From an uncultured Prochlorococcus sp. (GTDB lineage: Bacteria; Cyanobacteriota; Cyanobacteriia; PCC-6307; Cyanobiaceae): DNA of 64,000 nt. Positions 1-64,000 of this stretch are shown here, piece after piece. The notes below the pieces were generated by a model. The model did not search any database and was not told the DNA's origin. It was given only the letters and a program-made list of their open reading frames with translations. Numbering within the stretch: position 1 is the first letter of the stretch; each line of letters starts with the position of its first letter. Made by a program: the position numbers and the translations under genes. The stretch is taken from contig CACNYU010000001.1 in assembly GCA_902624785.1 (NCBI GenBank), positions 18,737 to 82,736 on the forward strand. Reading direction: 5' to 3'.

Positions 1-150
1 ATTAAAGATAATCAATTTAATAAGTAATAAATCATTATAGATATACAAATATCATTAAACTTATATATTCTAATATTTAATGAGAATCCTAATATTAAAA
101 ATTTGATCATTAGTTTTATAGAATAATTAGTAAATATTTAATATAAATAA

Positions 151-1146
151 ATGCATACTTCATTAGTAATAAAGGGTAAAGGAGTATCTAGAGAAATAAA
201 AAGTAGAGTAATACAATCTCCATTAGCGGGAGTTACAGATAGGATATTTAGGAAATTTATAAGAAGATGGGCTCCTCATTCACTTCTCTTTGCAGAAATG
301 ATTAATGCTACTAGTTTAAACCTTGGATATGGCATAGAAAAAATAAACCAAATAAATAATGAAGAGGGACCTATTGGTATTCAATTATTTGATAACAGGC
401 CAAATTCTGTTGCCGATGCTGCTAAAGAATCAGAATCCTCAGGTGCATATATCATTGATATAAATATGGGTTGTCCAGTCAAAAAAATTGCTAATAAAGG
501 AGGTGGTAGCGCTCTTCTCAGAGATCCTTGTTTGGCAGTTGAGCTTGTGAAAAAGATTTCTAGAGCTGTTAACATTCCTGTTTCTGTTAAAACAAGAATT
601 GGTTGGTCAGAAAAAGATAAAAATATTAAAGAGTTTTTATTGCGACTTCAGGATGCCGGCGCAAATATGTTTACAATTCACGGTAGAACAAGAGAACAAG
701 GTTTTAATGGTAAAGCTGATTGGAGCTTCATAGGAGAATTAAAGGTCGAATTAGATGTCCCAGTAATTGCAAATGGAGATATTTATAATGTTAATGATGC
801 AATTGAGTGCTTAAACATAACAAAAGCAGATGGAATTATGATTGGAAGAGGTGTTTTAGGTGCGCCTTGGATAATAGGAGAAATTGATTTTGCACTTAAA
901 GGATTAGAAAACTTTAAAAAACCTACAACAGAGGAAAAGTTGCAATTGCTAATTGAACATATTGATGAATTAATATTTGAGAAAGGGGAACATGGATTAC
1001 TTATGGCTAGAAAATACATAGCATGGACTTGTAATGATTTTGATGGTGCTCAGAATTTAAGAAAAAATTTAGTAAGAGCTAAGAATCCTCAAGAAGCCAA
1101 AGATGAAATTTTATTAATGATTCATAAACTAAAAAATAAAAGTTAA
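151..1146 (+). CDS. dusB: tRNA-dihydrouridine synthase DusB (NifR3 family)
   Basis: SPLAGVTD, DINMGCP, GGGSALL, HGRTR, NGDI and MIGRG motifs of Dus flavoenzymes. Confidence 0.93.
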   Translation: MHTSLVIKGKGVSREIKSRVIQSPLAGVTDRIFRKFIRRWAPHSLLFAEMINATSLNLGYGIEKINQINNEEGPIGIQLFDNRPNSVADAAKESESSGAYIIDINMGCPVKKIANKGGGSALLRDPCLAVELVKKISRAVNIPVSVKTRIGWSEKDKNIKEFLLRLQDAGANMFTIHGRTREQGFNGKADWSFIGELKVELDVPVIANGDIYNVNDAIECLNITKADGIMIGRGVLGAPWIIGEIDFALKGLENFKKPTTEEKLQLLIEHIDELIFEKGEHGLLMARKYIAWTCNDFDGAQNLRKNLVRAKNPQEAKDEILLMIHKLKNKS

Positions 1147-1202
1147 AACCTTTTATAGAATTTAGATAGTGATTAATATTAAAGTAATTAACTTATTTCC
1201 AT

Positions 1203-1457
1203 ATGAAATTTATTACTGAAAAAACTAGTAAAAGAGTTTGCGATCATATGAATAAAGATCATATAGATTCTGTTTATAAATATTTGAAGTTTTATGCCAA
1301 CATTCAACAATTTAAAGATGCAAAAATGGAGGAAATAAATAGTACTTCAATGAAAATTAAATATGACAATAAATTTGCTGTAATAAAGTTCAGAGAAGAA
1401 ATTTCAGAAGATGAAATTCATAAAACATTAATTTCAATGATTAAAAATATTGAATAA
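1203..1457 (+). CDS. DUF2470 domain protein (heme utilisation / GluTR-binding-like)
   Basis: RVCDHMNKDH motif typical of DUF2470. Confidence 0.75.
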   Translation: MKFITEKTSKRVCDHMNKDHIDSVYKYLKFYANIQQFKDAKMEEINSTSMKIKYDNKFAVIKFREEISEDEIHKTLISMIKNIE

Positions 1458-1469
1458 AATTAAAAATCT

Positions 1470-1640
1470 TTATTTTTTATTGTTGCTCTCGTAATAATCT
1501 GTAATTTTCTTACAATCTTCAAACGAAAGAGTACTCAATCTTGAAGTTGCAGTTAAATTTAGGATTGCGCAAATAGCAAGGATATCTGAATAATCAGCCT
1601 CTAGAGCTTGTGCTAATTCAAGAACTCTTAAACCTTTCAA
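1470..1640 (-). CDS. Small IF-2 N-terminal-domain-like protein (56 aa, not in ORF track)
   Basis: Manual translation from TTG: MKGLRVLELAQALEADYSDILAICAILNLTATSRLSTLSFEDCKKITDYYESNNKK; RVxELA..L and ..S.LS match the IF2_N pattern. Confidence 0.7.
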   Translation of the reverse strand: MKGLRVLELAQALEADYSDILAICAILNLTATSRLSTLSFEDCKKITDYYESNNKK

Positions 1641-1685
1641 AATTTAAAAATAAATAATTAAAATCAATATAAAAAAATTATTTAA

Positions 1686-1934
1686 TTAATGTGCCGCATT
1701 TTTTCCTAACCCAGCAACGAAAGGAAATGTTTGTTCATCACCAAAGATATCTCCTTCACTTTGTTTTGATTTCTTGGATTTTTTATTATCCTTGACATTC
1801 TCTATACTGTCTAAAGAATCTTTATTTAATTCATTAGAGTTATCAATCTCTTCTGCAATAACTATATGAGAATTTACTAAGAAAGAAAGAATAAATACTA
1901 TAAGAGTAGTAAGAATAAATTTCATACCTACCAA
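1686..1934 (-). CDS. Hypothetical exported protein
   Basis: Signal-like N-terminus, low-complexity middle, C-terminal DIFGDEQTFPFVAGLGKNAAH. Confidence 0.65.
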   Translation of the reverse strand: MVGMKFILTTLIVFILSFLVNSHIVIAEEIDNSNELNKDSLDSIENVKDNKKSKKSKQSEGDIFGDEQTFPFVAGLGKNAAH

Positions 1935-2042
1935 ATAATTTTATTCTATTTGTTTTGATTAAAAAAGTAAAACTTTAGTAAAAATTAGTTTATATATGGA
2001 AATTATTATTCAAATTATTTTCTATTGTTATAGTTAAATTAA

Positions 2043-2417
2043 CTAGGCTTGAGGGAATCCACTATGAAGGCCATATGTAATTATTGTAAAGGTTGCGAAT
2101 ACAACACCTAAAGAGACTGATGTGTAAAGTGGGTCTAACTTCAAATTATTCAGTCTTCCAAAATCTGCCACAACAAGCGACTTCATAGAGTATTTTTTTC
2201 TATCTGGTATTTCAGGTAAATTATCACTATTTAATAATGAACCAAGTATTGGTTGCGTTTCTAATTCATCTGAATTTATATTTTGGTTTGTCGAAGAAAC
2301 ATTATCTTGCTTAAAAAATCTTGGGAACATATATACATGCCACAAAGCTATAAGTGCTACCCAAATGATAAGACTTACTCCTGCAATACCAAAAATAAAG
2401 AACTTTAAAAATTCCAT
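2043..2417 (-). CDS. Hypothetical two-TM membrane protein
   Basis: 124-aa ORF with hydrophobic helices at both ends. Confidence 0.6.
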   Translation of the reverse strand: MEFLKFFIFGIAGVSLIIWVALIALWHVYMFPRFFKQDNVSSTNQNINSDELETQPILGSLLNSDNLPEIPDRKKYSMKSLVVADFGRLNNLKLDPLYTSVSLGVVFATFTIITYGLHSGFPQA

Positions 2418-2671
2418 ATAATTTAAATTTTTCTTATTATAAGACTTCGAGTTTATATAGATGGCATTTCTTAATACATTAGTTGCATAAAAGAAATAAT
2501 AATATTATTTGAAAATATTTTTTTAATCATTAAATCATACAAATAATTAATGATTAAAATAATTGCTATGACGTCGAATTCATTTATCTTTCTATGAAAT
2601 ATTTTTTTATTAAGTAATAAAAAGAATCATTATTTAAGAATTTTAATTAGATAAGTAAATACAAATATTAT

Positions 2672-2908
2672 TTATTTAGAGATTCTTCTTCTATTTCTTA
2701 ATCTTATAAGCAGATAAATACATACTAATAATAAAATTGCATAAGTAAATTCAGATAAAAAGTTATAAACAATTAAAGCAAAAAGAGGAAATAGGCAAGC
2801 TCTTTTTAAATTAACTTTTTGTTCTGCTGACATTTTACTCCAATTTAAATAATCTTCCCACTGAAAGATCTTTTTTAAATTCCTATCTTTATCATTTTTT
2901 CTAAACAT
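2672..2908 (-). CDS. Hypothetical membrane protein
   Basis: 78-aa ORF with a C-terminal hydrophobic hairpin. Confidence 0.5.
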   Translation of the reverse strand: MFRKNDKDRNLKKIFQWEDYLNWSKMSAEQKVNLKRACLFPLFALIVYNFLSEFTYAILLLVCIYLLIRLRNRRRISK

Positions 2909-3012
2909 AATAAGATCAATAATTAAAACTTTATTTTTTGAATAATATTTAAGATTGAATAATTAACAATAGCTTATCATTCTTATATGCTTAATGTATA
3001 AACAAAATAGAT

Positions 3013-3441
3013 TTGATGAATAGCTGTAAAAGGTGGGAACTAAAAAAAAAGGTTTTACCACAACATACAGATCATGCTGGAGTTATGTGGCATGGCACAT
3101 ATTTAAATTGGCTTGAAGAATCTAGAATAGATTCTATTGCTAATGCAGGAATAGAATATACGGAGCTTCTTAAAAGGGGCTATGAGATGCCAGTTTATAA
3201 GATAGAAATAAAGTATCTAATACCAATAATGATTGGCGAGGAAATTATTGTTAAAAGCTCTTTTATTACAAACAAAGGACCTCGAATAAAAGTTAACTCT
3301 ATATTTACTAATTTAAGGAACATTATTCATACAAAGGCATGTATAGATATTGTTCTGATAAATAAAGAAACTTTTAAAGTTGCTAGAAAAAGACCTGATT
3401 TTTTAGATAATTGTTTGAAAAATTTAAGTAATACCCCATAA
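3013..3441 (+). CDS. Acyl-CoA thioesterase (4-hydroxybenzoyl-CoA thioesterase / hot-dog family)
   Basis: HTDHAGVMWHGTYLNWLEESR signature. Confidence 0.85.
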   Translation: MMNSCKRWELKKKVLPQHTDHAGVMWHGTYLNWLEESRIDSIANAGIEYTELLKRGYEMPVYKIEIKYLIPIMIGEEIIVKSSFITNKGPRIKVNSIFTNLRNIIHTKACIDIVLINKETFKVARKRPDFLDNCLKNLSNTP

Positions 3442-3453
3442 AAGTCAACCAGA

Positions 3454-3681
3454 ATGACAAATTTAGTTAGTGAATTTTTTAAAAAATATTTTCTTCAAGT
3501 AATTGATTTATATCAGTATGAAATGGAATCAAATTATCAAGAGAATTCAATGCTGACAAATTTATTTATCGAGAATAAATTTTTAGGATGGTTAGGGTTA
3601 TTTATTATTTTCTTTTCAATATTCGCTATTTTTGTCTTTCAATTTCTTGATTGGGAAAGTAAAGATAAAAATAATAAATAA
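3454..3681 (+). CDS. Hypothetical single-TM protein (start may be downstream)
   Basis: ORF with TM segment FLGWLGLFIIFFSIFAIFVF. Confidence 0.5.
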   Translation: MTNLVSEFFKKYFLQVIDLYQYEMESNYQENSMLTNLFIENKFLGWLGLFIIFFSIFAIFVFQFLDWESKDKNNK

Positions 3682-3715
3682 ACTGCTTTATAATTATTAA
3701 ACTTAATAAAGATTA

Positions 3716-3967
3716 ATGGCAATTTATCTTAAAATAACAAATTCAACAGAAGTCGTCAAAAAAAAGACCTCTAAATGGTTATCAGACATAACACCTGAAA
3801 GAATTGATAGAAAATTAGTTGAAGATCAAGTTATTAAAGGAATAATAGAACAACTAACATTAGAGGGGATAAAGGGAGAAATATCAGCAATAAGTGGATT
3901 TGATGTTAAAGACTCAACTCTAATCACAAAAAATAATTTTCTAGTAAGGAAAACCAAAATTTTTTAA
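3716..3967 (+). CDS. Conserved hypothetical protein
   Basis: 83-aa ORF with globular composition. Confidence 0.6.
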   Translation: MAIYLKITNSTEVVKKKTSKWLSDITPERIDRKLVEDQVIKGIIEQLTLEGIKGEISAISGFDVKDSTLITKNNFLVRKTKIF

Positions 3968-4826
3968 TTTATATTAAATAAATATCTTTTTATGAAATCA
4001 ACATTAGCCATCACAATACCAATTCTCTTTATTTTTATTTATTGGCTAATTAATGAATTAAAAAAAAAAGCTACTAATTAATCAAGGTTCAAATTAATTT
4101 ATTGATAAAATTAAACTGATTATTGTAGATAATAAATATAATTTTTTAGAAAAAAGGAAGAGATTAAATGAGATTGATCAATATGGGAATAAAAATCTAG
4201 ATCAATAGTTTGGTAATCCCACTATAAATGAAAATTTAATTCATAGAAATATACTAGAAGGTTTAAAAATTCATAGAAGGTAAAGCATATTTCTGGTTTA
4301 AAGTTTTTATTACATACATTGAAAGTATTGAATTATTTTTCAAAAAATGAAATTACTATAATTTAAAGAATCCACTAATAGAATACGAAATTTTTGGTAG
4401 AAGAAAATTAAATAGTAATGACTGGTATCTTCTTTTAGTAGCAAGTTTAGTTGAGGAATGTTGCTATAAATTATCAAATAAGACTAAAGTTGTTCAGAAA
4501 TTAATTATAAAAAAGAATTAAACTTTATGATTTCAAACATTATGATTGAAATATTTGGAAGTTAAATAGACAATTGTCTCAGTTGATCAAGAGGTTGATA
4601 TTACTCATCAATAGATAATTTTAAACTTTTCATATGGTGCAAAGATCATTAAAAATCAATAAGTAATAAATTGGGACGAGATATTTATGCTGGAAAGAAA
4701 TATTGGTTAGGCACTCATGCTTTATTAATTTATAGAACTAGACTTACAAAATAAGCTTAAAATTTAGATTTGTTAAGTAAATTAATAAATGAATTTGAGA
4801 TTACAAAATATTAGAAATATTATTTC

Positions 4827-5231
4827 TTAAAGAATCTGAGTAATGCCCTCCTTATACAAGATGATAGTAGATAAAAGTCCTGTAGCCCAAGATAGACCTC
4901 TTGCAGCTGGAATATTAAGGACATAGGAAATAATATACAAAATCCTCACAAAAGGATGAGTCCAAGCAGCAATTATTGCTAAATTTGAATCTGGCGATGT
5001 TAATAAACAAAATAAACAAGCGGGCGCATGTAATGAAATACTTTCCCAACAATTTTGATGGCACCAAACTGCCCTCTTACCAAAATCAGGTAAATCATTA
5101 AATAAGGCCCTTGGTGCTGACATGTTTTCAACAGAATAACCAGCTTTAATCCTTCCTAAGGTAAGAGGTATTATTGAGGCCAAAACAACTAAAATTGAGA
5201 GACATAGACTCCAAGCATATGTGATTTGCAT
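4827..5231 (-). CDS. MAPEG family membrane protein
   Basis: PR..RAVWCHQNCWES and ..R..Y pattern of MAPEG. Confidence 0.85.
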   Translation of the reverse strand: MQITYAWSLCLSILVVLASIIPLTLGRIKAGYSVENMSAPRALFNDLPDFGKRAVWCHQNCWESISLHAPACLFCLLTSPDSNLAIIAAWTHPFVRILYIISYVLNIPAARGLSWATGLLSTIILYKEGITQIL

Positions 5232-5334
5232 TTAAAAGATTTTTTCTAGAGCCTAGTAAGAATAGTTATATAATGTGAATGATTAGTAAGCAAATTTCGT
5301 AAAAATCAATAGAAAAATAAACAATTCAAATAAT

Positions 5335-5622
5335 TTAAAATTGCATGGCTAGTATTGCGCCAAGAAAAAAAACTGTAGGAATTCCCAATGCATTTACAGC
5401 TAAAGTTCTTACAGTGAAAACAGGATAACCTTCTTCTGGTCTACCACTTTCAGGTACAAGTGCAGAGTCTTCCCAAACTTGATAATTTTTAAAAGGAGCT
5501 ACATCCTTTTTTGGAAGTCCAAGAGGTGTTAAACGGAATACATCCCATTTACCTAACCAATAAACAGTTGATATCCAAGCAATTACAAGTGGTGCGATAA
5601 CTAAAACGACTCTGAAATCCAT
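5335..5622 (-). CDS. Long cytochrome b559 beta (PsbF)-like protein with PsbY-like N-terminal helix; heme His replaced by Asn
   Basis: C-terminus [30 protein letters not shown] matches PsbF ([25 protein letters not shown]); probable start [11 protein letters not shown] at 5622. Confidence 0.8.
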
Positions 5623-5877
5623 CTTGAGGAACATTAATTTACGTAGCCTTATTCTCATATATTCCTCTTTTTATTTAGGACAATGTAAATTAATAGTTAT
5701 TATTTTTAATATTTGAACCAAAAGAAATATCATTTTATACATATATACGTATAAAACCGTGAATTATTTCACCTGCTTTTTAAAAATTATTTTTTATGAA
5801 AACATTTAAGATTATTTCATAGTTTTGGTTTACGGAGTTTTTAAGAAACATATTTTTTAATACAATAAATTCTAAAA

Positions 5878-6162
5878 ATGAAAAAATTTTTTAAATTTAT
5901 TAAAACCTTTTTATTTGTCTTAATTTGGCTCATGTTCTGCTCTTTTCTTGAAAAATATTGGAGAATTATTCACTGGGAATTTATATTTCTCAAGGTTAGA
6001 TACGTTTTTGATTATACATTTTGGTTCGCTTTAAAGAAATCACTCTTTAATTTTGATATTGGTTTTTACTTGGAAGAATTATTTAAATACGCTTCATATG
6101 AGCTGCCTAAAGAGGTCTTTAAATTTATGCCAATCATTTTTGTGTTAAAAATAACTAGGTAA
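5878..6162 (+). CDS. Hypothetical aromatic-rich membrane protein
   Basis: 94-aa ORF. Confidence 0.45.
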   Translation: MKKFFKFIKTFLFVLIWLMFCSFLEKYWRIIHWEFIFLKVRYVFDYTFWFALKKSLFNFDIGFYLEELFKYASYELPKEVFKFMPIIFVLKITR

Positions 6163-6458
6163 AGGAATAATGATTGATAACGTTTGATCTCGAATGAAAA
6201 ATTTATTTATAAATATATATTAATTTTCAATCAATCTAATACATTTAAAATTTCGACAAATATATGTCATATAAAAGTTTTTTGATAATAAATATCAAAC
6301 TTTCTTTGCTTATTTATGTTTGAATTATTTTTAAAATTTTAATTGACAAGAACTTAGAAAGCATTTCCCAAAAATCACTACATACTAAACAAAAATTAAG
6401 GTTGAGCAAAAATACTTAACTTTAATATGTTATATTCTTCAAAGATTATCATTAATTA

Positions 6459-6743
6459 ATGAATAAAAGCTATTGGTTGAAAAAGATTTCTATCGGAAAT
6501 TCAGACTTATTTCTTGAATATATTCGAACAGTACTGCCTTGGTTAAAATCTGTTGGAGGAATTATCATTAAAAAGGATATTACACAAGATTCAGATTCTT
6601 CTTATTGGGATGGTGGTAACGTCGGCATGGTGATTGAATTTGACTCAAAAATTGCTGCCAAAAAAGCTTTTTACTCCGATGTTTTTCAAAATTATCTAAT
6701 TTCAAGAGATTTAACTGACCTGGTAACTATAAGTACCCTATAA
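6459..6743 (+). CDS. DUF1330 domain protein
   Basis: Y..V.PWL..VGG and VIEFDS..AAKKAFYS pattern. Confidence 0.75.
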   Translation: MNKSYWLKKISIGNSDLFLEYIRTVLPWLKSVGGIIIKKDITQDSDSSYWDGGNVGMVIEFDSKIAAKKAFYSDVFQNYLISRDLTDLVTISTL

Positions 6744-6912
6744 AAAAATGGACAAAATTATTCTTGCTAATTACCATCTTCCTCTTCTACTAGCTTTTAC
6801 ATTTATAAGTATCGGCTGTACATTTAACACTTTCATTAGATTACCAGTAATAAACCTAAATAAGTTCTTTAAAATTTAACAAGTCAATAAAGAGATTTTA
6901 TCTTTTAAATAC

Positions 6913-7083
6913 TTAATAACCCTTTAAGTAATAAACAAATCCCAAAATTAAAGAAATTATAATAATTGAAAAAATAATTAGAGATTTTTTTGATTCCCCT
7001 TCAGAAATAACATTTATCTCAGGTTCCAAGGCAAAGCCATTTTGTCTTCCACCACTCTCTGTTGTATACCCTTTTTTATCCAT
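6913..7083 (-). CDS. Psb34/Ssl1498-like PSII assembly microprotein (56 aa, not in ORF track)
   Basis: MDKKGYTTESGGRQNGFALEPEINV followed by one C-terminal TM; matches the Psb34 motif YTTDEGGRLNNFAIEP. Confidence 0.75.
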   Translation of the reverse strand: MDKKGYTTESGGRQNGFALEPEINVISEGESKKSLIIFSIIIISLILGFVYYLKGY

Positions 7084-7185
7084 GAATAATAAATTTTAGA
7101 TATTATTGCATAAATATGATAATTAAAATAAAAGCTTTACAAATATAAATTTGAAAAAATTGAAAAAGAAAAATTAGTCTATTAT

Positions 7186-7434
7186 CTAGCGATTAAACCA
7201 TCCTTTCTTATTTTCTTTTTTAACTTCAATTTTTTTTTCAACATTCTTCTTTCTACCAAAAAATCTTTTATTTTCAAAGTTAGCTGATTTAATTGGTTTT
7301 GAAGATTTTATTTTAGTATTTTCTTTAGAAAGATTATTAGAAACTTTTTCTGAAAGAAGACGGTAAACAAAAAAACCAAATACACCAAAGAATCCTACAG
7401 CTTGAACAATTGCTGTACCAAAATTTTCAAACAT
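7186..7434 (-). CDS. Hypothetical protein, N-terminal TM and Lys-rich tail
   Basis: QAVGFFGVFGFFVY TM; ends KKGWFNR. Confidence 0.6.
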   Translation of the reverse strand: MFENFGTAIVQAVGFFGVFGFFVYRLLSEKVSNNLSKENTKIKSSKPIKSANFENKRFFGRKKNVEKKIEVKKENKKGWFNR

Positions 7435-7617
7435 TTATGAATCAACCTTATTAAATTTCTTATCTAATTTATTATCGCAATTATCGTCGGTTAAAGAACA
7501 TTCAACTTTGACATTTTTATTTTTATGAGAACTACAACCAGCAGCCTTTAAATCTGCATCAAAAATAAACATACTGAAAAGTAATGCAAGTGGTGTTGTT
7601 AAGATAATTTTTTTCAT
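7435..7617 (-). CDS. Small secreted Cys-containing protein
   Basis: Signal peptide, then AGCSSH...CSLTDDNC. Confidence 0.55.
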   Translation of the reverse strand: MKKIILTTPLALLFSMFIFDADLKAAGCSSHKNKNVKVECSLTDDNCDNKLDKKFNKVDS

Positions 7618-7778
7618 TTTGATTTATATGTATTATTATTATGGAAAAATTTTTTAATAAATGTGGTAAAAATCAGATTATTAGATAACTAAAATTAGTC
7701 GAATAATTTATTGCATAATTTTAATAGATTTTTTTACAAATTTAGACAAATAAATTTCCAATATTCTAAATTTTTAGG

Positions 7779-7988
7779 TTATCCGTAGTAATTGATCAAA
7801 TCTAAAATAAGTATCAATAGTAACGAGATACCAAGAATATAAGGAAGAAAAGGGTATTTATTTAAAATTTGATTTAATTTACCTGTTGAGTTTATTTCTT
7901 TTTTAGTTGACTTAATTTCTTTAGGAGGAAGGCCTAGTTTTTCTCTCCTCTTAGCTTCACCCATTAATTTAGAATAATTATTATTCAA
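7779..7988 (-). CDS. DUF2839-like protein
   Basis: MGEAKRREKLGLPP motif plus C-terminal TM. Confidence 0.65.
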   Translation of the reverse strand: MNNNYSKLMGEAKRREKLGLPPKEIKSTKKEINSTGKLNQILNKYPFLPYILGISLLLILILDLINYYG

Positions 7989-8410
7989 ATTATATATTTA
8001 TAAAGTAACTAGTGAAATATTCAAAAAATATTTAAGGCATATAGATACTATTTCTATAGAAATAAGAGTAAAAAATTATTGAAATTGTATAGTCAGTTAA
8101 TATCTTAATACCTTTACTGATATTTGAAGTGGACTTTATTTTATATTACATTCTTAGTTATGACTAAAAAAGATCTTGAGAAATTTAAAGATAAACTAGA
8201 GTAAATTAATAAAAATTTATATAGTAGATTAACAATCTAATTAAAAAATAAAAGTTATAAAAGTGTTCTAATCTCGAAGAAATAATAAAATTACAATGTC
8301 ATTTGAATCAACAATTGAAAGAAGTTGAGGTGAGACTTAAAAGAAATTGAGTAGCTGAATCTTTTATTTTGAGAATTTATACTCTATAAATTTAAAAATT
8401 ATAAGTATTA

Positions 8411-9175
8411 TTGACTAAATGTTTAATAATTATGTTAGCCAAAGAAAAATTAAAGCAAGAAATTTATAAATTATCAGCGTTAACAGATCGAGGTCAAAGG
8501 CTGAATAAATTAATTTCACCAATATATTTGGAAAAAACAACTGAAATAAATAAACTCATAAAAGATTTAAGAAATTATAGTGATCCAATATCAGAAGAGA
8601 ATATTAGTGGTGAGTGGGAGTTAATATTTTCAAATGTAGAGTTGTTTAGAAGTTCTCCTTTTTTTTTAGCAATAGAAAATGCTCTTAATAATAAATTAAA
8701 GAGTGATTTATTTTTTAAATTACATCAACTACAGGTAAGTTCATTTGGTCTATCTACTATTGGAAAAATATCACAAACGATTGACTTTGAAAAAAAAGAG
8801 TTTTTATCAACATTTGACACCATAATATTTGGACTTACAACAATACCTATAATTGGTTGGTTTAAACTCCTTCCAACATTTGGAGGATCGGTAACAACAT
8901 TAGCAGATGACTTAATTTTAGTAGACAATAAACTTAGAATGAGCCTTAATAAAACAAAAGTTACTGAGGTTTTAGGATTAAACAAAATTCCCATTTTTAG
9001 CAAATTCTTAATGGATAAATGGTACCCAGTGAAAGACGTATGGAAAAAATTACCATGGAATAAAGTCAATCCAAATTGTGAAGTCTCAATAATTTTTATT
9101 GATGAAGATCTTAGAATTATGAATGACATTTATGGGTCAATTTTTATTTACATAAGAAATAATATTACTAAATAA
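8411..9175 (+). CDS. PAP/fibrillin family protein
   Basis: TDRG, ISGEWELIFS and FIDEDLRI motifs of the fibrillin fold. Confidence 0.75.
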   Translation: MTKCLIIMLAKEKLKQEIYKLSALTDRGQRLNKLISPIYLEKTTEINKLIKDLRNYSDPISEENISGEWELIFSNVELFRSSPFFLAIENALNNKLKSDLFFKLHQLQVSSFGLSTIGKISQTIDFEKKEFLSTFDTIIFGLTTIPIIGWFKLLPTFGGSVTTLADDLILVDNKLRMSLNKTKVTEVLGLNKIPIFSKFLMDKWYPVKDVWKKLPWNKVNPNCEVSIIFIDEDLRIMNDIYGSIFIYIRNNITK

Positions 9176-9363
9176 TTATTTATTTAATATGATAAATCAA
9201 CAAAATAGTTAAAAAAAAAAAAAAAAATAAGTTTATTACTAATTAATATTTAAATATTTATCTTTAATTTATTAAATATATACTTGATCTAAAAATTAAT
9301 TAAAAATTAATTTATCGCAAAAATAATTTTTCTGAGCTAAATTTAGGTTAAATTTATTATAAA

Positions 9364-9675
9364 ATGTTTAAAGAAAAAGAAAAAAATTCAATCGTCAGAG
9401 GTATATTTCTTATCGGAGGATGGGGATTAGGATTAGATAGGTTTTATGAAGGTGATAAAAAAGGAGGTATTCTCTCAATAATTGGATGGAGCATTACATT
9501 CTTTAGTTTTTTATACTTGAAATGCTCTGGTTATGAATATGTTGAAGGTGTCAAAAACTATAAAGACTATTCAACAAATCCATTTATAATAATACCAATA
9601 TTGGCTGCTGCTTATGGTATATTTTTAATTATTAAAAAGGCATTTAGATTAGCAAAACAATTTGAAAGTGCTTAA
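9364..9675 (+). CDS. TM2-domain-like membrane protein
   Basis: GGWGLGLDRFYEG..KGGIL motif. Confidence 0.65.
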   Translation: MFKEKEKNSIVRGIFLIGGWGLGLDRFYEGDKKGGILSIIGWSITFFSFLYLKCSGYEYVEGVKNYKDYSTNPFIIIPILAAAYGIFLIIKKAFRLAKQFESA

Positions 9676-9988
9676 CCTGTCTATTTTTAATTTAAGAAAG
9701 TAAGCCTGCACTTAATAGATATGATTTGAGTAATAAAATAACGAGTATATTAACTATTAATAATGCTACTATTCCATTCCTGTTCTTAATATCCAATTTT
9801 TTAATTATTTTAGATAAATAAATTACTGGATTTTCTGGGTCATTTTCCATTTTTAAAAATACAAACAGCTTGAAACTACCATATTTAAAAAATTATTTTT
9901 TGATTGTAAACTAAAACCAAAGAAAATATAAAATAATTCATGAAATATGAATTTCCATCTTAGAAAGTTAAAACTTAATCAAAAAATA

Positions 9989-10135
9989 ATGTCTAAAAAT
10001 AAAACATGGATGATGATGACTTACTATTGCCCTACACATGGATCGTTGGATCGTAGTGATCCTATAGAAATCACAAGAAATGATTTAAGGTATGAAAAAC
10101 TTAAGTTTAATAAAAACAAAAAGTTAAAAGATTAA
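9989..10135 (+). CDS. Small hypothetical protein with CPTHG motif
   Basis: MSKNKTWMMMTYYCPTHGSLDRSDP; track ORF starts at 9947. Confidence 0.45.
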   Translation: MSKNKTWMMMTYYCPTHGSLDRSDPIEITRNDLRYEKLKFNKNKKLKD

Positions 10136-10419
10136 CCTAAAATTCCAGAATTTTTAAGGAATGTTTTTCCTAAATTCCCAACTAGAAAGAATAAAGATAA
10201 ATTGATTAAAAGAATTATTAAAAGTGCTAATAATTTATAATTTGGATTAGTAGTTATGCCATCAAAACCATTCTCCAATACCCTTTTAAAAATAGAATCA
10301 TTTTTCAAGTTAAGCTGAGTATTTTTTTCTTCTACTTTATTAATATCTTGATCATTTGCATTTTCTGCTAATGATTCAACTTTTTCCTGGATATCAGGAT
10401 TAAATTCAGATTCTTCCAA
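10132..10419 (-). CDS. Hypothetical single-TM protein
   Basis: 95-aa ORF. Confidence 0.55.
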   Translation of the reverse strand: MEESEFNPDIQEKVESLAENANDQDINKVEEKNTQLNLKNDSIFKRVLENGFDGITTNPNYKLLALLIILLINLSLFFLVGNLGKTFLKNSGILG

Positions 10420-10445
10420 TTTTTTAAATGTTTTTTTAATCTTAC

Positions 10446-10497
10446 AAAAAAAAACCCTTACTGGAAATAAGAAGGGTTGGATAAGGTTAAGGTTCTT
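10446..10497 (-). ncRNA. Candidate ~50-nt sRNA or terminated leader
   Basis: TATAAT (10509-10504, minus), CU-rich 5' part, AACCCTT/AAGGGTT hairpin followed by a U-run. Confidence 0.45.
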
Positions 10498-10565
10498 AAT
10501 TTTATTATAGTTATTTCTTCAATAATTCGTTTAAATCTAATAGAGTAGAGTAAATTTTTATTGAA

Positions 10566-10769
10566 ATGTTAGATTTGCTTACAATTAATACATGTAAAAG
10601 TAATCCTGAAATTAGAGATTTAAAAATTAAAAATATAGAGCATGCTATCAATCAAGCCGAAGAGATGATAAAAGAATCAAAAATGAGTCAAGATGAATTA
10701 ATTTTCTTAAAGAAAAAAATATCTGACTCTAGACAAGATTTAGAAATTCTGTATTTGATGAAAGGTTAG
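10566..10769 (+). CDS. Hypothetical helical protein
   Basis: 67-aa ORF. Confidence 0.55.
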   Translation: MLDLLTINTCKSNPEIRDLKIKNIEHAINQAEEMIKESKMSQDELIFLKKKISDSRQDLEILYLMKG

Positions 10770-10829
10770 AGAAATTATCACTTAAATATTATAAAATGGT
10801 ATTATTTTACGAAGATTATCAAGTTAAGA

Positions 10830-11093
10830 TCATTTAGTAATAAAGTTATCTATACAGTATTCACTTAATTTTATATTTTCATAGATACTTCTTTGAAGTT
10901 TATTCTCAACGTCAATACAATTTTCAATTTTATCACTTTGATTATTAAGCTCTTCTTCTCCCTTCTCTAAATTATTATTTTTGTAGAGTATTATAAATTG
11001 AACAAAAAAAGTAGTACTTAATAATATCAAAGTAATGTATAGTATTTTTAAGAAATTCATTTTATTAGAATTACTATAATTAATATCCAGCAA
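10830..11093 (-). CDS. Hypothetical membrane-anchored protein
   Basis: N-terminal TM, two C-terminal Cys. Confidence 0.45.
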   Translation of the reverse strand: MLDINYSNSNKMNFLKILYITLILLSTTFFVQFIILYKNNNLEKGEEELNNQSDKIENCIDVENKLQRSIYENIKLSEYCIDNFITK

Positions 11094-11304
11094 TTAAATT
11101 GTTAATGCAAATAAAATAAAATAAATTTAAATTAATTTAATTTAATTTAAAAAATTAGAAATAATAAGTTTCTAACAAATAAAATATTAATAATTATAAA
11201 TTATAAAAGATTCAAAAAACCTATAAACCATATTTTATAAGATATTTAATATTGTCAATATAGATATTATCTAGTACATTTTTATAAGTATATATATTAT
11301 ATAA

Positions 11305-11490
11305 ATGATAAATATTTTTAAGAATTTAAAAAAGAATTTATTCATTAATAAAAAGAAAAGGGATTTTATTGCTGCTTCAAATCTAGAGAAAAAGGCTATG
11401 CAACTAAATCTTAGATCAGAAGAATACTTAGAATCAGCAAAGAAAAGTTCACAAGATTGGAAAAATAAATGGTTTAAAAAAATATCATAA
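11305..11490 (+). CDS. Hypothetical basic protein
   Basis: 61-aa ORF. Confidence 0.4.
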   Translation: MINIFKNLKKNLFINKKKRDFIAASNLEKKAMQLNLRSEEYLESAKKSSQDWKNKWFKKIS

Positions 11491-11625
11491 ATTTTGATAA
11501 ATTCAATAAAAATTTGTATAAGAATCTTTAAAGCTATTTTTTTAAATGTATTAATTTTTTTCAAAACATAATAATCTTGCTTTACTAATGAAAAGGAGAG
11601 AATATAAAACTAATACAAAAAGTAT

Positions 11626-12933
11626 ATGCCTTTGTTTAATTCAAAACTCCAAAAAGTTATAGGTCCTGGAATAATTTTTGCTGGTGCTGCAATTGGAGGT
11701 TCTCACCTAATGTCATCGACTACAGCCGGCGCGAGATTTGGATTTTCATTAGTTGGTCTAATACTAATTACAAATTTTCTAAAATATCCATTTTTACTTG
11801 TTGGGACACGCTTTACTGCATCAACAGGGATGTCACTATTAGAGGGTTTTAAAAGGAGAAATTCTTCATACCTTCCTATTTTTCTTATCGTTAGCTTAAT
11901 AACAGGAACTTTCACAATTGCCGCTGTTAGCTTCGTTTCAGGAGTTCTTTTGACAAATATTCCATTATTTTCAAATTCCCCACCGATGGATTTATCAATA
12001 ATGGTGTTAGTTGTGTGTGGATTTATATTATTAATTGGCAAATACAAAGCCTTAGACAGATTATCTAAAATATTGGTTTCTTTACTAACAATATTAACTT
12101 TTTTCGCAGTCATTTCTCTAATAACAAAAGGTAGTTTAAACAATGAGCTAATTACAACTTTTTATAACTCAGAGAGGAGCCCATGGAGACTTTCTAATTT
12201 ATCTTTTCTCATACCATTAATGGGATGGATGCCTTGTCCAGTTGAACTATGTGTATGGCCTTCACTTTGGATGTTTTCCAAAAATAAGGTTTCCAAATAT
12301 AAACCCACAATTAAAGAGGCAGAATTTGATTTTAATCTTGGATACTTCTTAACTATCATAACTGCAATTTTCTTTGTAACCTTAGGAGCTATAACTATGT
12401 ATGGTACTGGCGATGGGATGTTATCTGGAAGTGGAGTTGCATTTGCTCAGAATTTAATCAAACTTTATACCGAATCAATAGGAGAATGGTCAAAATGGGT
12501 AATAATTCCAGCTTCCTTCGCAGCAATGTTTAGTACAACATTGACGTGCTTAGATGCTTATCCAAGAAGTATTTCATCAATTCAAGGATTGATAAAAGGA
12601 ACCGATTTAGGAAGAATGGAATCTTCTTTAGAACAAACCAGATTTCAGAACTGGATGATTATTCATATTTTTGCTTCATTAATTGCGCTACTTCTTGCTA
12701 AATCTGGAGGAATTGGCGTTAAAGATTTTGTTTTTGGAGCCATGACAGGAAGTTTCTTATCAGCACCCGTATTCGCATGGATGGCGATGGATACAATAAA
12801 TAGTAATTTAGTACCAGACAAAAATAAATATGGTAGTTTTTTAAAATTACTTTCTTGGATTGGATTAGGCTTTCTATTATTTTTCAGCTTTTTATTTATA
12901 TCTAATTCATTTTTTGGTATTGGGATCTCTTAA
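11626..12933 (+). CDS. NRAMP-related divalent metal cation transporter
   Basis: GPGIIFAGAAIGGSHL, GARFG and AAMFSTTLT motifs; about 11 TMs; no canonical DPGN. Confidence 0.8.
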   Translation: MPLFNSKLQKVIGPGIIFAGAAIGGSHLMSSTTAGARFGFSLVGLILITNFLKYPFLLVGTRFTASTGMSLLEGFKRRNSSYLPIFLIVSLITGTFTIAAVSFVSGVLLTNIPLFSNSPPMDLSIMVLVVCGFILLIGKYKALDRLSKILVSLLTILTFFAVISLITKGSLNNELITTFYNSERSPWRLSNLSFLIPLMGWMPCPVELCVWPSLWMFSKNKVSKYKPTIKEAEFDFNLGYFLTIITAIFFVTLGAITMYGTGDGMLSGSGVAFAQNLIKLYTESIGEWSKWVIIPASFAAMFSTTLTCLDAYPRSISSIQGLIKGTDLGRMESSLEQTRFQNWMIIHIFASLIALLLAKSGGIGVKDFVFGAMTGSFLSAPVFAWMAMDTINSNLVPDKNKYGSFLKLLSWIGLGFLLFFSFLFISNSFFGIGIS

Positions 12934-13099
12934 ATATTGTTAATTGGTCAAATAAGTTTAAATTGAGAAAAAATTATAACTTTATTATGCATATATTAGT
13001 TATCGCAGTGAACAATTCTATTTAACTATGTTCATTAATAATGTAAGATTTATTTTTTAAAAGTAGTAAAATAAAAAATATAATTTTCCATATTAATTT

Positions 13100-13330
13100 A
13101 TGAAATTAGAGAATATTATTTATTCTTTTTTAAAATTTTTCTTATTAGCAGGAGTTTTAATTTTATTTTTAGGTTCTTTTTTGAAACTATATATTTCAGT
13201 GCCTAATAATTTATCTCTAAAAATTGTTTTTATTATATTATATCTTTGGTTTACTGTGGGAATTAATGTAAACTTTATAATCCCATTAATTGGAATAATA
13301 GATAAAGAAATTAATCAGAGAAAAAGATAA
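13100..13330 (+). CDS. Hypothetical membrane protein
   Basis: Two hydrophobic helices. Confidence 0.45.
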   Translation: MKLENIIYSFLKFFLLAGVLILFLGSFLKLYISVPNNLSLKIVFIILYLWFTVGINVNFIIPLIGIIDKEINQRKR

Positions 13331-13765
13331 ACTTATCAACTTTAATTAAAATTTAAATTTAAAATTTAAAAATAATTTAAAATTATTACCTAATATATTT
13401 GTAGATAATATATTAAAAATTATTGAAAAAATAATCAATCAACGTTATATATAAATTATTTATTAAAATTCAAATGAAATATCCAATAGGAATATTTATA
13501 TTATTATTTAGTATTTATTCAATAACTGATTTAGCTATTAAAGCAAGATATACAAGAAAAAGACTTACAAGTGAAAAGCAAAAAAGAAAACTAAATAGTT
13601 AATTTAGATATTTTCAAATTATATAAAACTTTTTATTTGCATATTTTTTAAAATTCGTTTATTTATCAATATATCATTTTGTAAATTTGACAAATTATTG
13701 TATCAAGTACTCTTGATAAAGTCTTAGTTGTTATTTTAAGGTGATTAACAAATTAAATAATCAAG

Positions 13766-14005
13766 ATGTTTTCTTCAACTCAAAGTAAAGAATCTGAAAT
13801 AAATAACTTAGATAAAATAAAAATTATTGACCCTTTTACAAAATGGCTTATTAGAATTGCTTGTATATTTATAATTTTATTTTTCAGTGGAATAATTTTG
13901 GGAATTCCAATTATAATTTCTTTTGGAAAATCTCAATTAGATAATTCTTTATTGTCTTTTAAAGAAGTTTTAAAGACGTTCATTGAGACATTTTTATATA
14001 GTTAA
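13766..14005 (+). CDS. Hypothetical single-TM protein
   Basis: 79-aa ORF. Confidence 0.45.
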   Translation: MFSSTQSKESEINNLDKIKIIDPFTKWLIRIACIFIILFFSGIILGIPIIISFGKSQLDNSLLSFKEVLKTFIETFLYS

Positions 14006-14043
14006 ATAAATAAAAAAACTATATAAAGATTTCTATATAATTT

Positions 14044-14565
14044 TTATTTTGGTAAATCGATATTATTGTGAAATCCAAATAAATTTAATAATGCGGGTAT
14101 TAAGAGCAAAACTGTTATGAGACGCACTGCATGAAGAGCTGCCACAGCCGCTCCCACTCCATATTCCGCTCCTATCAAACTCATCCCAATAGTCCCACCA
14201 GGAGCAGAACCAAGAATAGCCACGATAGGATCTATTCCTAGAATTTTACTTATAGCTAAAGCAACTAATACTCCTGTTAATAAAAGGGAAAATGTTATTA
14301 GCAATGCTGGTTTCCAAAGAACTTGTAATTCTCCTAAAGTCTCCCTATTAATCCCTGTCCCAATTACGGTACCGATACCAATTCCTAATAAAGTTTTTGT
14401 ACCTAAAGGCCAATTAGCTATTTCAATCTTGCCGCTTACACTTAATAAACCTGCACCGATAATAGCACCTAAAAGAGGTGCTGCAGGTATACCTGTAAAG
14501 AGCATTAAGCAACCAAGGGCAGAACCAGCGGCAATATACAAAATTAAATTTAAGTAAGGAGGCAT
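14044..14565 (-). CDS. AbrB-family membrane protein (single-repeat form)
   Basis: GIPAAPLLGA, IGTVIG, SAPGG..GM and LHAVRL motifs. Confidence 0.8.
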   Translation of the reverse strand: MPPYLNLILYIAAGSALGCLMLFTGIPAAPLLGAIIGAGLLSVSGKIEIANWPLGTKTLLGIGIGTVIGTGINRETLGELQVLWKPALLITFSLLLTGVLVALAISKILGIDPIVAILGSAPGGTIGMSLIGAEYGVGAAVAALHAVRLITVLLLIPALLNLFGFHNNIDLPK

Positions 14566-14712
14566 TTCATTTTGATATTACTACTAATAAATTTTACTTT
14601 TTAAGGAGTAATTTACAAGCCTGAGATAAATTTTATTTTTTTAGCTTAAGTATCATAATAATGTTGAATTTTTAGAAAATTAAATTAAAGTCTTAGTATT
14701 ACATTTTTAAAA

Positions 14713-14928
14713 ATGGAAAATAAAAATATAAATTTTATTTATACATTACTATCATTATTTATATTTTCTTTAATAATAATTTTTAGCCTAATTGCGATAA
14801 ATTTGAGGCCATTGACACTTTGGGCTGATTATCAAAATACATGTATAAGGGAGGAAAGCATTAATAAAACAATACCTTGGGCTGTTAGAAAATGTAATGG
14901 TCGATCTAAAGTTTATCAAGTCAAATAA
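14713..14928 (+). CDS. Small membrane-anchored protein with AVxxCNG motif
   Basis: TM, then PL..WA...N.C and AVRKCNG. Confidence 0.6.
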   Translation: MENKNINFIYTLLSLFIFSLIIIFSLIAINLRPLTLWADYQNTCIREESINKTIPWAVRKCNGRSKVYQVK

Positions 14929-15323
14929 TTAATTTATCCACTTTTTTAAGTCATTAATTTCTTTATTTATTAAAAAGCTTTTTAAGCTTATTAATAAATG
15001 AATTTTCTTGTGGATCAGGAACTTTTTTCTTGTTTTCTGCACTTTTTTTATACCAACTACCGTATTGGGATTTTTTATAATCTTGACTACTTTTTTCTAG
15101 ATTGTTTTCACTCGACATGGTTTTTAAATTATTTAATCTATAATAGCAGGAAAAGGAAAAGACTAATTTATTAGCAAATATATAACCGAAAGGATATGGA
15201 CAATAACCAAATATCTATTTTTGTTTTACTATTCATTATTTATGCATTGATTGCACCGCCACTCATAAAAAACTTTATCAGCAAATTAGATAAAAAGAAA
15301 AAATAATTAGAAAAAATAATTAT

Positions 15324-15695
15324 ATGGTTTTTAAAATTGATAAATTATTTTTAAAAATAGCATCATTATATAAATTTGTAATTATGAATATATTGTTCAT
15401 AGTTATTCTTATATTATTTAGCATACCTGTGTTTTCAAATGAAACGAATACGGAAAGAAATTTAGCTTACAAGTATTGCAAATCAGTAGAGAGTAATATG
15501 TTTAGAGGTCTTGATGATGAAACAATCTTAAAGTATGAATACTTCTTTAATTCGGTTAATATTGAAAATACAAAAGAGATATCAGAGTTATTAAACAATT
15601 TCACATCAGAAGTTGAATTAATTTGCTCTTACAAGTTGAACATTGAAGAGAAAGAGGAATTTCTAAAAGAGCTAGAACAAGCCATATCTAACTAA
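15324..15695 (+). CDS. Hypothetical exported protein
   Basis: Signal-like segment, then LAYKYC...C. Confidence 0.5.
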   Translation: MVFKIDKLFLKIASLYKFVIMNILFIVILILFSIPVFSNETNTERNLAYKYCKSVESNMFRGLDDETILKYEYFFNSVNIENTKEISELLNNFTSEVELICSYKLNIEEKEEFLKELEQAISN

Positions 15696-15745
15696 AATAA
15701 ATAATCTATAAATATTTTCTAAAAATTTTTAAATTGAAAATCTAA

Positions 15746-15940
15746 TTATTTATTATCTTTTCCATGCCCATGAGCTATTCCTAATTCATGCATCCTCGCA
15801 TGCTCTTTAATTGGATCTCTTAATTCTTTAGACTTTGGACCAGCAGTTGTATATATACCGTATCCAATAGCACCAAATAAAAGGACGCCAATACTTCCTA
15901 GAACTATTAGCAGAGTTGGATCGCTAGAAGTTGTAACCAT
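15746..15940 (-). CDS. PsbN-like protein with His-rich C-terminal extension
   Basis: GYGIYTTAGPKSKELRDPIKEH matches PsbN GY.lYt.FGppS..LrDPfeeH. Confidence 0.75.
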   Translation of the reverse strand: MVTTSSDPTLLIVLGSIGVLLFGAIGYGIYTTAGPKSKELRDPIKEHARMHELGIAHGHGKDNK

Positions 15941-16236
15941 TGTATTTAATTAATCTCCAATACTTTAGAGTAAATTTGAAAGCAGAAGGCTTTAATTAAC
16001 AATTTATTACACATCTATGTATTTTTTTATACATTTAGATTCTATGTAGTTAATTTGCAAAAAAGATTCAGAATACATTTAAATAATTAAATAAAATTAT
16101 TTTCTTTGCTTATAAGCAAAATATACAAAATAAAAAATATTAATTACAAAATTATTAAAATTAAGAAAAATAGTATTTATTTTGATGGGCAGAAAGCAAA
16201 AAAATATTAGATTATTTGTAAATATTAAATTTTGAT

Positions 16237-16557
16237 ATGGAAGAACAAATTAAAGCTGCCAAAGAGACACGCTCCTGGAGTGGCTTAAGCTGTAAGGTTC
16301 TTGCAAGCTTAGGCGTATTTGGAACATTAATTTATGCTTTTGGATTTAATTCAAAAGATATGAATAAGAGCTTATATTTGGGGATCATAGCTACTTCTTT
16401 AAGCACAAGTGCATCATTAGGAGCTCTAGGTAGCATAGCTGAAAGCTCTAAAAAAAATAAGGCCCTGACTGAGTTATTAGTAGAATCTACAAATAGTGCT
16501 TCACAATTACCACTATCTAAAGAAATAGAATACTCTGATCTTAATGAAGACAACTAG
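16237..16557 (+). CDS. Hypothetical two-TM protein
   Basis: 106-aa ORF. Confidence 0.55.
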   Translation: MEEQIKAAKETRSWSGLSCKVLASLGVFGTLIYAFGFNSKDMNKSLYLGIIATSLSTSASLGALGSIAESSKKNKALTELLVESTNSASQLPLSKEIEYSDLNEDN

Positions 16558-16763
16558 TTAATTTATTATCTAAATAGAAATAAAATTGCCTTTGTTACTG
16601 TGCAAAGTTTTTAAAATCGACATAGATAAAAAAATTATCTTTACCTAATTAAGAGAAATAAATAACTAATTAAAGTAAAATAATACAAAATTTTGTTTTA
16701 CATGTTTATAAAGATTGAAAACTTTTATATTTTTAGTTATTTATAAATTAATGACATTAAATT

Positions 16764-17126
16764 ATGGACTTTAAAAGATTTTATTCTCTGAATTTTCTTG
16801 GAAGATTATTTTTAAGTGCAATATTCATAAATGCTATTCCAAGCAAAATTTTAGATTTTGGTGGTAAAACAGAATATATTGCGGCTCAAGGTTTTCCAGA
16901 GTTTTTATCAGCAATATTTTTAGTCGCAGCTATTTTAGTACTAGTAATTGGATCATTCCTTTTGATATTTACAAAAAAAATTAAATTAGGTAGTTCTCTT
17001 TTACTTATTTTTTTAATACCAACTACTGTGATTTTTCACTTAGTAAATTTTGATCCTATTCATTTAATCATGAATATCTCTTTAATAGGAGGCCTTTTAC
17101 TTGCTATTGATAAATCAAGTACCTAA
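16764..17126 (+). CDS. DoxX family membrane protein
   Basis: LGRLFLSAIF, FLIPTTVIFH and NISLIGGLL motifs. Confidence 0.85.
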   Translation: MDFKRFYSLNFLGRLFLSAIFINAIPSKILDFGGKTEYIAAQGFPEFLSAIFLVAAILVLVIGSFLLIFTKKIKLGSSLLLIFLIPTTVIFHLVNFDPIHLIMNISLIGGLLLAIDKSST

Positions 17127-17244
17127 AACTTTGATAATAATTAAGTAATTTTCCATTTTTATTTGATTTTTCAGTTTAATTATCAATGGTTATTTCTAAA
17201 TCTTTATTATAAAATTTACTTATTAAATTTAAATATTAAAAAAG

Positions 17245-17415
17245 ATGGGTAGATTTGATTTTGATGATACTAATAGTACAGGTATTTGGTGGTCAACAAA
17301 TGTTGCTATTAAAGATGAATTAATTGGATTAAAGGATGATACTAATTGCGATGATTCTGAAATAGTAGAGCTTTTGAGGAGTATCGCTCAAAATATCGAA
17401 GATTATGGACTGTAA
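17245..17415 (+). CDS. Small acidic hypothetical protein (56 aa, not in track)
   Basis: MGRFDFDDTNSTGIWWSTNVAIKDELIGLKDDTNCDDSEIVELLRSIAQNIEDYGL. Confidence 0.65.
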   Translation: MGRFDFDDTNSTGIWWSTNVAIKDELIGLKDDTNCDDSEIVELLRSIAQNIEDYGL

Positions 17416-17488
17416 ATTATTAATATGAACAGAAATAACTCTAATTAAGTTAACTTAATAATTTAAATTTATTTAAAAAATAGTGATA

Positions 17489-17623
17489 TTATGCTGCAGT
17501 TTTATATTCAGACATAGACTTCAATTTAGCAGCTTTTTTTAGAAGACTTACTACTTCTTTTCTCCCATTAGCATTTTCAGCGAGGTTGATTAATTCAACA
17601 TATTTTTTATAAATTCTTTTCAT
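17489..17623 (-). CDS. Small helical protein (44 aa, GRKE motif)
   Basis: MKRIYKKYVELINLAENANGRKEVVSLLKKAAKLKSMSEYKTAA; paralogue at 40808-40933. Confidence 0.6.
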   Translation of the reverse strand: MKRIYKKYVELINLAENANGRKEVVSLLKKAAKLKSMSEYKTAA

Positions 17624-17727
17624 CTTCTTAACTAATATTTAATTTAAAATTACATTAAATAAACAATATGTCAACTTTAAATATAAATTTATTAGATTAA
17701 TTACTTAAATTAAATAAAAATTTAAAT

Positions 17728-19449
17728 CTATGAAGAGCAACTATAGTGGGACACCCCTCCTGCATTAAAGTATTTATTTGGTCTTAAGCGATCATATTTT
17801 TTATTTGACTCAGATGAATTATTTCCATAAGGATCTTTGAATAGATTTTGCAAGTCTTTAAATTCGCTATAATCACCTTTCTCAGCATTCTCATAAGCAG
17901 AAACAATTAACCACTCCCTCCAAGTATATTTTGGATTTATTTGTAGCATAGAATTTGAAATATCCTTAAGTTCAAAACTTTTATCTAAACAACTTTTCCA
18001 AGATTCCAACCAAATATTCCAACTTGATTCAAGGTCGTTTGTAGATGGTTTATAGAAACTATCTTTTAGATCATTTACGTTATTAGGAATATTAGATAAA
18101 ATTCTAAAAAATTTGGTGTAGTCAACTTGCGTGCTAATCATCAAATTAAAAAGGTTTTTAATAAGATTTTCATCATATATTTTGATTCCTAATTTCTTAC
18201 TCCACATAATTTGAATTTCTTCTTCCATGCACTTAGTGAATCCATGCATAATTTCATCAAGTTTATTTGATGAACTTTTATCTTTTTCAACTAAAAGTTT
18301 TATAGAAGAACAGAACATCTTAAAGTTTAATTCAGCAGCTAAAGGCTGATTAAAAAATGAGAAGTGTTCACCTCCTCCGGTCCATGGTTGAAATTGTGGA
18401 TCAAATAATTCGCAAAATCCGAATGGACCATAATCAAGTGTATATCCTCCAAGAGCACAATTATCACTATTAAAATTACCCTGACAATATCCGACTCTAA
18501 TCCAATTAGCCACTAAAGAAGTAAGTCTCTTTCTATACAAATAGGCTAATTCAATAACTTGTTCAGAAAAAGGCTTATTATCAAATATCTCATCCTTATA
18601 ATTTCGATTAATCAAGTGCTCTACAATCATTTTAAGTTCCTGAAAAGATTCATCATGGGATTTATTCTTAACACGCCTTGCAAATAACTCAATTTGACCA
18701 ATGCGCAAAAAAGAAGGTGCAACTCTAGTAGCTATCGCAATATAGTTATCAACCATAATTTCAGGATCAAATGAATCAGAATCCTTTTGATACCATGGTC
18801 TTTTAACCATATCTTTTTCTGAGACAAAAAGAGTAAGTGATCTTGTTGTAGGAACACCCAAAGAATGCATTAACTCTTGAGCTAGAAATTCTCTAATGCT
18901 AGAACGAAGAACAGCTCTTCCATCTCCACCACGACAATATGGAGTAGGACCTGATCCTTTTAATTGCATTTCCCATCTTTGCCCTTTAAAAACTCCTTCA
19001 AAAATAGATATTGCTCTTCCGTCTCCATAACCATTACCCGTACGAAATGGACATTGACTATTATATTCTGTTCCATAAATTGATAAGGCATAACCAGTCG
19101 CCCAACCAATATTATTCAAATCTTTTATTTTAAATTTATGGTTACCAGAAAAGAATTGAATGAAATTCTCGTCTTCAATTAATTTATCACCTAATCCTAA
19201 TTCCTTAAAAAATTGTCCACTATGTGTTATGTATTTTGGAGAAGTTAATGCTATTGGTGTTACAGGCACATAATGTCCAGAGTAAACCTGCCTAGGACTG
19301 TGATCATTGCCATCAACTGTAGATTGAGGATCTGCATGAAGAGTTTTAATGAATGAAAAATCTGCCTGATTTAAAAAATCATTAAAATCATTAATTCTTG
19401 AGAAATTATCAGCGTTGTTTTTTTCATTCATATTAAAAACTAAATTCAT
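17728..19449 (-). CDS. selO: Protein adenylyltransferase SelO (YdiU/UPF0061)
   Basis: GDGRA, QLKGSGPTPY, DGRAVLRSSIRE, GNFNSDN and DYGP motifs; C-terminal SCSS. Confidence 0.92.
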   Translation of the reverse strand: MNLVFNMNEKNNADNFSRINDFNDFLNQADFSFIKTLHADPQSTVDGNDHSPRQVYSGHYVPVTPIALTSPKYITHSGQFFKELGLGDKLIEDENFIQFFSGNHKFKIKDLNNIGWATGYALSIYGTEYNSQCPFRTGNGYGDGRAISIFEGVFKGQRWEMQLKGSGPTPYCRGGDGRAVLRSSIREFLAQELMHSLGVPTTRSLTLFVSEKDMVKRPWYQKDSDSFDPEIMVDNYIAIATRVAPSFLRIGQIELFARRVKNKSHDESFQELKMIVEHLINRNYKDEIFDNKPFSEQVIELAYLYRKRLTSLVANWIRVGYCQGNFNSDNCALGGYTLDYGPFGFCELFDPQFQPWTGGGEHFSFFNQPLAAELNFKMFCSSIKLLVEKDKSSSNKLDEIMHGFTKCMEEEIQIMWSKKLGIKIYDENLIKNLFNLMISTQVDYTKFFRILSNIPNNVNDLKDSFYKPSTNDLESSWNIWLESWKSCLDKSFELKDISNSMLQINPKYTWREWLIVSAYENAEKGDYSEFKDLQNLFKDPYGNNSSESNKKYDRLRPNKYFNAGGVSHYSCSS

Positions 19450-19550
19450 CCAATAATCATTTTAAACACTTAAATAAATTATTTAGTAAAAAGTATTTCA
19501 TGCTAGTAAGTATTGGTAAATAATTCGTTCAATAATAAATTTCTTTATTT

Positions 19551-20564
19551 CTACAAAAATTTTTTTAGGGAATTACTCATATCTACCATTGTTTTAAAGA
19601 AAGGTGTAGGTTCCCAATTATAAATTTCACTTGTTTGGGATAAATCTAAGGAAAAATATCCTCTTTTGATCATAGATTTTGAAGTTCTCATATCTTTATT
19701 AAATATTGCTAATAATTTTATGATTTGATCAGGCACTTTTTTAAGTGTTGTTTTTTTATGCCCTATTTTTCTTAGAATCTTTGAAATCTCCATAAATGAA
19801 ATTGCTTTAGATGATGAGGTAATTATCCTTTTAAAATCACTCTTACTATTAGTTAATGATTCGACGTGTAATTTTGCTACATCTCTAACATCTACTACTG
19901 AAAAATAAATATTTGGTAAGGCAGGGAATTCGCCTTTAATCATTTTTATAATAAGACTTGCTGAAGTTGAATTTATTTGATTACTAAGTACTGGACCAAA
20001 TATCATTCCAGGATGTATTGATGTCATTTTAAAAGAATTTTCTTTTAAATTATGAACATAATTCCAAGCTGCTTTTTCAGCTAATGTTTTACTCTTTATA
20101 TACGCTCCAACAGGAACAGAAATATCAGTCCAGTGACTTGGATCGCATATTTTTTTATTATGTCCAAAAACTATTGAACCTATTGAGGATGTCAATATCA
20201 CTTTTTTCACACTTGATTTATGAGCCGCCTTTAATGCTCTCAATGTCCCTTTTACGGCTGGATTAATAATATCTTTTTCATCTTTAGGTTCTTTAACGAT
20301 ACATGGAGATGCAATATGCATTAAATAATCACAATTAGAAGTTGATAAGTCCCACCCGAAATCATCAAGTAAATTTAACTTACAAACTTCAAAATTATCA
20401 CCTTTAATTTTATTTCCCAAAGCTCGCCTAACTTCTTTTTCTTTTTTTATATCTCTTAAAGAACCTCTCACGGAAAAACCATTCTCTAAAAGTTCAGAGA
20501 TGCAATGAAGAGCCAAATAACCTGAAGCACCGGTTACTAAAACCTTTTTTTGTTTTTTTACCAT
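19551..20564 (-). CDS. NAD-dependent epimerase/dehydratase (dihydroflavonol-reductase-like SDR)
   Basis: VTGASGYLA, HIASP and YIKSK motifs. Confidence 0.88.
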   Translation of the reverse strand: MVKKQKKVLVTGASGYLALHCISELLENGFSVRGSLRDIKKEKEVRRALGNKIKGDNFEVCKLNLLDDFGWDLSTSNCDYLMHIASPCIVKEPKDEKDIINPAVKGTLRALKAAHKSSVKKVILTSSIGSIVFGHNKKICDPSHWTDISVPVGAYIKSKTLAEKAAWNYVHNLKENSFKMTSIHPGMIFGPVLSNQINSTSASLIIKMIKGEFPALPNIYFSVVDVRDVAKLHVESLTNSKSDFKRIITSSSKAISFMEISKILRKIGHKKTTLKKVPDQIIKLLAIFNKDMRTSKSMIKRGYFSLDLSQTSEIYNWEPTPFFKTMVDMSNSLKKFL

Positions 20565-20662
20565 CTCAGGGAATTAAATCTGCATAGCAGTGATAACTAA
20601 CACTATATATATTTACTATATCTTTTATATCTAATAAGTATTTAAAAGTATTCAGAAAATAT

Positions 20663-20845
20663 CTAAAAGTCATTGCAGCAAAGAACTTCTTGAATTGATT
20701 GTTTTACACTTTCTGAAACAGATGAATCTTCAAAATTCCATTCAACCCAAGTAATGCATTCTTCTAAAGAAGGCTTTTCCCCATATGTATTTTTCCAGTT
20801 CTTAATCCACGTTGTAAGTGCAATAACCTTCTCTGTTGTAAGCAT
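20663..20845 (-). CDS. Small hypothetical protein
   Basis: WI...PSLEECITWV; paralogue at 40184. Confidence 0.6.
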   Translation of the reverse strand: MLTTEKVIALTTWIKNWKNTYGEKPSLEECITWVEWNFEDSSVSESVKQSIQEVLCCNDF

Positions 20846-20890
20846 TAAGTTAATCTATATTTATTTATTCTAAACATTAAATAGCTTAAT

Positions 20891-21175
20891 TTAATTTAAC
20901 CCAAAATAACCATCACAATAATAATTTGCTAAAGATCTATCATCATAATTACTTAATTTACTTAGCTTTAACTTTTTCAAAGCCTCCTCACCTGTAATTT
21001 GAAAACTAGAGTTTAATTTACCACAAGTATCTCTAACCTTGAAGTCGTTTGCGGATGGATTTCTAACATACACAGCAAATAGAGCCAAAAAAGCCGCTAA
21101 AGTAACAAATCTTCTATGATTACGCCACCATTGATAGGAATTTAAATTGAGCTTTTTCTTTAGATTTAACCCCAT
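20891..21175 (-). CDS. Hypothetical membrane-anchored protein
   Basis: WWRNHRR followed by a TM and two Cys. Confidence 0.6.
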   Translation of the reverse strand: MGLNLKKKLNLNSYQWWRNHRRFVTLAAFLALFAVYVRNPSANDFKVRDTCGKLNSSFQITGEEALKKLKLSKLSNYDDRSLANYYCDGYFGLN

Positions 21176-21555
21176 TAGATACCTTTAATAATTCTCAATC
21201 TAGTTTTAACACTAATGAAATCCAATTCAAAGGATATCTCTATAATAATTATCAATTTAAATTAAATTATATTAAATTAAATTAGAAATTAACTGATTTA
21301 AATAAAATAATATGTCTTTGACGAATAGAATTTTTTACTTCCTAATTCAACAAATCATTTTATAAAGAATTATTTAAGTTCAAAAATAGCTATTGATTTC
21401 AAAGAAGTGATGCATATTCTTTTTAGAATTTATCTATAATCCTAAATCAAATTCATTTTGATGAATAATTATATTGAAATTATATATAAAAATATTATTT
21501 CTTTTCTTTATTTTTTTAAGATGTTTTTTAAAAATAAATTAATTATATTTATTAC

Positions 21556-22497
21556 ATGAAAGAAGAAATTTTATTCCCAGAAATAGAACCCTTAGAAAAA
21601 GGTTTTTTGGAAGTTAGCACTATTCATACTATTTATTGGGAGAGATCTGGAAATCCCAATGGAAAGAAAATTTTAATAATACATGGAGGACCTGGAGGAG
21701 GAAGTCAGCCAAGATACAGAAGATACTTTAATCCTGAAAAATTCGATATTATCCAGTTTGATCAGAGAGGCTGTGGACTATCAAAACCTTTTTCAGAATT
21801 AAAAGAAAATACTACAATTGAATTAATAAAAGATATTGAAAAACTAAGAGAAAAGTTAAAAATAGAAAAATGGCATTTATTTGGTGGTTCTTGGGGCTCT
21901 ACCCTCTCATTGATTTATGCGATAGAAAATCCAACAAGAGTATTAAGCCTTACGCTAAGAGGAATATTCTTATGTAGAAATTTCGAACTTTTGTGGTTTT
22001 ATCAATATGGAGCGAGTGAAATTTTTCCAGATGAGTATGAAAAATATATTTCAGTCATACCTGAAACTTCAAGAGATGATTTAATTAAAGCATTTTATGA
22101 ATATTTAACCTCAGAAAATATTGAATTAAGAAAAAAAGCCTCTATGGCATGGACTAGATGGGAATTATCAACAAGTCATTTATATAAAAAAGAAATAACG
22201 ATGAATCCAAATGCGGAGAACAGCTTTTCAGATGCTTTTGCCAGAATTGAATGTCATTATTTTATTAATAATATATTTTTAGATGATAATTTCATTCTTG
22301 ATAATATTAATAAGATAGAACTTATTCCAACAACTATCATTCAAGGCAGATATGATGTTGTCTGTCCTGTGAGAAGTGCATGGGACTTACAAAAAAAACT
22401 CAAAAACTCTAAACTAATAATTGTTCCTGATTCTGGTCATTCAATGAGCGAAAAAGGTATCACAAAAGAATTAATAGAGTCTACAAATAATTTATAA
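21556..22497 (+). CDS. pip: Proline iminopeptidase
   Basis: HGGPGGG, FDQRGCG, GGSWGS, QGRYD and GHS catalytic motifs. Confidence 0.95.
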   Translation: MKEEILFPEIEPLEKGFLEVSTIHTIYWERSGNPNGKKILIIHGGPGGGSQPRYRRYFNPEKFDIIQFDQRGCGLSKPFSELKENTTIELIKDIEKLREKLKIEKWHLFGGSWGSTLSLIYAIENPTRVLSLTLRGIFLCRNFELLWFYQYGASEIFPDEYEKYISVIPETSRDDLIKAFYEYLTSENIELRKKASMAWTRWELSTSHLYKKEITMNPNAENSFSDAFARIECHYFINNIFLDDNFILDNINKIELIPTTIIQGRYDVVCPVRSAWDLQKKLKNSKLIIVPDSGHSMSEKGITKELIESTNNL

Positions 22498-22598
22498 AGA
22501 CTATATTTTTACTAATAATAAAAAAGAGTACTTTATTGATTATTAATTTATTTAGATAAATTACTTATTTACTCCAGAAAAAAGTTGGAGTTAAATAT

Positions 22599-22799
22599 GT
22601 GAAATTATCAATAACAATGAATCAAAGTGAAGAATTGGGTCTAAAACTCCAAAAAGTTAAACTAGCGATTGCTGAAGTTAATGATTGTCGTTTTGACACT
22701 GAAAAGCAAAAAATGTTAAAACTAAAAGCTTTAAACAAGATTAAAGAAGCAATACTTCTTAAAGGTAGAGAATTAAATAAATATAATAAAGCAGCTTAA
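22599..22799 (+). CDS. Small hypothetical protein
   Basis: Helical ORF, probably starting at MNQSEE; ends -KAA. Confidence 0.5.
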   Translation: MKLSITMNQSEELGLKLQKVKLAIAEVNDCRFDTEKQKMLKLKALNKIKEAILLKGRELNKYNKAA

Positions 22800-22933
22800 A
22801 TTTTGAAATTTTTGAAAATTAAAGTCTTTACTAAGATTAATAAGAGAGCATACAAAAAAACCTAAAAGTTATGAAATTATAGGCATAACTTTTAAGTTTA
22901 AAAACTTATTTTATATATGAAATTAGACAGAAA

Positions 22934-23074
22934 TTAAACGATCCCTGGAATTATTTGACCAGTAGTAACATATGCTCCAACTAAGGCTATAACTCCTAAA
23001 AGAGCAAATCTACCATTTAGTTTTTCAGCTGTTATTTTTTGTGGGTCAATGTTTCTTTTTGCATTGTTTTCCAT
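22934..23074 (-). CDS. hli: High-light-inducible protein (46 aa)
   Basis: MENNAKRNIDPQKITAEKLNGRFALLGVIALVGAYVTTGQIIPGIV: ExxNGR plus TGQIIPG motif. Confidence 0.92.
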   Translation of the reverse strand: MENNAKRNIDPQKITAEKLNGRFALLGVIALVGAYVTTGQIIPGIV

Positions 23075-23191
23075 CTAGAACCACCCTGGAATAAGTTGAC
23101 CAGTTACTAAATAAGTACCTAAAAGTAGCATGAAGCCCATCATTGCTGGACGTCCAATAGCTCTGTCTAAAATGTCTTTGTTTGAATCCAT
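23075..23191 (-). CDS. hli: High-light-inducible protein, degenerate chlorophyll motif (38 aa)
   Basis: MDSNKDILDRAIGRPAMMGFMLLLGTYLVTGQLIPGWF. Confidence 0.85.
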   Translation of the reverse strand: MDSNKDILDRAIGRPAMMGFMLLLGTYLVTGQLIPGWF

Positions 23192-23206
23192 TTAATGAGA
23201 AATGTG

Positions 23207-23246
23207 TATGTAAAGAAATATAACTGAATATATTAACATTTGTAAA
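23207..23246 (-). promoter_or_regulatory. HLR1 (RpaB)-like direct repeats upstream of hli pair
   Basis: Minus strand TTTACAAA-tg-TTAATATA and GTTATATT-tc-TTTACATA. Confidence 0.5.
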
Positions 23247-23399
23247 GCATAAAAATATATTTCAGGAAATTCTGACGTAATAGTATCTCATTGTACCAAC
23301 AATGTGAACAAATAGTATCAAATCTGTGCCTAAATGCGCCTTTTTAAAACTTTTTAAAAATTTAAGTCTATTATCAACGCGAAATTAGATGTTTCTAAT

Positions 23400-24965
23400 T
23401 TATTGAGGTAATTTTTTTATTCTGGCAAATTCTTTCAATGCAAGTTTAGGTGCTGTCCATAATGTAGAAATTATTAATGGTGTTACTGGCACTGCTGTAA
23501 TAACAATAAAAGATTGAAGAGCATCTATACTCGTCTGATCTCCAACCCCAGAACCAATTCTTAAAAGAGCAATTGTAAGGAATCCAATCATTAAGGCCCA
23601 AAATAATCTTATTTTTCTCGGAGGAGTTTCTTTCCCGCTAACGACAATAGCAGCAGCATAACTAATCGAATCAGCACTAGTACACATAAATAAAATTATC
23701 AGCAATATTGAAATTGGTATTAAGATCAGAGAGAGAGGAAGCTGGCTTAAAATAGAAAACAGAACTCCTGCAGCCCCACCCCTTGCATATTCTTCAGAAA
23801 TTACTCCAGGTTGACTTAACTCAAGAAATATACCGTTACCACCTAATATGTTGAACCATAAGTTAGTAACAAATGGGCAAACTATACATACAACTAATAT
23901 TAATTCTCTAAATGTTCTGCCTTTACTAACACCAGCAGTAAATAGTCCCATGAGGGGAGCATAACCCAAAAACCATGCCCAATAAAATATAGTCCAACCT
24001 TTAACCCAAGAATCATCAAAACTTGGGAGAGCCAATTCTTTTAATTTACTTAAATAAAGGAAATTACTGCTAATAAAATGTTGTGAAAGCCATAAAGTAG
24101 GTCCAATTATTAGAAGAAGAGAACCTAAAACAATAGTTAACCAAATATTAATTTCTGAAAGAAATTTTATTCCTTTTTGAATTCCACTTAATGTTGAAAT
24201 AGTAAATATTAAAGTTAGAGAAATAACTATAAAAGTTTGCAAGAATGCATTATCTGTTAAAAAAGATAATTTAGCTGCAGCATTACTTAATTGTAAGGAC
24301 AGGAAACCAAGTGGTCCCACAGTTCCAGCTATAGCTGCAACAACTGAAATTCCGTCTGCGAAATCACCCAGAAGTCCATCAACAATTGACTTTGGAAATA
24401 TTGGAATCAAGAGACTTCTTGGTCTTAATGGAAAACCATTTTGGGAAAGTAAAGAAAAGGTAATTGTTACTGTTGTCGCAACTAATGCCCATGCAAGAAA
24501 TCCCCAATGAAGAAAACTAACAGATAAAGCTGGATCTACAGCCTGAGCAGTTCCTCCCGTTATATTTGAAAAATAACTTGCAGGATTTAAAAAATGTATT
24601 AAAGGTTCAGCCGCTGACCAAAATACTCCTCCTCCCGCTAATAAAGTACAAATAAGTACAGCACACCAGTCAAAAAACTTTAATGAAGGTTTTGCATCTT
24701 CCCCTCCAATTTTCAATGATCCAATTGGAGAAAATCCTAAAAAGAATGCCAGGATAGATATTCCCACTACCATTAGAAGCCAAATAGAACCTAAATTTGA
24801 TATCGAAAGATCTTTTAATAAATTTGTAATATATTTTGCCCATTCAATATTAATAGATGAAATTAACAAAAAAATAATTAAAGGCAAACCTCCGATAATT
24901 AATGATCTACTCCTCAAAGATTCGTCTTTAAAGAATGTAACTATTAACTGATTGATTTTTTTCAT
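23400..24965 (-). CDS. BCCT family transporter (betaine/carnitine/choline)
   Basis: GGVFWSAAEPL, FLHWG and WTIFYWAWFLGYAPLMGLF motifs. Confidence 0.92.
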   Translation of the reverse strand: MKKINQLIVTFFKDESLRSRSLIIGGLPLIIFLLISSINIEWAKYITNLLKDLSISNLGSIWLLMVVGISILAFFLGFSPIGSLKIGGEDAKPSLKFFDWCAVLICTLLAGGGVFWSAAEPLIHFLNPASYFSNITGGTAQAVDPALSVSFLHWGFLAWALVATTVTITFSLLSQNGFPLRPRSLLIPIFPKSIVDGLLGDFADGISVVAAIAGTVGPLGFLSLQLSNAAAKLSFLTDNAFLQTFIVISLTLIFTISTLSGIQKGIKFLSEINIWLTIVLGSLLLIIGPTLWLSQHFISSNFLYLSKLKELALPSFDDSWVKGWTIFYWAWFLGYAPLMGLFTAGVSKGRTFRELILVVCIVCPFVTNLWFNILGGNGIFLELSQPGVISEEYARGGAAGVLFSILSQLPLSLILIPISILLIILFMCTSADSISYAAAIVVSGKETPPRKIRLFWALMIGFLTIALLRIGSGVGDQTSIDALQSFIVITAVPVTPLIISTLWTAPKLALKEFARIKKLPQ

Positions 24966-25040
24966 TGAGATACTTTATTTAGTTGTTTAGATAATTTTTT
25001 AAATATAAAACTAATTAATACATGAAAATAAGTTTTAAAT

Positions 25041-25289
25041 TTACTTTAATGAAGGCTCATAAACAGCTCCATTGCATACTCCTACAGCTAATGATTGCTT
25101 TGCTGATAAAGTCCAATCTTCCAAAGACTCTTCCTTTTCATTAATCCATTTCATAGTATTATCAAAACAAATATTCCACCTGTAAGCCTTTTTGGCCAAA
25201 GGTAACATAGAAATTGTTATCAAAACCAAAGCGGTTGTAGATGTTATTACGCAGTATTTAATAATACTTGGACCTTTATTGGGACTCAT
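25041..25289 (-). CDS. Small membrane-anchored protein with AVxxCNG motif
   Basis: PLAKKAYRWNIC...AVGVCNG; similar to 14713. Confidence 0.6.
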   Translation of the reverse strand: MSPNKGPSIIKYCVITSTTALVLITISMLPLAKKAYRWNICFDNTMKWINEKEESLEDWTLSAKQSLAVGVCNGAVYEPSLK

Positions 25290-25535
25290 TAATTCTTTTA
25301 AATTTAATCATAAATTAACCTAAATTAACCCATAAATAAATCTAAAAGTATAAAAATATACCTAATTTTATAAATAGTATCTATCAATCTTTTTAATATT
25401 GATTCCACTAGAAAATAAATCAGTTTTTATATCTTTTTAAAATAATTTTGACTTCAACAATTAGCTTTAACAAATAATTATCCTGTTTTGAAATGATTAG
25501 AAAAATAATTTTTAGAATGAAAATTAAAAATAAAA

Positions 25536-25760
25536 TTATGCCGCAATATTTGCTTCATCATTTTTAGGAACACGTATCCTTTCCTCTAATTTAGGTCCAT
25601 ATAATTCATTTCCCCATATTTCAATTCTTGCATCATATGGGGCCATAAAGGTAAAAGTTTCCAATGGAAATAAAACTCTTTCGAGAAAAAACTTAGACGG
25701 ACCAATACATCTTAGAACTACCATTCTGCTTCCTTTATTTTTATAGGAAAATTTAAACAT
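25536..25760 (-). CDS. DUF1830 domain protein
   Basis: YKN..SRMVVLRC and FLERVLFP.E...F.AP motifs. Confidence 0.8.
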   Translation of the reverse strand: MFKFSYKNKGSRMVVLRCIGPSKFFLERVLFPLETFTFMAPYDARIEIWGNELYGPKLEERIRVPKNDEANIAA

Positions 25761-26000
25761 CTGAAATCTTAATTTTTAATATTAAAATATATTTTTTAAA
25801 TCAAATAATGTATTCAAATTTACCTAGAGAAAAATTCTTATGAAATATTAAATATTAATTTTTTAATTACCTTATTTTAGAACACTTTAAAATTTATTTA
25901 CTCTTAATTTTTAAGATATTTTAAAAAGTATCTTTAAATAATTTTCACTATTGTGAATAATTATAAGATATATTTTTTTTGAAGAAACCATATTTAATTA

Positions 26001-26162
26001 CTAGATGATATGTTCTTCTTTAATAAAGATAATTGAATTACATTTATAATCATCAACAATCCATTCTTTATATTCTTCAAATATCGAAAATTTATCTAGA
26101 CCATGAAGAATTCGCATTCTTCTAAAAGCATGCAAAAGGGCAAGATAAGGAGTATCAATCAT
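26001..26162 (-). CDS. Small hypothetical protein (53 aa, not in track)
   Basis: MIDTPYLALLHAFRRMRILHGLDKFSIFEEYKEWIVDDYKCNSIIFIKEEHII. Confidence 0.45.
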   Translation of the reverse strand: MIDTPYLALLHAFRRMRILHGLDKFSIFEEYKEWIVDDYKCNSIIFIKEEHII

Positions 26163-26240
26163 CTTTGAAGTTGTTATTAAATTTATTTACAATAATTTAC
26201 TAAAAAATTTTTTTAGTATTTAAAACTACAATTTTTACTC

Positions 26241-26396
26241 TTAAAATTTTAACCAATGAAAAATTATTCTATCTAACAACCAAAATGTTAAACCACCTTC
26301 AAGAAAGGCAAGCCAGTACATTCCATAGTCTGATAAACCCATTTGCTCTTTAACCGTTCTAATGATATTTTTATGAGCTTTTATTAATTCTTTCAT
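26241..26396 (-). CDS. Small hypothetical protein (51 aa, not in track)
   Basis: MKELIKAHKNIIRTVKEQMGLSDYGMYWLAFLEGGLTFWLLDRIIFHWLKF. Confidence 0.6.
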   Translation of the reverse strand: MKELIKAHKNIIRTVKEQMGLSDYGMYWLAFLEGGLTFWLLDRIIFHWLKF

Positions 26397-26592
26397 ATTT
26401 ATGAAGATATTATTTTTTTACTTTAGCCTAAATAGGATATTTTAAAAATCTTAAATAAATTACCTCAATCATTTCATAAAAAAACTATTTATTTATCAAA
26501 TTTCCTTTTAAACTAGAAATTATATATTAGAAATACATTTAATATAAAAACTTTAGTTAATAATTTTCTCTAATTAAATTTTTAGATTTTAC

Positions 26593-26616
26593 AAAAAAAG
26601 AGGGCTTCATGCCCTC
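26593..26616 (-). terminator. Rho-independent terminator
   Basis: GAGGGC-atgaa-GCCCTC followed by a T-run on minus. Confidence 0.7.
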
Positions 26617-26806
26617 AATGTTTTTAGATTAGCTGTCAACTTTGATTTGCGTTACTGGTGTTTAAACCAATCATTAAATTCTGTGGTGGACTTTCGATCA
26701 TCTCTAACCCCTCCATATTAATAAGTCAAATTTATTTCGCTTAGATCCATAAGTAAATCTGTAAATATACTGATTTATATTCTCTGAATCACCAAACTAT
26801 TTTTAA

Positions 26807-27082
26807 TTACCATTTTGGTTCTGTAACTTGCCAGCCTGATGTAATTAAATATTGGTATTCAATCCTAGCATCTTCAATTTTAATTTCCTTTCTTGTTTTC
26901 ATAAGCGGTGGTTTCTCTCCCAGAGATCCAACAACAATTCCGCTATCAATAAACATATATTCTGATAGCTTGTCTTTATTATTTTTATTTTTTATAAATC
27001 TACGTACCTCAGTCCAGTTTGGACATATCAGCCATGCTTCATTATTAACCTTCCTAGAGGTTTTATCCATATATTTCCTCAA
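26807..27082 (-). CDS. DUF1651 domain protein
   Basis: WL..P, F..N, PPLMKTR..A and L...GWQ..EPKW pattern. Confidence 0.75.
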   Translation of the reverse strand: MRKYMDKTSRKVNNEAWLICPNWTEVRRFIKNKNNKDKLSEYMFIDSGIVVGSLGEKPPLMKTRKEIKIEDARIEYQYLITSGWQVTEPKW

Positions 27083-27338
27083 GATCTAATAGTTCTTTTA
27101 TTGAAATTTTATTTTCATCACTTTGTTTGCATGAATGAATACTTTTACATGCATCAATAATTTCTAATATTCTAAAATTAATTTCTGTTTCCAACTTAAA
27201 AATATATTGATATTAATTATCTTATATCAGTTTTCTATTCAAATTTTAAATAAGTTTAGATTTATATAGATAATCCATAAGATTGGAAATCATCCAAAAA
27301 ATTTAAATCTTATTATAAATTAAGCCCAGTAAAAATAT

Positions 27339-29048
27339 TTACAGCAGAAAATATCTTTGAGACATTGGAACTTCATTTAGGGGTTCGCAAGTGAGGAGTT
27401 CTCCATCTGCAAAAACTTCATAAGTCTGGGGATCTACCGATAAAGCAGGTAATTTATTATTGAGTTTTAAATTTTGTTTTCCTATAGATCTAGTATTTTT
27501 TACGGCAACACATCTTTTTTGTAAACCAAGCTGCTTCGGGATATCAAGTTCAATAGCATTTTTACTTAAAAAAAGATATGAACTATTGATCTTTGATAAG
27601 CCATAATTGGCAAACATAGGTCTTCCATATACTGGTCCTGGAGTAGGTATTGAAGCATTTGCATCTCCCATTTGAGCCCATACAATAGAACCATTCTTAA
27701 CAACAATTTCTGGTTTTACACCAAAGAATGCTGGTTTCCATAAAACCAAATCTGCTAATTTACCTTTTTCAATAGAACCTACATACTCATCTAAGCCATG
27801 AGCAATGGCTGGGTTTATAGTTACTTTTGAGATATATCTTTTAACTCGAAAATTATCATTTCTTTCTGAATCTTCTTGTAAAAATCCTCTTTGTAATTTC
27901 ATCTTATGGGCTGTCTGAAATGTTCTTGTTATAACTTCGCCTACTCTCCCCATAGCTTGAGAATCACTTGCAATTATCGAAAATGCACCAATATCATGCA
28001 GAATGTCTTCAGCCGCTATAGTCTCTCTTCTAATTCTAGATTCAGCGAAAGCTATATCCTCGGGGATTTTTGAATCTAAATGATGACAAACCATAAGCAT
28101 ATCCAAATGTTCTTCAAGTGTATTTTTTGTATAAGGGCGAGTTGGATTAGTACTACTTGGTAGGATATTCTTCTCTCCGCAAATTTTTATGATATCTGGA
28201 GCATGACCTCCTCCTGCACCCTCAGTATGAAAAGTATGAATGGTTCTACCAGATATAGAATTTATAGTATCTTCAACAAAACCGGCTTCATTTAAAGTAT
28301 CAGTGTGGATACATACTTGAACATCGTATAAATCAGCAACATTTAAACAGGAGTTTATCGTCGCTGGTGTAGTACCCCAATCTTCATGTAATTTTAATCC
28401 ACATGCTCCTGCATTAACTTGATCAACAAGATTCTTTTCATTCGTAGAGTTACCTTTTCCAAAGAAGCCTAAATTCACAGGAAAAGCCTCTGCAGATTGA
28501 AGCATTCTACCTATATGAAAAGATCCTGGTGTACATGTTGTGGCATTAGTTCCTGTTGCAGGACCTGTACCTCCACCAAGCATTGTAGTTATACCAGATG
28601 CTAATGCCGTTTCTATTTGCTGAGGGCATATAAAATGTATATGAGTATCAATTGATCCGGCTGTTAATATATGGCCCTCTCCTGCAATCACCTCTGTTGA
28701 GGCTCCTATAATTATGTCAACATTATCTTGTATATCTGGATTACCTGCTTTACCAATATTTGAGATATTTCCATCTTTGATTCCAATATCTGCTTTTACA
28801 ATTCCCCACCAATCAACAATTAGAGCATTAGTTATAACTGTATCAACAGCACCATCATCTCTAGAAATCTGTGACTGCCCCATACCGTCTCTGATAACCT
28901 TACCGCCTCCAAATTTAACTTCGTCTCCATAAGAGGTAAAATCTTTTTCAACCTCAATTATTAACTGAGTATCAGCAAGTCTTACTCTATCTCCAGTTGT
29001 AGGACCATAAGTTTGAGAATATGTTTTTTTATCTATCTTATAAGCCAT
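27339..29048 (-). CDS. ureC: Urease alpha subunit
   Basis: Ni-site motifs [33 protein letters not shown] and SDSQAMG. Confidence 0.99.
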
Positions 29049-29051
29049 AAT

Positions 29052-29372
29052 TTAAATTTTTAACGAGCCATTTATCAGATTATTAAAACCGTATACATTT
29101 CTCAAACCACAATAAGGAACAAGTTTTACTTCAGTTGTATCACCAGGCTCAAATCTAATAGAAGTTCCTGCAGGAATATCTAAACGCATACCTAATGCTC
29201 TATCTCTATCAAAATCGAGGAATTTGTTCGTTTCATAGAAATGAAAATGTGATCCAACTTGAATTGGCCTATCACCTAAATTAGATACAATTAAATTTTT
29301 CGATTCTTTTGAACTATTTAGCTCTATGAATCCTTCCTCAGAAATTATTTCTCCAGGTATTAAATATTTCAT
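29052..29372 (-). CDS. ureB: Urease beta subunit
   Basis: [13 protein letters not shown] and [10 protein letters not shown] motifs. Confidence 0.98.
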
Positions 29373-29374
29373 AA

Positions 29375-29677
29375 TTAATTTATTGGATTATGGATTGTAA
29401 CTAATTTGGTTCCATCAGGAAACATTGCTTCTATTTGTACCTCGTTAACCATTTCAGGAATTCCTTCCATAACTTGATCTCTAGAGAGCCAATTATTACC
29501 TTCAGACATTAATTCACTTACACTTTTGCCATCTCTTGCGCCCTCAAGAACTTGAAAGCTTAAGAAAGCAACTGCTTCTGGATAATTTAATTTTAAACCT
29601 CTATTCAATCTTCTTTCAGCAAGTTGCGCTGCTGAAAATATTAATAATTTATCTTTTTCTTGTGGAGTTAGATGCAT
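29375..29677 (-). CDS. ureA: Urease gamma subunit
   Basis: [11 protein letters not shown] and [13 protein letters not shown] motifs. Confidence 0.98.
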
Positions 29678-29728
29678 TTATTTAAAGTATTATTTAATTA
29701 ATTTTTAAAATGTTACTGGTGAACATAA

Positions 29729-30646
29729 TTAATAATTAATCGCATCCTGTAATGGCCAGACCCCTTCATATTTTGGCTTTAAAAAACCACTTGATTTTCT
29801 AAATTGAAGCCAAATCCAAAAGAAATTTTGTCTAGCTTCCTGAGTAGATGACCCCAGAAATCTCACTGATATTCCATTTTCTAATAGACCAAAAGAAAGA
29901 TTATTTTTTTTACCCCTAAAATAATCTTTGATTAAAATAAAAATTTCTTCCAATTTCTCCTGGGAGAAATTTTTGTTACATATCCAAATTAATGATCCAA
30001 AAACAGGCATGTAGTCCATACCACTTTTTGATTCAAAGACATTTTTATTTAATTCAATCTGATCAATAAATTCCCAATCATCGAATAAATGATTTTCCCT
30101 TTTTATTTTTAATTTTGATTTAAAGATGCCTTTTTCTATAGATTCTCCTTTTGAGCTTCTACCAAGCCTTACTAAATCACAATAAACAAAACTTGAATTA
30201 TTTTTCAATTCAACTTTTGTTTCTTGGAAAAATAAACCATTTGCAAAAATAATAGTTTCTTGAGGAAGATATTCCAAATGACTATTTTCGCCTAAATAGA
30301 AATTATTTTTCTGTAAAGTATATTTCCCCCATGGTTGTATCAATGACCTTCCAATTGAACCATAAACCTTCTGGGCCGAAGATGAAGTTATTAAAACTTT
30401 TGTATTTTCTTTTGTAATTACATCAAGATTTAACTTATCCCCTCCAACTAATCCTCCAGCAGTGTGTAAAAGAGGGACAATACATCTCCCTTCAAAATCA
30501 TGTTTTGATTTTATAAGCTTAAAAGGAGCTGAAAATTTAGAATTTAAAATGGTCTTATTGTTTTCGCTATCAAGAGAATTATTATTAGAAAATGTAAGAT
30601 AACAATTTCCTTCCCAGCATGAATCAGAATTGTTCTTCATATTCAT
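29729..30646 (-). CDS. ureD: Urease accessory protein UreD
   Basis: [11 protein letters not shown] and LEYLPQETI motifs. Confidence 0.95.
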
Positions 30647-30682
30647 ATTCTTTTTCTTTTAAGTTAATAAATTTTTAATTTT

Positions 30683-31132
30683 ATGGAAATAAATAAAAAG
30701 TTAATTGTCATTGATTGGGTAAAAAATAAAAATGTTAAAGGAAGAATACTGAATTTGACATTATGCTCTGAACAAAGAAAGATTCTTCGAGGAAGAAAAT
30801 TCTCTGATTGCAATAAAGAATTATTTTTACAACTTCCTAGAGAAGGGATAATTAATGATGGAGATATCTTTAGAACAAATCAAGAAAATATTTTTATCTG
30901 TGTAAAAGCAAGGATAGAAAATCTTTTTCAAATATATATATCTTCGAAATTAAATATGCTCAAGCTCACATATCACCTTGGTAATAGGCATGTAAGAATG
31001 GAAATTAATGATAATTATTTATTTGTAAAAGAGGATCATGTAATTAAAAATCTTTTAGAAAGTTTTGATGCAGAAATTAAATTAGTAAATAAAAAGTTTT
31101 TCCCCGAAATTGGAGCTTTTTATCATGACTAA
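30683..31132 (+). CDS. ureE: Urease accessory protein UreE
   Basis: YHLGNRH and FFPE.GA motifs; no His-rich tail. Confidence 0.95.
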   Translation: MEINKKLIVIDWVKNKNVKGRILNLTLCSEQRKILRGRKFSDCNKELFLQLPREGIINDGDIFRTNQENIFICVKARIENLFQIYISSKLNMLKLTYHLGNRHVRMEINDNYLFVKEDHVIKNLLESFDAEIKLVNKKFFPEIGAFYHD

Positions 31133-31811
31133 AAATAATTTATTTAAATATCAATTAATAAGTCCTAATTTACCTGTAGGTGGATTTTGTTATTCGGAAG
31201 GAATGGAATCTTTTTTACAAAAGAAAAATCTAAAAACTGATGAATCAATTAAAAATCTTTTATTAGATGAATTACATTTTGGTCAAATAAGAATAGAGGC
31301 AAATAGTCTTATAAAATTTTCTGATCTTTATAAAAAGTTATTTTATAAGAAAGAATGTGAAAAACTAAAAAGTGAAATTCTTAGCCTAAATAAATTTATT
31401 ATTGCTGGCAGAGATTCTAAAGCGATTAGAGATCAACAAAATCAAATGGGGAAATCTCTCCTAGATTTATCAAAAAACTTAGGCGCTGAATTTCCCTTTG
31501 ATCTTCAAAATTTGGTTACATGGCCATTAGCATGGAGTTGGGTTTGCTATTCATTTAATATTGAAAATATAGAAATGGTTGAGAATTTTATATATAATTG
31601 GACTTCAAATCAACTTAGTGCCGCCATGAGATTAATTCCCCTTGGCTCAACTAAAGCTCAAATAATTCAATATGAATTATTAGAAATAATTAATAAGATT
31701 TCCCAAGAGATTATTAATAAAAATATTAATGATATTTATGTTGGTAATGTTGGTTTATCAATGGCTCAACAAAATCATAATGATCTTTACACAAAACTTT
31801 TTAGAAATTAA
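31125..31811 (+). CDS. ureF: Urease accessory protein UreF
   Basis: [16 protein letters not shown] and H..LYTKLFRN motifs; ATG at 31125 overlaps the end of ureE. Confidence 0.95.
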
Positions 31812-32413
31812 TGACTAGCAAATTACGTGTTGGAGTTGCTGGACCTGTTGGATCAGGTAAAACAGCATTACTTGCCATTTTATGTAAAAGGTTAAAGGAT
31901 AATTTTGAAATTGCTGTTGTAACGAATGATATATATACACAAGAAGATGCAGATTTTCTTATAAAGAAAGATATTCTTGAAAAAGGAAGAATAGTTGGTG
32001 TAGAGACTGGAGGTTGCCCTCATACAGCTATTCGAGAAGACTGTTCACTTAATAAAAACGCAGTTATAGAACTTGAAAAGAAATACCATCCTTTGGATTT
32101 TATTTTCGTGGAAAGTGGTGGTGATAATCTTGCTGCAAGTTTTAGTCCTGAATTAGTGGATATTTGTATTTATGTAATAGATGTATCTGCTGGCGATAAG
32201 ATACCAAGAAAAGGTGGTCCTGGTATAACAAGATCAGATTTACTAATAATCAATAAAATTGACTTATCAAAAATGGTTGGTGCAAATTTAGAAATAATGA
32301 AAAATGATACGAATAAAATGAGAGGCTCAATGCCTTGGTTTTTTACAAATTTAAAAAACTCTGAAGGAGTCGATTTAGTAATAGATTATCTATTAAATCA
32401 AATTCCAAAATAA
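31811..32413 (+). CDS. ureG: Urease accessory GTPase UreG
   Basis: [15 protein letters not shown] and NKID motifs. Confidence 0.98.
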
Positions 32414-32571
32414 ATAATAATTTTAAATATCAAAATTTTAAATGTATTAATAATGTATTTATTTATACTTTTTTAATAATTGAATTTAAATTGATATACA
32501 TTTCTCTAATCAAGTTAAATACATAATTATCTTTATAAAGTAACAAATAAGCTTTATTATTTTATGATTAA

Positions 32572-32663
32572 GTATTAACAAATACAGAAAAATAATATTA
32601 ATAAAACCTAATTAGCAAAACGTTATAAATAATACATTTTAAAAATTCGTTGATCAATATCTT
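32572..32663 (+). promoter_or_regulatory. NtcA-activated promoter of urtA
   Basis: GTA-N8-TAC at 32572-32585; GTT-N8-TAC at 32622-32635 followed after 22 nt by TATCTT (TAN3T) at 32658-32663. Confidence 0.7.
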
Positions 32664-32705
32664 CAACATTATCCCTTTCAGGGTAATTATTAATAAACAA
32701 AATTC

Positions 32706-33986
32706 ATGAGAATTTCAAGGCGTATTTTAGCTGGCTTAGCCACAGCATCAATAGCTACAACTTTAACTTCGTGCGGAGGAGGTTCTAAAACTTCTGGAAG
32801 TTTTGACGATTCAGTAACAGTTGGCATCTTGCACTCTTTATCCGGAACAATGGCAATTTCAGAATCAACTCTTGTTGACACTGAAATAATGGCAATAGAA
32901 GAAATTAATGCCTCAGGTGGAATTACTATTGACGGTAAAAGTTACAAGATTGAGTACATCATTGAAGATGGGGCATCAGATTGGCCAACATTTGCAGAAA
33001 AATCCAAAAAACTTATAGATCAAGATAAAGTTCCTGTTGTCTTTGGTGGTTGGACATCTGCAAGTAGAAAAGCAATGTTACCAGTTTACGAATCAAAAGA
33101 CGCATTCCTTTATTACCCTATTCAATACGAAGCACAAGAATGCTCAAATAACATTTTTTATACTGGAGCAACACCTAATCAACAATCTGAACCAGCTACA
33201 GAATTTATGTATAAACGTTCACCTGCCGCAGGGGGTGATTTTTTCCTCGTAGGTTCAGATTATGTTTTCCCAAGGACATCAAATACCATTACAAAAGCTC
33301 AAGTCAAACAACTTGGTGGAAGGGTCGTTGGTGAGGATTATCTTCCACTGGGCAACACAGAAGTGGCACCAATTATTTCCAAAATCAAAAAGGCTCTTCC
33401 CTCAGGAGGAATAATTATTAATACCTTAAATGGAGACCAAAATGTAGCCTTTTTTAAACAAATCCAAGATGCTGGCATAACACCTTCAGAAGGTTATTAT
33501 GTCATGAATTATTCAATAGCCGAGGAGGAAATTAGTACTATTGGACCTGAATTCCTGGAAGGCCATTACGGTGCATGGAATTATATGATGTCTATAGATT
33601 CTCCCGCCTCTAAGAAGTTTGCTGCAAACTTTAAAAAAAGATGGGGTTCTGATCGAGTTGTAGCTGATCCACAAGAATCTGCTTACAACATGGTTTATTT
33701 ATGGAAACAAGCCGTTGAAGATGCAGGTACATTTGATGATAACGCTGTGAGAGATGCATTAATTGGGCAAAAGTTTGATGCTCCGCAAGGTCCAGTCGAA
33801 GTAATGCCTAATCATCACTTATCTCAAACTGTAAGAATTGGTGAGATTAACTCTGAAGGAGGCTTTACTATTCTTGAAGAAACTGATGTAGTTTTACCTC
33901 AGGCATGGAATCAAAAACATCCTAGTTCTAAAGGATTTGCATGCGATTGGACAGACCCTTCAAAAGGTGAAAAATATAGACTCTAG
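32706..33986 (+). CDS. urtA: Urea ABC transporter substrate-binding lipoprotein
   Basis: Lipobox LTSC; VGILHSLSGTMAISE and FGGWTSASRK motifs. Confidence 0.97.
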   Translation: MRISRRILAGLATASIATTLTSCGGGSKTSGSFDDSVTVGILHSLSGTMAISESTLVDTEIMAIEEINASGGITIDGKSYKIEYIIEDGASDWPTFAEKSKKLIDQDKVPVVFGGWTSASRKAMLPVYESKDAFLYYPIQYEAQECSNNIFYTGATPNQQSEPATEFMYKRSPAAGGDFFLVGSDYVFPRTSNTITKAQVKQLGGRVVGEDYLPLGNTEVAPIISKIKKALPSGGIIINTLNGDQNVAFFKQIQDAGITPSEGYYVMNYSIAEEEISTIGPEFLEGHYGAWNYMMSIDSPASKKFAANFKKRWGSDRVVADPQESAYNMVYLWKQAVEDAGTFDDNAVRDALIGQKFDAPQGPVEVMPNHHLSQTVRIGEINSEGGFTILEETDVVLPQAWNQKHPSSKGFACDWTDPSKGEKYRL

Positions 33987-34010
33987 TTTATTAAATATTT
34001 CCCTTATTAC

Positions 34011-34041
34011 AAGAAGAGGATTCAAATCCTCTTCTTTTTTT
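34011..34041 (+). terminator. Intra-operon hairpin/terminator after urtA
   Basis: AAGAAGAGGAT-tcaa-ATCCTCTTCTT followed by a T-run. Confidence 0.75.
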
Positions 34042-34060
34042 CAAATAATTATTTTTAAAA

Positions 34061-35215
34061 TTGGAGTTACTTTTAGATAGTATTTTTAACGGCATAGCAA
34101 TTGGTTCTGTGTTGCTTGTTGCTGCTTTGGGTTTGGCAATTGTTTTTGGATTAATGGGAGTTATTAATCTTGCACATGGAGAGCTAATGATGCTTGGTGC
34201 TTATACAACTTATGTCACTCAATTAATTTTTAAACTACCCATTCTCAAACCCTTTTACAACTGGTATGTAATTATCTCCATCTTTTTAGCATTCATTGTA
34301 AGTGGAGTAGTCGGCATAATACTAGAAAAAACGATTATCAGAAAACTATACGGAAGTCCTCTAGAAACTTTGTTAGCGACATGGGGTGTAAGTTTGATTT
34401 TACAACAATTTGTAAGATCGGTTCCTCTTTCATATGGATCTGGTTTAATTATTTCTCTTCTGATTGGCATGGTTCTACCATTATTTTTTCCAACAAAAAT
34501 TAAAGAGTCTATTAAATTTAAATACTACAAACTTGCTTCTTGGTCGTTTGCAACATTAATTGGAATATTATCTGCAGAATTAATATCTTCTTTAATTAGT
34601 AAGCTAGGAAGAGCTAGCTCAAGAAATGTTGATGTAACGGCACCTGCATGGATGAGAGGTCAGATAGAGATACTTGGAAACACATTTCCTAAAACAAGAT
34701 TAATGATTATTATTATCACGTTAATATCAGTGATAGCAATAATATGTTTTTTAAATCAGAGTGCGTGGGGGATAAGAATTAGGGCAGTTACACAAAATAG
34801 GCAAATGTGTGATTGTCTTGGAATTTCAACAGAAAAAGTTGATGTAATTACATTTGGGATTGGTTCTGGATTGGCAGGAGTTGCAGGAGTTGCAGTATCT
34901 CTTCTTGGATCAGTAGGCCCAAATGTTGGAGGAAACTATATTGTTGGATGCTTCATGGTAGTCGTCCTAGGAGGGGTTGGTAATCTACTTGGGACTATAT
35001 TTGCTTCCTTTGGAATTGGCATTATGACTGACCTAATTGGAGCTGGAAGACTATTAAATATTTGGCCAAATATGCCATTATCTCTCTCGAACACAATTAA
35101 TTTTTTTGCGACAACAAGTATGGCAAGAGTAATGATTTTTGCACTTATAGTTATATTTTTACAATTCAAGCCTTCAGGCTTATTCCCTCAAAAGGGAAGG
35201 ATGGTTGAAAGCTGA
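34061..35215 (+). CDS. urtB: Urea ABC transporter permease
   Basis: FGLMGVINLAHGE motif; operon position. Confidence 0.95.
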   Translation: MELLLDSIFNGIAIGSVLLVAALGLAIVFGLMGVINLAHGELMMLGAYTTYVTQLIFKLPILKPFYNWYVIISIFLAFIVSGVVGIILEKTIIRKLYGSPLETLLATWGVSLILQQFVRSVPLSYGSGLIISLLIGMVLPLFFPTKIKESIKFKYYKLASWSFATLIGILSAELISSLISKLGRASSRNVDVTAPAWMRGQIEILGNTFPKTRLMIIIITLISVIAIICFLNQSAWGIRIRAVTQNRQMCDCLGISTEKVDVITFGIGSGLAGVAGVAVSLLGSVGPNVGGNYIVGCFMVVVLGGVGNLLGTIFASFGIGIMTDLIGAGRLLNIWPNMPLSLSNTINFFATTSMARVMIFALIVIFLQFKPSGLFPQKGRMVES

Positions 35216-36339
35216 TGAATACAAAAAATATCAAAATTAATGGAAGATTGAAATTTATTTTTTGGGTTTTATTAATAGCTTTTGTAGTAGCGGCTCCTTC
35301 ATTACTTCCCGTTTTTAGATTGAATTTATTGGGTAGATATCTTTCTTTGGCAATAGTTGCTTTAGGGGTTGATCTTATCTGGGGATTCACTGGATTATTA
35401 AGTCTTGGGCAAGGAATATTTTTTACATTAGGTGGTTATTGCGTAGCTATGTATTTGCAACTAAATAGTTCATCAGAATTTCCAAATAATATTCCTGAAT
35501 TCTTTGCACTTTATGGTGTAAAAGATTTACCTTTCTTCTGGGCGCCATTTAAATCTCTTTTTTTCACTTTATTTGCTGCTTGGCTAATACCTGCTCTAGT
35601 TGCCGCGATATTAGGGTTTCTAGTATTCAGAAATAGAATAAAAGGTGTTTATTTTTCAATTCTTACTCAGGCATCCCTTTTAGTATTTTTTAATTTCTTC
35701 AATGGACAACAAAAATTAATTAACGGCACCAATGGTCTGAAAACTGATGTAACTCAATTATTTGGTCAAATGGTTGGATCAGAGTTAATTCAGAGATATT
35801 TTTTCTGGATTACTGTTTTTTTAGTAATAACAGCATGGTTTTTCTCTAAATGGTTAATAAAGGGTCGTTTTGGCAATATCCTTATTGGAATACGAGATGA
35901 CGAGCCAAGAGTAAGATTTACAGGTTACAATCCAGTTCTTTTTAAGACCATTATTTTCTCGATTGCAGGTGCTTTAGCAGGCATATCAGGAGCTTTATAT
36001 ACTGTTCAATCTGGAATAGTTTCACCCCAATTCATGACTGTACCCTTTTCTATAGAAATGGTTATATGGGTAGCAGTAGGTGGAAGGGGAACATTATTAG
36101 GGGCAATTCTTGGTGCAGTATTTATAAATTATGCAAAAAGTTTAGTAAGCGAAGCATTGCCTGCAAGTTGGATGTTTATACAGGGAGGTTTATTCATTCT
36201 TGTAGTAACAACATTGCCGCAAGGTATCTTAGGTTGGTTATATAGTGAAAGCCCTAGAAATCTTTTGCAGAGGTTTGGATTTATAAGAAAAATTAAAACC
36301 TACCCTAGTTTAGAAATTAATAAAAATGGAGAAAGTTAA
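35215..36339 (+). CDS. urtC: Urea ABC transporter permease
   Basis: DLIWGFTGLLSLGQ and VIWVAVGGRG motifs. Confidence 0.95.
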   Translation: MNTKNIKINGRLKFIFWVLLIAFVVAAPSLLPVFRLNLLGRYLSLAIVALGVDLIWGFTGLLSLGQGIFFTLGGYCVAMYLQLNSSSEFPNNIPEFFALYGVKDLPFFWAPFKSLFFTLFAAWLIPALVAAILGFLVFRNRIKGVYFSILTQASLLVFFNFFNGQQKLINGTNGLKTDVTQLFGQMVGSELIQRYFFWITVFLVITAWFFSKWLIKGRFGNILIGIRDDEPRVRFTGYNPVLFKTIIFSIAGALAGISGALYTVQSGIVSPQFMTVPFSIEMVIWVAVGGRGTLLGAILGAVFINYAKSLVSEALPASWMFIQGGLFILVVTTLPQGILGWLYSESPRNLLQRFGFIRKIKTYPSLEINKNGES

Positions 36340-36342
36340 ATC

Positions 36343-37095
36343 ATGAAATCTGATACAGAGAATCTCTTATCCCTTGTTGATGTTACGGTAAATTTTGAAG
36401 GTTTCTTAGCTCTAAATAATTTAAATCTAAAAATCAAAAGAGGTGAGCTTAGAGCAATTATCGGACCAAATGGAGCAGGTAAAACAACATTTCTTGATGT
36501 TATTACAGGAAAGGTTAAACCTACTAAAGGTCAAGTTATTTTCAAAGAAATTTCCTTAATAGGAAGAAAAGAACATAAAATTGCAAGATTAGGAGTTGGG
36601 AGAAAATTCCAAAGTCCAAGAGTGTTTGAGAATTTATCTGTTCAAGAGAATCTTGAATTATCTGTTAGTTCTCCCAAAAGTCCTCTTCATCTTCTTAAGA
36701 AAAATATCATTAAGGATCAATTAGAAGAGGTATTTCAACTAATGAAAGTTGTAAATTTAACCAAAAAAAATGATATAAAAGCAGGAGCTTTATCTCATGG
36801 ACAAAAACAATGGCTTGAAATAGCTATGTTGCTAGGTCAAAAACCAGATTTAATGCTTGTTGATGAACCAGTTGCCGGATTAACTGATGAAGAGACTGAT
36901 CTAACAGCAGATTTATTAAAATCCCTTGCCGGTAAAAATACTGTTCTGATAATTGATCATGATATGGACTTTATAAGAAGACTAGATTGTAAGGTAACCG
37001 TTCTTAACCAAGGGGCTGTCTTATTTGAAGGAAATATGGATACAATTCAAAATAATCAAAAGGTAATTGACGTTTACTTAGGGAGACCAGATTAA
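36343..37095 (+). CDS. urtD: Urea ABC transporter ATP-binding protein
   Basis: GPNGAGKT and LSHGQKQWLE motifs. Confidence 0.95.
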   Translation: MKSDTENLLSLVDVTVNFEGFLALNNLNLKIKRGELRAIIGPNGAGKTTFLDVITGKVKPTKGQVIFKEISLIGRKEHKIARLGVGRKFQSPRVFENLSVQENLELSVSSPKSPLHLLKKNIIKDQLEEVFQLMKVVNLTKKNDIKAGALSHGQKQWLEIAMLLGQKPDLMLVDEPVAGLTDEETDLTADLLKSLAGKNTVLIIDHDMDFIRRLDCKVTVLNQGAVLFEGNMDTIQNNQKVIDVYLGRPD

Positions 37096-37097
37096 TT

Positions 37098-37808
37098 ATG
37101 AGTAAATTAATTGAAATTAAATCATTAAATATATTTTATGGGGAGAGTCATATTTTAAGAGATATAGATCTTAGTGTTAAGGCAGGAGAAATGGTGTGTG
37201 TTATTGGAAGGAATGGGGTTGGTAAAACTACTTTACTTAAATCATTAATAGGACTCCTTAAAACAAAATCAGGAGAAATAAATTTTCTAGGCGAAAATAT
37301 CAACAGACAAATGCCACATCAAAGAGCGAGAAAAGGAATCGCTTATGTTCCCCAAGGTAGAGAAATAATTCCTTACTTAACGGTAGAAGAGAATTTAATG
37401 CTTGGAATGGAATCCCTGCCAGGTGGATTATCAAAGAACAAAAAAATAGATGATTTTATATACGAATTATTTCCAATACTAAAAGAATTTCTCTCAAGAA
37501 AAGGTGGTGACCTTAGTGGCGGGCAACAACAACAATTATCTATCGCAAGAGCTTTACTTGGGGAACCAAAATTACTTCTCTTAGATGAACCAACAGAAGG
37601 AATTCAACCCAATATTATTTTGGATATTGAAAGCGCAGTGACAAAAATTATTTTAGAAAAAGGTATTGGTGTTTTACTTGTAGAACAACATTTACATTTT
37701 GTTCGCCAGGCGGATAGGTATTATGCAATGCAAAGAGGAGGTATCGTAGCAAGTGGCGATTCCAGTGAATTAAGTAAAGAGGTTATCTCAAAATTTCTAT
37801 CAGTTTAA
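37098..37808 (+). CDS. urtE: Urea ABC transporter ATP-binding protein
   Basis: GRNGVGKT, LSGGQQQQ and DEPTEGIQP motifs. Confidence 0.95.
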   Translation: MSKLIEIKSLNIFYGESHILRDIDLSVKAGEMVCVIGRNGVGKTTLLKSLIGLLKTKSGEINFLGENINRQMPHQRARKGIAYVPQGREIIPYLTVEENLMLGMESLPGGLSKNKKIDDFIYELFPILKEFLSRKGGDLSGGQQQQLSIARALLGEPKLLLLDEPTEGIQPNIILDIESAVTKIILEKGIGVLLVEQHLHFVRQADRYYAMQRGGIVASGDSSELSKEVISKFLSV

Positions 37809-38430
37809 AATCAAATTATTTTATAGGATTCATAAATTTTTAAACATTTTCAAGATAATAATTATCGCTAATCGTTTTCTTTATGCAATTTGAGGTCTAA
37901 ATAAGAGAATAGTAATAAAAAAAGACAAGCAGATAAACCTGCAATTAATACAATAATTATGCTATTAAGTCCATCAATCACTGAATAAAAAAGATTTGTT
38001 TGAGAGAAAAGCTTAGAAAGCATAATAAAAATTCAATTTGTACAATAACTATCTATTAAAAAATTTTTTAAAAAAGTATTCAATTTATCAAAATTTAAAT
38101 TGTTTATTTTTAAATGAAAGCAATTTCATCTTTATCAACTAGCCTTTAAATCTTCATTATCTGTTATTAACTTTATTAAATTATTTCTTTTTAAGTTTTC
38201 TTCATTATGAGTACTAATATAGATGAACTTAAAAGTAATTAATCCTCTATCTCTACTACCTTTAAACCATTTTCTATTTTGAATCATAATAAAAATCTTT
38301 TTCTTAAATTATCTTGATTCAATTCTGTATGTCGTATTAATTTATACACTAAATTTACGTTATAAATTTCAATTTAAAAGTTTAATATCATAATTAGTTT
38401 AATTTTAATTAAGATCTAAATCAAAAGAAT

Positions 38431-38673
38431 TCAATCAATAACGTTTACTTTTTGATTGATTGATTTGAGCCATGAATAATATCTTGATTTTCTATTTCTT
38501 TGCTCTTTTAAAACTAATCTATCCGCAGACTGATATGGAGATTCACCTCTTTCGATATTTGTCGTTATGCAGATGCCATATCCTTTAGCCTCAATTTTTG
38601 CATTAGCCCCCTCCAAAAAAAAGAGAAAAGACCAACCTTTATTCCATCCAAGATAAAAAGGGTTAGGGTTCAT
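38431..38673 (-). CDS. Conserved hypothetical protein
   Basis: 80-aa ORF, GWSFLFFLEG...SADRLV. Confidence 0.6.
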   Translation of the reverse strand: MNPNPFYLGWNKGWSFLFFLEGANAKIEAKGYGICITTNIERGESPYQSADRLVLKEQRNRKSRYYSWLKSINQKVNVID

Positions 38674-38852
38674 TATATTTTCAAGAAGTTTCTAAATAAA
38701 TCATAAATTCCTTTGAAAAACTTTCTTGTAATTAGAACTACAAAATAATTAGTTTATTTTTAATTAATTTTCATATAGATGCCATTTGATGCAATCTCTT
38801 TATTTAAGTATTGAGGAAAACTCTTATTGATAATTAAAATAAAGCTATCTTC

Positions 38853-38885
38853 AAAAAAAACCCCTCAGAATGAGAGGTGTTTTTT
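38853..38885 (-). terminator. Terminator of the DUF4278 peptide gene
   Basis: Imperfect GC hairpin flanked by A/T runs just after the peptide stop. Confidence 0.6.
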
Positions 38886-38889
38886 AAGT

Positions 38890-38994
38890 TTAATTTGTAT
38901 AAATCTTTCCTCTGTATTTGAGGGTTACATGATCTTTTGATGAGGATGACTTAGTTTGTAGGACATATTTCTGTCCTCTATATACGAGATTCAT
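38890..38994 (-). CDS. DUF4278 peptide (34 aa, two YRG repeats)
   Basis: MNLVYRGQKYVLQTKSSSSKDHVTLKYRGKIYTN; GGAG RBS upstream. Confidence 0.85.
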   Translation of the reverse strand: MNLVYRGQKYVLQTKSSSSKDHVTLKYRGKIYTN

Positions 38995-39000
38995 AACACT

Positions 39001-39072
39001 CTCCGTTTACGCTTAAGTCCCCGTTCCATGGCTTAAGTCGATCTGCGGCTTGCTTTTAAGCAAGTTGAACGT
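39001..39072 (-). ncRNA. Glutamine-II riboswitch (Downstream-peptide motif)
   Basis: 5' CGTTCA, hairpin CTTGCTT/AAGCAAG, GCA, then CTTAAG stem with GGAACGG loop able to pseudoknot with CGTTC; sits upstream of a YRG peptide. Confidence 0.85.
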
Positions 39073-39076
39073 TTTG

Positions 39077-39090
39077 GTATTATTTAATAC
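39077..39090. promoter_or_regulatory. NtcA-type box overlapping the riboswitch promoter (likely repressive)
   Basis: GTA-ttatttaa-TAC 5 nt upstream of the riboswitch 5' end. Confidence 0.55.
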
Positions 39091-39132
39091 ATTTATAAAT
39101 TTACCATAACTGAATAATTTATTCAATTAAAC

Positions 39133-39174
39133 GTAAAAATGAATACTTTTTAATGATCAATAATTTATTAAATT
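39133..39174 (+). promoter_or_regulatory. Canonical NtcA-activated promoter
   Basis: GTA-aaaatgaa-TAC (39133-39146), 22 nt, TAAATT (39169-39174). Confidence 0.65.
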
Positions 39175-39177
39175 TAA

Positions 39178-39251
39178 CTAACAGAAATCTCCTCACACAT
39201 TAATTTCTGTTAGGTTTCTAGATTTTCCTTCCAGTAAGTAAAAAATCTTTT
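39178..39251 (+). ncRNA. Yfr1/Yfr10-like sRNA candidate carrying the CTCCTCACAC seed
   Basis: 11-bp stem CTAACAGAAAT/ATTTCTGTTAG presents the loop CTCCTCACACATTA; second hairpin AGATTTT/AAAATCT with a T-run. Confidence 0.7.
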
Positions 39252-40183
39252 TATTTATAAAATACGAATGATAACTGATTCAAAGACTATCTCTTTAATT
39301 ATACTTATCATTATGATTATGATCCTGTTTATTATTCTATTTTAAATTCCCAAAAATAAAAGTTATCTATTAAATACTTAAGAATAAAAATTAATTTTTA
39401 GGAAATAAAAATTACATCCTCTTAAGATTTAAATAATTTTTGTTATTTAAAATGAAATACCATAGAAATTAGAATATTTCGTTAAACCTAGTAAAAAAAT
39501 TTAGGAACTGATTCTTCATAAACTATCCAAATTTATTTAAGATACTATTTAAGTATCAACTTTTACTACTTTATATATTAGATTAAAATTTTAGAATTAA
39601 TTTACATAGACAACAAATTTATTTTAGTTAGTTATATTTACACGATAGATATTAAAAACAAAATAACAAATGAAAGCAACAATATTTAATGAAATCACGA
39701 AAATCTAAGTCCCTATTGGCTGTTTGGAATCAATTTTTTATTATGAATTTCTCTTTTAATTTTTGAAAATAATTATTTTTCATTTTCAAGAAGAAGTTTA
39801 TATAATTTAAATCAACTCTTAAATTTTGTCTAATTAATATTTATCTAGGGATGAGAATTCTAATTATTAAAAAACAAAAAAAAATTAGTGACAATTTAAT
39901 AGATTCTTTTTATCCTTAAAACTCTCAACTATTTTCTTATAAAGTTCTTCTGAGATAGGTTGCATTTTAATGACTAAATGTACTAATAATTTAATTAATT
40001 TTCAATATTATTTAAGTTATAAGATATACGAATAAATACACCTATTTAAAAACAAACTGATTGTTTATACCTGTTTTACTTGAAAATTTTATAGATATGT
40101 AGAATTCGGTAAAGTTCGCCTAACTTCCTCCTTTTAATAAAAAACTCTTTAAAATTTATTCATTAACAAAATTCTTCTAAAAA

Positions 40184-40423
40184 TTGTCTAAAAAATTAAA
40201 AAAAGAATTATTCTGCGGTTTAGCTGATTGGATAATTGATAGCGAGCCAAATTATCCCTCATTTGGAGATTGCAAGTTATGGGTCAAGAAGAAAAACTCT
40301 AATTTCAAAATTACAAAAGAAATTGAAAGGGAAATATTGATGCTTTTAACTTATCTACCTATGAGTCAACGAATGAATAATGACTTACATGCTAAATATT
40401 TAGATCAAATATTGAATAAATAA
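40184..40423 (+). CDS. Hypothetical protein
   Basis: LADWI...PSFGDCKLWV; similar to 20663. Confidence 0.55.
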   Translation: MSKKLKKELFCGLADWIIDSEPNYPSFGDCKLWVKKKNSNFKITKEIEREILMLLTYLPMSQRMNNDLHAKYLDQILNK

Positions 40424-40807
40424 TATTCTCATAAATCAACATTCAAGAAAATATTTAAAGATATAAATATCTAGATTTTGAGGCCTAAAAAGATGCTCAT
40501 AAAGATTTTTAATAAATAAAATACATAAATTATTTATTTTCATGAAAATGAATTAATATTAAATAATAGGATCTGATTAAAAAAATTTTTTGACTCTGTA
40601 TTAATAGTAATTAATAATCCATTATTTATATTCATTAAAGACATATTCCTTATCTGACTTTTTTGAGATTAGTATTCTTTCAAGAGCATTCAATATGGCG
40701 TATGAAGAAATTTTATTTTGATATATGTAATTCAATTTAATAAGTTCTAATAAAAAATGTTTTAAACTAATAATTTAAATTAATAAATTAAAAATAACTA
40801 ATAATAT

Positions 40808-40933
40808 TTATAAATTATTTAATTTTGAATTAATTTTTTCTGCCTCATTCAAAAATCCAAGTGTTTCTTTTCTTCCGAAAGCAAATTCAGCAAGAATAAT
40901 AAGAGCTTGATATTTTTTATAATAATTTTCCAT
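40808..40933 (-). CDS. Small helical protein (41 aa, GRKE motif)
   Basis: MENYYKKYQALIILAEFAFGRKETLGFLNEAEKINSKLNNL. Confidence 0.55.
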   Translation of the reverse strand: MENYYKKYQALIILAEFAFGRKETLGFLNEAEKINSKLNNL

Positions 40934-40987
40934 ATAAAAGATCTAAGTAATCAATAAAATTTATATATTATTTTAAATAAGTAATTT

Positions 40988-41111
40988 GTATTAACAATGA
41001 CATAATATCTAGAATATTTTCTTTTGTTCATATATATTAAAATTTTGTATCTACTAATACTATTTCAAAATAAAATATCCATTAAAAATATTTTTTAGTA
41101 TTAGAAATTAC
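40988..41111. promoter_or_regulatory. Cluster of NtcA-type boxes upstream of the porins
   Basis: GTA-N8-GAC 40988-41001, GTA-N8-TAC 41047-41060 and 41098-41111. Confidence 0.5.
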
Positions 41112-41171
41112 AATATTAATTTTATAAAAATACTTTATTAAGAATGTACTTTATTACGTGTGAGGCAATTT

Positions 41172-42584
41172 ATGAAGTTTTTCCAAACTTTATTATTAGC
41201 TCCTGCTGTCTTAGGAATTATTGCTCCTATTTCTGCAAGTGCTACTGACATTAACCTTGAAGGAATGAATAGCTATTCAAGTAGCTCAAGGTCTGCAGGA
41301 TTTACAAACAATTATTTAAATGTTCAGCCAGGAGATTGGGCACACCAATCAATCAAAGATCTTGTTAAGTCAAGAGGCTGCAACGTAAATGTAAATGACA
41401 ATTCACTAACTAGATTTGAAGCTGCAGCTATCGTTAATTCCTGCTTAGGAGATGTAGCAGAAGTTTCAAATATTGAAAGAAGTCTTATCGATGAATTTTC
41501 AAGTGAGATTGCTCTTCTAAGAGGCCGTGTAGATGGCATCGAAGCTAGAATGAATGAATTCGAAGCAGGAAGTTTTTCTACTACAACAGTTGCATCATTT
41601 TCAGCTGATTTTGCAATAGGTGCTGTTGATGGTAAAAGTGTAACTGTACCAGGTGGTACCGGCACAAAAGTATTCGGTGATGATACTCTTGTTACAAAGG
41701 AAGCTGATTCAACATCAAAAGCTGAAGCACTTTCTTTTGATTATGCTTATCAAATTGATTTGACAACAAGCTTTACAGGTGAAGATTCATTAGATGTAAC
41801 CCTAGCTGCCGGTGTTGGTACACTTTCCGAATTTGATTTGAGCAAGGATGATGGCGACACATTGGTTGTAGATGGAATTTCTTACACCTTGCCATTAGGA
41901 GATAAGTTAACAACATTTATTAGTCATGGTGTTGAAGGGAGTGCACTTTTTAATACAGCATGTGTATATGGTGGCCCCACAAATACTTTAGATGACTGTG
42001 GAAATCTTAATTCTGCCTTAGCTGTTGGATTAGGAACTGCTGCGGGTGCATCCTATGATTTTGGTAATGGTTTAACAGCCTCAGTAGGATATGAAGGACA
42101 AGGAGACACAAAATCTGGAATTGGTACTAAGGAGGGTCTTGATGCGATAGCAGGCCAATTTGCTTACTCAACAGATAGTTTTGGTGTATCGGTTACACTT
42201 GCTGAAATTGAAACAAGTGCAACTCATGATGATACTTTTACAGCATTTAATGCATACTACTCCCCAATTAACAGCGGATTCCCATCCGTCAGTGTTGGTT
42301 ATGAGTGGGGCGATGTCGGAGGTGCAGCTTCGACTGAAGATGAGACCTCCCATTATTTCATTGGCCTTCAATGGGATGAGATTGGGGAAGGTACTTTTGG
42401 TATCGCTGCTGGAACTCATACACCAGTCATTGAAGATGGAGATGAGCTTATGATGTATGAAGCTTGGTATTCTTATCCAATTAATGATGGAATGACTATT
42501 ACCCCTTTAGTTTTTACTAAAGATATGGCTACTGGTACTGATGATCAAACTGGAATAATGGTGAAAACATCATTTAGTTTTTAA
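41172..42584 (+). CDS. som: Som-type outer-membrane porin with SLH domain
   Basis: MKFFQTLLLAPA signal, SLH (VQPGDWA..TRFEAAA), FSTTT, terminal TSFSF; ATG at 41172 after GTGTGAGG. Confidence 0.92.
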   Translation: MKFFQTLLLAPAVLGIIAPISASATDINLEGMNSYSSSSRSAGFTNNYLNVQPGDWAHQSIKDLVKSRGCNVNVNDNSLTRFEAAAIVNSCLGDVAEVSNIERSLIDEFSSEIALLRGRVDGIEARMNEFEAGSFSTTTVASFSADFAIGAVDGKSVTVPGGTGTKVFGDDTLVTKEADSTSKAEALSFDYAYQIDLTTSFTGEDSLDVTLAAGVGTLSEFDLSKDDGDTLVVDGISYTLPLGDKLTTFISHGVEGSALFNTACVYGGPTNTLDDCGNLNSALAVGLGTAAGASYDFGNGLTASVGYEGQGDTKSGIGTKEGLDAIAGQFAYSTDSFGVSVTLAEIETSATHDDTFTAFNAYYSPINSGFPSVSVGYEWGDVGGAASTEDETSHYFIGLQWDEIGEGTFGIAAGTHTPVIEDGDELMMYEAWYSYPINDGMTITPLVFTKDMATGTDDQTGIMVKTSFSF

Positions 42585-42603
42585 ATTTATTTAAAGAAGT
42601 ACT

Positions 42604-43956
42604 ATGAAATTATTTCAAAAGTTACTTCTAGCACCTGCTGCTATTGGTGTTTTAGCACCAATAGCTGCTAATGCTTCTGAAGCTAACTTTCAAGATGTGA
42701 CTAATTATGCTCAATCTGATATTGAGATTAATCAAGATGCATTTAAACCTTTAACTACTACAAATCCACTTTTTGCTGGAGGTGAAGGATTAAATCAGAA
42801 TTCAAATAGTGATTTTGATACTGATTCATTCTCTTCTACAACGACACTCGACGGAAAAGCAGTTTTCGTATTAGGTGCTGTTGATGGCAACGTTGATTTA
42901 GGTGAAACATCTAAAGGTACCAGCACAAAAGCAGGTTCAGGTGATACTGCTGGAATCACATTTGTTACTCAGACATCAAGCGCGAAGTCTTCTGATGCTG
43001 TTTCAGCCGCTTATGTTTACCAAATGAACTTAAATACAAGTTTCACTGGTGACGATAACCTATATGTAAGGTTAAAATCTGGCGACGGTTTTGAAAACTT
43101 TGGAAGTAAGCCTGGTACTTACTTAAACGAAACCAAAGATAATGGTGACGTACTTAAGGTTGACAAGATCTGGTACACATTTCCTCTTGGAGACAAGGTT
43201 GAAGCAACTATAGGTCCAAAGATTGAGAACTATTACATGCTTGCAGCAAGTCCTTCTGTTTATCAGCCAAAACTACTTAAAGCATTTAGATTTGGTGGTC
43301 ATGGAATTGCTTTCGGTGCAAGTACTTCAACAGGTCTTGGTTTAAAGTACACCGCAGATAACGGATTTGCATCAAGTATCACTGTTAACTCAAAGGGTGC
43401 TGCAGGTAAAAAAGGTTTCCTAACAGATGAGGACACTAACAAGTTGAATGCAATGGTTGCTTATACAAAAGATAACTACCATTTATCAGCAACTTATACT
43501 GCTCAGCATGGAAACTTCGGTGCTTTCCACTATTTTTCAACTGACACAATCGATGGAAGTGCAGATTTAAGTGGATATGCCTTAAGAGCTTGGTTTAGAC
43601 CTGATGAGACAGGGACAGCAGTTCCTTCAGTTTCAGTTGGCTACGACACAGTAGACTTTGCAGATAAACCAGGTGGTTTCGAAAATGGAAGTGGCTATTC
43701 AATCGCTTTTAACTGGCAGGATATGTTCCAGGCTGATGATGTGATTGGTATCGCTTTTGGACAACCAATCAAAGGTGAAGACAATGTTACTTCAGGTGTA
43801 AGTGATGTAGATCCTTTCCTTTGGGAAGCTTACTACTCATTCCGTCCAAATGATTCCATTGAGGTAACTCCTGGTGTCTTTGGTGGTACTGATGTAAGAG
43901 ATGACAAAACTGATGACATCTTTGGTGCTGTTTTACAGACAACATTCAAGTTTTAA
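42604..43956 (+). CDS. som: Som-type porin lacking the SLH domain
   Basis: MKLFQKLLLAPA, FSSTTTLDG, LNTSFTGDD and WEAYYSF motifs; terminal TTFKF. Confidence 0.92.
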   Translation: MKLFQKLLLAPAAIGVLAPIAANASEANFQDVTNYAQSDIEINQDAFKPLTTTNPLFAGGEGLNQNSNSDFDTDSFSSTTTLDGKAVFVLGAVDGNVDLGETSKGTSTKAGSGDTAGITFVTQTSSAKSSDAVSAAYVYQMNLNTSFTGDDNLYVRLKSGDGFENFGSKPGTYLNETKDNGDVLKVDKIWYTFPLGDKVEATIGPKIENYYMLAASPSVYQPKLLKAFRFGGHGIAFGASTSTGLGLKYTADNGFASSITVNSKGAAGKKGFLTDEDTNKLNAMVAYTKDNYHLSATYTAQHGNFGAFHYFSTDTIDGSADLSGYALRAWFRPDETGTAVPSVSVGYDTVDFADKPGGFENGSGYSIAFNWQDMFQADDVIGIAFGQPIKGEDNVTSGVSDVDPFLWEAYYSFRPNDSIEVTPGVFGGTDVRDDKTDDIFGAVLQTTFKF

Positions 43957-43980
43957 TTATTTGAATAAATCTACACACAT

Positions 43981-44009
43981 AAAAAAGACCTCTTACGAGG
44001 TCTTTTTTT
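43981..44009 (+). terminator. Rho-independent terminator (bidirectional) after the porins
   Basis: AAAAAAGACCTC-ttac-GAGGTCTTTTTTT. Confidence 0.9.
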
Positions 44010-44417
44010 ATTATTAGGATTATTAGCTTTTATAAATTAGAAAAAGTAAAATAAATAAATAAATAAATAAATCATGCAAAAATTTTTTGAATTACTTCCA
44101 GTCTTTGGATTTCTATTATCCTTAACCTTATTTGGATATGGCTTAAAAAAAGTTCTCTTAAAAGTTGAAAAAGATAAAACTAGAGATTAGTAAAAAAAGT
44201 AAAAAAGAATTTCATAAATGAGCATTAATATATTTAAATCCTAAAAAGCAAGAAGGAAATTAAAACCATACATAGTTTAAAAAACAATGAAATATTAAAT
44301 TAAAAAATTATCTTAAAGAAATATCCAGAAATAAAATTAGTTAATAAAAGTTTGAAAAGTTTAGTAAATATTTTTTTATAAACATTTTTATATCATTTGT
44401 TTTTTAATTAAAGTATC

Positions 44418-44675
44418 TTATTTATTTTTATTATGTTTATTAAATTTTAAAAGCAATGTTTCGTAAAAAAATAGGAATATTGCGATGAAACCTACAATAG
44501 TAAATCCTCCAATAAATAAGAAAAGTAAAACTTTAATAAAAAAACCTAACGGATTAAAAATATTTCCTAATCTTAAAATAAAAATAGTTATTAAAGGAAT
44601 TGCAGTTAATATTGATAATGCACTTAACCAATAGAATATTTTTTCAATTATTTTATTTTTAAATATTTTAGTCAT
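44418..44675 (-). CDS. Hypothetical two-TM protein
   Basis: 85-aa ORF, ATGA-coupled to the upstream gene. Confidence 0.5.
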   Translation of the reverse strand: MTKIFKNKIIEKIFYWLSALSILTAIPLITIFILRLGNIFNPLGFFIKVLLFLFIGGFTIVGFIAIFLFFYETLLLKFNKHNKNK

Positions 44676-45235
44676 TGATTTGTATAAAGAAAAATGGGGT
44701 TTTCAATTTTATCAAAAAGATAAAAAGAATTTAAATTCTTTTTATCTTGCAGAAAATTTAACACCATTATGGTTAATGGAAAAATTATTATTAAAAGAAT
44801 GAAGCCACAAAAAAATAATTTATTAAAACCAAAATTATTAGATTCTTCAAAAACATATTTGAATTCCTCCTTTATATCATTACTATTAATTTTTTCTAGA
44901 ATATTTCTATTATAAATTTGATTTTCCTGAATCTTTCTAACTCGAAATTCTTCAAAATCAAGATGTTCTAGGGCCCATTTTTTCCACTGTTCCCATTCAC
45001 TAATCTCATTTTGTTTCACATATAGATTTTTATTTTCATCAAAATTTAACAAATTATAATTAAAGGTACTTAAATCATTATTAGATCTCTGCAATTTAGG
45101 ATTTACAATAACATCAAATTTCTTCAAGAAATCAACAATTAAATCATCCAATGTAGGAATTCTTTGAAATCTTAAATCTGGTCTTTTTTCTTGTATTAAT
45201 TTTATTTGTTTTTGAGTATAAATCATAAAAATCAC
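44672..45235 (-). CDS. Hypothetical protein with C-terminal TM
   Basis: 187-aa ORF containing EWEQWKKWALEH. Confidence 0.6.
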   Translation of the reverse strand: MIFMIYTQKQIKLIQEKRPDLRFQRIPTLDDLIVDFLKKFDVIVNPKLQRSNNDLSTFNYNLLNFDENKNLYVKQNEISEWEQWKKWALEHLDFEEFRVRKIQENQIYNRNILEKINSNDIKEEFKYVFEESNNFGFNKLFFCGFILLIIIFPLTIMVLNFLQDKKNLNSFYLFDKIENPIFLYTNQ

Positions 45236-45289
45236 TATATATTTTTTAAATTATCTCTTGTTTATTATAACTTTAAAACAAAGAGAAAT

Positions 45290-46294
45290 TTATTTTAAAG
45301 AATTGGTCATGTCTTCTAAAGACTTTCGTAATGGAATCGGATTCCAATCAAATAACAATTGAGTTTCTGAAATATCCACCTCATAAGAACCTCTTTTAAT
45401 CATTAATGCAGTACTTTTCATCTCTTTATTAAATGGGGCCAAAGAATTTATAACTTTATTTGGAATAAGATTTGTAGGGGCCTTATCAAAACCAAATTCT
45501 CTTAAAATTTTGGATATTTCTAAGAAAGCAACACTATTAGAAGAAGTTGCAATTATTCTTTTATTATTACTACCACTATTTTTAAGAGATTGAACATGTA
45601 ATTTAGCGACATCTCTTACATCAACAACTGTGAAATACAAATCTGGTAAAGCTGGAAATTTGCCTGTTATTAAATTATTAATTAAGCTTGCAGATGCTCC
45701 ATCAAGATCATTATTTAATATTGGACCAAAAACCATCCCAGGATGAATAGTTGTAAAGGAAAATGATTCATCTGATTGAAGTTCAATAAATTCCCAAGCA
45801 GCTTTTTCTGCAATTGTTTTACTTTTTATATATGCTCCAGAATATTTTGTAATGTCAGTCCAATCAGAATTAGTACACATTTCTTTATTATGTCCATAAG
45901 CTATAGATGCCATAGATGAGGTTAAAACTACTTTTTTTAACTTATTATTTTTAGCAGCGTTAAGTGCTCTTAAAGTACCTTTTAGAGCAGGCTCAATAAG
46001 TGTATTTTCATCTTTAGGTTCTTGAATAATAAATGGTGAAGCGATATGAATTAGATAATCACAATCTGAAGCAGCTTCATCCCAACCATCATCTTTTAAA
46101 AGATCTAAATTACAAAATTCAAGATTAGCTACTGATAGATTACTTTCTAAAGATTTTCTTACTTGACTTTCTTTACCTAAATCTCTTAATGATCCTTTAA
46201 CTTGATATCCAACATTTAGTAATTCTGATATACAATGCAGTGCAATATATCCAGAAGCACCTGTTACGAGTACTTTTTCTTGATTTGTTTCCAT
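45290..46294 (-). CDS. NAD-dependent epimerase/dehydratase (paralogue of 19551)
   Basis: VTGASGYIA, HIASP and YIKSK motifs. Confidence 0.88.
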   Translation of the reverse strand: METNQEKVLVTGASGYIALHCISELLNVGYQVKGSLRDLGKESQVRKSLESNLSVANLEFCNLDLLKDDGWDEAASDCDYLIHIASPFIIQEPKDENTLIEPALKGTLRALNAAKNNKLKKVVLTSSMASIAYGHNKEMCTNSDWTDITKYSGAYIKSKTIAEKAAWEFIELQSDESFSFTTIHPGMVFGPILNNDLDGASASLINNLITGKFPALPDLYFTVVDVRDVAKLHVQSLKNSGSNNKRIIATSSNSVAFLEISKILREFGFDKAPTNLIPNKVINSLAPFNKEMKSTALMIKRGSYEVDISETQLLFDWNPIPLRKSLEDMTNSLK

Positions 46295-46500
46295 ACAATT
46301 ATCCTATCAATAGATGTATGATCTCGCGTTATTTAAATTATCTAAGTTGATTTATATTTTTTATAAAATTATCAGATTAATAATCCTATCTCACCAGACA
46401 TACAGTTTTATATTAATAATTAAATTAAAGTAAATCAAATTTATTTAATTTATATAATTAAATAAAATTAAAAAAAGTATTTATTAAGGTTCAAAAATTT

Positions 46501-47547
46501 ATGTATAAATTACTTTCTGGAATTGCATTCTTATCATTATTGATTACAGGTTGTTCTAACTCCTATCAAAAAGAAACTTCTCGTCTTGATTTAATAAAAG
46601 AGAGAGGGGAATTAATTTGTGGTGTAAGTGGAAAAATCCCAGGTTTTAGTTTTCTAGGTATAGATGGTAAATATAGGGGACTTGATGTTGATATTTGCAA
46701 ATCTTTCGCTGCAGGGATTCTGGGAGATTCTTATAAAATTCAATATAGACCTTTAACAGCAGCAGAAAGATTCACTGCAATTAAAACTGGAGAGATTGAT
46801 ATACTGTCCAGAAATACAACTTTTACACTTAGTAGAGATTCTTCAGGAGGGAATGGATTAAGTTTTGCTCCTGTTGTTTTCTATGATGGCCAGGGATTAA
46901 TGGTTAAAAAAGAAAGTAATATTAGTAGTATCGAAGATCTTAAAAATAAATCTATTTGTGTAGGCTCTGGGACAACTACAGAACAAAACATAAATGATGT
47001 TTTTGAAAGTAACTCTCTTCCATACACTCCAATAAAGTATCAAGACTTAAACCAAGTTATTGCAGGATATTTACAAGGTAGATGTTCTGCAATGACATCA
47101 GATCGTTCCCAACTAGCCGCAGCTCGTTCAGGTTTTAAAATTCCTGAAAATCATATTATTTTAAGAAATGTATTAAGTAAAGAACCTCTGTCCCCAGCGT
47201 CTGATGGTGCAGATAATAAATTAGCTGATGCTTTAAGATGGATAATATTTACACTAATAACTGCCGAAGAGGAAGGTATCACAAAAGAGAATATTGATGA
47301 GAGACTAAAACTTGCAAAAAACAATCCACAGCTAAAATCTTTAAGAAGATTTCTAGGAGTAGATGGAGGTTTAGGAGAGAAAATAGGCTTAAGAAATGAC
47401 TTTACCGTTAATGTAATTAAGGCAACTGGTAATTATGGAGAGATTTATAAAAGGAATCTAGGAGAAGATAGCGATGTACCTATACCTCGAGAGCTAAATC
47501 AACTCTTCAAAAATGGTGGGTTACATTTCTCTCCTCCATTTAATTAG
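46501..47547 (+). CDS. General L-amino acid ABC transporter substrate-binding lipoprotein (AapJ/NatF-like)
   Basis: Lipobox ITGC; GLDVDIC, LSRNTT.T.SRD, SKEPL and GNYGEIY motifs. Confidence 0.9.
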   Translation: MYKLLSGIAFLSLLITGCSNSYQKETSRLDLIKERGELICGVSGKIPGFSFLGIDGKYRGLDVDICKSFAAGILGDSYKIQYRPLTAAERFTAIKTGEIDILSRNTTFTLSRDSSGGNGLSFAPVVFYDGQGLMVKKESNISSIEDLKNKSICVGSGTTTEQNINDVFESNSLPYTPIKYQDLNQVIAGYLQGRCSAMTSDRSQLAAARSGFKIPENHIILRNVLSKEPLSPASDGADNKLADALRWIIFTLITAEEEGITKENIDERLKLAKNNPQLKSLRRFLGVDGGLGEKIGLRNDFTVNVIKATGNYGEIYKRNLGEDSDVPIPRELNQLFKNGGLHFSPPFN

Positions 47548-47558
47548 TTAATTAAATA

Positions 47559-48458
47559 ATGAAAAGCTATAAAAACATATTTTTCCAAATAATAATTATT
47601 TTACTTTGCATATTATTCTTTGGTTTTTTAATAAATAATCTAATAATAAATTTAATAAGAACTGATTTAGGTTTTAACTTTTCTTGGCTTTTAAAGCCAT
47701 CAAGTTTTGCTTTGGCTGAGCATGTTTTACCATATTCTCCATCTGACAGCTATGCATGGGCATTATTGATAGGTTGGCTAAATAGCCTAAAAGTAATATT
47801 TATTTCTTTATTTTTATCAACTATTCTGGGAACAATAATTGGACTTAGCAGCGCAGGTAATAATATTTTATTAAAAATAACTTCTGCATTTTACGTAACA
47901 ATTATTAGGCAAACACCTCTTCTTCTTCAGCTGATGTTTTGGTATTTTGTAGGCTTCTTAGGTTTAAAAAATAATTTTATATATTTTTCAAATATTCTTA
48001 AAATTAATAATCAAGGTATAGAGTTTTTTGGATTAACTTTAACTTCTGAATTCTCTGCACTTATTATTGGATTAAGTGTTTTTACAAGTGCTTTTATAGC
48101 GGAAGTGATTAGAGGAGGTATTATTTCTGTGCCAAAGGGACAGTGGGAATCATTTAGAAGCTTGGGTTTATCTGAAAGGAATGGTCTTTTAAGAGTGATT
48201 ATGCCTCAAGCTTTACCAGCTATAATTCCTGGATTAACAAGTCAATATCTAAATTTAGCTAAGAATAGTACACTCGCAATTGCTATTGGTTATTCAGATA
48301 TTTATGCAATCAATGACACAATTATAAATCAAACAGGAAGAGCTATTGAGTGCTTCATAATTTTGCTTTTAACTTTCTTAATTCTCAATCTTTTAATAAC
48401 AAACTTGATGGAGACAATAAATAAATTCATTAATAAGAAAAAAATTTATCTTAGTTGA
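47559..48458 (+). CDS. Amino acid ABC transporter permease (AapQ/NatG-like)
   Basis: RQTPLLLQL, AEVIRGGI..VPKGQWE and YLNLAKNS motifs. Confidence 0.88.
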   Translation: MKSYKNIFFQIIIILLCILFFGFLINNLIINLIRTDLGFNFSWLLKPSSFALAEHVLPYSPSDSYAWALLIGWLNSLKVIFISLFLSTILGTIIGLSSAGNNILLKITSAFYVTIIRQTPLLLQLMFWYFVGFLGLKNNFIYFSNILKINNQGIEFFGLTLTSEFSALIIGLSVFTSAFIAEVIRGGIISVPKGQWESFRSLGLSERNGLLRVIMPQALPAIIPGLTSQYLNLAKNSTLAIAIGYSDIYAINDTIINQTGRAIECFIILLLTFLILNLLITNLMETINKFINKKKIYLS

Positions 48459-49480
48459 TTTATAAAATGCATCAAAAAAAAGTAAAAAAATATATTGAAA
48501 AAATAAAAGAGATTTTATTTTTAAATTCATTAAATAATTTTTTAATTATCCTTTTAATTTTTACGATTTGCATATTTTCGCTTCAGTCTTTTAGTTCTGT
48601 TATTTTTAATTCAAAATGGTCAGTTGTTACCACAAATATTCCATTATTTGCCTTTGGGACTTTTCCATCCGACCAGAGTTGGAGACCAATTATTTGGATT
48701 GTTAGTTTGTTATTAACTAGCGTATTATCTATAATCCCTCCTAAATGGAAATGGCTTAGAAAGAATTTATTATTTGCTTGGATGGGAATGATTCCTTTAG
48801 GAATTTTCTTACTTTATGGTGGTTTAGGTCTACAAACCGTAATGAGTAGAAATTTTGGAGGACTAACTTTAACAATATTTCTTACTGTATGTAGTTCAAT
48901 GTTTGCTTTACCTTTAGGAATTGGTTTAGCATTTTGTAGGCAAAGCTCACTATTTGTTGTTAAAAAATTAAGTTCAATTTATATAGATACTATGAGAGCG
49001 ATACCATTAATAGCTGTTCTTTTTTTTGGACAATTACTGATACCTTTATTTTTACCACTAGGTTTAGAAATTGATCGTGTTTGGAGAGCAATATTTGCTT
49101 TTACTTTATTCGTATCTGCTTATATTGCCGAAGACATAAGGGGGGGTTTACAAGCAATCCCAAATACACAAATTGAGAGTGCAAAAAGTCTTGGACTTAA
49201 TCAATTGCAAATAATCAAATTTATTCTGATTCCTCAGTCTTTACGCATCGCATTACCGGCCTTAACTAATCAAGTAATAGGTCTTTTTCAGAACACATCT
49301 TTAATGTCTATTTTAGGCCTTGTTGAGTTTCTTGGTATCGGGAGAAGTATACTCGCTAATCCGAAATTTATAGGACAGTATATTGAAGTATATATCTGGT
49401 TAGCTTCTGTCTACTGGATAATTTGCACGATATTGGCACTTATGGCTAAATATCTTGAAAAAAGATTAAAAATAGCGTAA
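48455..49480 (+). CDS. Amino acid ABC transporter permease (AapM/NatH-like)
   Basis: GGLTLT and AYIAEDIRGGLQAIP motifs. Confidence 0.88.
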   Translation: MIYKMHQKKVKKYIEKIKEILFLNSLNNFLIILLIFTICIFSLQSFSSVIFNSKWSVVTTNIPLFAFGTFPSDQSWRPIIWIVSLLLTSVLSIIPPKWKWLRKNLLFAWMGMIPLGIFLLYGGLGLQTVMSRNFGGLTLTIFLTVCSSMFALPLGIGLAFCRQSSLFVVKKLSSIYIDTMRAIPLIAVLFFGQLLIPLFLPLGLEIDRVWRAIFAFTLFVSAYIAEDIRGGLQAIPNTQIESAKSLGLNQLQIIKFILIPQSLRIALPALTNQVIGLFQNTSLMSILGLVEFLGIGRSILANPKFIGQYIEVYIWLASVYWIICTILALMAKYLEKRLKIA

Positions 49481-49495
49481 AAATCCTAATTACTT

Positions 49496-50239
49496 ATGAA
49501 TACAATTATAAAAGTTAAAAACATTTCAAAATCCTATTCTAAAGGATTACTTGCACTTGATAAAGTATCCCTAAAAGTAAATCAAGGGAAAGTACTTGTA
49601 ATTATGGGTCCATCAGGATCAGGGAAAAGCACCTTAATTAGAACTTTTAATGGTCTTGAAACTTTTGATACAGGGGAAATTGATATCTTAGGAATAAAAA
49701 TTAATTCAAATTATAATGAAAGAAGAATTCAAAAAATAAGAAAAAGAGTTGGAATGGTATTCCAGCAATTTAATTTATTTCCTCATCTTTCTATCTTAGA
49801 CAACATAACTTTAGCCCCATTAAATGTTCAGAAACGTTCTAGAGTTGATGCAGAAGAATTTGGCATGTACTTATTACAGAAGATGGGTATTAGTATGCAC
49901 GCAGAAAAATATCCCAGCCAATTAAGTGGAGGAGAACAGCAAAGAGTAGCAATAGCGCGCGCACTTGCTTTAAAACCTGAATTACTTTTATTTGATGAAC
50001 CAACAAGTGCTTTGGATCCAGAGAGAATAAATGAAGTTTTAGATGTCATGAGGAAACTTGCACAAGAAGGTATGACTATGGTTGTTGTAACCCATGAAAT
50101 TAATTTTGCAAAAGATGTAAGTGATCAAATATTATTTATGGATTCAGGAAAAGTTATAGAAACTTCAACACCAGATATTTTCTTTTCAAACGCTAAACAT
50201 GAAAGGAGCAGAAAATTTCTTAATCAATTAGATAAATAG
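49496..50239 (+). CDS. Amino acid ABC transporter ATP-binding protein (AapP/GlnQ-like)
   Basis: GPSGSGKS, MVFQQFNLFPH and DEPTSALDPE motifs. Confidence 0.92.
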   Translation: MNTIIKVKNISKSYSKGLLALDKVSLKVNQGKVLVIMGPSGSGKSTLIRTFNGLETFDTGEIDILGIKINSNYNERRIQKIRKRVGMVFQQFNLFPHLSILDNITLAPLNVQKRSRVDAEEFGMYLLQKMGISMHAEKYPSQLSGGEQQRVAIARALALKPELLLFDEPTSALDPERINEVLDVMRKLAQEGMTMVVVTHEINFAKDVSDQILFMDSGKVIETSTPDIFFSNAKHERSRKFLNQLDK

Positions 50240-50368
50240 AAAATTAAATCATTCTACCATTAGGAAGTAATAATGAGTGCATATTATACATCTCAACAAG
50301 ATGTTTAAAAAGAAACTCGCAAAAAGGGTTCAATTCAATTTAATATTGAATTATTTTAAACATTTAAT

Positions 50369-50512
50369 ATGAATATCACTGTTTTTTGGATTTTGTTTTT
50401 AATACTTTGGGGAACTGTTCCTTTAATGATTATTAAAGGAAGAAAAGATAATGATACATTCCAAACAGCTCCTTTAAAAAATTCACCAAGGAAAAAGGGT
50501 TTATTTAGATAA
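50369..50512 (+). CDS. Single-TM microprotein (47 aa)
   Basis: MNITVFWILFLILWGTVPLMIIKGRKDNDTFQTAPLKNSPRKKGLFR. Confidence 0.5.
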   Translation: MNITVFWILFLILWGTVPLMIIKGRKDNDTFQTAPLKNSPRKKGLFR

Positions 50513-50577
50513 TTACTTTTAATATAATTGAAATCAATTTATTGATTAGCGAATTGATAATTTAAGCAATTTTTTTA

Positions 50578-50697
50578 TTAAAAAGTTTTTGGACCTTTAG
50601 GCTGCTCTTTTCCGCTAGAAATACCAAAATCATTAGAACCAAACTTCATAAAAGCTAAGAAAGCCGCAAAAAAACCTATAACTGCGAATAGATACAT
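50578..50697 (-). CDS. Single-TM microprotein (39 aa)
   Basis: MYLFAVIGFFAAFLAFMKFGSNDFGISSGKEQPKGPKTF. Confidence 0.5.
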   Translation of the reverse strand: MYLFAVIGFFAAFLAFMKFGSNDFGISSGKEQPKGPKTF

Positions 50698-50959
50698 AAT
50701 AAAAAAATAATATTTAAAGAGAATATATGTGTTTTAAAAATAAAACTAGTACAAAATTTACATAGTTAATATTCTTTATTACTTACGATCAGTAAAAATA
50801 TTATTCAATACAAGTTGGGATTAATAAATTATTAAAATTTTTACAATATATATAAATTCAATTATTTAGTATTTTAATTTATGTAATTAAGAATTGTATA
50901 TATTAAATTATTATTTGATTAAAATTTAAGAATAATATAAATAGAAGTAATTTAATTAA

Positions 50960-51160
50960 ATGAAATTCAAGCCATCTAGTGAGCAATTAGAGAAAATATT
51001 TAATCCTGCTTACGAAGATATAATGGCTATATGTGATGAAATGGATTTTGAAACAAAATGTGGAAATGAATTTATAATAAAATTCTTAGAAGATATTGTA
51101 GAAGACTATAAATTATTAGTTAAACAGCTCAGAGAAGAGGAGGAAAATGAAATAAAGTAA
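50960..51160 (+). CDS. Small acidic hypothetical protein
   Basis: 66-aa ORF. Confidence 0.55.
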   Translation: MKFKPSSEQLEKIFNPAYEDIMAICDEMDFETKCGNEFIIKFLEDIVEDYKLLVKQLREEEENEIK

Positions 51161-51336
51161 AATTATTTAAACCAATATATCAAAAATTTATTTGTTATTT
51201 TTTTGGAAAAGATAATAGGCCATAGGATTGAATTAACTTTTGTTATGTTATTTTTTGATAAAAGCATTGCAAAAGCTCTGGTTAAAATAATTTTTCTCAT
51301 TAAAAAAACTCAATAAAATAATAAATTAAAATTAAA

Positions 51337-51621
51337 TTACTTAAAGAATTTAACTGTCTCTTCTAAATCAGCACACGGCTGTATATCTATATCCATAAAA
51401 ACTCTCCAAGGTCTCCATTGTCTCCAAATAGTTTCTAAAGAATTAGCACTAACAACGGAATAACCTTTTCCATTTTGATGCATAAATATCCAAGAGTGAA
51501 CTTCATATCCATCCGGTCTATTTTGAGGACCACCTTCCTTATACCAGTCAACTAACATTTCACCACCCTTTTCCTGAGTTTTCCCGTCATAAAATTTATA
51601 GGAAATCAAATACCTCTGCAT
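51337..51621 (-). CDS. DUF3303 domain protein
   Basis: YLISY.F, G.G..VV.A..LETIWRQWRPW...MDI.I.PC pattern. Confidence 0.75.
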   Translation of the reverse strand: MQRYLISYKFYDGKTQEKGGEMLVDWYKEGGPQNRPDGYEVHSWIFMHQNGKGYSVVSANSLETIWRQWRPWRVFMDIDIQPCADLEETVKFFK

Positions 51622-51756
51622 AAAAGACTATATAACTTTATACATATTAGATATTATTTATAAATTTACTTGAATAAAAAAAATATAAATATAGAAATAA
51701 ACAAATAATCTATAAAATATTTCAGAAAAGAAAACCTTTCACAATTAATAAACAGT

Positions 51757-51903
51757 TTATTTTGAACCATTAAACATTGCTTTTTGATTGGTTAGCCAAA
51801 ATAATAAAAAAATAAAAAAGGCTGATACTCCAACACCAACAAATGAACTAAAAAAGAATTTTGTAGAAATATCAGTTTCTGTAAAGGCGAAAAATAAATC
51901 CAT
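51757..51903 (-). CDS. Single-TM microprotein (48 aa)
   Basis: MDLFFAFTETDISTKFFFSSFVGVGVSAFFIFLLFWLTNQKAMFNGSK. Confidence 0.5.
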   Translation of the reverse strand: MDLFFAFTETDISTKFFFSSFVGVGVSAFFIFLLFWLTNQKAMFNGSK

Positions 51904-52328
51904 GTCTAGAAAATAAAAAATAATTTACACCTTATTAGCTTTAATTTCTTGCCTTTTGATACCAATGTTATATCATTTTTTACCAAAAAATTGAAAAAAA
52001 ATATGCATTCTCTAAAGAAATATTAGTTTAATTATCAAATAGTTAAAAATTAAATAATAAAAAATCCAATAAATATAAAAATTAGATTAAAGTAATTAAA
52101 GATATTTTAATAATATGCAAACTGAAAGTTCATCTGATTCTTTAAGAAAATCCATTCAAAATAATTTATATAAAATAATGTTGATATCAATAGCTGCTTC
52201 GGTAGTCATATTTTCAATTAATCAACAAGGTTTCTTTTTTGGAATTCATTAACTAAATTAATAACTTTGTGTAAATATTTAAGTAAGAATAAAATAATAA
52301 CAATTTTAAATCATATCAATCAAATTTT

Positions 52329-52679
52329 TTATTGATATTTTTCAGATCTGCGTAATGCTTTTACAGCTCCTTCATAATCGTAATTCGAAAGTTTTTCTTG
52401 ACTCTTTTTTTCCAATAACTTAATAATTTTGATTCTTTTTTCATTATCAATTCTCATTTTATGATCTTTTATTAAATCAAATTTTGATGAGTAAATATTT
52501 GATAATTCTTTTTTATATTTATCAATAATTTCTTTATTAGTAATTAATTTACTAAATAATGATTTAATCTCTAATTTATCTTCTAGAGATCCCTTGAAAT
52601 TCTTTTCCTTATATTTATTTTCGCTTGATTTTATTAAGCTAATAATTTTTAATAGGATTTCATTCTGAATATTTTCCAT
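52329..52679 (-). CDS. Hypothetical helical-repeat protein
   Basis: Two similar halves (SENKYKEKNFKGSL / SQEKLSNYDYEGAV). Confidence 0.6.
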   Translation of the reverse strand: MENIQNEILLKIISLIKSSENKYKEKNFKGSLEDKLEIKSLFSKLITNKEIIDKYKKELSNIYSSKFDLIKDHKMRIDNEKRIKIIKLLEKKSQEKLSNYDYEGAVKALRRSEKYQ

Positions 52680-52771
52680 TATTTTTCTTTCCCTAGATAT
52701 ATAAGAAGTATAAATGATACTATGCTAACTACTGCGATTAAATACCAACCAGATGAAGAAGTACTTTCCAT
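52679..52771 (-). CDS. Single-TM microprotein (30 aa)
   Basis: MESTSSSGWYLIAVVSIVSFILLIYLGKEK; TAATG-coupled to the next gene. Confidence 0.45.
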   Translation of the reverse strand: MESTSSSGWYLIAVVSIVSFILLIYLGKEK

Positions 52772-53039
52772 AAAAGAGTAAAAATTTCCTTATTAAAAAT
52801 TGTTGAATAATAAAAATTTCATTTCTGACTTAAATTTTTTTGAGTTTTTTTGAGAAAAAATCATAAAAGGCCTGATACAGTAAGCATCTGCTTGATTACA
52901 AAAAGCACTCCAATAACTATTGTAAGTCTGCTTAGGAAATAAAGATTGTTCATAATTTATTTATAACAATATATGGTACTCTTTGTACTAGTTTTGGATA
53001 TAAAAATCGTTTAACTTGCTTATATAAATTTTAAAACCT

Positions 53040-53159
53040 ATGACTAATAACTTAAGAAATGAGATAAAAAAAGAAGAGAAGACGTTTAATTTACTACTAA
53101 TAGCTGTCTTAACTCCTATTATCGCTGGATTTGTTGTTATTTCTATTTATATCTTCTAG
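53040..53159 (+). CDS. Single-TM microprotein (39 aa)
   Basis: MTNNLRNEIKKEEKTFNLLLIAVLTPIIAGFVVISIYIF. Confidence 0.4.
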   Translation: MTNNLRNEIKKEEKTFNLLLIAVLTPIIAGFVVISIYIF

Positions 53160-53273
53160 AGCTCTTCTACCCTCTTTTAAGGTTGATTTTACAAACCAAA
53201 AAGAAATTATCAGAATAATAATTCCTAATACAAATATAGATAACTGACTTGCATTCTCAAAATTAATAATAAT

Positions 53274-53477
53274 TTACCTTGCTAGAGAAATATACCACTG
53301 TCCTATTAATAAAAGCATTATGGTCATTACAAGCGGAAAGGCAGGATATTTTGCTTGAAAATTTGCAGGTGGCCATGGGCTCCAAGAAATCATTCTCTCT
53401 GAACCAAGTTTTTTTTCTTTAATAAAAATCTTTGAACTGTTTTTACTTACTTCATCTTTAGCGAATCCTTTTGCCAT
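53274..53477 (-). CDS. Hypothetical single-TM protein
   Basis: MAKGF N-terminus, WSPWPP, C-terminal TM. Confidence 0.55.
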   Translation of the reverse strand: MAKGFAKDEVSKNSSKIFIKEKKLGSERMISWSPWPPANFQAKYPAFPLVMTIMLLLIGQWYISLAR

Positions 53478-53614
53478 ACTAATTATTAAAATATCCTAAG
53501 ATTATAACTAAGATTTTTAAAATATTAAATAACTTTCAAAATATAATTTAATCAGAATTCTCGTGAGGAAATTAAATTAATATAATCATAAAATCTCAAG
53601 ATAATAAAGATTGT

Positions 53615-53914
53615 TTAACCAATAACAAGTCCTTTTTTTAGTAATTTATCAAAAATTTCAGCCCCCTTCGTTTTACCATTTAAAGGTTTTTTATATCTAT
53701 CAATAACCTCTGCAAGACAAGTTATCCAATAAGTACCTTTTTTTAACTCTAGTCCTTTGCATATATGAGTTGGCGCTGATTTCAAGCAACCAAGATCATT
53801 AGTAATACTCAAATTTGCAAGCTGTGTATCTAATTCTAAAACAAGAAGTTCCACCTCTTGATTACTAAGAGTTGTACCAAAAGAATATGATTCAATTAAG
53901 AGTTGATAATTCAT
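53615..53914 (-). CDS. Conserved hypothetical protein
   Basis: 99 aa with C..AP.HIC..L....G.YW..C motif. Confidence 0.6.
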   Translation of the reverse strand: MNYQLLIESYSFGTTLSNQEVELLVLELDTQLANLSITNDLGCLKSAPTHICKGLELKKGTYWITCLAEVIDRYKKPLNGKTKGAEIFDKLLKKGLVIG

Positions 53915-54060
53915 TTTTTCTTCCTTAATTGAAACTGAATTGCTTCTTTCAAATGTTTTACTTCTCTTTCAAGAACCTTAACTTTTTTTTCTAAATTTTT
54001 ACAGTTAACTTCCCTTTCAAGCAAAATTATCCTATTTTCTAAATCTTCGTATTTAGTCAT
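53911..54060 (-). CDS. Small coiled-coil protein (49 aa)
   Basis: MTKYEDLENRIILLEREVNCKNLEKKVKVLEREVKHLKEAIQFQLRKKK; ATGA overlap with 53914. Confidence 0.55.
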   Translation of the reverse strand: MTKYEDLENRIILLEREVNCKNLEKKVKVLEREVKHLKEAIQFQLRKKK

Positions 54061-54141
54061 AAACATAAAATATATTTGTTCTAAATTTTAAGGTAATAAT
54101 TAATAGGTTTCAAAATTTCATTTTAATATTTAATCTATTAA

Positions 54142-54294
54142 TTATTCTTTTTCGGAACCAAGAAATTCTCTCAATAAATTTTTAAATTTTTCTATAGGTT
54201 CTTCAATGAAATCTGGCTTTGGTAAAACTGCTAAGAATAACCAAAGTGATGCGATACTAAAAATCATACCGACATAAAGAAAACCATAAATCAT
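54142..54294 (-). CDS. Single-TM microprotein (50 aa)
   Basis: MIYGFLYVGMIFSIASLWLFLAVLPKPDFIEEPIEKFKNLLREFLGSEKE. Confidence 0.5.
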   Translation of the reverse strand: MIYGFLYVGMIFSIASLWLFLAVLPKPDFIEEPIEKFKNLLREFLGSEKE

Positions 54295-54515
54295 TCTTAA
54301 ACGATTTAAATATCTAGTTTTAATTTTACCCCAATTCTATCTTTTAACATTATTAATAAAAATAGTTTTTAAATTAATAATGAGGCAATAGTTTTAAAAA
54401 TAATAAGAAATTTTGAAAAATAAAGTAAAAAATAAATAATCGATTTTTATTTATAAGCTTATGTTACTGCTTACAAATTAAATAATTTCTATTAAGAGTT
54501 TTCTACTAAATTCTC

Positions 54516-55676
54516 TTATTTACTATAAGATGATTTCCAAACATATATTCCTCTACTTACTTTTGAATCAACAGCAATGCAATTACAAGAGACATTCCAA
54601 AGTGCTTTATAAATAGGTTCTGGATTATATAAATAAATTTTTGGGAAAGCTTTTTTAATCGCTTTTGTTGCTTCTCTCGCATGGTAATGAGGAATATTAG
54701 AGTAAATATGATGAATTACATGACTAGAACCGATATTATGATGAAGAAAATTTATGATTTGACCATAAGGTCTATCAATGGTTAAAAAGGCACCCCTTAT
54801 AAAAGTGAATTCAGAATTAGAAAGATGAGGCACATCTGTTTCAGTGTGGTGAAGCCAAGTATAAATAACTAACCAACAATTAACAATAAGCAATGGGCCG
54901 AAATAAAAAGCAATTAATGGAACTATTCCAAATATGGACGATAATTTTAACAAAATTATAAGAGTTATAACAACACCTATATCAGAGAGCCAAACCTTTT
55001 TAGACCATTTAGATAACCATAATTTATTAGAAAATGGTTTTTTAGGCCAGAAGTGATTAGAAGTCCCATACTCGATACCACCCGTACTTCCAGTTAATAA
55101 ATAAGCAGGCCATCCAAATATTAAATGAAGTATTAATTGCATTATTCCATATTTAGTTTTTCCAAGAGATTTAGATATATTTATCTCATTTCTTCCTCCC
55201 TTTTTTTCACTTATACCATCACCATCAATAACAATTGGAACATGTGTTTCGCCTTTAGTAATGTTATTTGTAAATCTATGATGTACTGCGTGAGAACGCT
55301 GCCAAGAGAAGTATGGAACTAGCAATAATGAGTGGAGAGTATAACCTACAAATGTCTCCAAGTTTTTATTTTTCGAGAATGCACCATGCCCACATTCATG
55401 TGCAAGTACCCAAAATCCCATCGCTGTTGTACCTGAAATAACAGAATACAAGACCCATATAGGTATCATCTTTGACGAAAAAGGTATTAAGAAGCCTAAA
55501 GCAAGAACAATAATTTGTATCGTCAATGACTGAAGAAGATATTTTAGAGAAGTTCTCGTTTTAATTGAGAAACAATGCTTTGGCAAGATATTTTTAATCT
55601 CATTAAGAGTCGGAATATCTCTGGAATCTATCTTAAGAGCTTTGCCTTTTAGACCAGAGTACTTAATATTTTTCAA
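54516..55676 (-). CDS. desA: Delta-12/omega-6-type acyl-lipid fatty acid desaturase
   Basis: His boxes HECGH, HAVHH and HVIHH; TWLHHT; TIDRPYG. Confidence 0.85.
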   Translation of the reverse strand: MKNIKYSGLKGKALKIDSRDIPTLNEIKNILPKHCFSIKTRTSLKYLLQSLTIQIIVLALGFLIPFSSKMIPIWVLYSVISGTTAMGFWVLAHECGHGAFSKNKNLETFVGYTLHSLLLVPYFSWQRSHAVHHRFTNNITKGETHVPIVIDGDGISEKKGGRNEINISKSLGKTKYGIMQLILHLIFGWPAYLLTGSTGGIEYGTSNHFWPKKPFSNKLWLSKWSKKVWLSDIGVVITLIILLKLSSIFGIVPLIAFYFGPLLIVNCWLVIYTWLHHTETDVPHLSNSEFTFIRGAFLTIDRPYGQIINFLHHNIGSSHVIHHIYSNIPHYHAREATKAIKKAFPKIYLYNPEPIYKALWNVSCNCIAVDSKVSRGIYVWKSSYSK

Positions 55677-56336
55677 ATATCCATTTGTAAGTTTGACTAT
55701 AAATAATTTTATATTTATAACATTATTTTTACTAACTTTAATCTATCTTCACAAGTACTTTCTTTAAATAACTATGTATATATTAATAATTTCCTATTGA
55801 GGTAATTACTCCAAAAAGGTATTAATGCAGTTGCAACAATTGATATAAGGTTACCTTAAGAAATAATACTTTATATAAAAATTATTTTCATTTATTCAGA
55901 TTATAAGATTGTTTTAAAATAATTTATTTCTATTTATATAATTAATACTTCATCGATATTATTAGTTTGATTTTTAAATAGAAACTGTTCGAAAATTAAC
56001 AATTTCTTGAAATCAAAATTTAATCTTTGTATTAATTACTCATTTGTTTCTTATAGAAATTTGTTAATTATGTATTAAGAAATTATTGATAAAATGTCTT
56101 TAGATTTTTTTATTATCCCAATAAGCATTCTAATAATTCTTACTTTCTTAATCTTTGCCTCTAACAAAGAGAGAAAAAGATCATTAATTAAAAAGAAATA
56201 TATCAGAGACTAAAAAACATAAAATTAAATATGTCAAATTAATTAGTCTGTAAAGAGCAATTATATTCATTAAAAAAACTTAGAGAATATTTAAAATAAT
56301 TCTCTAAGTATTTTAAAAGATTCTGTAAGAATTTAA

Positions 56337-56495
56337 TTAATTTGATGAAACTTGCTTCTTTGCTTCTTTAAGTCTTTCTGAATAAACTGAACGTCTATAC
56401 GGAGTAACTTCACCATTTTTTGTAGCTAGTAATTTTGCTTGATGCAATCGCGCATCTTTTTTAATTTTTTCTCTAATTTGAACAAGGTTATTCAT
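56337..56495 (-). CDS. Riboswitch-associated basic peptide (52 aa, DUF4278-related)
   Basis: MNNLVQIREKIKKDARLHQAKLLATKNGEVTPYRRSVYSERLKEAKKQVSSN. Confidence 0.7.
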   Translation of the reverse strand: MNNLVQIREKIKKDARLHQAKLLATKNGEVTPYRRSVYSERLKEAKKQVSSN

Positions 56496-56510
56496 GAATT
56501 TATGAAGTAT

Positions 56511-56567
56511 ATGGAAATCCCGTTCCCTATTTCCATTTCATGCGTCCAAGATAGCTAGGATGAACGT
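56511..56567 (-). ncRNA. Glutamine-II riboswitch (Downstream-peptide motif), second copy
   Basis: CGTTCA-TCC..GGA-CGCA-..ATGGAAAT-aGGGAACGGG-ATTTCCAT on minus. Confidence 0.8.
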
Positions 56568-56743
56568 ATATATAAGAATAACATTGAATTTATTTGTTTG
56601 TGAGAGTAAAAATTACTAATACTCAAGATATAAAAAACTTTTGGGGTTTAAAATAAATTGCGTTTTAAATTTTTTACTGATTATTTTTAATATTTAAGAA
56701 AGGTTAAAAAGTATAGTGACTATACTTTATTTTTTTGTTATGA

Positions 56744-58087
56744 ATGTATTTAGTTATACATTTTCTATTGAGTAATCGAATTAAGAAATTTGGAATAGCA
56801 TTGTTAGCTGTTCCTGCTATTCAACTAATTGCTTATTTAACTTTACCTGCCCATGCTGAAGAAATGATTCTTTCAGACGCAGATAATAATTTAATTTTAA
56901 CTTCCTCTGCATTAGTACTTTTAATGACCCCAGGGTTGGCATTTTTTTATGGAGGATTTACGCAAGCAAAAAATGTTTTAAATACTATGATGATGAGTTT
57001 CGTCATGATGGGTATCGCTACGATTATATGGTTAATATTTGGATTTAGTTTGTCATTCTCAGACGGAGGTTCTTTGAATGCATTTATTGGCAATCCATTT
57101 ACTTATTCTTTCTTTGAAAATATTCCAGAGGTATGGGATGGATTACAAATTCCAGGCCTTAGCTTTGCACTTTTTCAAGGAATGTTTGCAATTATAACTC
57201 CAGCTTTAATATCAGGTGCATTGGTTGAGAGAATTAGTTTTAGATTTTGGTGCTTTTTTACACCAATATGGCTTTTGATAGTTTATGCACCTTTAGCTCA
57301 TATGGTATGGGGAGGGGGATTATTAGGAAAAGATTTAGATTTTGCTGGGGGAACAGTTGTTCATATTAGTTCAGGTGTATCTGCTCTTGTACTTGCAATC
57401 TTAATTGGTTCTAGAAGTAATCATCCTAAAAGTGTTAAACCTCCTCATAATGTTACTCAAATTTTATTAGGTACGGGTTTACTTTGGTTTGGGTGGTTTG
57501 GCTTTAATGGTGGTAGTCAACTATCAGTTAGCGGTGCAGAAATACCTTTTACTACTACACATATTTCTGCTGCTGCTGGATTAATAGCATGGGGCTTTAT
57601 TGAATATATAAATGAGGGGAAATCAACTTCAGTCGGAATGGCAACAGGAGCTATTTCAGGATTGGTGGGTGTGACTCCTGCGGCTGGTTTCATTAATCCC
57701 GCTAGTGGATTGATAATTGGACTGATTACATCTGTAATTTGTTATTACTCAATAAAATTAAAAAATAAATTACAATTTGATGATTCTCTAGATACATTTG
57801 CAGTTCATGGTGTTGGTGGAACTGCTGGAGCTCTTCTTACAGGCATTTTTGCACAATATGAGTTAATTTCTTCTCATCCAGCAGGACAAGTTTTGTTAGA
57901 GAAAGGAAGAATTGGATTAGTCTTAGGACAATTTCAAGCCGTAATTATCGCGTACAGCATGTCCGCCATTGGTACTTTCTTAATAGCATTAATTCTTAAA
58001 AAAGCAGGAATTCAATTTAGAGTTTCAAAGGAAGAAGAAGAAAAAGGTTTAGATTTGACCGAACATGGAGAAAAATCTTACATTTAA
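56744..58087 (+). CDS. amt: Ammonium transporter (Amt/AmtB family; start uncertain)
   Basis: MTPGLAFFYGG, DFAGGTVVH, LWFGWFGFNGGS and DDSLDTFAVHGVGG (twin His) motifs. Confidence 0.95.
   Translation: MYLVIHFLLSNRIKKFGIALLAVPAIQLIAYLTLPAHAEEMILSDADNNLILTSSALVLLMTPGLAFFYGGFTQAKNVLNTMMMSFVMMGIATIIWLIFGFSLSFSDGGSLNAFIGNPFTYSFFENIPEVWDGLQIPGLSFALFQGMFAIITPALISGALVERISFRFWCFFTPIWLLIVYAPLAHMVWGGGLLGKDLDFAGGTVVHISSGVSALVLAILIGSRSNHPKSVKPPHNVTQILLGTGLLWFGWFGFNGGSQLSVSGAEIPFTTTHISAAAGLIAWGFIEYINEGKSTSVGMATGAISGLVGVTPAAGFINPASGLIIGLITSVICYYSIKLKNKLQFDDSLDTFAVHGVGGTAGALLTGIFAQYELISSHPAGQVLLEKGRIGLVLGQFQAVIIAYSMSAIGTFLIALILKKAGIQFRVSKEEEEKGLDLTEHGEKSYI
56746..56759. promoter_or_regulatory. NtcA-type box upstream of amt
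   Basis: tGTA-tttagtta-TACa; overlaps the track start codon, suggesting the true start is a downstream TTG. Confidence 0.6.
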
Positions 58088-58202
58088 AATATAATTAACA
58101 ATAAACCTGAGAATATTAATTTTATTAATATCAAGTTATTAAATTAATTATGGTTTATTTAAAACCAGTGTTTTTATAAATTCTTAAAATTTTCTAACTA
58201 AA

Positions 58203-58243
58203 AAAACTAAATGTGAACATTTTATATATTCACATTTAGTTTT
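58203..58243. terminator. Hairpin between the convergent amt and hli genes
   Basis: AAAACTAAATGTGAA / TTCACATTTAGTTTT 15-bp inverted repeat. Confidence 0.65.
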
Positions 58244-58289
58244 ATATAGTGTTGAATTTAACTCAATAAAATTTATTAAATTAAATGTA

Positions 58290-58499
58290 TTAAAAAATTC
58301 CTGGAATAATTTGACCTGTTGAAACATAAGCTCCTAATAAAGCTATAAAACCAATCATTGCCCAACGTCCATTAACTTTCTCAGCATTTTGAGGATAACC
58401 TTCGTACGAAACTGACTCATCAATGTAAGGACGAGTTTCTGAAGGGAACATATTTTGTCTTCCGCCAGATTCTGTTGTTGTATTAGAAGAATTTGTCAT
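58290..58499 (-). CDS. hli: High-light-inducible protein (69 aa) with TTESGGRQN N-terminus
   Basis: AEKVNGRWAMIG and TGQIIPGIF; true start 58499. Confidence 0.93.
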   Translation of the reverse strand: MTNSSNTTTESGGRQNMFPSETRPYIDESVSYEGYPQNAEKVNGRWAMIGFIALLGAYVSTGQIIPGIF

Positions 58500-58606
58500 T
58501 AAAACCATCCAGGTATAATTTGGCCAGTAGTAACATAAGCACCAACTGCCGCTACGAATCCAAGCATTGCTGCCCATCCGTTAAATCTTTCTGCTTCAGG
58601 AGTCAT
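58499..58606 (-). CDS. hli: High-light-inducible protein (35 aa)
   Basis: MTPEAERFNGWAAMLGFVAAVGAYVTTGQIIPGWF; TAATG-coupled. Confidence 0.93.
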   Translation of the reverse strand: MTPEAERFNGWAAMLGFVAAVGAYVTTGQIIPGWF

Positions 58607-58618
58607 AATAGTAATTTA

Positions 58619-58657
58619 ATTATTAATTAATATAACATGAATATTAATTTATGTAAA
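58619..58657 (-). promoter_or_regulatory. HLR1-like repeats upstream of the hli pair
   Basis: TTTACATA-aa-TTAATATT...GTTATATT, same layout as 23207-23246. Confidence 0.45.
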
Positions 58658-59346
58658 TAAACTTGCCAATATTTAATTACCTATCTCTCATGTGTGACAT
58701 TTTAAGCGCATATATGTATCTTAATTTAATATTTATATGGTGAGGTAATGTAAAAAATTATTTTTTAAGAATTTCTATAAATAAGGCAAAAATAAAATCT
58801 ACTAAAATATTGATGATTTATTGAGCATATTTAAAATTTTTCTGATACGACTTAATTCTTACATAATCCAAAAATAATTTATTTAAATATCATTTAGGAA
58901 ATTTGTTAAATTTCTCACTTATCATTACTTTAATCAAAAATTAGTTGAAAAATAATTTTGAACTTAGTATTAATTGAGGAGTAACAAACAAAATTACTGC
59001 AATAGAGATAGCGAGATTTAACTTATTATTTTTCATATGAATACATTAACTATTATTAATTGGTGATTAATGCATAATTTATTACATTTATACAAATTAA
59101 ATATATCTTCTTGAGGAAATCATATGGTTTATTCTCTTTGGATAATTTTAAAGAGATCTCATTATAAAAGTTTTATGTTTAAAATTTTCACTTGATTTAA
59201 GAATAAAGTATTAATGCTCTAGAAAATTTGAATAATTTGCAATAGGCTTATCACATAATTAGATTTAGCTGTGTCGATTATGAGTATTAAAAAAAAGCTA
59301 TTAACCCAAAAACAATATAAAAATTAAAAAATCTTTAGGTTAAATC

Positions 59347-59517
59347 ATGAAACCATTACGAGATAAACACTTTAAAAATGAAAGGCATTCACTAGATGCT
59401 TATTATGAATGCATCTTAAGTTGCGAAATAAATCCATGCAGTAGTTCATGGCAAGGAATTGAAGAGGATTGTGAAACTAAATGCCTTAATCAACACTTAA
59501 AATGGCGTTTTATGTAG
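59347..59517 (+). CDS. Twin CX3C microprotein (56 aa)
   Basis: MKPLRDKHFKNERHSLDAYYECILSCEINPCSSSWQGIEEDCETKCLNQHLKWRFM. Confidence 0.7.
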   Translation: MKPLRDKHFKNERHSLDAYYECILSCEINPCSSSWQGIEEDCETKCLNQHLKWRFM

Positions 59518-60888
59518 AACAAACATCTTTGTAAATTTATAAGTAATCTTTCAAAAAATTGAAATATTAGTGAATTATAAATTTATTTTGATAAAAAAAT
59601 TTAAAATTAGATTATTTACTAAACTTATAGCCATAACTATTTATTACTATTTTTGCAGCTATAGAATAGGCCAAAACCTTTTTTAAAAGGGATTAAATCA
59701 ACCTTAATTTGAAAAATTAAAAAATTTGAATCATTGATTTATCTTAAAAATTTGTTTTTATATAAATAGCTTGATATCTATTTATGCATTTCTCAACATT
59801 AGCTAGCTTAATCTTCTTTCTAGTTTTATCTCTCATAGCGAATTATTTAATCAATCAAAAATTTTCTACACCAAAATTAAAATCGCAAAAGTAATAAAGG
59901 CATAAAATCAAGTTCTATGAATTAAAAAATAAGTACCCAATTATTAAATTATTAAATTTTTAAATTAGTTATTATACAAATTAAAAAAAAATAAGAAACT
60001 AAAACGATATCAAAAGTAATCGAAAGAACCTAAAGGAATAATATTTTATACTCATAATATTAGAAATTAATAAGATTTCCTTATTTTAAACATTCAAAAT
60101 ATTAAATTAATTAAATATCGTTTATCAGATTATGTCTACAGAAAAAAATCTTAAGAAAAATCAAAAGCCATCTTATGAAATTAAAGAAACTCCTTTATTA
60201 AAAAAGATATTTAATAAGATACTTGGCCCTATCAGATTCTTTTAGTAGAAAAACGTATTTTTTTAGGACTTTTTTTCTTCCTTTTCAAAACTTAACTTAA
60301 TAATATTTTTTGATAATTTGATTAAGTAAATTGATCCAAATAAAACGATTGGAATGCAATAAAAAAAGTTTAAATTCATAATATAAAATTAATTTTTATT
60401 TATTTGTACTTTAAAGTTAAATTTCTTTCAAATAATTAATATTATATTAATATCAAATATTTTCATATAAAAATTTTCTCCTCACTCTTTTAATACTAAA
60501 TTAAATTTGAAAATAAAAAGAACCAAATAAAGAATAATAAATTAAGAGTAAAAATAATTCCAAAAAATATCCACCCAAATTTTTTTCCAATAAATGCTGA
60601 ATCCGGCTCAAGTTTTACTCTCATAATTTTTTTTCTGATATTTTAACCTTATTTACAATTAGATTTATTTTAAATTTAATAAAATAAATTATTTTCTTAA
60701 TTCTCAAAATTTTTAATATTTTTCATTTACTCATAAATAGGCAATAGAAATTTTTAATGTATGAATAGGTGAGCAGATTACCAGAAATTACATTAATAAC
60801 TATCTTATGATATTAACAAACTATCTTTTTTTATTTACTAAAAATTCTAATTTTGATTTTATTAAAGAACAGTCACTTTTATTTATTA

Positions 60889-61017
60889 ATGGAAAAAGAT
60901 TTGACTAATTTTGAAGTGTTAACTGAAAAAACCTTTTGGGAGTTGCTAACGGAAGAGAATATAGATCAAGATGAAATATTATATGGTGAGGGTGAAATCA
61001 GACAAGAAGATTATTAA
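60889..61017 (+). CDS. Acidic microprotein (42 aa)
   Basis: MEKDLTNFEVLTEKTFWELLTEENIDQDEILYGEGEIRQEDY. Confidence 0.5.
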   Translation: MEKDLTNFEVLTEKTFWELLTEENIDQDEILYGEGEIRQEDY

Positions 61018-61160
61018 AGCATTAGAAATTTTTATAAAAAAAGATTTATACAAAAGCAAAGTAATTATTTATTACTTTGTTCAGGTATAATGAATAATTA
61101 ATTCAAACTTCTTCAGAAATATCATCTAATTAGTATTTAGCATTTGATACAAATCAAAAA

Positions 61161-61697
61161 TTGAAAAAAATTATCGGTTGGAATTGTTTTTTTAGTGACT
61201 GTAAATTTTATAGATGGTCATTAGAACTAGAAATTTCTTTAAAAAAGAAAGAAATTATATTTATAGGCTTAAATCCATCTATTTCAAATGAATATTTATT
61301 AGATAATACAACAAAAAAAATTATCAATATTTGCGATAAATATAATTATGGAAAGATAAAGTTAATTAATCTTTTTGGACTTATTTCACCATCTCCAAAA
61401 CTATTAAAAACTCATAAGGATCCAATTGGTTTTTTAAATAATAAAGTTATTGAAAATAATATTAAGTATTGGTCTAAATCAATTAATTGTGACCTATGGA
61501 TAGGTTGGGGAAATAAAGGAAAGCTTTTTAATAGAGATATACAAGTTTACAAAATTATAAAAAGATATATTTCTATTAAAAAGAAAAAGTTTTCAAAGAA
61601 TACATACCCTTTACTAATTAATAAAACAAAATTTAATAACCCTATGCATCCACTTTATTGCCCAAACGACTCTAAGCTTCTTAAGTTGAATTACTAA
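61161..61697 (+). CDS. DUF1643 domain protein
   Basis: FS.C..YRW.L, FIGLNPS, D.T, NLF, GWG and P.HPLY motifs. Confidence 0.88.
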   Translation: MKKIIGWNCFFSDCKFYRWSLELEISLKKKEIIFIGLNPSISNEYLLDNTTKKIINICDKYNYGKIKLINLFGLISPSPKLLKTHKDPIGFLNNKVIENNIKYWSKSINCDLWIGWGNKGKLFNRDIQVYKIIKRYISIKKKKFSKNTYPLLINKTKFNNPMHPLYCPNDSKLLKLNY

Positions 61698-61820
61698 ATA
61701 TTACGTATATTCAAATTATCTTTAGCCTAATAATATTTATTTATTAAATTTTTTATCTTAAAAAATCATTTTTTAGAATAAATTAAAAGCTATTATTTTT
61801 TTTATTTATAAATGTTTTCT

Positions 61821-62009
61821 TTAAGTAAAGTTAATTATTGGAGTAAATCTCTCTATTATGCAATATGGATTGCTGAATGATTTACCACAGAATAATTTCT
61901 TTCGTTGTAATTCTTTAATTGACTTAAGGTAGATATTAGATGTAAGAATCGCACCAAAATTTACTAATAAAACCGTTAGGACAAGGATTGTTATAGAGAG
62001 GTTGGTCAT
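61821..62009 (-). CDS. Hypothetical membrane-anchored protein
   Basis: N-terminal TM, two Cys. Confidence 0.45.
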   Translation of the reverse strand: MTNLSITILVLTVLLVNFGAILTSNIYLKSIKELQRKKLFCGKSFSNPYCIIERFTPIINFT

Positions 62010-62081
62010 AAATTAACTCTCCTTTAATTAAGTTAAGAATAAAACAAATATCCTTTATTTGAATAGAGTATAAAGCCTTAT

Positions 62082-62243
62082 CTACCAAAGGTTGCCTTTT
62101 AAATGTCTCTCAATACAAATGCTCTCACAATCCTCATCTATCCCTTTTGGATTTATATCGCAATAAGAGATGCACTCGTAATATGCATCAACGGGATGTT
62201 GTTCCTCTTTTAAATATTTTTTATTATTTTTATTTCTAATCAT
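62082..62243 (-). CDS. Twin CX3C microprotein (53 aa)
   Basis: MIRNKNNKKYLKEEQHPVDAYYECISYCDINPKGIDEDCESICIERHLKGNLW. Confidence 0.7.
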   Translation of the reverse strand: MIRNKNNKKYLKEEQHPVDAYYECISYCDINPKGIDEDCESICIERHLKGNLW

Positions 62244-62352
62244 ATTTTCCACCAGAGCGTCTTATCTTCGACTCAATCTGATTAATTAGTTCATCTAACC
62301 ATTCAGTGTTTTTTTCTTGCCTTTTGTGTGATTGGCTCTTTTGGTTACTCAT
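62236..62352 (-). CDS. Microprotein (38 aa) overlapping the CX3C gene start
   Basis: MSNQKSQSHKRQEKNTEWLDELINQIESKIRRSGGKYD. Confidence 0.5.
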   Translation of the reverse strand: MSNQKSQSHKRQEKNTEWLDELINQIESKIRRSGGKYD

Positions 62353-62669
62353 AATTAAATTTCATCTAAATTTTGCCTATATTATTTAAGATTTTTGTGT
62401 ATATCAATAAGCAATAATACCAATTGCGCTGATATCAAAAGCTTTAAATAAAAAAAATTGCAAATTTGAGGATAATAGTCATCCTAAAAATTGTGGTTTT
62501 CTTTAGTAAGAATTTTTTCTTAGAAATTAAACAATGTTTCGATAATACTAATAATATTATTGGAAATTTTTTATTAATTAAATTTGCATAACAATGTAAA
62601 CTTAGTGATGAACCAGCATGATTTTGTTAATAGCTGATCTAAATTAAATATTAGACAGTTATAAAAATC

Positions 62670-63011
62670 ATGGATAAAAGAGGTGCCAAAGGCTACTGGA
62701 TATCTACAGCAAAAATAATTAATCAAGAATTATTTAATGAATATGTAAAAAAAGTAGGCCCATGGCTTAGGCAAGTTGGAGGAGAAGTATTTGCAAAAGA
62801 TACAGAGCCACAAGGAAAAGAGAGTACACAAGATGCTAATTTAGCGGTTATTTGTGAATTCCCCTCTATGAGAAAAGCAGTTGAAGCTTATGAATCTGAT
62901 GAATATAAAGAGCTTTCAAAACTGAGAAAAAAAGCTATTGAAAATTCTACATTTACAATAATGGAGGGATTAGATGAAAGTACTAAACTAAAAAAAGCGA
63001 TGGGACTCTAA
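62670..63011 (+). CDS. DUF1330 domain protein
   Basis: KGYWI, EFPSM..A..AYES.EY..L...R motifs. Confidence 0.85.
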   Translation: MDKRGAKGYWISTAKIINQELFNEYVKKVGPWLRQVGGEVFAKDTEPQGKESTQDANLAVICEFPSMRKAVEAYESDEYKELSKLRKKAIENSTFTIMEGLDESTKLKKAMGL

Positions 63012-63154
63012 CTATTCAAAAATAAAAATATATAAATTTAAAAATCATACAAGAATTTTAATAATATTTATTTTTATAAATTTTTCAAAAATTATTTCTT
63101 TTATTACTCATTAATTTAAAATTACTTATATTAATCTTAAAGAAGAGTCAGTTA

Positions 63155-63499
63155 TTGATGAAAAAAATATTTATTAATTGTTTATTAATTTTATTATTAA
63201 ACCTACACTTTCCAGATCAAGTTAATGCTGAGAAAAATTTAGATATTTATATGAATGATTTTTATACTAAATCTAACGAGGCCAGCCAAATTCTTAAAGA
63301 AATTGAAGGTGAGATGAAGATAGGTATAAGAATAAAAGTCTTTCCTAGACAGATAAAAGCAGCAAAGCTAGGAATATTAGCTAATGAATCATTAATTAAA
63401 GCATTTCAAATTGCAGGAACTGATCCTCCAAATTCTGCAATAGAGGCAAGTAATGTAAGATGGGAATCTCTCTTAAATGATTGTAAAATTATGAAGTAA
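63155..63499 (+). CDS. Hypothetical exported protein
   Basis: Signal peptide ending VNA. Confidence 0.55.
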   Translation: MMKKIFINCLLILLLNLHFPDQVNAEKNLDIYMNDFYTKSNEASQILKEIEGEMKIGIRIKVFPRQIKAAKLGILANESLIKAFQIAGTDPPNSAIEASNVRWESLLNDCKIMK

Positions 63500-63615
63500 C
63501 TTATTTCCACCATTAGATTAACTTATCTTATATATTTTATGATTTCATTAAGAATAGATACTTATTACTAATAAAATTTTGTATTTTAATTTTATAAATC
63601 TTTTGAAAATTGAAT

Positions 63616-64000
63616 TTAGATAATAAACAAATCTCTTTTGTTTCTATGGTATGCCTTGTTAATTTTGCCACCATTACAATTATTACCAATCTTGAAAAAG
63701 CTAGATGTTCCCTTTAATAAATCTATATCATTAGTAATTTTTGAAAGTTTCAAGGATAAGTTTGAAAATAATGCTCTATTAACTTGGTTGGCCTTAATTT
63801 TATTTTGATATCGATGCCAAAGTTCTTTATCCTTAAAAAGTATTATTTCACCAGATAAAATAACATTAGATGATTCAAAACTCCAGCTAGCCGATTTTTT
63901 TTTATTAGGTTTGCGAGTATAAAAAATTCCTTTTATTTTATTATCATTAAAAATTTTTCCTTTTAGTGAATTCTCCCTTCTTTCTGAGAGAACTATAGTT
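63616..64000 (-). pseudogene. 3' part of a hypothetical gene with an in-frame stop (enters from the window edge)
   Basis: 127-codon frame broken only by TAA at 63936-63934. Confidence 0.4.

Follow-up and report, generated by a model that had tools for sequence, protein, structure and literature searches.

A PsbY-like helix fused to a PsbF-like helix without its heme-ligating histidine in Prochlorococcus: a candidate beta subunit for a putative heme-free cytochrome b559

Introduction

Cytochrome b559 is built from PsbE and PsbF, which contribute one heme-ligating histidine each and are both required for the D2 assembly module, according to the review text available to us. According to published text (PMC8689208), conservation of the psbEFLJ operon and of the bis-histidine heme extends to all oxygenic phototrophs; the role of that heme is treated as a long-standing open question, and a review excerpt places PsbY beside cytochrome b559. 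What, then, does a cyanobacterium do with a PsbF-like protein that lacks the histidine? We address this question for a small gene in a 64,000-nucleotide stretch of an uncultured Prochlorococcus genome (contig CACNYU010000001.1; hereafter, the window). The initial annotation proposed that this gene encodes a PsbY–PsbF fusion, an alternative subunit that could pair with PsbE.

Results

A long-form PsbF gene outside the psbEFLJ operon

The gene lies on the minus strand at 5335..5622, and its translation, which ends with a stop at 5335, is a 95-residue protein that matches NCBIfam NF002720, "cytochrome b559 beta, long form," over residues 1–95 with 188.3 bits against a cut-off of 127. This whole-length match puts it in the same family as the "long form" entries NF002720 and NF002717 (PRK02561.1-4 and -1; "PsbF-like protein" in UniRef), so the initial guess that the family was already annotated was right. 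We refer to the protein as the long form. The gene is also, as first described, outside psbEFLJ: its neighbors are a MAPEG gene (4827–5231), an ORF without assignment (5878–6162) and a DUF1330 gene (6459–6743), and there is no psbE, psbL or psbJ near it in the window. In-frame ATGs are found upstream at 5634 and 5658; because stops interrupt the 5′ extension of the ORF in two of the three relatives checked from the window's clade (defined below), the start is likely at 5622. A purine-rich stretch (5656–5672, minus strand) precedes the ATG at 5658 and is kept in clade relatives, including those in which the ATG falls out of frame or a stop closes it off, and it is possibly regulatory. Scans for promoters and terminators around the gene gave nothing exceeding shuffles. 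Metatranscriptome contigs of two studies cover 5333–5756, which is not proof of transcription or habitat since these are contigs, from runs picked with the window itself, and the adjacent 5 kb is patchily covered too. Elsewhere in the window, a 56-aa ORF (6913–7083, minus strand) has a weak match, under the cut-off, to the PSII assembly protein Psb34 (E=7.6e-4).

Canonical PsbF is a single helix of ~45 aa, whereas the long form has 95 residues and two helices. AlphaFold predicts helices at residues 3–25 and 71–94 (pLDDT 68.5), joined by a linker modeled as low-confidence coil (pLDDT 56–60). The two hydrophobic segments, with a linker that carries seven K/R and seven D/E, fit a hairpin, although the pTM of the model is only 0.38. 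Searches with this model returned no Foldseek match at E<=0.001 and, in VIA-align, generic hairpins with a best Z of 5.8. The N-terminus of PsbY is lumenal, and we infer that the linker (residues 27–65; 5428..5544, minus strand), in which N46, Q48, W50 and D52 fall in columns at least 90% conserved, lies on the cytoplasmic (heme) side.

The PsbF-like helix has lost its heme ligand under purifying selection

The initial reading of the C-terminal 30 residues as PsbF-like holds well for the helix at residues 66–95 (5338..5427, minus strand). PF00283 gives the long form 36.3 bits against a cut-off of 30, the best PDB matches of its last 30 residues are PsbF chains (E 2e-10), and the canonical PsbF model TIGR01333 scores it just under its cut-off (58.2 versus 61.15 bits). 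Residues 64–95 align with residues 11–42 of the 45-aa PsbF chain 11yo_F, and this alignment confirms that VRWLAVH has become VRTLAVN: N77 (codon AAT, 5392..5394) occupies the site of the axial ligand His24, and R72 and T73 (5404..5409) stand at Arg19 and Trp20. Compared with canonical PsbF, then, the long form retains Arg19, which is reported to bind a heme propionate (PMC4709441, in the text available), but replaces both Trp20 and His24, carries 65 extra N-terminal residues and lies outside psbEFLJ.

These replacements are a property of the family. Our collection held 121 sequences (the query and 120 listed homologues), of which 88 were aligned after fragments and chimeras were excluded. Position 77 is asparagine in 88/88 of these versus histidine in 24/24 canonical PsbF proteins; R72 is found in 87/88 and T73 in 86/88, with tryptophan at the T73 site in all 24 canonical sequences. 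Against those 24, W to T and H to N are therefore the fixed or near-fixed differences at the heme site. A motif count at the ligand site across all 121 sequences gave 108 N, no H, six other letters and seven cases without the motif, the last 13 being known from this count alone. The 88 show no variation at W22, L23, W26 and N77 or in most of the PsbF part.

The pairwise dN/dS of the long form is 0.034–0.065 in four genome groups; by part, it is lowest in the PsbF part (0.007–0.026) and reaches 0.05–0.10 in the linker. The same 95 residues are encoded in G232 and G234, where 27 and 49 of the 288 nucleotides differ, the ORF of G234 being three residues longer. Given that N77 is invariant, that both asparagine codons are used (of 59 genes, 44 have AAT and 15 AAC) and that dN/dS is this low, the histidine-to-asparagine change is not a matter of chance. 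Neutral evolution among the homologues, which would have spoken against a functional subunit, gives way here to clear purifying selection.

The N-terminal helix resembles PsbY in part

The N-terminal transmembrane helix (residues 1–26; 5545..5622, minus strand) ends in W22-L23-x-x-W26. With the long form alone as query, the Pfam PsbY model reaches only residues 1–15 (E=0.072; 13.4 bits against a cut-off of 24), and the curated NF009711-type PsbY score is 10.6 bits against 48. However, two divergent long-form homologues match Pfam PsbY at E 5e-4 and 5e-3, and a 46-aa free-standing copy of the N-terminal module (P0288) exceeds the Pfam cut-off. HHalign compared a profile of residues 1–30 to a 29-sequence PsbY profile with a probability of 94.4%, versus at most 12% for each of the controls (PsbL, PsbJ, PsbE, PsbF and a neighboring membrane protein), and none of 200 column shuffles reached the PsbY score. 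Among 1987 hydrophobic N-termini in the window's genome, that of the long form ranks 1–2 for PsbY likeness.

The alignment to PsbY (PF06298, NF009711) is gapless over 22 columns with M1, D2, R4, V8 and P11 in register, but W18 and N22 of PsbY read S18 and W22 in the long form, and the C-terminal A..Q part of PsbY gives way to W-L-x-x-W. PsbY is a free 40-aa protein, whereas here it is a fused helix that scores under both curated cut-offs. At the level of sequence, the N-terminal helix appears to be PsbY-derived, with a likeness that is real but partial: the homology proposed in the initial annotation stands, and the tryptophan that it had counted as shared is out of register.

Related modules occur on their own. 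Directly downstream of the long form at loci in the window's genus, g1 (L036, L040, L041), is a 61-aa tandem stand-alone copy of the module, which is present in 27/30 other g1 genomes, 0/5 of the window's clade and 0/12 genomes of the low-light lineage g39 (its cluster has 541 members). A further family of PsbY-like paralogues, 32–40 aa long and in up to three copies, is found in high-light genomes (L075:1396–1620, L195–L203, L205, L206 and L208), sometimes near the long form or adjoining psbY; HHalign relates it to PsbY at 96% and to the long-form N-terminus at 84%.

The long form is patchily distributed in small-genome Prochlorococcus

We found the long form in 31/200 genomes of the family, all of 1.5–2.0 Mb, and in 104/207 genomes of the window's genus. 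Its absence from our matches in the other 103/207, including 37/92 near-complete genomes, indicates that it is dispensable where psbF exists. The named homologues are Prochlorococcus, and the window's genome has 29.7% GC. A preprint line, in the text available, places an extra psbF copy in the ancestor of small-genome Prochlorococcus by a poorly understood mechanism (10.1101/2020.11.24.395392). The gene tree broadly mirrors genome groups, gene neighborhoods vary, and none of 67 pattern matches in viral contigs was confirmed as a long form. Strains MIT9312 and SS120 carry psbF as well as the long form. One complete genome (G244; L280, L281) has two long-form copies in addition to psbE and psbF, and in g10 and g27 genomes (L032, L033, L035, L037, L038 and L051) a hydrophobic mini-ORF of 31–36 aa lies 3′ of the long form; the window has no such mini-ORF.

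psbF and psbY are gone from the window's own clade

Within the high-light genus g1, the window belongs to a clade of two deep branches, which we define as 11 genomes with one common PsbE variant; three of them carry long forms 97–100% identical to that of the window. The assembly of the window's genome, at 56% completeness, does not include the psbE locus, so the loss of psbF is demonstrated in its relatives only. In 11/11 clade genomes psbE leads directly to psbL across an AT-rich spacer of 103–115 nt that holds no psbF ORF and no detectable remnant of one, whereas psbF is present at 19/19 other loci of the genus (30 of 252 psbE matches were fetched, 11 from the clade and 19 others). The 11 genomes contain no PF00283 match besides psbE and the long form, which is present in all seven with an assembled locus; in the other four that locus is unassembled or broken. 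The psbY gene between tRNA-Lys and trmFO is absent at 4/4 clade loci and present in 5/5 controls, and contig C59 of the window's genome likewise has no psbY between these two genes.

PTOX was not found in three of three incomplete clade genomes and was found in 2/2 controls. The low-iron clades HLIII and HLIV are described as deep high-light branches without PTOX (PMC3296057, in the text available), and the window's clade may correspond to these ecotypes. The window also encodes, at 27339–37808, what we take from the translations to be a urease and urea-transporter cluster; available text reports a urease cluster in only two of six HLIII/IV genomes.

A second loss in a low-light lineage

At 24/24 psbE loci of g39 and in its sister G003, psbF is absent and psbL follows psbE after about 30 nt. 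Beyond psbE and the long form, there is no PsbF/PsbE-type match in G003 or in the eight g39 genomes assembled as single contigs, and the PsbY model likewise has no match in G003 or in 25 g39 genomes (0/1 and 0/25). Three g39 genomes show no long form, with the locus unassembled or broken by a contig end in all three. A GTDB scan for the same pattern, psbE 27–33 nt before psbL, returned 32 matches, 32/32 of them titled Prochlorococcus, with strains MIT 1012 and MIT 0916 among them. For the cultured strain NATL2A (clade LLI), a supplement lists homologues of psbE and the PsbF-like gene and none of psbF (PMC6517427, supplement file 6, seen in part), and PSII yield and oxygen production have been measured in this strain, according to the text available. 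PsbE T26 (Thr27 in other numbering) is alanine in all 24 g39 loci and in G003, and only there. Ala34 of PsbE reads serine in the window's clade (L272–L274) and in the His-to-Gln genomes described below (L157–L160). Both replacements are possible compensating changes.

A rough two-gene tree parts the g39/G003 group from the window's clade with support of 83–88. Two psbF losses are the simplest reading, since the spacers differ and the intervening high-light genomes keep the operon psbF. The PsbY model also had no match in G019 and G097 (in G019, trmFO was not found either), and in G017 psbY is present, further upstream.

The window encodes a small membrane protein without assignment at 2043–2417 (minus strand), 3 kb from the long form; at most g1 loci, and likewise in G003 and g39, the gene for its homologue is the divergent neighbor of the long form. 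On the far side of that homologue, g39 and G003 have a flavodoxin gene, which in the window's genome is on a separate contig, so this arrangement does not establish a link of the long form to an iron regulon.

Another route to a single histidine

In four genomes of other low-light lineages (G001, G013, G034 and G064), it is PsbE that has lost its ligand: His is replaced by Gln, Tyr19 by Phe, and the propionate-binding Arg18 by Lys or, in one of them, Asp. These genomes retain a psbF with its histidine, reading VRFFAVH (psbE loci L157–L160; L191–L194), and no long form was found in them. Canonical psbY is absent at trmFO at the three loci checked, and the PsbY model gives only partial matches in all four. 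Each has a free 35–43 aa gene for the N-terminal module with its W-L-x-x-W motif, in three of the four at the long-form locus of G010 and G036. This is likely an independent route to a one-histidine b559, and the shared module suggests that a tryptophan-capped PsbY variant accompanies the loss of either axial histidine. As close kin are not independent, we count two losses and one convergent route rather than dozens.

Discussion

The proposal that the long form is an alternative subunit is supported and was, if anything, understated: in the window's clade and in a low-light lineage it is the sole PsbF, and psbY is gone as well. Very probably, these losses leave the fusion as the sole candidate for two sites, that of PsbF and that of PsbY. 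We also think it probable that the long form is a working beta subunit with PsbE in the window's clade, and that the b559 there is heme-free. Its PsbF helix would take the beta position beside PsbE and D2, since assembly of the D2 module requires both PsbE and PsbF and there is no other PsbF. The tethered PsbY helix would occupy the PsbY site adjoining b559, and the Trp-rich cytoplasmic end together with the linker may replace the heme as the brace of the two helices. The gain would be one iron and one heme fewer per PSII, and the cost b559-based photoprotection; where a normal psbF persists, the long form may serve as an optional swap-in subunit.

A heme-free b559 is suggested by laboratory mutants with one histidine missing, which give apo-b559 or little PSII. 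According to review text available to us, T. elongatus alpha His-to-Ala/Met mutants contain apo-b559 and assemble active PSII, a result that may reflect pseudorevertants, and most substitutions of His22 in Synechocystis abolish photoautotrophy and leave little PSII. A Chlamydomonas His mutant is reported, again in partial text, to show faster photoactivation in low light, a gain that suits the low-light lineages but not the window's high-light clade, where losing b559 photoprotection should cost. Nor has the heme site been erased: in the clades without psbF, the PsbE protein retains its His, Arg8, Arg18 and Tyr19, and beta-Arg19 is kept in the long form. A search for cytochrome c550 detected it in the control but in none of four genomes, so that a PSII with a heme-free b559 would be left with one iron. 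Iron saving is plausible, although a single iron per PSII amounts to little compared with PSI and cytochrome b6f.

The retained contacts invite the reading that the long form is a beta subunit of a b559 whose heme is held by the PsbE histidine alone, leaving the iron 5-coordinate unless water or Asn supplies the sixth ligand and making it a low-potential or ligand-binding cytochrome. For this speak the persistence of PsbE His, Arg8, Arg18, Tyr19 and beta-Arg19 in both psbF-less clades and, from a review seen in part, Synechocystis H22K-alpha, which holds heme with a displaced ligand; the published text on other mutants points the opposite way, with apo-b559 after His-to-Ala/Met and a disrupted pocket after His-to-Tyr/Met/Cys. 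The His-to-Gln genomes cut both ways, since they keep the PsbF histidine, so that one His is always left, but lack the propionate-binding Arg18, which is once an Asp; with beta-Trp20 lost too in the long form, we regard a one-histidine heme as unlikely. Chlorophyll also needs just one axial ligand, Asn and Gln are known as chlorophyll ligands, and both routes swap a His for an amide and retain the other His, all of which would suit divinyl chlorophyll or another pigment bound to the remaining histidine in the former heme pocket, the Trp-rich module packing against this pigment. The propionate-binding arginines retained in the long-form clades make such a pigment site very improbable.

Two further readings would take the long form out of mature PSII. 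PsbE retains all heme contacts and b559 helix homodimers bind heme in vitro, so a bis-histidine PsbE homodimer could keep the heme and leave the long form as an assembly or repair helper, and an extra PsbF at a non-canonical site has been suggested in Synechococcus 7335 (PMC8689208, in the text available). That genomes lacking psbF have the long form wherever its locus is assembled, that constraint on the protein is strongest in its PsbF part, and that each loss of psbF came with a loss of psbY, which a fusion occupying the two sites would predict, renders this quite improbable. The patchy occurrence in the high-light genus (104/207) and the varied neighborhoods might instead suggest a decaying or island-borne paralogue with no photosynthetic role, but this is largely refuted by dN/dS of 0.03–0.065 and by the loss of psbF in the clade. 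With the same residues kept at 9–17% DNA divergence, a gene tree that broadly follows genome groups, no viral copy found, and the long form as sole PsbF in two lineages, we give decay hardly any credence.

The closest architectural parallel to our preferred reading, a heme-free b559 with the long form as beta subunit, is the PsbF–PsbY fusion of Acaryochloris (PDB 7YMI chain F, 99 aa), which joins the same two subunits in one chain but in the reverse order, PsbF first, with its histidine intact and with a b-type cytochrome present in the structure. The PsbF part of that chain is modeled in PSII, and the structure paper, in the text available, states that PsbY is not in the map; the matched text does not mention a fusion for this chain (P0170 in our set). 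The closest functional parallels are the engineered apo-b559 mutants (PsbE H23A/H23M in T. elongatus and His22 in Synechocystis, as described in the text available), in which, as here, one axial histidine is removed; those mutants have no compensating subunit, whereas the present change is natural, fixed and accompanied by a fused PsbY-like helix.

The long form is a named, unstudied family and a variant of cytochrome b559, and the NF002720 family name is silent on its PsbY origin, its lost ligand and its status as sole PsbF in some clades. Outside Cyanorak annotation and bioRxiv supplements, which may record psbF losses, our literature search, with matched text from PMC4823308, PMC9214863, PMC10889353, PMC5451487, PMC10119275, PMC2151091, PMC13642990 and PMC9297868 among others, found no functional paper on it, and neither the link to PsbY nor the missing ligand nor the losses of psbF were described there; the only long-form data that we found there, again in partial text, were a transcript change of the MIT9312 gene and the preprint line on an extra psbF.

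We see an even chance that the bis-histidine b559 heme has been dropped more than once in wild Prochlorococcus, through two psbF and psbY deletions with the fusion and again through PsbE His to Gln with the free module. If true, natural PSII complexes exist that contain no heme and only one iron, and one of these probably belongs to clades of iron-starved oceans. Cultured psbF-less strains, such as NATL2A according to the PMC6517427 table (seen in part), would be natural photoautotrophic heme-ligand mutants, and the fusion would offer a natural suppressor module for a His-less b559. A further consequence would be a candidate iron-sparing change in the PSII core of very abundant ocean phototrophs.

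What the first reader, a model, noticed from the sequence alone, without database searches (positions are those of the whole stretch)
39133..41172. NtcA-driven Yfr1-like sRNA whose seed matches the RBS of the porin gene 2 kb downstream
Seen: GTA-N8-TAC-N22-TAAATT, then a perfect 11-bp hairpin exposing CTCCTCACAC, then a terminator-like hairpin. The first porin has GTGTGAGG at 41158-41165 over its RBS, an exact 8-nt complement of CCTCACAC. The second porin leader lacks it. Established: cyanobacterial Yfr1 carries ACUCCUCACAC and represses som porin mRNAs through this pairing, and Yfr1-like paralogues occur in Prochlorococcus. Inference: a locally encoded, nitrogen-responsive sRNA that shifts porin output, for example silencing the SLH porin while the SLH-less one is still translated.
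Basis: partly seen in the sequence, partly recalled or inferred. Interest (0 to 1): 0.8.

Follow-up and report, generated by a model that had tools for sequence, protein, structure and literature searches.

The report
Extra Yfr10 RNA with nitrogen promoter
This is an extra, partly worn copy of a known small regulatory RNA family (Yfr10) in a marine Prochlorococcus; its match to the nearby pore-protein gene is a known pairing that four other RNAs in the same genome match equally well, and the only new element is a changed promoter that would likely switch it on when nitrogen runs short.

Summary
The sequence features are real. The RNA is a Yfr10-type paralogue (Rfam 36.2 bits, cut-off 43), back-to-back with a glutamine-riboswitch/DUF4278 gene. 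The porin match is not local: Yfr1 and three other Yfr10 copies in this genome pair with the same site at the same energy. GTGTGAGG precedes 49 of 55 som starts, and only 1 of 27 porin loci has such an RNA upstream. Yfr1 repression of som is published, and som mRNA is enriched in both the Yfr1 and Yfr10 pull-downs. What differs is the promoter: GTA-N8-TAC at about -41.5 replaces the GTA-N5-TAC motif of ordinary yfr10 genes (0 of 28 have the N8 box). The arrangement was found in 2 of 285 genus genomes; box and -10 are identical in both. Against: published Yfr10 RNAs fall in N starvation, the box is bare-consensus, the terminator is weak, and the one orthologue has two seed changes and lacks the second porin. 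Verdict: likely an NtcA-rewired Yfr10 feeding a shared seed pool (0.45); a decaying copy is the main rival (0.28); a dedicated porin switch is unlikely (0.07).

The parts
38890..38994 (-). 34-aa DUF4278 (IF17-like, Yfr6-type) ORF
   Evidence: ORF; PF14105 E 6.6e-5, 23.6 bits, just under the 25.3 cut-off
39012..39074 (-). Glutamine-II riboswitch in the leader of that ORF
   Evidence: RF01704 71.1 bits, cut-off 33
39077..39090 (.). NtcA-type box 1, over the inferred start of the riboswitch transcript (repressing position, inferred)
   Evidence: same place in 28 of 28 other riboswitch loci that the script could anchor, out of 29 fetched; described for the MED4 gene in PMC6212724 (passages)
39133..39146 (.). 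NtcA-type box 2, centred about 41.5 nt before the inferred sRNA start (activating position, inferred)
   Evidence: 14 of 14 identical in G156, with a 16-nt insertion upstream of it and none between it and the -10
39169..39174 (+). -10 hexamer TAAATT
   Evidence: 6 of 6 identical in G156
39181..39253 (+). Yfr10-type sRNA gene, about 73 nt (ends inferred; Rfam match 39180-39261)
   Evidence: RF02362 36.2 bits, E 0.0037, cut-off 43, model positions 1-78 of 78
39189..39198 (+). Yfr1/Yfr10 seed CTCCTCACAC in the loop of the 5' stem (39181-39188/39203-39210)
   Evidence: 8 of 10 identical in G156
39220..39253 (+). weak AU-rich terminator-like hairpin with U-tract
   Evidence: arms 7 of 7 and 12 of 12 identical in G156, loop 11 of 15; -4.4 kcal/mol or weaker; not listed by the terminator scan
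41098..41111 (.). NtcA-type box in the porin promoter region, 74 nt before the ATG
   Evidence: identical in G156; a box at -74 to -78 stands before 21 of 55 som starts
41158..41165 (+). GTGTGAGG over the porin 1 ribosome-binding site, complement of the seed
   Evidence: duplex -14.3 kcal/mol, rank 3 of 1244 ORF starts in the genome
41172..42584 (+). som porin 1 (470 aa), with the N-terminal SLH-like part
   Evidence: NF033921 E 3e-28 from model position 9; OprB; the SLH label is recalled, no HMM hit
42604..43956 (+). som-like porin 2 (450 aa), lacking the N-terminal part and the seed site; starts 19 nt after porin 1
   Evidence: NF033921 E 7e-25 from model position 108; 28% identical to porin 1; absent at the orthologous place in G156

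Best explanation
This is a lineage-restricted Yfr10 paralogue that is likely transcribed from about 39181, is predicted to be switched on by NtcA when nitrogen is short, and would act in trans on the targets shared by all Yfr1/Yfr10 RNAs rather than on the neighbouring porin alone. Steps: (1) shown: two GTA-N8-TAC boxes lie between the divergent DUF4278 gene and the sRNA gene. (2) Inferred: NtcA at box 1 represses the IF17-like gene, and NtcA at box 2 activates the sRNA. (3) Computed: the RNA folds a 5' stem with the seed in its loop. (4) Computed, and published for MED4 Yfr1: the seed pairs over the RBS of som porin 1. (5) Computed only: it pairs better still with a TonB-dependent receptor leader and with Yfr2. 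(6) Inferred: it tops up the seed pool in N starvation, when ordinary Yfr10 falls and the Yfr2 sponge rises, damping synthesis of outer-membrane barrels.
For: Full-length Yfr10 model match, with Yfr10 architecture, seed in a stem loop (PMC6778093 discussion). The promoter differs from ordinary yfr10: 22 of 28 seed-bearing loci have GTA-N5-TAC and 0 of 28 have GTA-N8-TAC within 70 nt. In G156 the box is 14/14, the -10 6/6, the 3' stem arm 8/8 and the terminator arms 7/7 and 12/12, while the spacer (17/22), the bases after the -10 (1/6) and the loop vary; the 16-nt insertion falls upstream of box 2, so box 2 keeps its distance to the sRNA -10, not to the DUF4278 start. In metagenome contigs of 4 runs the listed changes in box 2 are in the N8 spacer, none is listed in the seed, and runs X2 and X3 tally no C>T change at all, so the G156 seed allele at 39194 is not general (16 rows were hidden). 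The window is an N-regulon cluster (urease, urt, amt, two glutamine riboswitches) with 22 boxes against 7.5 expected. ntcA is in the genome.
Against: MED4 Yfr10 goes down in long N starvation, and SS120 and WH8102 Yfr10 fall slightly (PMC6778093). Box 2 is bare consensus: the boxes at urtA, amt, glnA and ntcA in this genome all end TACA, box 2 does not, and its right half ATACT resembles the ancestral yfr10 motif. Local identity to G156 is about 82%, so 14/14 is only suggestive, and only 2 of 285 genomes have the locus. The G156 copy has two seed changes (duplex -11.1 kcal/mol with its own porin, against -16.7 for the intact seed) and no longer scores as Yfr10. With a start at 39181 the best fold hides part of the seed (unpaired probability 0.57; 0.85 from 39180; 0.97-1.0 in the paralogues), and the terminator is weak. 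A porin rose 1.42-fold under azaserine in SS120 (PMC5451487 passages), which is not what N-driven porin silencing predicts.
Confidence: 0.45

Rival explanations
1. A decaying yfr10 duplicate: little or no functional RNA is made, and the seed persists only in some haplotypes.
For: Below the Rfam cut-off, while the genome's other three copies score 50.5-73.4 bits. No G-C-rich terminator and lower seed accessibility. Two seed changes and a stem mismatch in the only orthologous genome. Yfr1 and three intact Yfr10 copies make it redundant.
Against: Box, -10, stem arm and terminator arms are better kept than the spacers around them. Contigs of X2 and X3 with G156-like flanks keep C at 39194, and the X3 contig across the seed has 13 differences, 12 of which I could place, all outside the seed.
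Confidence: 0.28
2. A functional Yfr10 paralogue that is not NtcA-driven: box 2 is a chance or relic form of the ordinary yfr10 upstream motif, and the RNA follows light/dark like MED4 Yfr10.
For: Published Yfr10 responds to light and dark and its regulator is unknown. Box plus -10 arises in 6% of shuffles. The box lacks the TACA end of the known regulon boxes.
Against: The geometry differs from the ancestral motif: N8 instead of N5, and 22 instead of about 26 nt to the -10. It is kept in phase in G156.
Confidence: 0.2
3. One reading: a locally dedicated sRNA that silences the SLH porin while the SLH-less porin behind it is still made.
For: Exact 8-nt complement at the porin 1 RBS and none at porin 2. 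The two lie 2 kb apart.
Against: Identical pairing by four other RNAs. Only 1 of 27 porin loci with at least 2.5 kb upstream has a Yfr10-like element. The same tandem occurs without a local sRNA in 5 loci. Porin 2 is missing in G156. The 19-nt gap suggests coupling. The best predicted target lies on another contig.
Confidence: 0.07

Closest known systems
Yfr10 sRNA family (Rfam RF02362; Yfr10, Yfr12, Yfr18 of Prochlorococcus MED4)
   Same: Seed in the loop of a 5' stem that starts at the inferred first base, then a second hairpin and U-tract; about 75-80 nt; several copies per genome; som mRNAs are enriched in both the Yfr1 and the Yfr10 pull-down tables (PMC6778093 supplements 5 and 6).
   Different: 36 bits, under the cut-off; U for A at the first motif position; AU-only terminator; no yfr2 behind it (25 of 27 relatives' loci have one; this genome's C2 copy also shows none nearby); GTA-N8-TAC instead of GTA-N5-TAC upstream; divergent from a glutamine-riboswitch gene.
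Yfr1 (guaB-trxA sRNA) and its repression of som porins PMM1119/PMM1121
   Same: Same seed and same RBS site; the MED4 PMM1121 reporter leader has the same bases from the site to the start codon (supplement 7); 2.7-3.0-fold seed-dependent repression in E. coli (PMC2796815 passages).
   Different: Yfr1 holds the seed between two stems and is near-constitutive; this genome has its own Yfr1 between guaB and trxA on C14.
NtcA-controlled sRNAs NsiR4 (Synechocystis) and NsrR1 (Nostoc)
   Same: An sRNA under direct NtcA control (named in PMC6778093).
   Different: Unrelated sequence; NsiR4 is not conserved in Prochlorococcus (PMC6191309 passage); here NtcA control is only predicted.
Yfr6-type IF17-like gene with glutamine-II riboswitch and repressing NtcA site
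   Same: Riboswitch, DUF4278 peptide and NtcA box over the start, as described for MED4 (PMC6212724 passages).
   Different: 0 of 28 relatives' loci have a seed RNA back-to-back with it.

Membership tests
Yfr10 sRNA | Yfr1 motif ACUCCUCACAC | tested here: inconclusive
   10 of 11; first base U; 8 of 10 kept in G156
Yfr10 sRNA | motif in the loop on top of a 5' stem | tested here: met
   from 39181 an alternative fold competes
Yfr10 sRNA | Rfam RF02362 score at or above 43 bits | tested here: not met
   36.2 bits, E 0.0037, full-length; so filed as Yfr10-type, not as a cut-off member
Yfr10 sRNA | intrinsic terminator hairpin with U-tract | tested here: inconclusive
   arms conserved but -4.4 kcal/mol or weaker and not listed by the scan
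Yfr10 sRNA | encoded upstream of a yfr2 gene (usual in HL strains) | tested here: not met
   no yfr2 loop motif within 2 mismatches in 39201-41200 (the motif was read, and its yfr2 label rests on recall and on the 5' motif)
Yfr10 sRNA | accumulates as a discrete RNA | not testable with these tools
   only assembled contigs of cDNA libraries were available
Yfr1 sRNA | between guaB and trxA, seed between two stems | tested here: not met
   the true Yfr1 is on C14
NtcA-activated promoter | GTA-N8-TAC about 22 nt before a TAN3T -10 (centre near -41.5; geometry recalled) | tested here: met
NtcA-activated promoter | box conserved in orthologues | tested here: inconclusive
   14/14 in one genome at about 82% local identity; spacer-only changes listed in metagenome contigs, 16 rows hidden
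NtcA-activated promoter | NtcA binding and induction by N limitation | not testable with these tools
   needs EMSA and expression data; published Yfr10 RNAs fall

The most novel reading that the evidence does not exclude
A low-iron Prochlorococcus lineage has rewired a Yfr10 copy to NtcA and placed it back-to-back with the IF17-like gene, so one nitrogen signal represses the glutamine-synthetase inhibitor and turns on an RNA that throttles outer-membrane uptake proteins, above all the TonB-dependent iron receptor, whose leader is the best predicted target in the genome and carries the seed site in 10 of 11 receptor loci. That would be a direct NtcA-sRNA link between nitrogen status and iron uptake in Prochlorococcus.
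Probability: 0.2. Interest if true: 0.6.

Novelty: new variant of a known kind. Interest (0 to 1): 0.3.

Why it matters
The RNA family and its porin pairing are known, so most of the finding is confirmation. If the promoter is real, it shows how a genome with few protein regulators can give an old sRNA seed a new input by changing one duplicate's promoter, and it supplies an NtcA-controlled sRNA in a genus that lacks NsiR4. Two side results are testable and perhaps worth more: a conserved GTA-N5-TAC palindrome upstream of ordinary yfr10 genes, whose regulator is stated to be unknown, and a conserved Yfr1-family site on TonB-receptor leaders in Prochlorococcus. Searches for Yfr10+NtcA (2 papers) and Yfr1+TonB+Prochlorococcus (1 paper, on Nostoc) showed no report of either link; the library lacks most subscription papers.

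Tried and rejected
RNA evidence: contigs of 4 metatranscriptome runs (at most 3 samples, 2 studies) cover 38700 to about 39075, that is the riboswitch and DUF4278 gene, and none covers 39078-39293. An 80-nt AT-rich RNA is easily lost from such libraries and assemblies, so this says nothing either way. JGI metagenome scan for this copy's stem: 1 stretch, an ordinary yfr10-yfr2 locus. Viral scan for the promoter: 2 hits inside an unrelated sequence, no seed. Box-plus-seed pattern: 6 of 285 genus genomes match, but 4 lack the Yfr10 stem, and the reversed control hits 24 genomes by my count of rows, so the pattern alone is chance-level. In the family, 2 of 401 match; the other (G520, L148) is a seed RNA before yfr2, 1 of 15 in its genus, with no -10 at 22 nt that I could see, taken as chance. 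Five genomes with the same porin tandem gave no match to this locus beyond short Yfr10 or terminator-like pieces; they are incomplete. I considered the C after GTGTGAGG a weakened site, and rejected that because the validated PMM1121 leader has it too. I considered the A-U change at the stem base compensatory, and rejected that because it reads as a one-base shift of the stem. Tolonen et al. 2006 could not be read, so the N response of MED4 som genes was not checked; Read et al. 2017 main text has no passage on porins or Yfr RNAs, and its supplements were not read. Two look-ups of earlier findings returned nothing.
Full report
Setting. The window comes from an incomplete (55.6%), 29.7% G+C genome of high-light Prochlorococcus type. 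The closest titled porin relatives are Prochlorococcus, the best at 78% from the HNLC group; that this is a low-iron lineage is recalled, and fits a TonB-dependent receptor on contig C15. The window is a nitrogen cluster: urease, urtABCDE, an amino-acid-type ABC transporter, amt and two glutamine-II riboswitches (urease, urt and ABC labels partly read from the translations). It has 22 GTA-N8-TAC boxes against 7.5 expected.

Observation. The 11-bp repeat is far beyond chance (z -5.8). Ordinary copies in this genome begin their stem 6 nt after the -10, which puts the start at 39181, or at 39180 by the Rfam alignment. So only 8-9 pairs would be transcribed, and the outer pairs are not conserved. 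The second hairpin is AU-only and weak.

What it is. The stretch 39180-39261 matches the whole Yfr10 model at 36.2 bits, below the cut-off of 43. The genome also holds Yfr1 between guaB and trxA and three Yfr10 copies at 50.5, 61.2 and 73.4 bits. Yfr10 matches occur in 99 of 120 other genus genomes searched. That box is present in 28 of 28 anchored relatives' loci, and none of them has a seed RNA opposite.

What is in print. PMC2796815 (abstract and passages): Yfr1 represses PMM1119 and PMM1121 2.7-3.0-fold by pairing at the RBS. PMC2518516 (passages): Yfr10, Yfr12 and Yfr18 share the motif and sit next to yfr2-family genes. PMC6778093 (parts 1-4 of 7, supplement 1, and rows of supplements 4-7): Yfr10 holds the motif in a stem loop, is titrated by Yfr2, rises in darkness, falls in high light and long N starvation, and its regulators are unknown; som peaks are enriched 2.2-2.7-fold in one pull-down table and 5.9-8.6-fold in the other (Yfr1 and Yfr10 by file order). 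PMC6212724 (passages): the MED4 IF17-like gene has an NtcA site over its start, read as repressing. PMC6974561 (passages): porins and TonB-dependent transporters are predicted Yfr1 targets in Nostoc.

The porin link is not local. The seed loops of this RNA, Yfr1 and the three other copies all give -14.3 kcal/mol with the porin 1 leader and -1 to -2 with porin 2. In 37 porin loci, 49 of 55 starts with enough upstream sequence carry GTGTGAGG. Of 27 loci with at least 2.5 kb upstream, 1 has a Yfr10-like element, and that one (L089) is the orthologue, counted once with L067. Five loci (L117-L121) have this window's tandem, first porin with the site and second without, and no local sRNA. The orthologous locus has no second porin. 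Among 1244 ORF starts in the genome, porin 1 ranks third; the TonB receptor ranks first at -17.6 (hybridisation only, no accessibility term).

The promoter is the new part. Among 30 top-scoring Yfr10 loci, 28 show the seed; 22 of these have GTA-N5-TAC upstream and none has GTA-N8-TAC within 70 nt. This copy has GTA-N8-TAC 22 nt before its -10. A DNA search of 285 genus genomes found one full-length orthologue, G156, at 78% (two candidates were scored per genome, and many genomes are incomplete); the pattern search agrees. In G156 the box is 14/14, the -10 6/6, and a 16-nt insertion lies between the two boxes, so box 2 stays in phase with the sRNA and not with the DUF4278 gene. Local identity is about 82%, so this is suggestive only. 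The box lacks the TACA end seen at urtA, amt, glnA and ntcA here, the last two of which read GTT at the left half.

Is it alive? Mixed. G156 has two seed changes and a stem mismatch, pairs 5.6 kcal/mol worse with its own porin, and has no Yfr10 score. In contigs of four DNA runs from four studies (X1 may be the source sample), the listed changes fall in spacers, the outer stem, the loop after the seed and the terminator loop. X2 and X3 tally no C>T change, although they hold contigs with G156-like flanks. The caveats: 16 rows were hidden, ordinary Yfr10 contigs pile on the seed in X2 and X5 and mask rare alleles, and contigs drop variants. Seed accessibility and terminator strength are lower than in the paralogues.

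Mechanism. Most likely NtcA represses the IF17-like gene at box 1 and activates this RNA at box 2 (both inferred). The RNA then joins the common Yfr1/Yfr10 pool, pairing with som and TonB-receptor leaders and with Yfr2 (-15.9 to -17.9 kcal/mol). The som promoter has its own conserved box (41098-41111; 21 of 55 starts), so any N response of the porin could be transcriptional, and its sign is unknown. A porin rose in SS120 under azaserine, which cuts against simple silencing. Probabilities: rewired and functional 0.45, decaying 0.28, functional but not NtcA-driven 0.20, dedicated porin switch 0.07.

Verdict. A real feature, a known RNA family and a known pairing, with an untested promoter change confined to a small lineage. 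Interest 0.3.

Noticed in passing
G000 C15 21347-23750 (L064, L132) and L133-L142: TonB-dependent receptor genes carry TGTGAGG just before the start in 10 of 11 loci, across 31-76% protein identity; 6 of 11 also have GTA-N8-TAC 84-92 nt before it. They are likely Yfr1/Yfr10 targets, and their signal peptides look som-like.
   Followed up: partly
L031-L060, about 57-47 nt before the seed: Ordinary yfr10 genes share a near-palindromic GTA-N5-TAC motif (22 of 28 loci), a candidate site for the unknown yfr10 regulator.
   Followed up: partly
window 41098-41111; L089-L125: som promoters carry GTA-N8-TAC at -74 to -78 from the ATG in 21 of 55 starts, and often a second at -55. This suggests direct NtcA-type control of som, sign unknown.
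   Followed up: partly
G000 C20 near 9500 (ntcA) and C7 near 7390 (glnA): Both promoters have GTT-N8-TAC rather than GTA-N8-TAC, so strict-consensus scans miss core regulon sites in this genome.
   Followed up: no
window 42604-43956; L117-L121: A porin lacking the N-terminal SLH-like part and the seed site follows different first porins at about 15-20 nt in several genomes, and is absent in G156.
   Followed up: partly
window 38728-38741 and 39553-39566: Further GTA-N8-TAC boxes kept in G156. The first has a -10 22 nt away on the minus strand, before an 80-aa ORF at 38431-38673 with no family hit.
   Followed up: no
window 40184-40423: 79-aa ORF conserved in G156, no Pfam or NCBIfam hit.
   Followed up: no
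window 26588-26722 (-), 28607-28893 (+), 56511-56569 (-): Yfr11, the 5' ureB antisense RNA, and a second glutamine-II riboswitch divergent from amt.
   Followed up: no
G000 C12 445-524 (-) and 2881-2959 (+): Two Yfr10 copies in inverted orientation within a partly duplicated stretch at about 80-85% identity; only the first has yfr2 behind it.
   Followed up: no
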